This document shows positions 1 through 24,081 of a stretch of 24,081 bases of DNA, piece by piece (within the stretch, counting starts at the first letter, position 1; every line of letters begins with the position of its first letter). The position numbers and the translations under genes are program-made. The notes under the pieces were generated by a model. That model was not told where the DNA came from. It saw only the letters and a list, made by a program, of their open reading frames with translations, and did no database searches. The stretch is from Vermamoeba vermiformis (Eukaryota), in the NCBI GenBank assembly GCA_045837725.1, contig JBEWZL010000264.1:62001-86081 (forward strand), written 5' to 3'.

Positions 1-2880
1 TTTACATGATGGCAAAACGAGGTACGTACTCTACTTGCTTCAAAATTTCCTTATTAGGCAATGCTAACTTAATTTGGATTAGAATCGCTACGACCGACAA
101 TTATGAACCATTTGAAGGCTTTGTCAAGGTTACGTGTCACGCCGAATGACCAACAAGTGTTGACTGCCATCATCAACCAATTGACACTACAGCCTGTTGA
201 AGTACGCAATAGCTTTGCGGACGAGGGGCTCTTAGACATTATGGACGAGATGTTGGCAATGGTGCAACAACAACTTTCAAAAAGTGCCATGGAACCGATG
301 CACAGTAGTAACAATGTGCCTGCGAACGCCTCCAACGACGGAATTATCAAGAGGATGTCGTCTGGTAGCATTAACATTACAAATTTGGTCATGAAGCCTC
401 CAACATTGCCCGAAGAAAATGAGGAAAAGGTTGAAGAAATTTCACCGAGCCACGAAGAGAACAACGCGCCAGTCACGGTCACCGTCAGCGAAGAAAACAA
501 CACCAATGAAATTTCACGACAAGACTCGTCAAGGCCGTTGTCTCGCAGCCATAGCAGTGCTCGTGCAAGTCTTGCAAGCAGTTCTGCGAGCTTGAATGTG
601 AGCAATACGAGCAACGCCGTCACCGTGTCAAACGAGGAAGACACGATACTTGTGGACAGCAGACAAATGATCACACAGCCCGGAGATTACACGCACTTTA
701 GCGAGAGTGCCAGCCTCAGATCGAGCAACAGCAGCGTATCGAATAACAACAATAGCTCGAAGAGTGAGACCTCCGTCAAGGCCGACATCGACTTGACCAA
801 CTTCCAAATCGGCACGGCCTTGCAAAGTGTCGTGACGAACATTGGATCACCTCATCCTCACCGAAGCCGCACTCACAGTCACGCCGAAAAGAAAGAGAAA
901 GAGAAGGATAAAGAGAAAGAAAAGGCGCGTCTGAAAGAATCGCACAGTAACTCCGCGGCAAATGTCATGAACATTGTCAAGCAAGCCAAGAAACGAAAAG
1001 CCAGCGCGAGCAAGAGCAACAATAACAACACTAATACCCATAGCGAAACGGAGGGGAGCTCGAGGCAAAGTGAAGACAACAGCAGCCTCGCTGAGAGTTA
1101 TTCCGCTGGTCAACACGTCGCTGCGAGTCTCATCAGCGATGCACGCGAAGTCGCAAGAAACACGTCACAGAAAGTCGCACAAATGGTCCTTAATCAACTC
1201 GGCACAATTCTTCGTTCGAGCAGCGAGGCAATTGAAGAGCCCTCTGACGAGTCGAGTTTCAGCGCGTCACAATCGGACAGCCTTCCCATCGTCCCTGGCA
1301 GTGGCACGAGCTCTACAGTGTCATCGTCAACCTCTAGCTTGCGTGAGAGTTATGCGACTCAAACACCGTCAACTAGTGCGCGATCGTTGCTTCGAAACAG
1401 TGGTAACTCGTTAGCGAACATGGGACTTGGCCTTGCGAACAGCTTGCAAGAGAGCAGCCTGCGGCCACACGACCCTCGCAGTGTGATGAACAGCGCGGAC
1501 ACTGACACGATTACGCACACGGCCTCGCGATCTACAATCACCACGAGCTCGTTGGGCACTATCGATGAAGGCAACAACACTAACATTGCTATCGACGCCT
1601 CTGCAGCGAGTTTTGTGCACGACAGCGCGATCATCAACGTTGACGTGGACAAATCAATGTCGGAACAACAGACCAATCAACAGCCTGCGGAGACTAAGGT
1701 AGTGGAAGTTATTCCGCCTATCACTGTCAACACGCACGGCACGCATGACAAGCATAACGTGCGCGACAGTTTGATGGGCAGTGCTGCCAACAGCACCAAC
1801 AACAGCGTTACAATCTTCAATGGCGCGTTGTTATCGTACTATGCCTTCACTTTGTACTACATGCTCGACTCTGTGGGTCGCTTAGCTGAGTCAGGTACGT
1901 CAGTCTCACCATTATAATATGGTCATATGACTAAATATAGTTATTTTCTCAGAGGAAATTAGGTCCAAATATAGCAACGAGCTGATCCAGATCTACAAAA
2001 AAGTAGATTCGTTGCTGCACATGAACATTATGGCACAAGTCACCCATCGTGGTCCTAATAATGAACCTATGACAGCCATCACTAACAAGCCAATGCTCGA
2101 GTTGTTCATTCAAAAAGAACAGAAGAAAATTGAAGCGTGGCTCCCGTGGACTCAACAACGTGTGATGAACAACAAGCCCTTTTATGCGCCCAAAGGACCC
2201 GTCGTGCTTGATATTAACTCGGCTACGCCTAATATCAAGCTGTCTGAAGATTGCTTACGAGTCACAAACTCGTCTGTTTTCTTCGAAAGTATTCGAGCGA
2301 ACAGATCCGTCTCACAAGGTACACTCTAACGACATTTACATATTAGTATGCTTATACTAATATTTTATTATTAGGAAAATGGTATTTCGAGCTCGAGACG
2401 GTCACATCCGGTTTGTTCCAGATCGGATGGGTGACGCCTGAAGTTGAGTTTAAGGCTCAAGAAGGCTACGGAGTTGGTGTTGGTGATGATGAACAAGGCT
2501 GGGCCGTGGATTATCAACGAGGCGTTATATGGCACGGCAGCAAGACGTTGTACGGGCCTGGCAAGAAGATCTGCAAAGCCGGAGATGTGGTTCAAGTCTT
2601 ACTTGATCTAGATTCCCGCGTTATGCGCTTTGGATTGAACGGCCAAATATTTGCTGATGCTTTCGTAAGTATTTTGAAAAATTTCAGTGAATCCAGAACA
2701 AGATCTAAATCCGGATTTATTTTTTAGGTCAACTTTGAAGCGAAAGAATTGTTTCCTGCAGTATCACTCGGTCAATTCCAGGAATGTGTAATTAATTTTG
2801 GAGACTCTGCATTGAGCTATCCAAAGGTACTCGAAGAAGGGTACTTGCCACTAAACAAAGTGGCTACAAATGTAAAATAA
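1..2880 (+). CDS. SPRY/B30.2-domain protein (RSPRY1-like), 5'-partial, with long Ser/Asn-rich disordered region
   Basis: Exons <1-21, 83-1894, 1953-2318, 2375-2664, 2728-2880 (TAA); all four introns are GT-AG and phase-consistent. C-terminus reads FESIRANRSVSQGKWYFELETVTSGLFQIGWVT...EGYGVGVGDDEQGWAVD...GDVVQVLLDLDSRVMRFGLNG...LFPAVSLGQFQECVINFG, an RSPRY1-type SPRY domain. Start lies upstream of the window. Confidence 0.85.
400..1810 (+). repeat. Low-complexity coding region (Ser/Asn/Thr-rich with a K/E tract)
   Basis: Translation is dominated by S, N, T and E runs (SSNSSVSNNNNSSKS, EKKEKEKDKEKEK at ~886-923, SSTVSSSTSS). Boundaries approximate. Confidence 0.7.
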
Positions 2881-3109
2881 CTTGAAACAAAACTGAAACA
2901 AGAACGAAATAACAAAATTGTACATATCATAACAACCCTTTTGATAGCGAAATAAATCCAATCAAAAGTGTCTATAGAAAATTCATGAATTGCCACGTGA
3001 TCTCCTTTTCCGGACAAAAAAAACTGTCGTTTCAAGGAATGTGTTCAGCATTTGCGATTGAAAAATATTAAATATTAAACAAGAGCTACAACGTATATAC
3101 TACCTACAA

Positions 3110-4738
3110 ATGGAGTTCGATTCCGCGAGAAGTAGCGTTAATCAGTTGCAAGATCTGCTTAATAAACCGATCCAACATCAATCTAAGCAAAATAAGAATA
3201 AAAATTCGAGGGGCATACCTCTAAAGCATAGCATGCGATTATGGGCTGCCCTAAGATGGATCACATTGATTATGGCAATAGTCTTCGTTGGCGGTTACGT
3301 TATATTTTTGATGGTATTGCCACCGATGTACAATGTCGAACAAGCCTATCCTGGTTATTGGGGAAAAGTTGGTTTTTATATTCATGCATTTCCTGGAAGT
3401 GTCATCTGGCTCATCTTAGGAGCTCTTCAGCAGTTTTCACAAATCCGGGCCAAGACGCCGAAAGTGCATCACGTTATGGGCTACATTGGCTTAGTGAACC
3501 TATTTATATCGATTATAGGTGGTTGCATTATTTGTTTAAGCGGAGAAACGGAAGGAGGATTGACGTTGGCGATAGATGGCGTTGTAGTTTTTATTTATTG
3601 GGGAATTTGCGTAAGAAAATATTTCAAATATTTAATTTTTGCTAATAATTGAATATATTAGGGTGCTTTTGGATGGTACTACATTAAGTTTCAGTACAAT
3701 GTTGACAAACATCGCGAGTGGATGTCGCGAGCATACCTTTTGTCCTACGTAATCGTGATTATGCGACCAGCCATTATATTATTATTAGTATTAGTTCCAA
3801 GTATGACTGGTGGTGAAGCACTTGCTTTGGTAGCCCCGTTGTTTTTCTTTTTGGCATCCGTCATTGTCGAACTGCACATACGCCGCCAACGAGCTCATCA
3901 GACTAATATTCAAGTGCATTATATATCAATGCCTAAAGATCCGTATAATGAACTAGACAGAGACAACGAAGTTCAGCTGATCAACTTTCGAGATGACTTC
4001 GCTAAAGTTCAATTGGTGCAAAAACAAGAGTTGACGCATAATACAGCTCTATTCGTATTTAAATTGCCTATTAAGGGTAGTTTAATGATGTTCCCAGGGC
4101 ATCACGTGGTTTTACGTAGTCGGATCCAGGATCGAACCGTCATTCGACCGTACACTCCAGTCACTTCGCTCGTTCGATACTTTGGCAATGGCTCTCATGA
4201 TAATAATATTATGGAGACTATGAACATTAATGGCACTGTTGCGTTGGCTGTCAAAAAGTACCCTAACGGCGAGATGTCGTCGTGGATGCACGAATCCATG
4301 AAAATTGGAGATTGCATCGATATGATGGGACCTATGGGTGGATACTACTATCGTCCAAATCAGTTTAATGCGGTTGGTTTAATCGCAGGTGGATCTGGCA
4401 TTACTCCAGTATTAAGTGTACTGATGGCTGGATTGACTAATTCTAGCGACAAAACAAAATTTTCTCTTATTTATGTTAATTCTAGCGAACGAGACATAAT
4501 TTTCCGAGAAGAGTTGGAGCAATTAAGCCACCAATTCCCAGAACGATTTGATCTGAATTTAACGAGTGGCACTAGAATCACTCGTGCTATTATTAGAGGT
4601 TATATGCCAAAGCCAAGCGATAATATTCAGGTTTTAGTTTGTGGTCCAACCGGATTCGCTACAACAGTGCAATCAATGCTGCGAAATGAAAACTACGCTG
4701 AGCACACTGTATTTACCTTTGGCGAAACGGATAAATAA
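3110..4738 (+). CDS. DUF2306-like ~6-TM membrane domain fused to an NADH-cytochrome b5 reductase-type FAD/NAD-binding domain (525 aa)
   Basis: Exons 3110-3610 and 3662-4738 are joined by a phase-0 51-nt intron (GTAAGA...GCTAAT...TTAG). N-half: YIHAFPG...LGALQQFSQIRAKTPKVHHVMGY...KHREWMSRAY (DUF2306 pattern). C-half: THNTALFVF, PGHHV, RPYTPV, KKYPNGEMS, GPMG, IAGGSGITPV, YVNSSERDII, LVCGP, terminal FTF (cytochrome b5 reductase/FNR motifs). Confidence 0.88.
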
Positions 4739-4920
4739 TCGATACTTGTAAATAATCTAATTAAAGCGTATTAGTGTTAGAAATGCGCATTTGTTAAATG
4801 ATCAGATCTGCGTACCAACAACGATCTCGATCGCGTACGTTTCAATCAAGTTGACTTCCATTTAAACCACTATCGAGGTCTAATTATGTAGTATATGCTT
4901 GATATTTCACCTAGTTGAAA

Positions 4921-5574
4921 TTAATCGTCTTTATTCGTCTCTTTTTTAACAGCTTCTTTCCAATCGTCTGCATCCGCTTCGAATGTTTTGTAGCCATATG
5001 CACTAGCAATGCTCCACATAGCTCGTTCAGCAATAGTCCATCCTTTGGGCTTACCATACTTCAAGTAATTGAGAACTGCTGGCATCCAGTGTCGATAAAA
5101 TTCCGCATCCGCAGAGTAGATCCCGCTGTTGGCTAGTTTCGTCTCTTCGTGTAATAAATATAGGTACCTGCTATGTAGTTCTTGCATGTCTTCATTTGAA
5201 GGCTCTTTCCAGTCGTCAGTAAATTCTTTGCCAGATGTACGGATGTCCACCGATGTCATATTCGTGCGACAGGTCCAAATAGGCCTGTATTCTGTTGGTG
5301 AGACCCAACCATCTAATGCTATAAATATAGACATCGGTTCAATGTCCTGTCTAGGGCGATCTGGTTTCCAAAATTCCAGATTTCGCTTTGAATCTTCTCT
5401 AAAATAATAATATTAATTTTACAAAATACAATATAATTATCTCTAATTATCTATGGCATACTTAGCGGTTTCTTTTTTCTTATTACCAAACGCCCAAAGG
5501 GATCTCACCGATTGTTGCTTACGCTTGTTAGCGCATACTCTAATTGCTCTCGAAATAAAACTACGACTTAACAT
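4921..5574 (-). CDS. Hypothetical protein, probably mitochondrial (196 aa)
   Basis: Exon 1 5574-5462 (MLSRSFISRAIRVCANKRKQQSVRSLWAFG..., Arg/Ser-rich and acid-free like a presequence); phase-2 intron 5461-5399 (GTATGC...TTTAG); exon 2 5398-4921 is in frame with the ORF-track 137-aa ORF. No family recognised. Confidence 0.72.
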
Positions 5575-5758
5575 TATTTAAATAGGAGTTGTGTTCCTCA
5601 ATTATTTACAAAAAGACGAGTTTTGCCGATTAATTTTTTCGCTGCTTTGATTGAACGAAAGAAATTACAAAAATAGACAATACGTTACACTATTGCTTAC
5701 CGTTAATGACACTGGCCTAAAAGTTGATTGCAATTTTGTTTATTATGAACATTAGGCT

Positions 5759-8700
5759 TCAAGCCAAATAAAACATTACAACGATCGCCAATACCAGCGC
5801 CAATGCCGATACCTTCACAGTGGTTGTCATGTAACTTGTTTGTGATGGTGCAGTGCTGTTTGTTCGTGACACGTGCTTAGTCTCATCAATCTTGCTGGCG
5901 ATATCTCCTGTAGTGTTAGACTGAGCCTGGCGAGAGCTATCAACATCGCTTGTCTTATTGTTATTATTAACACTTGTAGTATTGTTAGTGTTGCTCTTAG
6001 GAGGTGCTTGACAACAATCGTCAGATCCACATCCGTGGCTGTGAGCATTGCTATCGCTTGAAGATTTTTGACTCGGTTTTTCACAATCGCAATTTTCGCA
6101 GAATTCGTTTGAATTTTCATCGTCATTATCGCCCTTTTCGTTCTCTTCTTCTTCGCGTAACTTGTTGTCATCGATCTCGTTCAATTCTTCTTCTTGACCG
6201 TGTCCATATTCAACATTAATTTGCTTGCCTCCCTTGCTAGCGTGTTTAATAACTTTGCCAGACGGTAAGCCGCTAAAAATAATTAATAAATTAGTACGAA
6301 ATTAAAATAATATTCTTTTTTCCATTTTTGGAAATCATGTCACGTGGTACGTACGAGTTGATTGGCGGAGGTCTAACAGGTGCTTGGTCAATAGATTCCT
6401 CGATGATCTTTGCAGTCATTTCAAATCGACTTTCAGCGATTACTTCGACTTCAATCAACTTGCCCATGACACGCTTGTCTTTGGGCACGAGCACTTGTTC
6501 GTAAGCCTTAGTCTTGCCTACATAGTGCTTGCCATCAGGGGCCTTGTCGGTCACAAGCACTTTTATTCGTTGACCGACCTAAAAAATATAAGCATTCGTT
6601 AGAAACATACGCAAAAGTAGTGTATCCGCATCCAGCATAAAACGATTTGTCCTTGTGTTATTGAGGTATTCAAATATGCTATATGGATGAACTTAGTATT
6701 AATGGTGTTTATATTACTTACGCGTCCTTTAAATGGTCTAAATTCTTCGAATAAATGGGTCAGCTCGCGAGATCTTTTCTTAACTTCAGAAGTTGGCAAT
6801 CGTTGCATTTTAGCAGCAGGTGTGCCAGGGCGAGGATAAAATTGATTGATGAATAACGATGCGAATTTGTACTCGCGAACCAAGTCCATTGTAATTTCAA
6901 AGTCTTCAGCTGTTTCAGTCGGGAAGCCACAAATAATGTCTGTAGCGATATTTACACCAGGGACCTATTAAATAACTCATAAGTATATAATACACCATAT
7001 ATAATCGTTTTTGGTACAGTAGTAAAGTTAAAGCAGCTCGTTACAAATAAAAAAAAAGTGGATCAAGAACACTGCTTTCCATTAAATTTAAATAGTATAT
7101 AATATGATTATTATACTAACCTTTTCTCTTAAAACATCAACGACGCGCTTGAAATCTTGCAAAGTGTATTCTCGCCGCATGTCTTGCAAAACTTTATCGG
7201 ATGCCGCTTGTACTGGTACGTGCAAGAAAGAATATACTCGTGGATGCGCTAAAATCTTGCCCATTTCTTCTAAATGCTCCAAAATATACGGAGGATTCGT
7301 CATACCAACACGTAAGAACGTGCCTATTAAAATAAGTGTGAGAACCAAGTATTTAAAATTGAAGCATATATTATGTTGTTATTAATATAGCCTCAATCAC
7401 TAGCTATTTTAGAAATCAGTATAGGGTATATTTCTAGCGACTTAAAGATCCGGATTTGATTAATAAAATATAGGGTACCTTCAGGCAAGACTTCAACAAT
7501 CTTCCATAAAAGACTAGGCAGGTCAGTGCCTATATCTCTTCCATATGCACCAGTATCTTCACTAGACAACCAAATCTCAACAACGCCTTCTTCATGAACG
7601 ACTTTCTTGATCCGGTTGACAATGTCTTCAGGTGGATAAGAGCCTAATTGACCTCTTGCATGCTTAGTCTTGCAATATGTACATTGATTTAAACAGCCTG
7701 TTGAAATTGGCACAATTTCTACGAACGGATTTTTTCTGATTTTGGGCAGATCCAAACTACAAGTTAACGAACCCAATGTTAGTACACTAATACATATATA
7801 ACTTAATTGTGATATATTATAGTACGTACTCGGCACCTCCTAATCGTTTCTTGCCTTCTTTCTTTTGTCCTAACAATCTGACCGCGTGTCCCTTTAACGT
7901 TTCTTCGACTACTTCAACGACACGATCGATTTGTTGTACCTGTATTTAACAATACGACTATATTAGTATCTTATTATAATAGGTCCCAATGCGTATATAT
8001 TATCGAATTTGCAACATTATTCTAATGATATGTAATCGATGACAAGTGGACTGAAGATCCACCTCAAAACATAATTCAGCAGGTGGATCCGCAGCTCATA
8101 TTTGGAGTTGATTGTCATGGTATTGCATTATTATTAATATTATTATGTTATATACTTACGCCGATGATAGAAATGCCCTTCAAAGCTTTGTGGCTCGGTG
8201 CAGCTTGAGGAACACATCCAGCAACGACTAAATGTTTGCCGTGGTCTCTGGCCTTAGTAACTTCATTCACGAAATGATCTTGCGCGGGATTTTTGACTGT
8301 ACAACTGTTCAAGAGCCATAGATCGGCTACATCCGGATCGTCGGTGATCGTGTAACCATACGATGCTAATTGACCAGCCATATATTCTAAAAATATTATT
8401 TTATGAATGTTTCTCCTATGCGGAGTATTTTGCTATGAAATTAGATAAACGATCAGCGATCTGAGAAAAATACAATAATTAATGTCAAAAATAATTGTTT
8501 CAAAACCTCGGTACCGAAAATATACCGACAATTATATGAGTAAATATTTGCTAAAATAAATTGAACAGAAAAAAAGACCAGATCGAGATCAATTAAATAA
8601 ATAATTACCTCCATCGCTGGTGTTATGCGAGCAACCCCATGTCTTGACATAAATAGACTGCACACCAGGAATATTAGCTCCTACTGGTTTATCCGCTGCT

Positions 8701-8816
8701 TTGCCGCGAGGACCTTTTCTTTTCGGTTGTACATCTGAATGCGGCAATCGCTGAACTGGAGGATCTGATTCCTTAATAATATCCTCTATATCGTCAATAT
8801 CTGCATTATGTGACAT
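5759..8816 (-). CDS. CDKAL1: Threonylcarbamoyladenosine tRNA methylthiotransferase (CDKAL1/e-MtaB), 668 aa
   Basis: Eight exons: 8816-8609, 8386-8160, 7939-7830, 7756-7479, 7323-7121, 6964-6722, 6578-6355, 6272-5759. UPF0004 Cys motifs ([33 protein letters not shown]), radical-SAM [49 protein letters not shown] domain, and a C-terminal hydrophobic tail anchor ([17 protein letters not shown]). Confidence 0.96.
8056..8089. repeat. Intronic inverted repeat / hairpin in CDKAL1 intron 2
   Basis: GATCCACCT (8056-8064) and AGGTGGATC (8081-8089) are perfect reverse complements with a 16-nt spacer; flanking CTG/CAG could extend the stem. Confidence 0.55.
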
Positions 8817-9009
8817 GTTGAATTCCAAAAGATACGCAAATAAAATGGACAAGATAAAATTTGCGATCCTGAATAGACACTTTTGCCATTAATTAAACGC
8901 CACGGTATAATAATATGGAACATAATAGATTCTTATATATTAGCATTTCGAGTTTATTTACAAGTTAATGTACAATTCTACAATAAAGGCAAAAAAAAGA
9001 CCAAGTTGT

Positions 9010-11253
9010 TTAGACTTTGTAATCAGAAGCCATGCTATCGACGAGAGCCAACTTAATGTTAATATCATTGCCATCATGGCGCAACTGCATGCGAGCCTCA
9101 TCAATCTTCGAAGAGAGCTTGTTCTCCATCTCAGACAAGCGGCTTTCAAACTCATTGTCCTTGGCCTTGAGATCTTCAACCATTCGCTTTCTAGCTTCTT
9201 CAATGCATTGTTTAACGCTCCTAAGATATTAATAAAATCAGTTTTGCTACTAAACAAAGTTTGGATGCCGGATGTACTTACGCATGCATCTTTTCGTAAA
9301 TAGACTGGATAAGTTGCTGAGTATGGTCGATGGTTTGATACATATAAGAGCTGATATGAGAGCTCTTCAAGACAGTACCAGCAAGCGAAGCTTGTTGTTG
9401 GAGTTGTTCTTGCATCTGCTTGTACGACTCGAGGTTAGTGTACAAAGCAGACAACCAGGTTGCAACTTGGCTGTGGTCCTAGATCGAATTTCGTTAGTAT
9501 TTTGTTATTAGGTGGTTTTTGAATCAAGACTTACCGCTGCAACTTTAGTAGCGATGGATCGTTGGAGCTCTTGCAAATCTTGTTCGCTGATAGGCAAAGT
9601 TGACAAAGAAGACAAAATTTCCTTGAGTTCGTTGGTAGTCTTGATGATAATGTCCTCGATCGGTTGCTCAGGACGATCTGAAGATCTGGCTCCAACTTGA
9701 TCTTTCTTAGGCAAAAACTCGATGCCAACATCTCTGCCCTCCAACCTATTAAGAAGTTCGTTAGAAGCCATCACTTTGATAGGTACTTTCGATTGACTTA
9801 CTTTGGTCTGATGAGGCTGATGCCGTCCTTGACAAAGTTAACTTGCTTTTCGATCCAAGACTCGAGCGAATCTACAGCAACCTTGCTATCGTTCTCAGCC
9901 TTATGGATGGCCTTCTTAACATGGCCCATTTGGTGTCGAACAGTATCCATCTCCTTCTCTTCGTTCAAGACATTTTCAACGGCGAATAAAAGCCTACACA
10001 AGCAAAGATCAGGATCGGATTCGTTTCGCAGAATAACGAGAAAACCGAATCTCGTGAAGTATACTTACTTGGAGAGACCGTTAGTATCGGCGTTAGCGAT
10101 AAGATCGGCGTCAGATTCGTGCGGCTCTTCCAAAAATGCTCGACCGCCCCAGGTCTTCTGCATAGCTTCAGCTTTGCAATTCTTGATGATAGCCTCTTCA
10201 CCATCGCTTTCAAGGAATTGTTTGCGAGCAAGAAGTTGGTATTCGTCGACTACAGAGAAAATCGGGTTAGCAACGCGGATCGATCGGATGTGCATTGCAA
10301 ATGGGTCAAGAAAAGCAGAAAGAAAACGGTGGAATCACATCCGTGTGATCAGTTCGATGAATAACACGTGGGCAGTAAAGAAAGGAAAACTCATTTGCAA
10401 AAAGTTTGACCGTGGATTTCCAAAGCTAGATGAAAAGCTCGGATCATCTCTGTGTGGAGCAATCATCTGAAAAAGATTCGTACCACAAAAAAATTACGAA
10501 AACGCGCAGAGAATTTGCTCTGGTGCGTAATCTCATGAAAAAAGCAGATTTGAGAGAAACAATAATATCTCGATTACATCGCTTCCCGGGAAATAATCGT
10601 CACTAGATTTGACGAATAACATGTCTAAAACCATGTAGGTTTCGAAAACAGTAATTTCTGAAGTAAGGGAAGCGAGATCTAAATTAAACAAAACTTGGAT
10701 TTGGGTTTTCTCGACGCTGTGTCAACTTCAAATTTTTTAAAAATATAAATCACTTACCTCTAATATTTCTCTTCCTGCTGCAGTTACTGCAGTGAGCTCC
10801 GAACTGTTGTCTGTTCTTAAAAAAGTGCACTGGCCATGTAACGTTGCAGTATTTACAGTAATAGATGTCCTTGCTCTCTTCCTCTTGAATATGCTTGGGC
10901 TTGCGTCCTCGCTTACGAGGAACGATGTCGTTGCCAATGGCGCTATTCTGCTCGATCAAGGCAAGATTGCCCACGGCACTCGGCGAGTTGTACTTCTTAG
11001 TGGTCACTACCACTGGTCGTCGACGAAGTGACCATTTGACGCCGCATGCGTTGCAGAGAGTTCCTTTACCGCCAGGTCCACGACGCCACATCGGAGTTTG
11101 CGTAGCTTGACAGAAGTCGCAGATGCGTTGGATCTTGCTTACAGAGCGAACTTCTTGTCCAAACTCGTTGATAGTGATGATTTCAGTGCTGTCCTCGGAT
11201 ATCGGTTCAAATTCACCGTGTTCAAATTGCTCGTATTGCATTACGTCTGTCAT
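9010..11253 (-). CDS. GATA-type zinc-finger transcription factor (CX2CX18CX2C) with AT-hook-like motif, second Zn finger and coiled-coil C-terminus (495 aa)
   Basis: Exons 11253-10758, 10249-10069, 9993-9802, 9745-9535, 9478-9282, 9220-9010 (TAA) total 1488 nt, in frame. GATA finger CDFCQATQTPMWRRGPGGKGTLCNACG; RKRGRKPK; CKYC...QQFGAHCSNC; heptad-rich tail (RMVEDLKAKDNEFESRLSEMENKLSSKIDEARMQL). The exon 1-exon 2 join across the 508-nt intron is inferred from phase match. Confidence 0.87.
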
Positions 11254-11943
11254 TGTCGCTTGATCGTGCTTAGATGTGCTTGGGGTAGTGTGCCGTCACT
11301 GAGGATACCTTGTGGAGTTGGTATAAGTAAATATCTAGTAACGTGTGGTGACGCGAACGCACTGAGTAGTAGAACTGCAGAAAACAGTGCTGTTGGACTT
11401 AAACTTTTTCGCCGCTGAAAAAATGTTGAGCGAAATTTCGTTCGTTATTTATGGAAGTCATTTTATAATTCCGGGACCGGCTTCCTGCGCAGTAGTAGTG
11501 ACCCAAATCGCTTAGATAGGATAAACTAAGGGTAAAGAACGAGTTTTCTCATTAAGGGTCGCTCTACGTGGCCTGATCTGCTGGTTAACGAATCCATTGT
11601 GTGATCTAAATTCAATTTGCTGTAGATTTCCGCACTTATTTAAATATCGACGCTGGTTCCGCTAGTATACGATAAATCTCGACGCTTTAATTTTCCGCGT
11701 GAGATCTAACCAAGTTAGTGTTGCGCAACCGTCTGCAAGTGCGTCGCTCACTAGCCGGCTTCAGAGATCCATTTAGCTAGTGATAATATTGTGAGATTAG
11801 CGACGGCTAAGCGATAGTTCAATGGCAAGGGCACGGGGTCGCTAGAATGTGAGTTTTATTTGTACAACGAAGGAGTCAAAAATGTTTACGGATGTGACTT
11901 ACGCACGAGCTTAGGGCTATTCAAACTCGCTTATAATATTAAT

Positions 11944-14900
11944 TTACACGTCACTGAGAAGACTTTCGGTTTCTTCTATCGTTCGCTTCAGATCTTCAAG
12001 GGCTTGTTTGTTCATTTCGCTATTATACATTGCTGGAGCCCTATACGATGAATTGGTTAATTATCGCATCGAAATAGTTGGATAATAATCGTTAATTTCC
12101 GCGGTTGAAGATACTGGTAGCGAGATGTCACCAACGAGATCTGCTAGCAAACTTACTCGTTCTTGACGGCGGACTCTTCTGAAGTTCGTCGAATAAGATC
12201 GGCTTCCTAAATATGAAAAGTAAATACATGAAGATCATTCAATAAATTAGCGAAGGTAATTTTCGATCGGAAAACTGACGTGACACGGATGCCGTTCTTT
12301 TGTTCTCCGCTCAAGATTATGGTGATACGATTGGTCATTGCACTTACTATTACTTCAGTAGAAGCTAAAATATCATCGCAGAGTGAGATCAGCTCGGGAA
12401 CCATTGACGACAGTTCTTGCTTGTTTTCCTTGCCAGATGCAGGTGCCGATTCTTTAGCCTTGTCATTATTATTAAGGCTTGTATCGTTACTCTTCGTCGA
12501 ATGGTGCATATATTTAGGGCTTGTTTTGTGCCAGCCTGACGTTGTTTGCGGAACGGATTCTTCAACAGCGACGTCGCTTGATCCAATGCCAGGTGACGAC
12601 GATATAGATGAAGGACTATTGGCCTCGACGCTAGGATTGTTAAAGTCTTCGTCGTCACTTTCTACTGACCCGTAGTTATTGTCTGTTGATTGGTTGATCA
12701 ACTCCACATCCGAGATGGAGCTGCGCTTTTCAGGTTTGTTGTTGCTCGCGTTGTTAGCGTTGGCATTAGGAACCAGGTAAGGCTGCTCGTTGTTGACGTA
12801 CACATTGTTGTCGACAAGGGCTGAAACTGGGCGCGACCTGCCAAATCCGATGGTCTGGGACTGAATCCGCTTCTTTTCGTCGCTATCCGTTAGCGACTTT
12901 GGTTCTAGCCTGCTCGGCTGCTTTTCGTTCCTTCAATAGCGGCTGGTTCTCATTGTCGCTAATGATGAAAAAATCCGTCGAAGATTTCAGATCGCCGTCG
13001 CTTTTCCTCAGAGAGTTGTGATCTCCTGAAAGAGGTGCTGCGCTATAATTATTGTTAGCGGGAGGACTGCCTACACGCTGCTTTGGATGTTCGTGAGAGG
13101 TGTTGAGAGCAACTGTTGCTGGTCGATGCACTCTTCCAGGGACAAAAGTATTCGTATTTGATACTCTAATAAATAAAAAGAAGCGTCAATACAATTATAT
13201 TAGCGAAAGGCTGGCAGTAGGTTTAGCGAACATAGTCGCCGCCACACAGTTGAGGAGCGATCCAGACTAAATCTGGAATTCGAGCAAGCGAGAACTTACC
13301 CAATAATGCTAGGAGGGAATTCAGCGGATCTGGCTGCACGCTGATTGCCCAGTCGTTCAATTTGAGGATCTTTCTTGCGTTCAGGTATGTCTACGCCGGA
13401 TTCACTGTTTTTGGGCACGTACTCAATGGCGAGCTTGATCTGACCTTGCTGTCGTTCGCTAATAGCGGTCCTCTTCCACAACATCCACCATTCGACCATC
13501 TAACCAAAGTAAACATCAATTAGAAAGATGAACAAAGGAAGTTACTGGAAATTAGATCTCACCTTGACCGGTCCCTTTTTGCGTAAAAATACATCCAAGT
13601 TAATCTTGACTTCGCCAATCAACTCATTGTTCAAATAGGTGTTGCTGTCCCACACTTGTACCAACAGTTCTTTGCTATTTTCCTCCACATCCCTATAAGT
13701 TACAATATTAGAAAGTGGCTGCGACACGCGATCCAAAAAAAACATACATGACGAACTCTTGCTCTTCAAAGACTGGGTTAACGGTATTATACACGACATC
13801 AGTCTTAAATCGCTGATTTTCCATTAAGAAACAGCAATAGCTGTCTACAGAGGCTATTTACAATAAAATTGTTAGATCCAGATTTCTGGAACTGTTTGCC
13901 GCCCGTTAAATATTTCTGTGAACTTACATTTCGTGATATTTAGTCTAGGAAGGTCCTTAGCTTCGAGAGCTGCAATAGAAAGTAATTAGAAAAGGTAATC
14001 TGAGCAGATCGAGCAACGTACCGCTAATCATCAATTTGCCTTGAACGCCTTCTTTAGGTGTCTTCAACTCTTCTCGCATCTTCATAGCGACTTCAAGGGC
14101 TTCAATCCAATCTTCTCGCTCTTGTTCGTTGTCAGCATTGATCAGGTACTTCTCCCAGTTGGTCTCGATCCAGAATCCGTTTTTGATCCCGCTACTAACA
14201 TCGTCTTCGATCTATTTAAAGTGATTAAAATTTTTTCTACATTAAAGAAACGGATTTAAGCTTACTTCTCGAACGGACGAGATTTCGTCTATTTTTACAA
14301 CACCAAGAGGTTTCATTTGATTAGGGGCCTTATAATATGACAATGTGTCGGGATGTAGCACAAACCAACGTCGTTTCCAGCTCTTAACTTTATGACCTTG
14401 TTTCGTCAAATAACCTCCTTTCTCAATTTTAGCACCCTACATTTACGCGATTAGTACTAGGATACAAAATCAAACTTCGCTGAACTTACTCGTTGAATTT
14501 GTGCTGACTCTCGGGCCTTAGATATAACGTCTAATAAAGCGGAGTTAGTATTTAAAGGAATGTAGTTTTGGATCTCAGAGATCGAGTGCTCACCGTGCAG
14601 ACTTTGATCGATTGCAAAGCATGATACACCCTCGAGGTTATCTGTCTTCAATACTGCTTCGAATAGCGACTGTTCATATTCGACAGCAGATTGTGCCAAG
14701 ATCATTTCTTTGACGTGTTTTGGGATCTTGGCCAACTCTTCGTCTTCAACTTTGTCGAAATAGAAGTCCAAGGTGAAATCAATAGGGAAGCTATAAATAG
14801 TTAAATAATGTAGTACTCACACGTGTATTAATTATGAATATAATCTTACCGTTTGTCACTACAGGCTTCGTCAATATCACATTTTTCGAAGGAAACTTTG

Positions 14901-16699
14901 GTCGATTCAATCATGCCCGTGTGGAATGCCAATCGTGCAATTTTCTCTTCTCTTTAACGAGATATTAATATAATAAATTGAGGACTATGAAATTTGAGGT
15001 GCTGCGATGTTTTGTTTGTGTTGAACCAGTCGATCTGAAAGAACTTACTTGACTAAGCTGACATGTGATAGATGTACCAAGATATCTCCGCGAATGTACT
15101 TCTCGACTGGGAACACAATATTGACTTGGTTGGTCGAATAGGATCGTCTGATAATAGAATTAGCTCGCGCAACTACGCAAAACGCGATGGATCCAGTTTA
15201 CCTTTCATCATCTTTGTTAGTCCATACTACTCGTGGGTTAGGATAGCTACTGAAGTCGTAAATAGTAATCACCGGAGTAATTCCAGATTTCAACGGTGAT
15301 AAAGCCATTTTTGGTACGCGCGTCATGACGATTGATTTCAAACGCAGTGGTCGTAATGAAGGCGGCTTCTTGCTCTTCCAAATTTGTTCAAAATATTGCG
15401 TGTATCTAAAAATATCACAGTAAGTAACAGCCAACGTTCTGCCAAAAAATTCTGCGATCCCAAGTTGATCCAAACTCAGATCCAGAAGAGGTGAAGTAAT
15501 ATTGCTTTAATGATAGTATTAATATTAAAGGTGCCACTTACCGTTTTTGGGCAGGTCCAGTAATGCCCCAGTTATTTACAGAACGCTGAATAGCGAAGTA
15601 ATTCATCGCTTCGTCCGCGTCAAAGAACAGACCGGAGAATAGCAAGTAAGCGGATATAATCGTACCAGTACGACCCTTTCCGGCCTATTATTGATTATAG
15701 AGGTGAGAATCATTGCTAGAAAGCGAAAGAGAATTTTCTAAGGATACCAGCGGTCCCGAATCCGAAACAAAATTAGCGGCTTTAAAGAATTGATGCGATA
15801 TTAATTAAATGAGTTTAATATAGTATTTCTGTGGTTAATAAAAGATTAAATTTGAACGGCGGACTTACCAAACAGTGAACGACCACTACGTTTTGTGGAT
15901 CCGCTAATAGAAACATGTGCATGTCGTGCACGATTCTAAACATCAGTAATAGAGGTGGTGAATGATGGTCAGGCCAGCCACACCAATTTAATACCTTAAT
16001 TTGATCGTTAGCAAGATCTAGCAAAGAGATCGTGACACGCGACAAGAAAAATAAGAGAATTAAGAGTGGAGTTATTAAAATGATACGTACTCTCGAATCA
16101 AACTTCTTAGTGTCATAATTACGTTCGCTGAGGTTATAAATCATAAAGTGGTTGGGATGCCTTGACCGAAGCATTGTCGAAACATCGTTAATGTCATTAC
16201 GATAAGCTGTCTCAATGCCTTCAGCAGGAAACGACATGGCTAATAATAGAATATGATAATTAGCGCTAATTAGTATTAAGGGACAACTAAAATTGAATAA
16301 CATGAATCTGTCGATCGACAATTCCAATTCGAAAATAAATATGCTGTAAAAGCAACAAAAAATCAAGTAGTTAATAATAAGCACGAATTAATAGGCCAAT
16401 AGCGTAAACAGCAAATGCCAATTTAAAGTTTGCTTTTAAACTGTATTTTTGATTAATTTACTGAAAATAAACATTTTAATTGCCTTTTGCAGCAGCATTT
16501 TACTTGATTAAATTATTCTTATCCGTATTATACGTAATTTTAGCGTTAACTATTGAATCTGTCCCAGATGATCCAAAAAAAGCTTACCTATTATTCTGTC
16601 TGTAATATAAGTAAGATCAATATCAATCTCTCCCATATTAAATCTTCTTTTATCAGCGGAGACACGCTGTCTAACAGCTTTGATTATATTATTGAACAT
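11944..16699 (-). CDS. PTEN-like phosphoinositide phosphatase with tensin-type C2, PH and second C2 domain plus long tail; one-base frame disruption near 12883-12932
   Basis: 17 exons: 16699-16588, 16239-16091, 15994-15869, 15684-15542, 15405-15202, 15147-15049, 14951-14850, 14790-14490, 14436-14266, 14211-14022, 13969-13928, 13853-13748, 13692-13563, 13499-13300, 13165-12348, 12206-12157, 12040-11944. Motifs: VSADKRRF..DLTYITDRIIAMSFPA, YRND, YNLSER, WPDHHSPP, HCLAGKGRTG, GITGPAQKRY, RGDILV, FHTGMI; PH KGGYLTKQGHKVKSWKRRWFVL...EREDWIEAL; C2 LEAKDLP..VDSYC..KTDVVYNTVNPVF..VQVWD..LIGEV. As sequenced the frame stops at TAG 12885-12883 (785 aa); removing one base gives ~1012 aa. Confidence 0.88.
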
Positions 16700-16821
16700 C
16701 TGGACTGGAAGCTCCCTTGATCTTGATTACGAGCTTTTAATAAATAATACAAATAAATAAAAATTAATAATACATATGGCTATCTATATAGAAGGTTCCT
16801 TTAAATGAGTAAAAAATTTAA

Positions 16822-16841
16822 TTGACCGCCAAAACGGTCAA
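16822..16841. promoter_or_regulatory. Inverted repeat overlapping an E2F-like site in the divergent PTEN-like/FANCA-like promoter
   Basis: TTGACCG-ccaaaa-CGGTCAA has 7-bp perfect arms. The minus strand reads TTTTGGCGG, matching the E2F consensus TTTSSCGS. It lies in the AT-rich 246-bp gap between start codons at 16699(-) and 16946(+). Confidence 0.4.
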
Positions 16842-16945
16842 AATTTTAGTTTGATTTATTGTTGACAGCTGATCGACAAACATGAAGTATTAATACAAAA
16901 TTATTACGCAAGATAAATATATAGAGTAGGTTATTCAATCACGCA

Positions 16946-19900
16946 ATGAAAAGGCAATTGAGCGGTGATCTTGAAGACAATCCAGGTATTTTCTTTCCTT
17001 AAATCCTTGCTTACTTTTATTCGCTATATTATCTTAAAAACCATCGTATAATTCAAAATTATGCTAAACTGAGCTTTGTACATTTTTTCTGGAAATAAAG
17101 AAACAAGCAGAAGCTGCATCTGTGTTTCCAGTCCTTGGATCTAATAACTAACGCATCAATACAATTAAATTAATTATAAAATACTAATAAATTACTCTTT
17201 TAGGTCCTACCAAGAAGCAGAAACTTGGCTCGGAAAATCGATCAGCCTCAGACATTCTTAATTTCATTGAAGAGAATCAAAATATCGTGGAAATATTACA
17301 AGAAAATACAAAAAATAGAGGTACGAGTAATATATCCTATCTTAATCGAAATGATAACATAATTCTGACAGATCTTGACGAAAATTTTGACGACGCAGAG
17401 CAGCTATCAACTTCTCTTGCCCAATTCATAAAATCTGTTCAATATGACGTAAGTGAATAGCTTCGATTATTGAATGATCAGTACAAGTATTCTATGGCTT
17501 TTTCTCGCGTACCGGATGTACTTCCTAAATTTATTTCTATTATTAGGCCTTCGATATCGACTTCGTTGTTCGAACAGTTTCAAAAGCTAGACAGAACAAA
17601 AATCTTAATAGGCGCAAGTTTATTAAGCAGCTTGTAGATCCACCAAAACCCTTGACCAATTTATCCATTCTTTATTACATGAATGCTGGTGGCGTATTTA
17701 CTACAAAAGAGTATTTGACGGCACTCGATGTTAAGTACTACAAAACAGTCGTAAAGAATTTATCAGAATTATTCAACAAGAAGAATTTCGAAGTTTTTGA
17801 TGGTAAGACCCTCCGTTAGATGCAACTCAGTTCTTGATCAGAAGTAACTCTTTTCTTCAGAAATATTCATGCAGTGCATAGAGTTGTCATTTAACGAGGA
17901 GAGAAGGTACGTACACGTCGCGGATCCACGCAGAATAACTACTAAAATTGGTTTGAGCAGCACGAGCCTATTCACCGAAGTTTTATCGCTATTTAATCTG
18001 CATAATATCTTTTCGTAAGTATGAGATATAATAATAGAGTTCAGGCGGAACTAACTGTTCGTACAGGGACGAAGAAAGTTTTACCTTGGCGAAGCATTGC
18101 ATTGACGTTATTAAGACATGTTCAGTATCTATTGCTGATAGGTTCTTATCTTTATTATGGACAAACCTAATGTCGACAACGACGAAGGAAAATTTACTAG
18201 GTAATTTAACACGTACGAGAAATTTTAGAAGTCGGATCTAACTAAAGTACCCGACAGAAATCTTCTATAATATCTTGGAAAGGAAGAAAAATACGAACAT
18301 TGCTGAAGCAATCGTCTCGCCGTTCCATGGACTGCTATTCGATGAGTTTGTATCGTACTTCCACGAAGGCAAGATCGTCGATACAATTTTCGAATTGGTC
18401 AAGTGCAACGAGATCAAATGGTCAACAGCTTTAGTATTTTTCTTATATTTGAACGAGTCTGAGGCACCATTCGCAGTACCAATGCTACAAAAGATTTCGC
18501 AGCTGACCCAAGATCTGCTATCCCACGCTATCGTGCACGAGAGCACACAATGCTTACAAGGTACGAGCTCGATATTTTGTGTTTCAGTAGTGACTGACAC
18601 CTCCTAATAGCGTGCATAATTATTGTTTATATACTGTCAACACGGGCTGAAGATAACGATCAGCTACAGACCTACTCGAATTGGTTCAAAAGGAATTTTA
18701 TCGAAGAAGCAACGAGCGTGCTGAAGTCAAAGAAGTCCAGACAGCTCCTTATTACTAGTTTAGAGGCTGTTGTTCATACAAAAGATTTCTATCTGCTACA
18801 GGTACGTACGATCCGGATCCTGATGTCCGATCTAACAATCTTTTTCAGATCCATAGCAACTTGGTAGAGAGAATACCCAAGATCCGTAATATGGCAAGTT
18901 CTTTTATGGCCAAGTCAAAGAGTGGCTTATTCAATTGGGACAAGCAATTCTCGTTCCGTCATTTGTTCCCGCGCACCGAGCATTTACCTTCATCGCAACA
19001 AAATCAAAATATCGTCAACAAAGTCAGCTCTATATCATCACGAGATCCATCAGTAATAGCATTCAAAGCCGTAAAGAAGTACTTACAGTACGTAACGAAA
19101 CAAAGTTCCGAGAATTTTATTATTTTAATTTTTATTTACGTCAGAACGAATGAAGTGCCACAATTTGTGCTACAAATGCGTATTTTGAACCCGAAAGTAT
19201 TTTTAAATTCTTTTGCACCGGCGTTGAAAAAGCTATCCAACGAGAGTTCAGTGAGCAGCCAAAACACCGCGCAAGGTGCCAGCAAACTGTTAAAGCACTT
19301 AGTTAAATTGAAGCACTTGCCACAACGAGTATTACTCGAAGAAAATTCGGAGCAAGACGATGACGTGATGATTGTTGAGAGCAGTTTTGATGTCTCGATC
19401 CAATTGGACAACGATCAGGCAATATTACAAGATCTGGATCAGCTCCTGAACAAAAAAGGTACGTTCTTAGTATACGTAATACTAGTATACTAATAATATC
19501 TAATATTATTAATAGAGTACAAGACTATTGGCGAGAGAATCGGAAGCGACGCCAAAAAATTGCCGCTGTTTATTGATTGGCTGATTACTACTGTGCCAAA
19601 GTACAATACGGACGTTATAGCCCTAATTGCTATGTGCGAATCTTTAATCAAGAATGCCAATAATATTCCAACACTCGAAGAAAAGTTGGTGAAGAAAGCT
19701 CGATCCGATCTCGAAGGATGTTCGTTACTTTTGGCATTGACTGGGTACCTTGCCAACAAACATAAGCTCAATATAGTACGTAATATAATATAAATTACAA
19801 GTTATGTCTAATTTTGTATTCTAGGAAATCGTTGACAATGTTTTTCGTTCATTCTCGTTCAAGAACGTACAAGCGCTTAAAGAATTCACAGCATTTTCGT

Positions 19901-21809
19901 TATATTACTTGAATTATATGACGTTATGCACTAAGCGCACAAACGAAGGCTTCTTACCAACTTTTGCAAGTCAACATTTGTTTTGGATCTACAAACGAAT
20001 GAAAGCTTACGGCAAGAACCAACGAATAGAAGTGCTTAAATACAAAGACTTGTGGAAAGATCTAGCGGCAGTATTTGAAAAAAATGGATTTTCACGGTCA
20101 TACAGTTATCGCTCGACAGCGTTACTGAATGCAATTCCGATGAAAAAATTTATTGGATTGGAACTGGCGTTTGAAGAGAACGAATTATTAGAGGTGCCTT
20201 CAATAGCCTCAATTACCCAGTATATTAATCAAATGGTCAAAGTTTGTTTGAAAGGCGAGTTTGGATCTTCCGTGGAAAAATTCACGTCATTTTTATTGAT
20301 GGAACTGATGCAACGAGAATGCAACAAAATCGAAGTCCAATATTCAAATTATTCAACCACGTTCTTACTGCTCATAGAACAAAAACTACGTGAAATGTTC
20401 TTGCAATTAACACCTACAAAATTATCTGCTGGTTGGCTCGCTGATCGATTGTTAGAAGTCACGAAGATTTATTCGACCGACAAGCACGTCAAAATGATAG
20501 CAAATTTCATTTGCAGAGTTATTCCGCCGAGCTTATTCTTTAACTCGTTACAACTTAAACGACGAGTCATGGAAATGAGTCACAGCAAACAAAACTTTTC
20601 AGATTTGTTCAGGTAAGTCCCGCGAAATTTCACTTTTTTATCTAGTGATTTTTTGACGTCTATTTTTGCAGCTTGTATTTGCAGCCAGATTATGTTTACG
20701 AAGCAGTCGAGGCATCTAACATCGAGTACAAAGAATTGCAAGTACGTATCTCGTATTGTAATATCAACTTATATATATATAATAATCTATTTGTTAGTCG
20801 TGTTTGGTCGATCATACAACTGTTGTCCGAGTGTTGTTTAGAAACTGGAAAAACGTCCCACATTCAACCAAGACAAACTCGTTGTTCAAGTTCGTATCAT
20901 CACTCTACGAGTTCGTTAACTACGTGTTATATTCATCGTAAGTACTAGCTATTTATACGCGTTATTTTGGCGCTAATAGTGGCTTTTTTCAGGGAACCGT
21001 TGGATCACGTTTTAATCGCAAAAATGGTTAAGACAAACGAGTTCTTAGTCTTTGATAGTATTATAGCAGCGATACTCAATATTGAAGTGCCTTATAGTAA
21101 TACGTAAGTCTTAAAAATTGAATCAATTTTTTTTTGGCGTTGTTGACTAACCAGATCCCACAAGTGAAAATGCCTATCCTTTACTTTTTGATAGACATGC
21201 AGCTGAGAATTCAAAAGTGATCGAGGAGCTATTCACAAATCGTTTAGTGCCCTTCATAGAAGTATTAGCTGAAGTAAGTCAAAGGCTCACTAGATCCGGA
21301 GCCTAACTCACTTTGAAAAACAGAAATTCAACGATCAGTTTACGGAGTTCTTTGGCCAAATTCTTCGTCGGTTAGAGCTTCATATTCAAAGAGAAGGATT
21401 TGACGAGCTCGGAATGTTCCTCTTATCAAAGCTGATCCAAACCTCTTTCACGATCCAGCCACATCTAGTTTTACAACTCGAAGCTTGCGACACTACGCAA
21501 CAATTATTATTCTTTGCTTCGATAACTCAGATAGGAGAGCAAATTGAATTGGATCTAAGCGAACAAACGAACGACGATTGGCTGGCATTGTTGCTCAAAG
21601 TATTTTTGAATCTGCTTCCAGCGGATGTGGCACTACCTTCATTTTTAGCATTCGATAAGAAGGCGCTTATGGATCAAACGACTGAGGTTATAAGACATTT
21701 GATAGAAGTGGCCAATGTTGGAGCAGTACAAAAGATTGACATTGAGACTAAGATCGAACTTCAAGATCTGGCTCCATCTCTGTACGAAGCTATATCTAGC
21801 AAATCATAG
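16946..21809 (+). CDS. FANCA: Fanconi anemia group A protein-like (Fanconi_A_N region), 1244 aa
   Basis: 18 exons: 16946-16985, 17204-17320, 17372-17448, 17547-17802, 17861-17906, 17961-18014, 18067-18200, 18258-18560, 18611-18801, 18849-19087, 19145-19458, 19516-19775, 19825-20612, 20672-20741, 20798-20937, 20993-21103, 21165-21273, 21324-21809; 3735 nt, open throughout. Blocks collinear with human FANCA as I recall it: EIKWSTALVF (EVHWQRVLSF), TYSNWFKRNF (SYADWFKASF), SKKSRQLLITSL (SKKALVFLFTFL), YLLQIH (YLQVH), AVKKYLQTNEVPQFVLQMRILNPKVFLNSFAPAL ([34 protein letters not shown]). N-terminal bipartite NLS-like MKR...PTKKQK. Confidence 0.78.
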
Positions 21810-22129
21810 AGTTATAAGTCGTATAAACAAATATGGTGGTATAAATTTATTTCGAATTTGACGTGAGAAGACTACACGGAGTTAGGTTCAACTTTGTGTT
21901 GCGTTACAACTACGAACTGCAGGCACTTTATAATTTTAACTTAATTATACAATTTCTGATTTTTATACTAATATGTTGTTCAATTATCCGGTCTCTTGCG
22001 GTGTTACTTGGTCCCAATAGCGAACTTTTTTATGAAGTGTATTTTGGGGACGACTTATTAATTGTTATAGTTTTATCAAATAATAGCTTAAAGATAGCCG
22101 AATAAGAGCAACAAAAAACTGAATTAATT

Positions 22130-23555
22130 ATGGAGGATACAACTGCCATGCAATTGAAGATTGACGATCTTCAAAATCAGATCAAAATTCTGTCACTTTC
22201 TGCCTTATCAGCGAATGGTTCATTTGCTCTTAGTGATAGAATTAAGCTCAATGTTGGAGGTAATTAGCAATTTAATTAATTTAGTCTTTAGATCGGATTA
22301 TTTTAGAATTCCATTCCAGTTTATAATCGATCGTTTGTACAAATTAAAATGATGATCTATGTAATATAGTATATCTGTGCAATAATAATAATTTTTTAGG
22401 CCATATTTTCGAAACTACAACGCAGACTTTAAGAAAGTATCCAGATTCGATGCTTGGTGCAATGTTTTCTGGCAGATTTGTAGTGGAAACTGATAAAGAT
22501 GGTAAGTGCGTTATAAATATAGTTAAGGAGTTGTTTCAAGATTTAATAATTAATTTTTAAAAATACGCATCCGAATTTAGAGCACGATTTTACTTCACTA
22601 TTGAGGACTTTATTAATTATTCGCATAGGATTTTATTTCTTAGATAGGGATGGGCCATCTTTTCGCTGTATATTGAATTTCTTACGCGACGGCATCGTTC
22701 CACGTCATTTAACGAAAGTAGATCTGGAGTTCCTCATCAACGAAGCGGAATATTTCGGAATAACTGAATTAATCAAGGCTATTAATACCGCTCCTATAAA
22801 CGGATCCTCATCAGACACAATCTCAGTCCACAAAATTGAGCAGATTCCGGATCACATCTACGAGTTTGGTCTGCCTAAGCAAGAAAATCAAATATTCCAC
22901 TTTGATACTATGCGCGGCTATTCATTCGAGGTTAGCAAGCCAATGAAGCTCGAATCAGCTCAACTTCTCGTCAGTTCAGAGAAACCTTTTGACGCTGAAG
23001 CCTATTTATTGCTTGAAAAAGGAGCTGTAGCACTTCAAACTGGCACTAAAATTAGCAATAGTAAGTCCTTGTTATTAATAGATTATCATTGAACTTTGTT
23101 GTGACTTACTGGCGAAATTCCGTTTTATGTACTTACAGATCCAGCTTTTCTCTTTATTCAATATCACTACTGTACTAGTAAAGTATTGGTTAAAAATCAG
23201 TTTTATTTATATAATATTATATTATGATTAGTTTTCATAATATCGTACATTTTAAAGTAATTTTTTTGAGCGTGTGACTGACCATGTTTCAGTTGTGTCC
23301 GACGAGCCCATATGGGTCACATCGCACTTCACGCCAGTAGAATTAGTTCCAGGTACGCGCTACACTATCGTGTGGTCATTTTCGCCGAAATCAGGCTACG
23401 TCTATTACACCGAGAACGGCTCAAACCCACAGCTGGGCCGCGATTTCGGACCTTTTACTGTTTACGGCCGTAAAGTACCCAGTAAGTGGAATATCGAGAG
23501 CAACTACTATAATATTAGAATGCGTGTCTCTGCTAAGAATATTGGCGACAAGTAA
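22130..23555 (+). CDS. KCTD-type BTB/POZ (T1) protein with C-terminal PHR/DUF4082-like beta-sandwich (308 aa)
   Basis: Exons 22130-22259, 22400-22501, 22629-23060, 23293-23555 (927 nt). BTB: IKLNVGGHIFETTTQTLRKYPDSMLGAMFSGRF...DKDGFYFLDRDGPSFRCILNFLRDG...EAEYFGITEL. C-terminus RGYSFEVSKPMKL...WVTSHFTPVELVPGTRYTIVW. Confidence 0.88.
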
Positions 23556-23699
23556 GGTGTTCGATTGGACCAAATCCGGATCCAAAAAATTGAATGAAAT
23601 TTCTCCGTTCGGAACCTATTGTAAATAGGAGGAGTTTTATGATAATAAACTGCTGTAACTAGGCAAGATTTTGATATTTCCAAGAAATTACTTCAGGTT

Positions 23700-24081
23700 T
23701 TAATTTACAGCTTCGTAGCCTTTTTGTCGCTTGGCATTTGCGTACTTCCATTTCGCCAAATAATATACTCTTATGCTTAACAATAGAGCTCCACATATAG
23801 ACAAAGATACGACTAATAAGGTTAGATCATTTTGACAAATGTCACCGTACTTCAATCCAGGACACAAACATTGAGTGGTATTGGTGCATCCGCCTCCATG
23901 CATTTGACAATCATTGCAGGTGTACTGACAAGCAGGTCCATAATATTCCTTGTGACATGTGCATGCTCCATTCAAGCTGCAATAACCATTTACGCATGGA
24001 TCGCAAGTTTTTTCGCATCTATCGCCGTAATAGCCTTCGTTACATTCGCAGCCATTACTTCTGCAATATCCATTGCCCGAA
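23700..24081 (-). CDS. EGF-like repeat single-pass membrane protein, 3' end only
   Basis: Open from the window edge: SGNGYCRSNGCECNEGYYGDRCEKTCDPCVNGYCSLNGACTCHKEYYGPACQYTCNDCQMHGGGCTNTTQCLCPGLKYGDIC (about three EGF-like repeats), TM segment LTLLVVSLSICGALLLSIRVYYL, short basic tail ending KGYEAVN*. Confidence 0.85.
   Translation of the reverse strand, partial: SGNGYCRSNGCECNEGYYGDRCEKTCDPCVNGYCSLNGACTCHKEYYGPACQYTCNDCQMHGGGCTNTTQCLCPGLKYGDICQNDLTLLVVSLSICGALLLSIRVYYLAKWKYANAKRQKGYEAVN

Follow-up and report, generated by a model that had tools for sequence, protein, structure and literature searches.

A two-exon gene of Vermamoeba vermiformis that joins a DUF2306-type membrane domain to a cytochrome b5 reductase-type module and may encode a membrane oxidoreductase

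A gene on the forward strand of the window, i.e., the whole stretch of 24,081 nucleotides of Vermamoeba vermiformis DNA that was analyzed, unites a six-helix membrane domain of the DUF2306 type and a module of the cytochrome b5 reductase type in one protein. This protein may well be a self-sufficient NADH-driven membrane flavoprotein oxygenase with both parts in a single chain, a reading in which we have about even confidence. What was established at the level of sequence comprises the gene model (by homology), the identities of both domains, the conserved residues, and the finding that the fusion recurs. As the fusion is recurrent, it suggests a redox function for DUF2306 proteins, with a flavoprotein of the b5 reductase type as their electron source.

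Gene structure and splicing

The list of open reading frames and the sequence yielded a spliced product of 525 amino acids from two exons, with the start ATG at position 3110. The gene is organized as follows:

3110..3610, + strand: exon 1, 501 nt, 167 codons; cytoplasmic tail at the N-terminus, TM1-TM3, and TM4 (first half)
3611..3661, + strand: intron, 51 nt (GTAAGA...TATTAG), GT..AG, phase 0, two in-frame stops, inside TM4
3662..4738, + strand: exon 2, 358 codons and the stop TAA; TM4 (second half), TM5, TM6, linker, and FAD/NAD reductase module

Because the intron is located inside TM4, neither exon encodes the whole domain. The introns of the upstream gene also have GT..AG borders and are about 56-57 nt long. 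The TM domains of 11 full-length fused homologues, each of which passes the Pfam cut-off for DUF2306, served to build a local profile. The spliced protein aligned to this profile at positions 9-215, gap-free over the exon junction, and scored 175.4 bits, compared with 145.2 bits for the intron read-through, 121.2 bits for exon 1 alone, and 42.5 bits for exon 2 alone. This exact colinearity with the full-length homologues after removal of the intron supports the splice. The original prediction had joined the two open reading frames by a phase-0 intron into one gene instead of two, and the comparison with single-chain homologues bears out both points. Thus, a two-exon single gene for the membrane-reductase fusion was confirmed by homology.

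Alternatively, a DUF2306 fragment and a reductase anchored by two helices might be two separate genes, or the locus might be an unexpressed pseudogene, but the probability of this is very small. The gene calls on related contigs do split the two halves (P0121 and P0122 versus P0001-P0009); however, the callers used there do not model introns, and P0121 and P0122 overrun the shared ...C/V junction into residues that cannot be aligned. Splicing restores the gap-free colinearity, and the break falls inside a helix, TM4. P0121 and P0122, the counterparts of exon 1, are 60% and 53% identical to it and match DUF2306 with 40.8 and 36.4 bits, respectively, and the close homologues of exon 2 (n = 9) have identities of 41-69% and cover 75-99% of this exon. 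Three RNA runs with the same species label contained 8, 5, and 14 reads, all of them partial overlaps at the ends of 3022-4945; the gene has no reads, as would be expected for an artefact or a dead gene, and, being uncovered, it leaves these runs silent on expression and splicing. Against a dead gene, both exons are intact, and the differences from near-identical DNA (contigs of run X1) are mostly synonymous (18 codons with a synonymous change versus 9 with a non-synonymous one). Of the latter, six are located in the N-tail (residues 19, 26, and 29) and in the linker (residues 260, 265, and 266), the other three at residues 98, 486, and 502.

The products of the two exons were also folded as two chains, which resulted in a score of 0.59 (0.59, 0.58, and 0.60 in the single runs), while the best of 3 controls had a score of 0.00. 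In the calibration, 51 of 78 solved complexes attained the mark, as did 2 of 108 mismatched pairs, and scores of 0.60 or lower comprised only 5 of the 78 solved complexes, but all 4 passing mismatches (of 180). The runs agreed in at least 66% of the contacts, and the partner pLDDT was 66-67; heme and FAD were included unscored, and alignments were not used. The modelled pairing gives weak support to the one-protein model.

Domain identities and conserved residues

DUF2306 is a widespread membrane family of bacteria and fungi. Six hydrophobic segments were predicted in the N-terminal part of the protein, and the K+R counts predict an N-in/C-in topology:

3260..3874, + strand: DUF2306-type domain with six predicted TM helices (hydropathy, K+R counts)
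3260-3316, + strand: TM1 (hydropathy)
3368-3424, + strand: TM2 (hydropathy)
3473-3541, + strand: TM3 (hydropathy)
3560-3610 plus 3662-3679, + strand: TM4, split by the intron (hydropathy)
3740-3796, + strand: TM5 (hydropathy)
3818-3874, + strand: TM6 (hydropathy)

The AF2 models of the homologues P0123 and P0134 also have six long helices, with pLDDT values mostly above 85-90. The number of segments agrees with the earlier expectation of about six TM helices, and their assignment to the DUF2306 type relies on the scores of relatives and on the profile. Exon 1 alone matched DUF2306 (PF10067) at profile positions 1-54 with 24.1 bits, which is below the Pfam gathering score of 31.6, and the N-terminus of exon 2 had no match to the DUF2306 profile at E<=1. 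Full-length relatives scored 35.9-83.4 bits, and two of the four scanned relatives of exon 2, P0006 and P0009, had weak matches at positions 85-145 (E 0.0043) and 88-140 (E 0.022), respectively. Of the 21 protein matches to exon 1, 19 contained DUF2306 at E<=0.001, and an Atlas feature search with the TM part of P0123 exclusively returned DUF2306 clusters (30/30). The multi-pass topology of the family is present with its six segments, as are the conserved polar residues (21-22 sequences). Based on the combined scores of the relatives and the colinear profile, the membrane domain was accepted as a member of DUF2306.

Sub-threshold matches to two further families were observed, namely to DUF420 with P0123 (E 8.2e-4) and also in 12% of one Atlas cluster, and to DUF4079 with exon 1 (E 0.0022). 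They may hint at a wider kinship and are regarded as a lead only. In one report, DUF420/CtaM is tied to copper handling (PMC13344008). An Atlas search with the TM part of P0140 that excluded DUF2306 clusters gave no usable match.

The conserved residues of the membrane domain are distributed as follows:

3383..3385, + strand: codon of His92 in YIHAF (residues 90-94), TM2, toward the outer half; His in 22/22
3467..3469, + strand: codon of His120 in KVHHVMG (residues 118-124), cytoplasmic start of TM3; His in 21/21
3710..3712, + strand: codon of His184 in KHREWM (residues 183-188), cytoplasmic start of TM5; His in 18/23
3764..3766, + strand: codon of Arg202 in the MRP motif, inside TM5; Arg in 22/27, 4 gaps, 1 Pro
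3869..3871, + strand: codon of Glu237, TM6, inner half; Glu in 20/27, 5 gaps, 1 Arg, 1 Leu

The motifs around His92, His120, and His184 were thus found where the original prediction had placed them, and these three are exactly the invariant or near-invariant His of the domain, one per helix, on TM2, TM3, and TM5. The exceptions at His184 are 4 gaps and 1 Ser among 23 rows, and these non-His rows probably stem from partial ORF calls. Position 121 is a His in the window protein and an Arg in 17 of 21 sequences. Gln107 and Arg113 are conserved in 21/21 sequences, and G124 is likewise invariant (alignment of 21-22 sequences). The estimate for the depth of His92 is based on its counterpart in the P0123 model, His74, and on where that residue lies along its helix. 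As the three His are at differing depths by helix position, a single metal site that includes all of them is doubtful.

The number and positions of these His also bear on the NOX/FRE-analogous His-heme design that had been proposed for the protein. An enzyme of this kind would use two stacked hemes to pass electrons from cytosolic NADH to extracellular or lumenal Fe3+, Cu2+, or O2, and we consider this quite improbable. The hallmark of NOX/FRE is two bis-His pairs on two helices, and that of cytochrome b561 is four conserved His on TM2-TM5. The TM domain has three conserved His instead of four, with His120 and His184 at the cytoplasmic side and only His92 toward the outer half, which makes two bis-His sites impossible. 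Neither exon product matched the Pfam families Ferric_reduct (PF01794) or Cytochrom_B561 at E<=1, and PF01794 was found in none of the 21 relatives at E<=0.001. Therefore, a set of His-ligated hemes that spans the membrane as in NOX/FRE found no support, and the membrane domain appears to be something other than an ordinary ferric-reductase TM domain, as had been anticipated.

A NOX/FRE analogue would be in line with the overall order of six TM helices and then an FNR-type module, with the cytosolic C-terminus, with a NAD_binding_6 match of 33 bits, and with the presence of SpNOX and NOX2 in the fold list of P0123, in which both domains were aligned. However, the whole P0123 model aligned with SpNOX (8qq7_A) with Z 19.5 and an rmsd of 18.2 Å and with NOX2 (8gz3_B) with Z 16.9 and an rmsd of 17.1 Å, and at such rmsd values these are not rigid-body matches. 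DUOX1 aligned with the TM-domain model with Z 6.8 and rmsd 15.0. For the membrane fold, the TM-domain model of P0134 was used as query (pLDDT of the TM part mostly 85-98). The top Z scores were 8.6-8.8, with GPCRs at 8.8, all of which are inside the noise range for helical bundles. Cytochrome b561 and Dcytb were among the top rows, but the values for b561 (Z 7.5-7.9; 4o6y_A with Z 7.8, rmsd 4.6, and 158 aligned residues; 4o7g_A with Z 7.9) and for Dcytb (Z 7.3-7.5) were within the same noise range, and the kinship to b561/FRE that had been sought in the fold did not emerge above this noise. Foldseek with the TM model found nothing at E<=0.001 (b561 at E 1.7), and the TM profile had 0 matches at E<=10 among the PDB sequences. 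In these model-based comparisons, the absence of an above-noise match is compatible with a known fold, and it does not follow that the fold is novel.

The C-terminal part of the protein contains the following features:

4007..4351, + strand: FAD-binding domain, residues 283-397; PF00970 (FAD_binding_6), 72.7 bits, E 3.3e-20
4145-4159, + strand: RPYTP, residues 329-333, motif in the FAD domain
4166..4231, + strand: clade-specific insertion after RPYTPVT, residues 336-357 at its widest; aligned to a gap in 7rom and 2eix
4268-4279, + strand: GEMS, residues 370-373, motif in the FAD domain
4379..4672, + strand: NAD(H)-binding domain, residues 407-504; PF00175 (NAD_binding_1), 62.1 bits, E 9.2e-17
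4388-4408, + strand: GGSGITP, residues 410-416, motif in the NAD(H) domain
4478-4498, + strand: NSSERDI, residues 440-446, motif in the NAD(H) domain
4640-4648, + strand: CGP, residues 494-496, motif in the NAD(H) domain

Both matches are well outside what chance would give and exceed the gathering scores, which are 21.1 bits for FAD_binding_6 and 22.0 bits for NAD_binding_1. RxY(T/S), GxxS, GGxGxTP, and CGP are the cofactor motifs of the b5 reductase/FNR superfamily, and the cofactor-motif columns are invariant or nearly so (alignment A5). With all five motifs present and both profiles matched, the reductase domain is complete, as the original prediction had claimed. The insertion after RPYTPVT adds about 16-17 residues compared with Cbr1; P0001-P0006, P0008, and P0009 share it, and P0123 and other fused relatives lack it. 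By sequence, the best solved relative is yeast Cbr1 (7rom, E 1.1e-34), and all PDB sequences at E<=1e-10 (17/17) are b5 reductases, b5R4, or FAD domains of nitrate reductases. The P0123 model (pLDDT 89.1) aligned with Cbr1 with Z 31.1 and an rmsd of 1.7 over 243 residues, and with CYB5R3 with Z 30.6.

Recurrence of the fusion

DUF2306 and FAD_binding_6 were found together in one protein in 11 of the 21 matches to exon 1. The named fused members are XP_008872743 from the oomycete Aphanomyces invadans and, from chytrids, KAJ3040013 (Rhizophlyctis rosea) and KAJ3128009 (Nowakowskiella sp.). In their architecture, DUF2306 + FAD_binding_6 (+ NAD_binding_1), and in their invariant residues, the public fused homologues agree with the window protein, but their identity to exon 1 is only 28-37%. 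Their annotations read 'hypothetical protein', 'FAD-binding FR-type domain-containing protein', or 'NADH-cytochrome b5 reductase', and no mention of the three accessions was found in the literature searched. The protein had been proposed as a candidate new transmembrane oxidoreductase, yet its architecture is not new, since public protein sets already contain this fusion under these uninformative names. What makes the finding valuable is therefore the inference and the test that it enables, not the locus alone. The recurrence in 11 of the 21 matches provides what a Rosetta-stone argument needs, so that this part of the original prediction stands, whereas the NOX/FRE analogy that went with it was not borne out in the form given.

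In a quick tree of the reductase modules (39 rows), 14 canonical b5R sequences formed a clade with an SH-aLRT value of 98, and the window protein is placed outside this clade, as are all 18 other rows of the fused or exon-2 type. The hypothesis that the fused modules form one clade was not rejected (p-AU 0.593), and two groupings recur between the separate TM and FNR trees. The DUF2306-b5 reductase fusion is probably old as well as recurrent.

If the membrane domain were only an anchor, the protein would be an ordinary NADH-cytochrome b5 reductase that is tethered by six helices and delivers its electrons to an external acceptor, either a separate cytochrome b5 or a different one. We regard this as unlikely. 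Canonical b5 reductases are membrane-tethered, the module is closest to Cbr1/CYB5R3 by sequence and, in the homologue P0123, also by fold, and the cofactor of the TM domain is putative. However, a tether needs no invariant His, Gln, Arg, and Glu in or at the ends of its TM helices, the membrane domain is conserved as a stand-alone bacterial family, and the fused modules are outside the canonical b5R clade. In addition, the first strand of the FAD domain in the P0123 model is only 4 residues past TM6, and thus the FAD domain would lie against the membrane domain.

The neighbors of the gene are a SPRY-domain gene and a gene for a CDKAL1-like tRNA methylthiotransferase, and the surrounding genes are animal-like (SPRY, GATA, BTB_2, EGF-like, CDKAL1-like). 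Because of these surroundings, and because the named fused relatives are only from chytrids and an oomycete, the window copy may have been acquired horizontally. A biosynthetic cluster setting as for the fungal DUF2306 protein PraC was ruled out by the two neighboring genes.

Several further searches for relatives were made. A word-index search with the TM region of P0123 matched P0123 alone, and a second search, in which the exon-1-type alignment was compared with longer proteins, had no match; both results reflect a limit of the index and not absence. A metagenome scan with exon 2 revealed 25 loci, all of them distant FNR-type genes with 26-33% identity that did not reveal the exon-intron structure of any relative. 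No prokaryotic relative was detected when contigs were scanned with P0140 and P0136, which is weak evidence on absence from bacteria.

Proposed function and comparison with known systems

The window protein is probably an oxidoreductase of the oxygenase type, and a NOX-like two-heme wire is unlikely. What follows on electron flow into the DUF2306 domain, on its cofactor, on O2 as a reactant, and on the substrate is inferred. Both ends of the DUF2306 domain would be cytoplasmic, and a linker of about 30 residues would lead to a cytosolic FAD/NAD(H) module. FAD would be reduced by NADH, and single electrons would pass from FAD to a redox cofactor that His120 and His184 would hold on the cytoplasmic side of the DUF2306 domain, with Gln107, Arg113, and Glu237 close to it. 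Heme is the normal electron acceptor of FAD modules of the b5 reductase type, examples being cytochrome b5, nitrate reductase, and Ncb5or; the putative cofactor is most likely a b-type heme, and a non-heme metal is possible. The electrons would then reach a deeper pocket in the bilayer that is lined by His92 and Arg202, where O2 would be activated and a lipophilic substrate would be epoxidised or hydroxylated.

The proposed activation of O2 is based on analogy to PraC, a stand-alone DUF2306 protein of Macrophomina phaseolina that is required in vivo for terminal epoxidation (PMC12895699). It has 393 aa and 5 predicted TM helices, and its authors posit an as-yet-unnamed redox partner (PMC12895699). 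The PraC paper (2026) reports an in vivo requirement, not catalysis (PMC12895699), and PraC could be a scaffold. The view that DUF2306 is wholly of unknown function, from which the original prediction started, is outdated. By analogy, the fusion would point to the redox partner that PraC-type proteins lack. DUF2306 is also listed among computationally predicted heme binders in a preprint (bioRxiv 10.64898/2025.12.11.692455).

A more far-reaching reading is that DUF2306 represents an unrecognised class of heme- or metal-dependent membrane oxygenases, with a b5-reductase-type protein as natural donor and the fused proteins as self-sufficient members, and that the window copy was horizontally acquired and has gained its intron since; this is put forward tentatively, as a possible but rather doubtful extension.

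The epoxidation by PraC is the first functional link for DUF2306, and the mechanism and the redox partner were left open there (PMC12895699). The recurrent fusion is direct genomic evidence that the DUF2306 domain consumes reducing equivalents, and it names the type of the partner. The fused single-chain enzymes should be simpler to assay than PraC, and relatives such as P0123 and P0132 are intronless. The ferric-reductase domain and the fatty-acid desaturase/hydroxylase fold are two kinds of membrane domain that eukaryotes have wired to an FNR-type reductase; if the proposal is true, DUF2306 would be a third, and the fused proteins would explain the electron supply of PraC-type epoxidases.

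Three kinds of known systems can be compared with the window protein. PraC is also an integral membrane protein of the same Pfam family, a likeness at the family level. In contrast to the window protein, it has no reductase module, whereas the window protein has its own module of the b5 reductase type and no biosynthetic cluster. NOX, FRE, and SpNOX share with it a six-TM domain followed by a cytosolic FNR-type dehydrogenase and thus the logic of a self-contained membrane redox system. However, NOX/FRE consist of Ferric_reduct, FAD_binding_8, and NAD_binding_6, while the window protein has FAD_binding_6 of the b5R type, and its membrane domain is unrelated by sequence and does not have the four heme-ligating His. 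Cbr1 (7rom) and CYB5R3 (7w3o) have FAD_binding_6 and NAD_binding_1 as well as RPYTP, GxMS, GGxGITP, and CGP in common with the window protein, and the corresponding segment of Cbr1 aligns with the Asp-containing NSSERDI, a type of segment that is linked to NADH preference. In contrast to these two enzymes, the window protein is outside the canonical b5R clade, its clade has the extra residues after RPYTPVT, and it has a conserved six-helix membrane domain instead of a simple anchor.

Gene structure and exon junction

The fused gene was modeled as two exons, which would encode a spliced product of 525 aa.

3110-3610, forward strand: exon 1, ATG at 3110, 167 codons
3611-3661, forward strand: intron of 51 nt (GTAAGA...TATTAG), phase 0, with two in-frame stops
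3662-4738, forward strand: exon 2, 358 codons, TAA at 4736-4738

The gene model is based on a comparison with homologues, because transcript reads gave no usable coverage: three RNA runs carrying an identical species label yielded 8, 5, and 14 reads on the stretch from 3022 to 4945, and every read matched partially, at the ends of the stretch. Eleven relatives, all full-length and single-chain, supplied a profile of the membrane domain, against which the spliced protein scored 175.4 bits (profile positions 9-215) with a gap-free junction. Intron read-through resulted in 145.2 bits and an insertion of 17 residues at precisely the intron position. The separate exons reached 121.2 bits (exon 1) and 42.5 bits (exon 2). 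The intron lies inside the fourth transmembrane segment (TM4), and thus, neither exon alone encodes the complete domain. Its length is typical here, as two GT..AG introns of the upstream gene have about 56-57 nt. In two exon-1 counterparts called as ORFs on related contigs (P0121 and P0122, 60% and 53% identity to exon 1), the alignment ended right after the same junction (...C/V). These comparisons argue for one gene with a phase-0 intron, as the original prediction had claimed; its quoted motifs were all found in place (YIHAF with His92, KVHHVMG with His120 and His121, KHREWM with His184, RPYTP, GEMS, GGSGITP, NSSERDI, and CGP). The gene model is very probably correct, as are the domain identities, and a fusion created by an artefact of the gene model appears highly improbable.

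The two exon products were also folded as separate chains, with heme and FAD included but unscored and alignments unused. The score was 0.59 (0.59, 0.58, and 0.60 in the individual runs), and the best of three controls reached 0.00. In the calibration, 51 of 78 solved complexes and 2 of 108 mismatched pairs passed the mark; only 5 of the 78 did so at scores up to 0.60, as did all 4 passing mismatches (of 180). Contact agreement between runs was at least 66%, and the partner pLDDT was 66-67. This test lends weak support to the gene model.

Compared with the window, near-identical contigs from a DNA sequencing run carried 18 synonymous and 9 non-synonymous codon changes; of the latter, six were located in the N-tail and the linker and three at residues 98, 486, and 502. 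Two distinct contigs of this run covered 4570-4714 (depths of 296 and 302; 6 and 3 differences relative to the window), and therefore, two or more closely related variants of the gene are present in the organism or sample (alleles, homeologues, or strains).

Reductase module and membrane domain

The reductase half matched the Pfam families FAD_binding_6 (72.7 bits) and NAD_binding_1 (62.1 bits), in agreement with the predicted complete FAD/NAD reductase domain. All 17 PDB sequences found at E<=1e-10 were NADH-cytochrome b5 reductases, b5R4, or nitrate-reductase FAD domains, and yeast Cbr1 was the best match (E 1.1e-34). The AF2 model (pLDDT 89.1, pTM 0.70) of P0123 (486 aa), which is the closest full-length relative, was very similar to Cbr1 (Z 31.1, rmsd 1.7, 243 residues, 31% identity) and human CYB5R3 (Z 30.6). 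Among the 39 rows of a quick tree, the canonical b5 reductases (14 rows) formed a clade (SH-aLRT 98), with the window and every other fused row outside; a single clade of fused reductase modules was not rejected (p-AU 0.593). The window's clade contains an extra 16-17 residues in the FAD domain after RPYTPVT (4166-4231), which are absent in Cbr1, the Physarum b5 reductase, and other fused relatives. This insertion could face the membrane domain or an acceptor.

Hydropathy analysis revealed six TM segments. The N-tail contains nine K+R residues, the successive loops 1, 3, 0, and 4, and an RRQR stretch follows TM6, which fits an N-in/C-in topology with a cytoplasmic reductase. Exon 1 alone scored 24.1 bits against DUF2306 (cut-off 31.6), covering only profile positions 1-54. 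DUF2306 was detected at E<=0.001 in 19 of the 21 proteins matched by exon 1 in a library of 1.84 billion proteins, and two exon-2 relatives (P0006 and P0009) matched the last third of the profile. Moreover, all 30 Atlas feature matches to the membrane part of P0123 were DUF2306 clusters, comprising bacterial proteins of 215-233 aa. The predicted membership of the six-TM half in DUF2306 is thus well supported by sequence comparison, despite the sub-cut-off score of exon 1.

Several residues were invariant, i.e., His92 (22/22) and Gln107, Arg113, His120, and Gly124 (21/21 each). His184 (18/23), Arg202 (22/27), and Glu237 (20/27) fell short mostly by gaps, which were tentatively attributed to partial ORF calls. 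Judged by helix positions in the P0123 model, His120 and His184 would lie roughly three residues inside TM3 and TM5, counted from the cytoplasmic helix ends, and His92 and Arg202 at like depth toward the outer half. An anchor-only role of the membrane domain seems rather unlikely.

The fold was searched with a model of the exon-1 relative P0134, the confident part of which is the membrane domain. A wide structural search gave a top Z of 8.6; cytochrome b561 (Z 7.8, rmsd 4.6, 158 residues) and Dcytb (Z 7.5) were in the noise range of helical bundles. In a second search with a membrane-domain model, GPCRs were at the top (Z 8.8) and b561 had a Z of 7.9, again within this range, and Foldseek with the P0134 membrane-domain model retrieved no match at E<=0.001. 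None of the structural searches, including Foldseek, found a solved fold above noise, and the b561 comparison proposed in the original prediction yielded no likeness above this range. Both exon products and the 21 exon-1 relatives were free of Ferric_reduct and b561 Pfam matches, which speaks against an ordinary ferric-reductase TM domain. NOX proteins could be aligned with the whole P0123 model only at an rmsd of 17-18 A. The observation of the original prediction is confirmed, and its reading of the fusion is partly supported; a NOX-like two-heme wire is quite improbable.

Recurrence of the fusion and genomic neighborhood

DUF2306 was combined with FAD_binding_6 in 11 of the 21 exon-1 matches, 9 of which also contained NAD_binding_1, and by eye, P0134 includes the beginning of a FAD domain as well. 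Three fused relatives are named, and the others are metagenomic.

Aphanomyces invadans, XP_008872743
Rhizophlyctis rosea, KAJ3040013
Nowakowskiella sp., KAJ3128009

Two groups (P0123 with P0132; P0133 with P0138 and P0141) were found again in separate trees of each half, and therefore, the fusion architecture is real and probably old. Public protein sets already contain it, under names that are not informative. In some lineages it is elaborated further: in P0139 (781 aa), the DUF2306 domain is preceded by a Cys-rich N-terminal extension (about 240 residues), and P0141 (663 aa) has a long C-terminal extension. The DUF2306 literature passages that also name a reductase contained no description of the fusion, as far as their text was available, and no mention of the accessions of the named homologues was found in the searched literature.

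The gene has the following neighbors:

73-2880, forward strand: multi-exon upstream gene, GT..AG introns of about 56-57 nt, SPRY domain at its end
2347-2724, forward strand: SPRY domain (56.8 bits)
4921-6301, reverse strand: downstream gene ORFs of 163 and 180 codons
6602-7839, reverse strand: exons of a CDKAL1-type/MiaB-like-B radical-SAM tRNA methylthiotransferase (TIGR01578, 127.7 and 90.9 bits)
10753-11295, reverse strand: GATA zinc-finger ORF
22550-23089, forward strand: BTB_2 ORF
23703-24080, reverse strand: ORF with EGF-like repeats (weak Teneurin-EGF)

The first ORF of the upstream gene (73-1914, 614 codons) had no Pfam match, and the ORFs at 4921-6301 had neither a Pfam nor an NCBIfam match. 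The ORF at 73-1914 is located in a stretch of 49% G+C, compared to 33-44% elsewhere in the window. Reads of three RNA runs matched only about 30 bases near 4968-4998 and then diverged from the window, which points to a transcribed paralogue located elsewhere. The CDKAL1-type neighbor is a housekeeping eukaryotic gene, and thus, the fused gene is not part of a biosynthetic cluster like that of PraC, a stand-alone DUF2306 protein of Macrophomina phaseolina. The neighboring gene content looks animal-like, whereas the only named fused relatives are zoosporic fungi and one oomycete, and horizontal acquisition of the fused gene is therefore possible.

Putative electron path

The DUF2306 domain is probably the electron acceptor. 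NADH would reduce the FAD of the reductase module, and the electrons would pass to a cofactor at His120/His184 on the cytoplasmic side of DUF2306 and further to a pocket around His92/Arg202, in which O2 would serve to oxidize a lipophilic substrate. Heme is favored as the cofactor, since it is what b5R-type modules usually reduce, though this assignment is tentative, and oxygenase chemistry is likewise put forward with reserve. DUF2306 is among the families computationally predicted to bind heme, according to a preprint (bioRxiv 10.64898/2025.12.11.692455). In vivo, the terminal epoxidation step of pramanicin depends on PraC (PMC12895699); the words heme, histidine, cofactor, and AlphaFold do not occur in that paper. 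Under the proposed mechanism, the fused protein would be a self-sufficient relative of PraC. The fusion offers a direct experimental way to address how DUF2306 works. The protein is an addition to two known groups, membrane redox enzymes with a fused FNR module and DUF2306 proteins.
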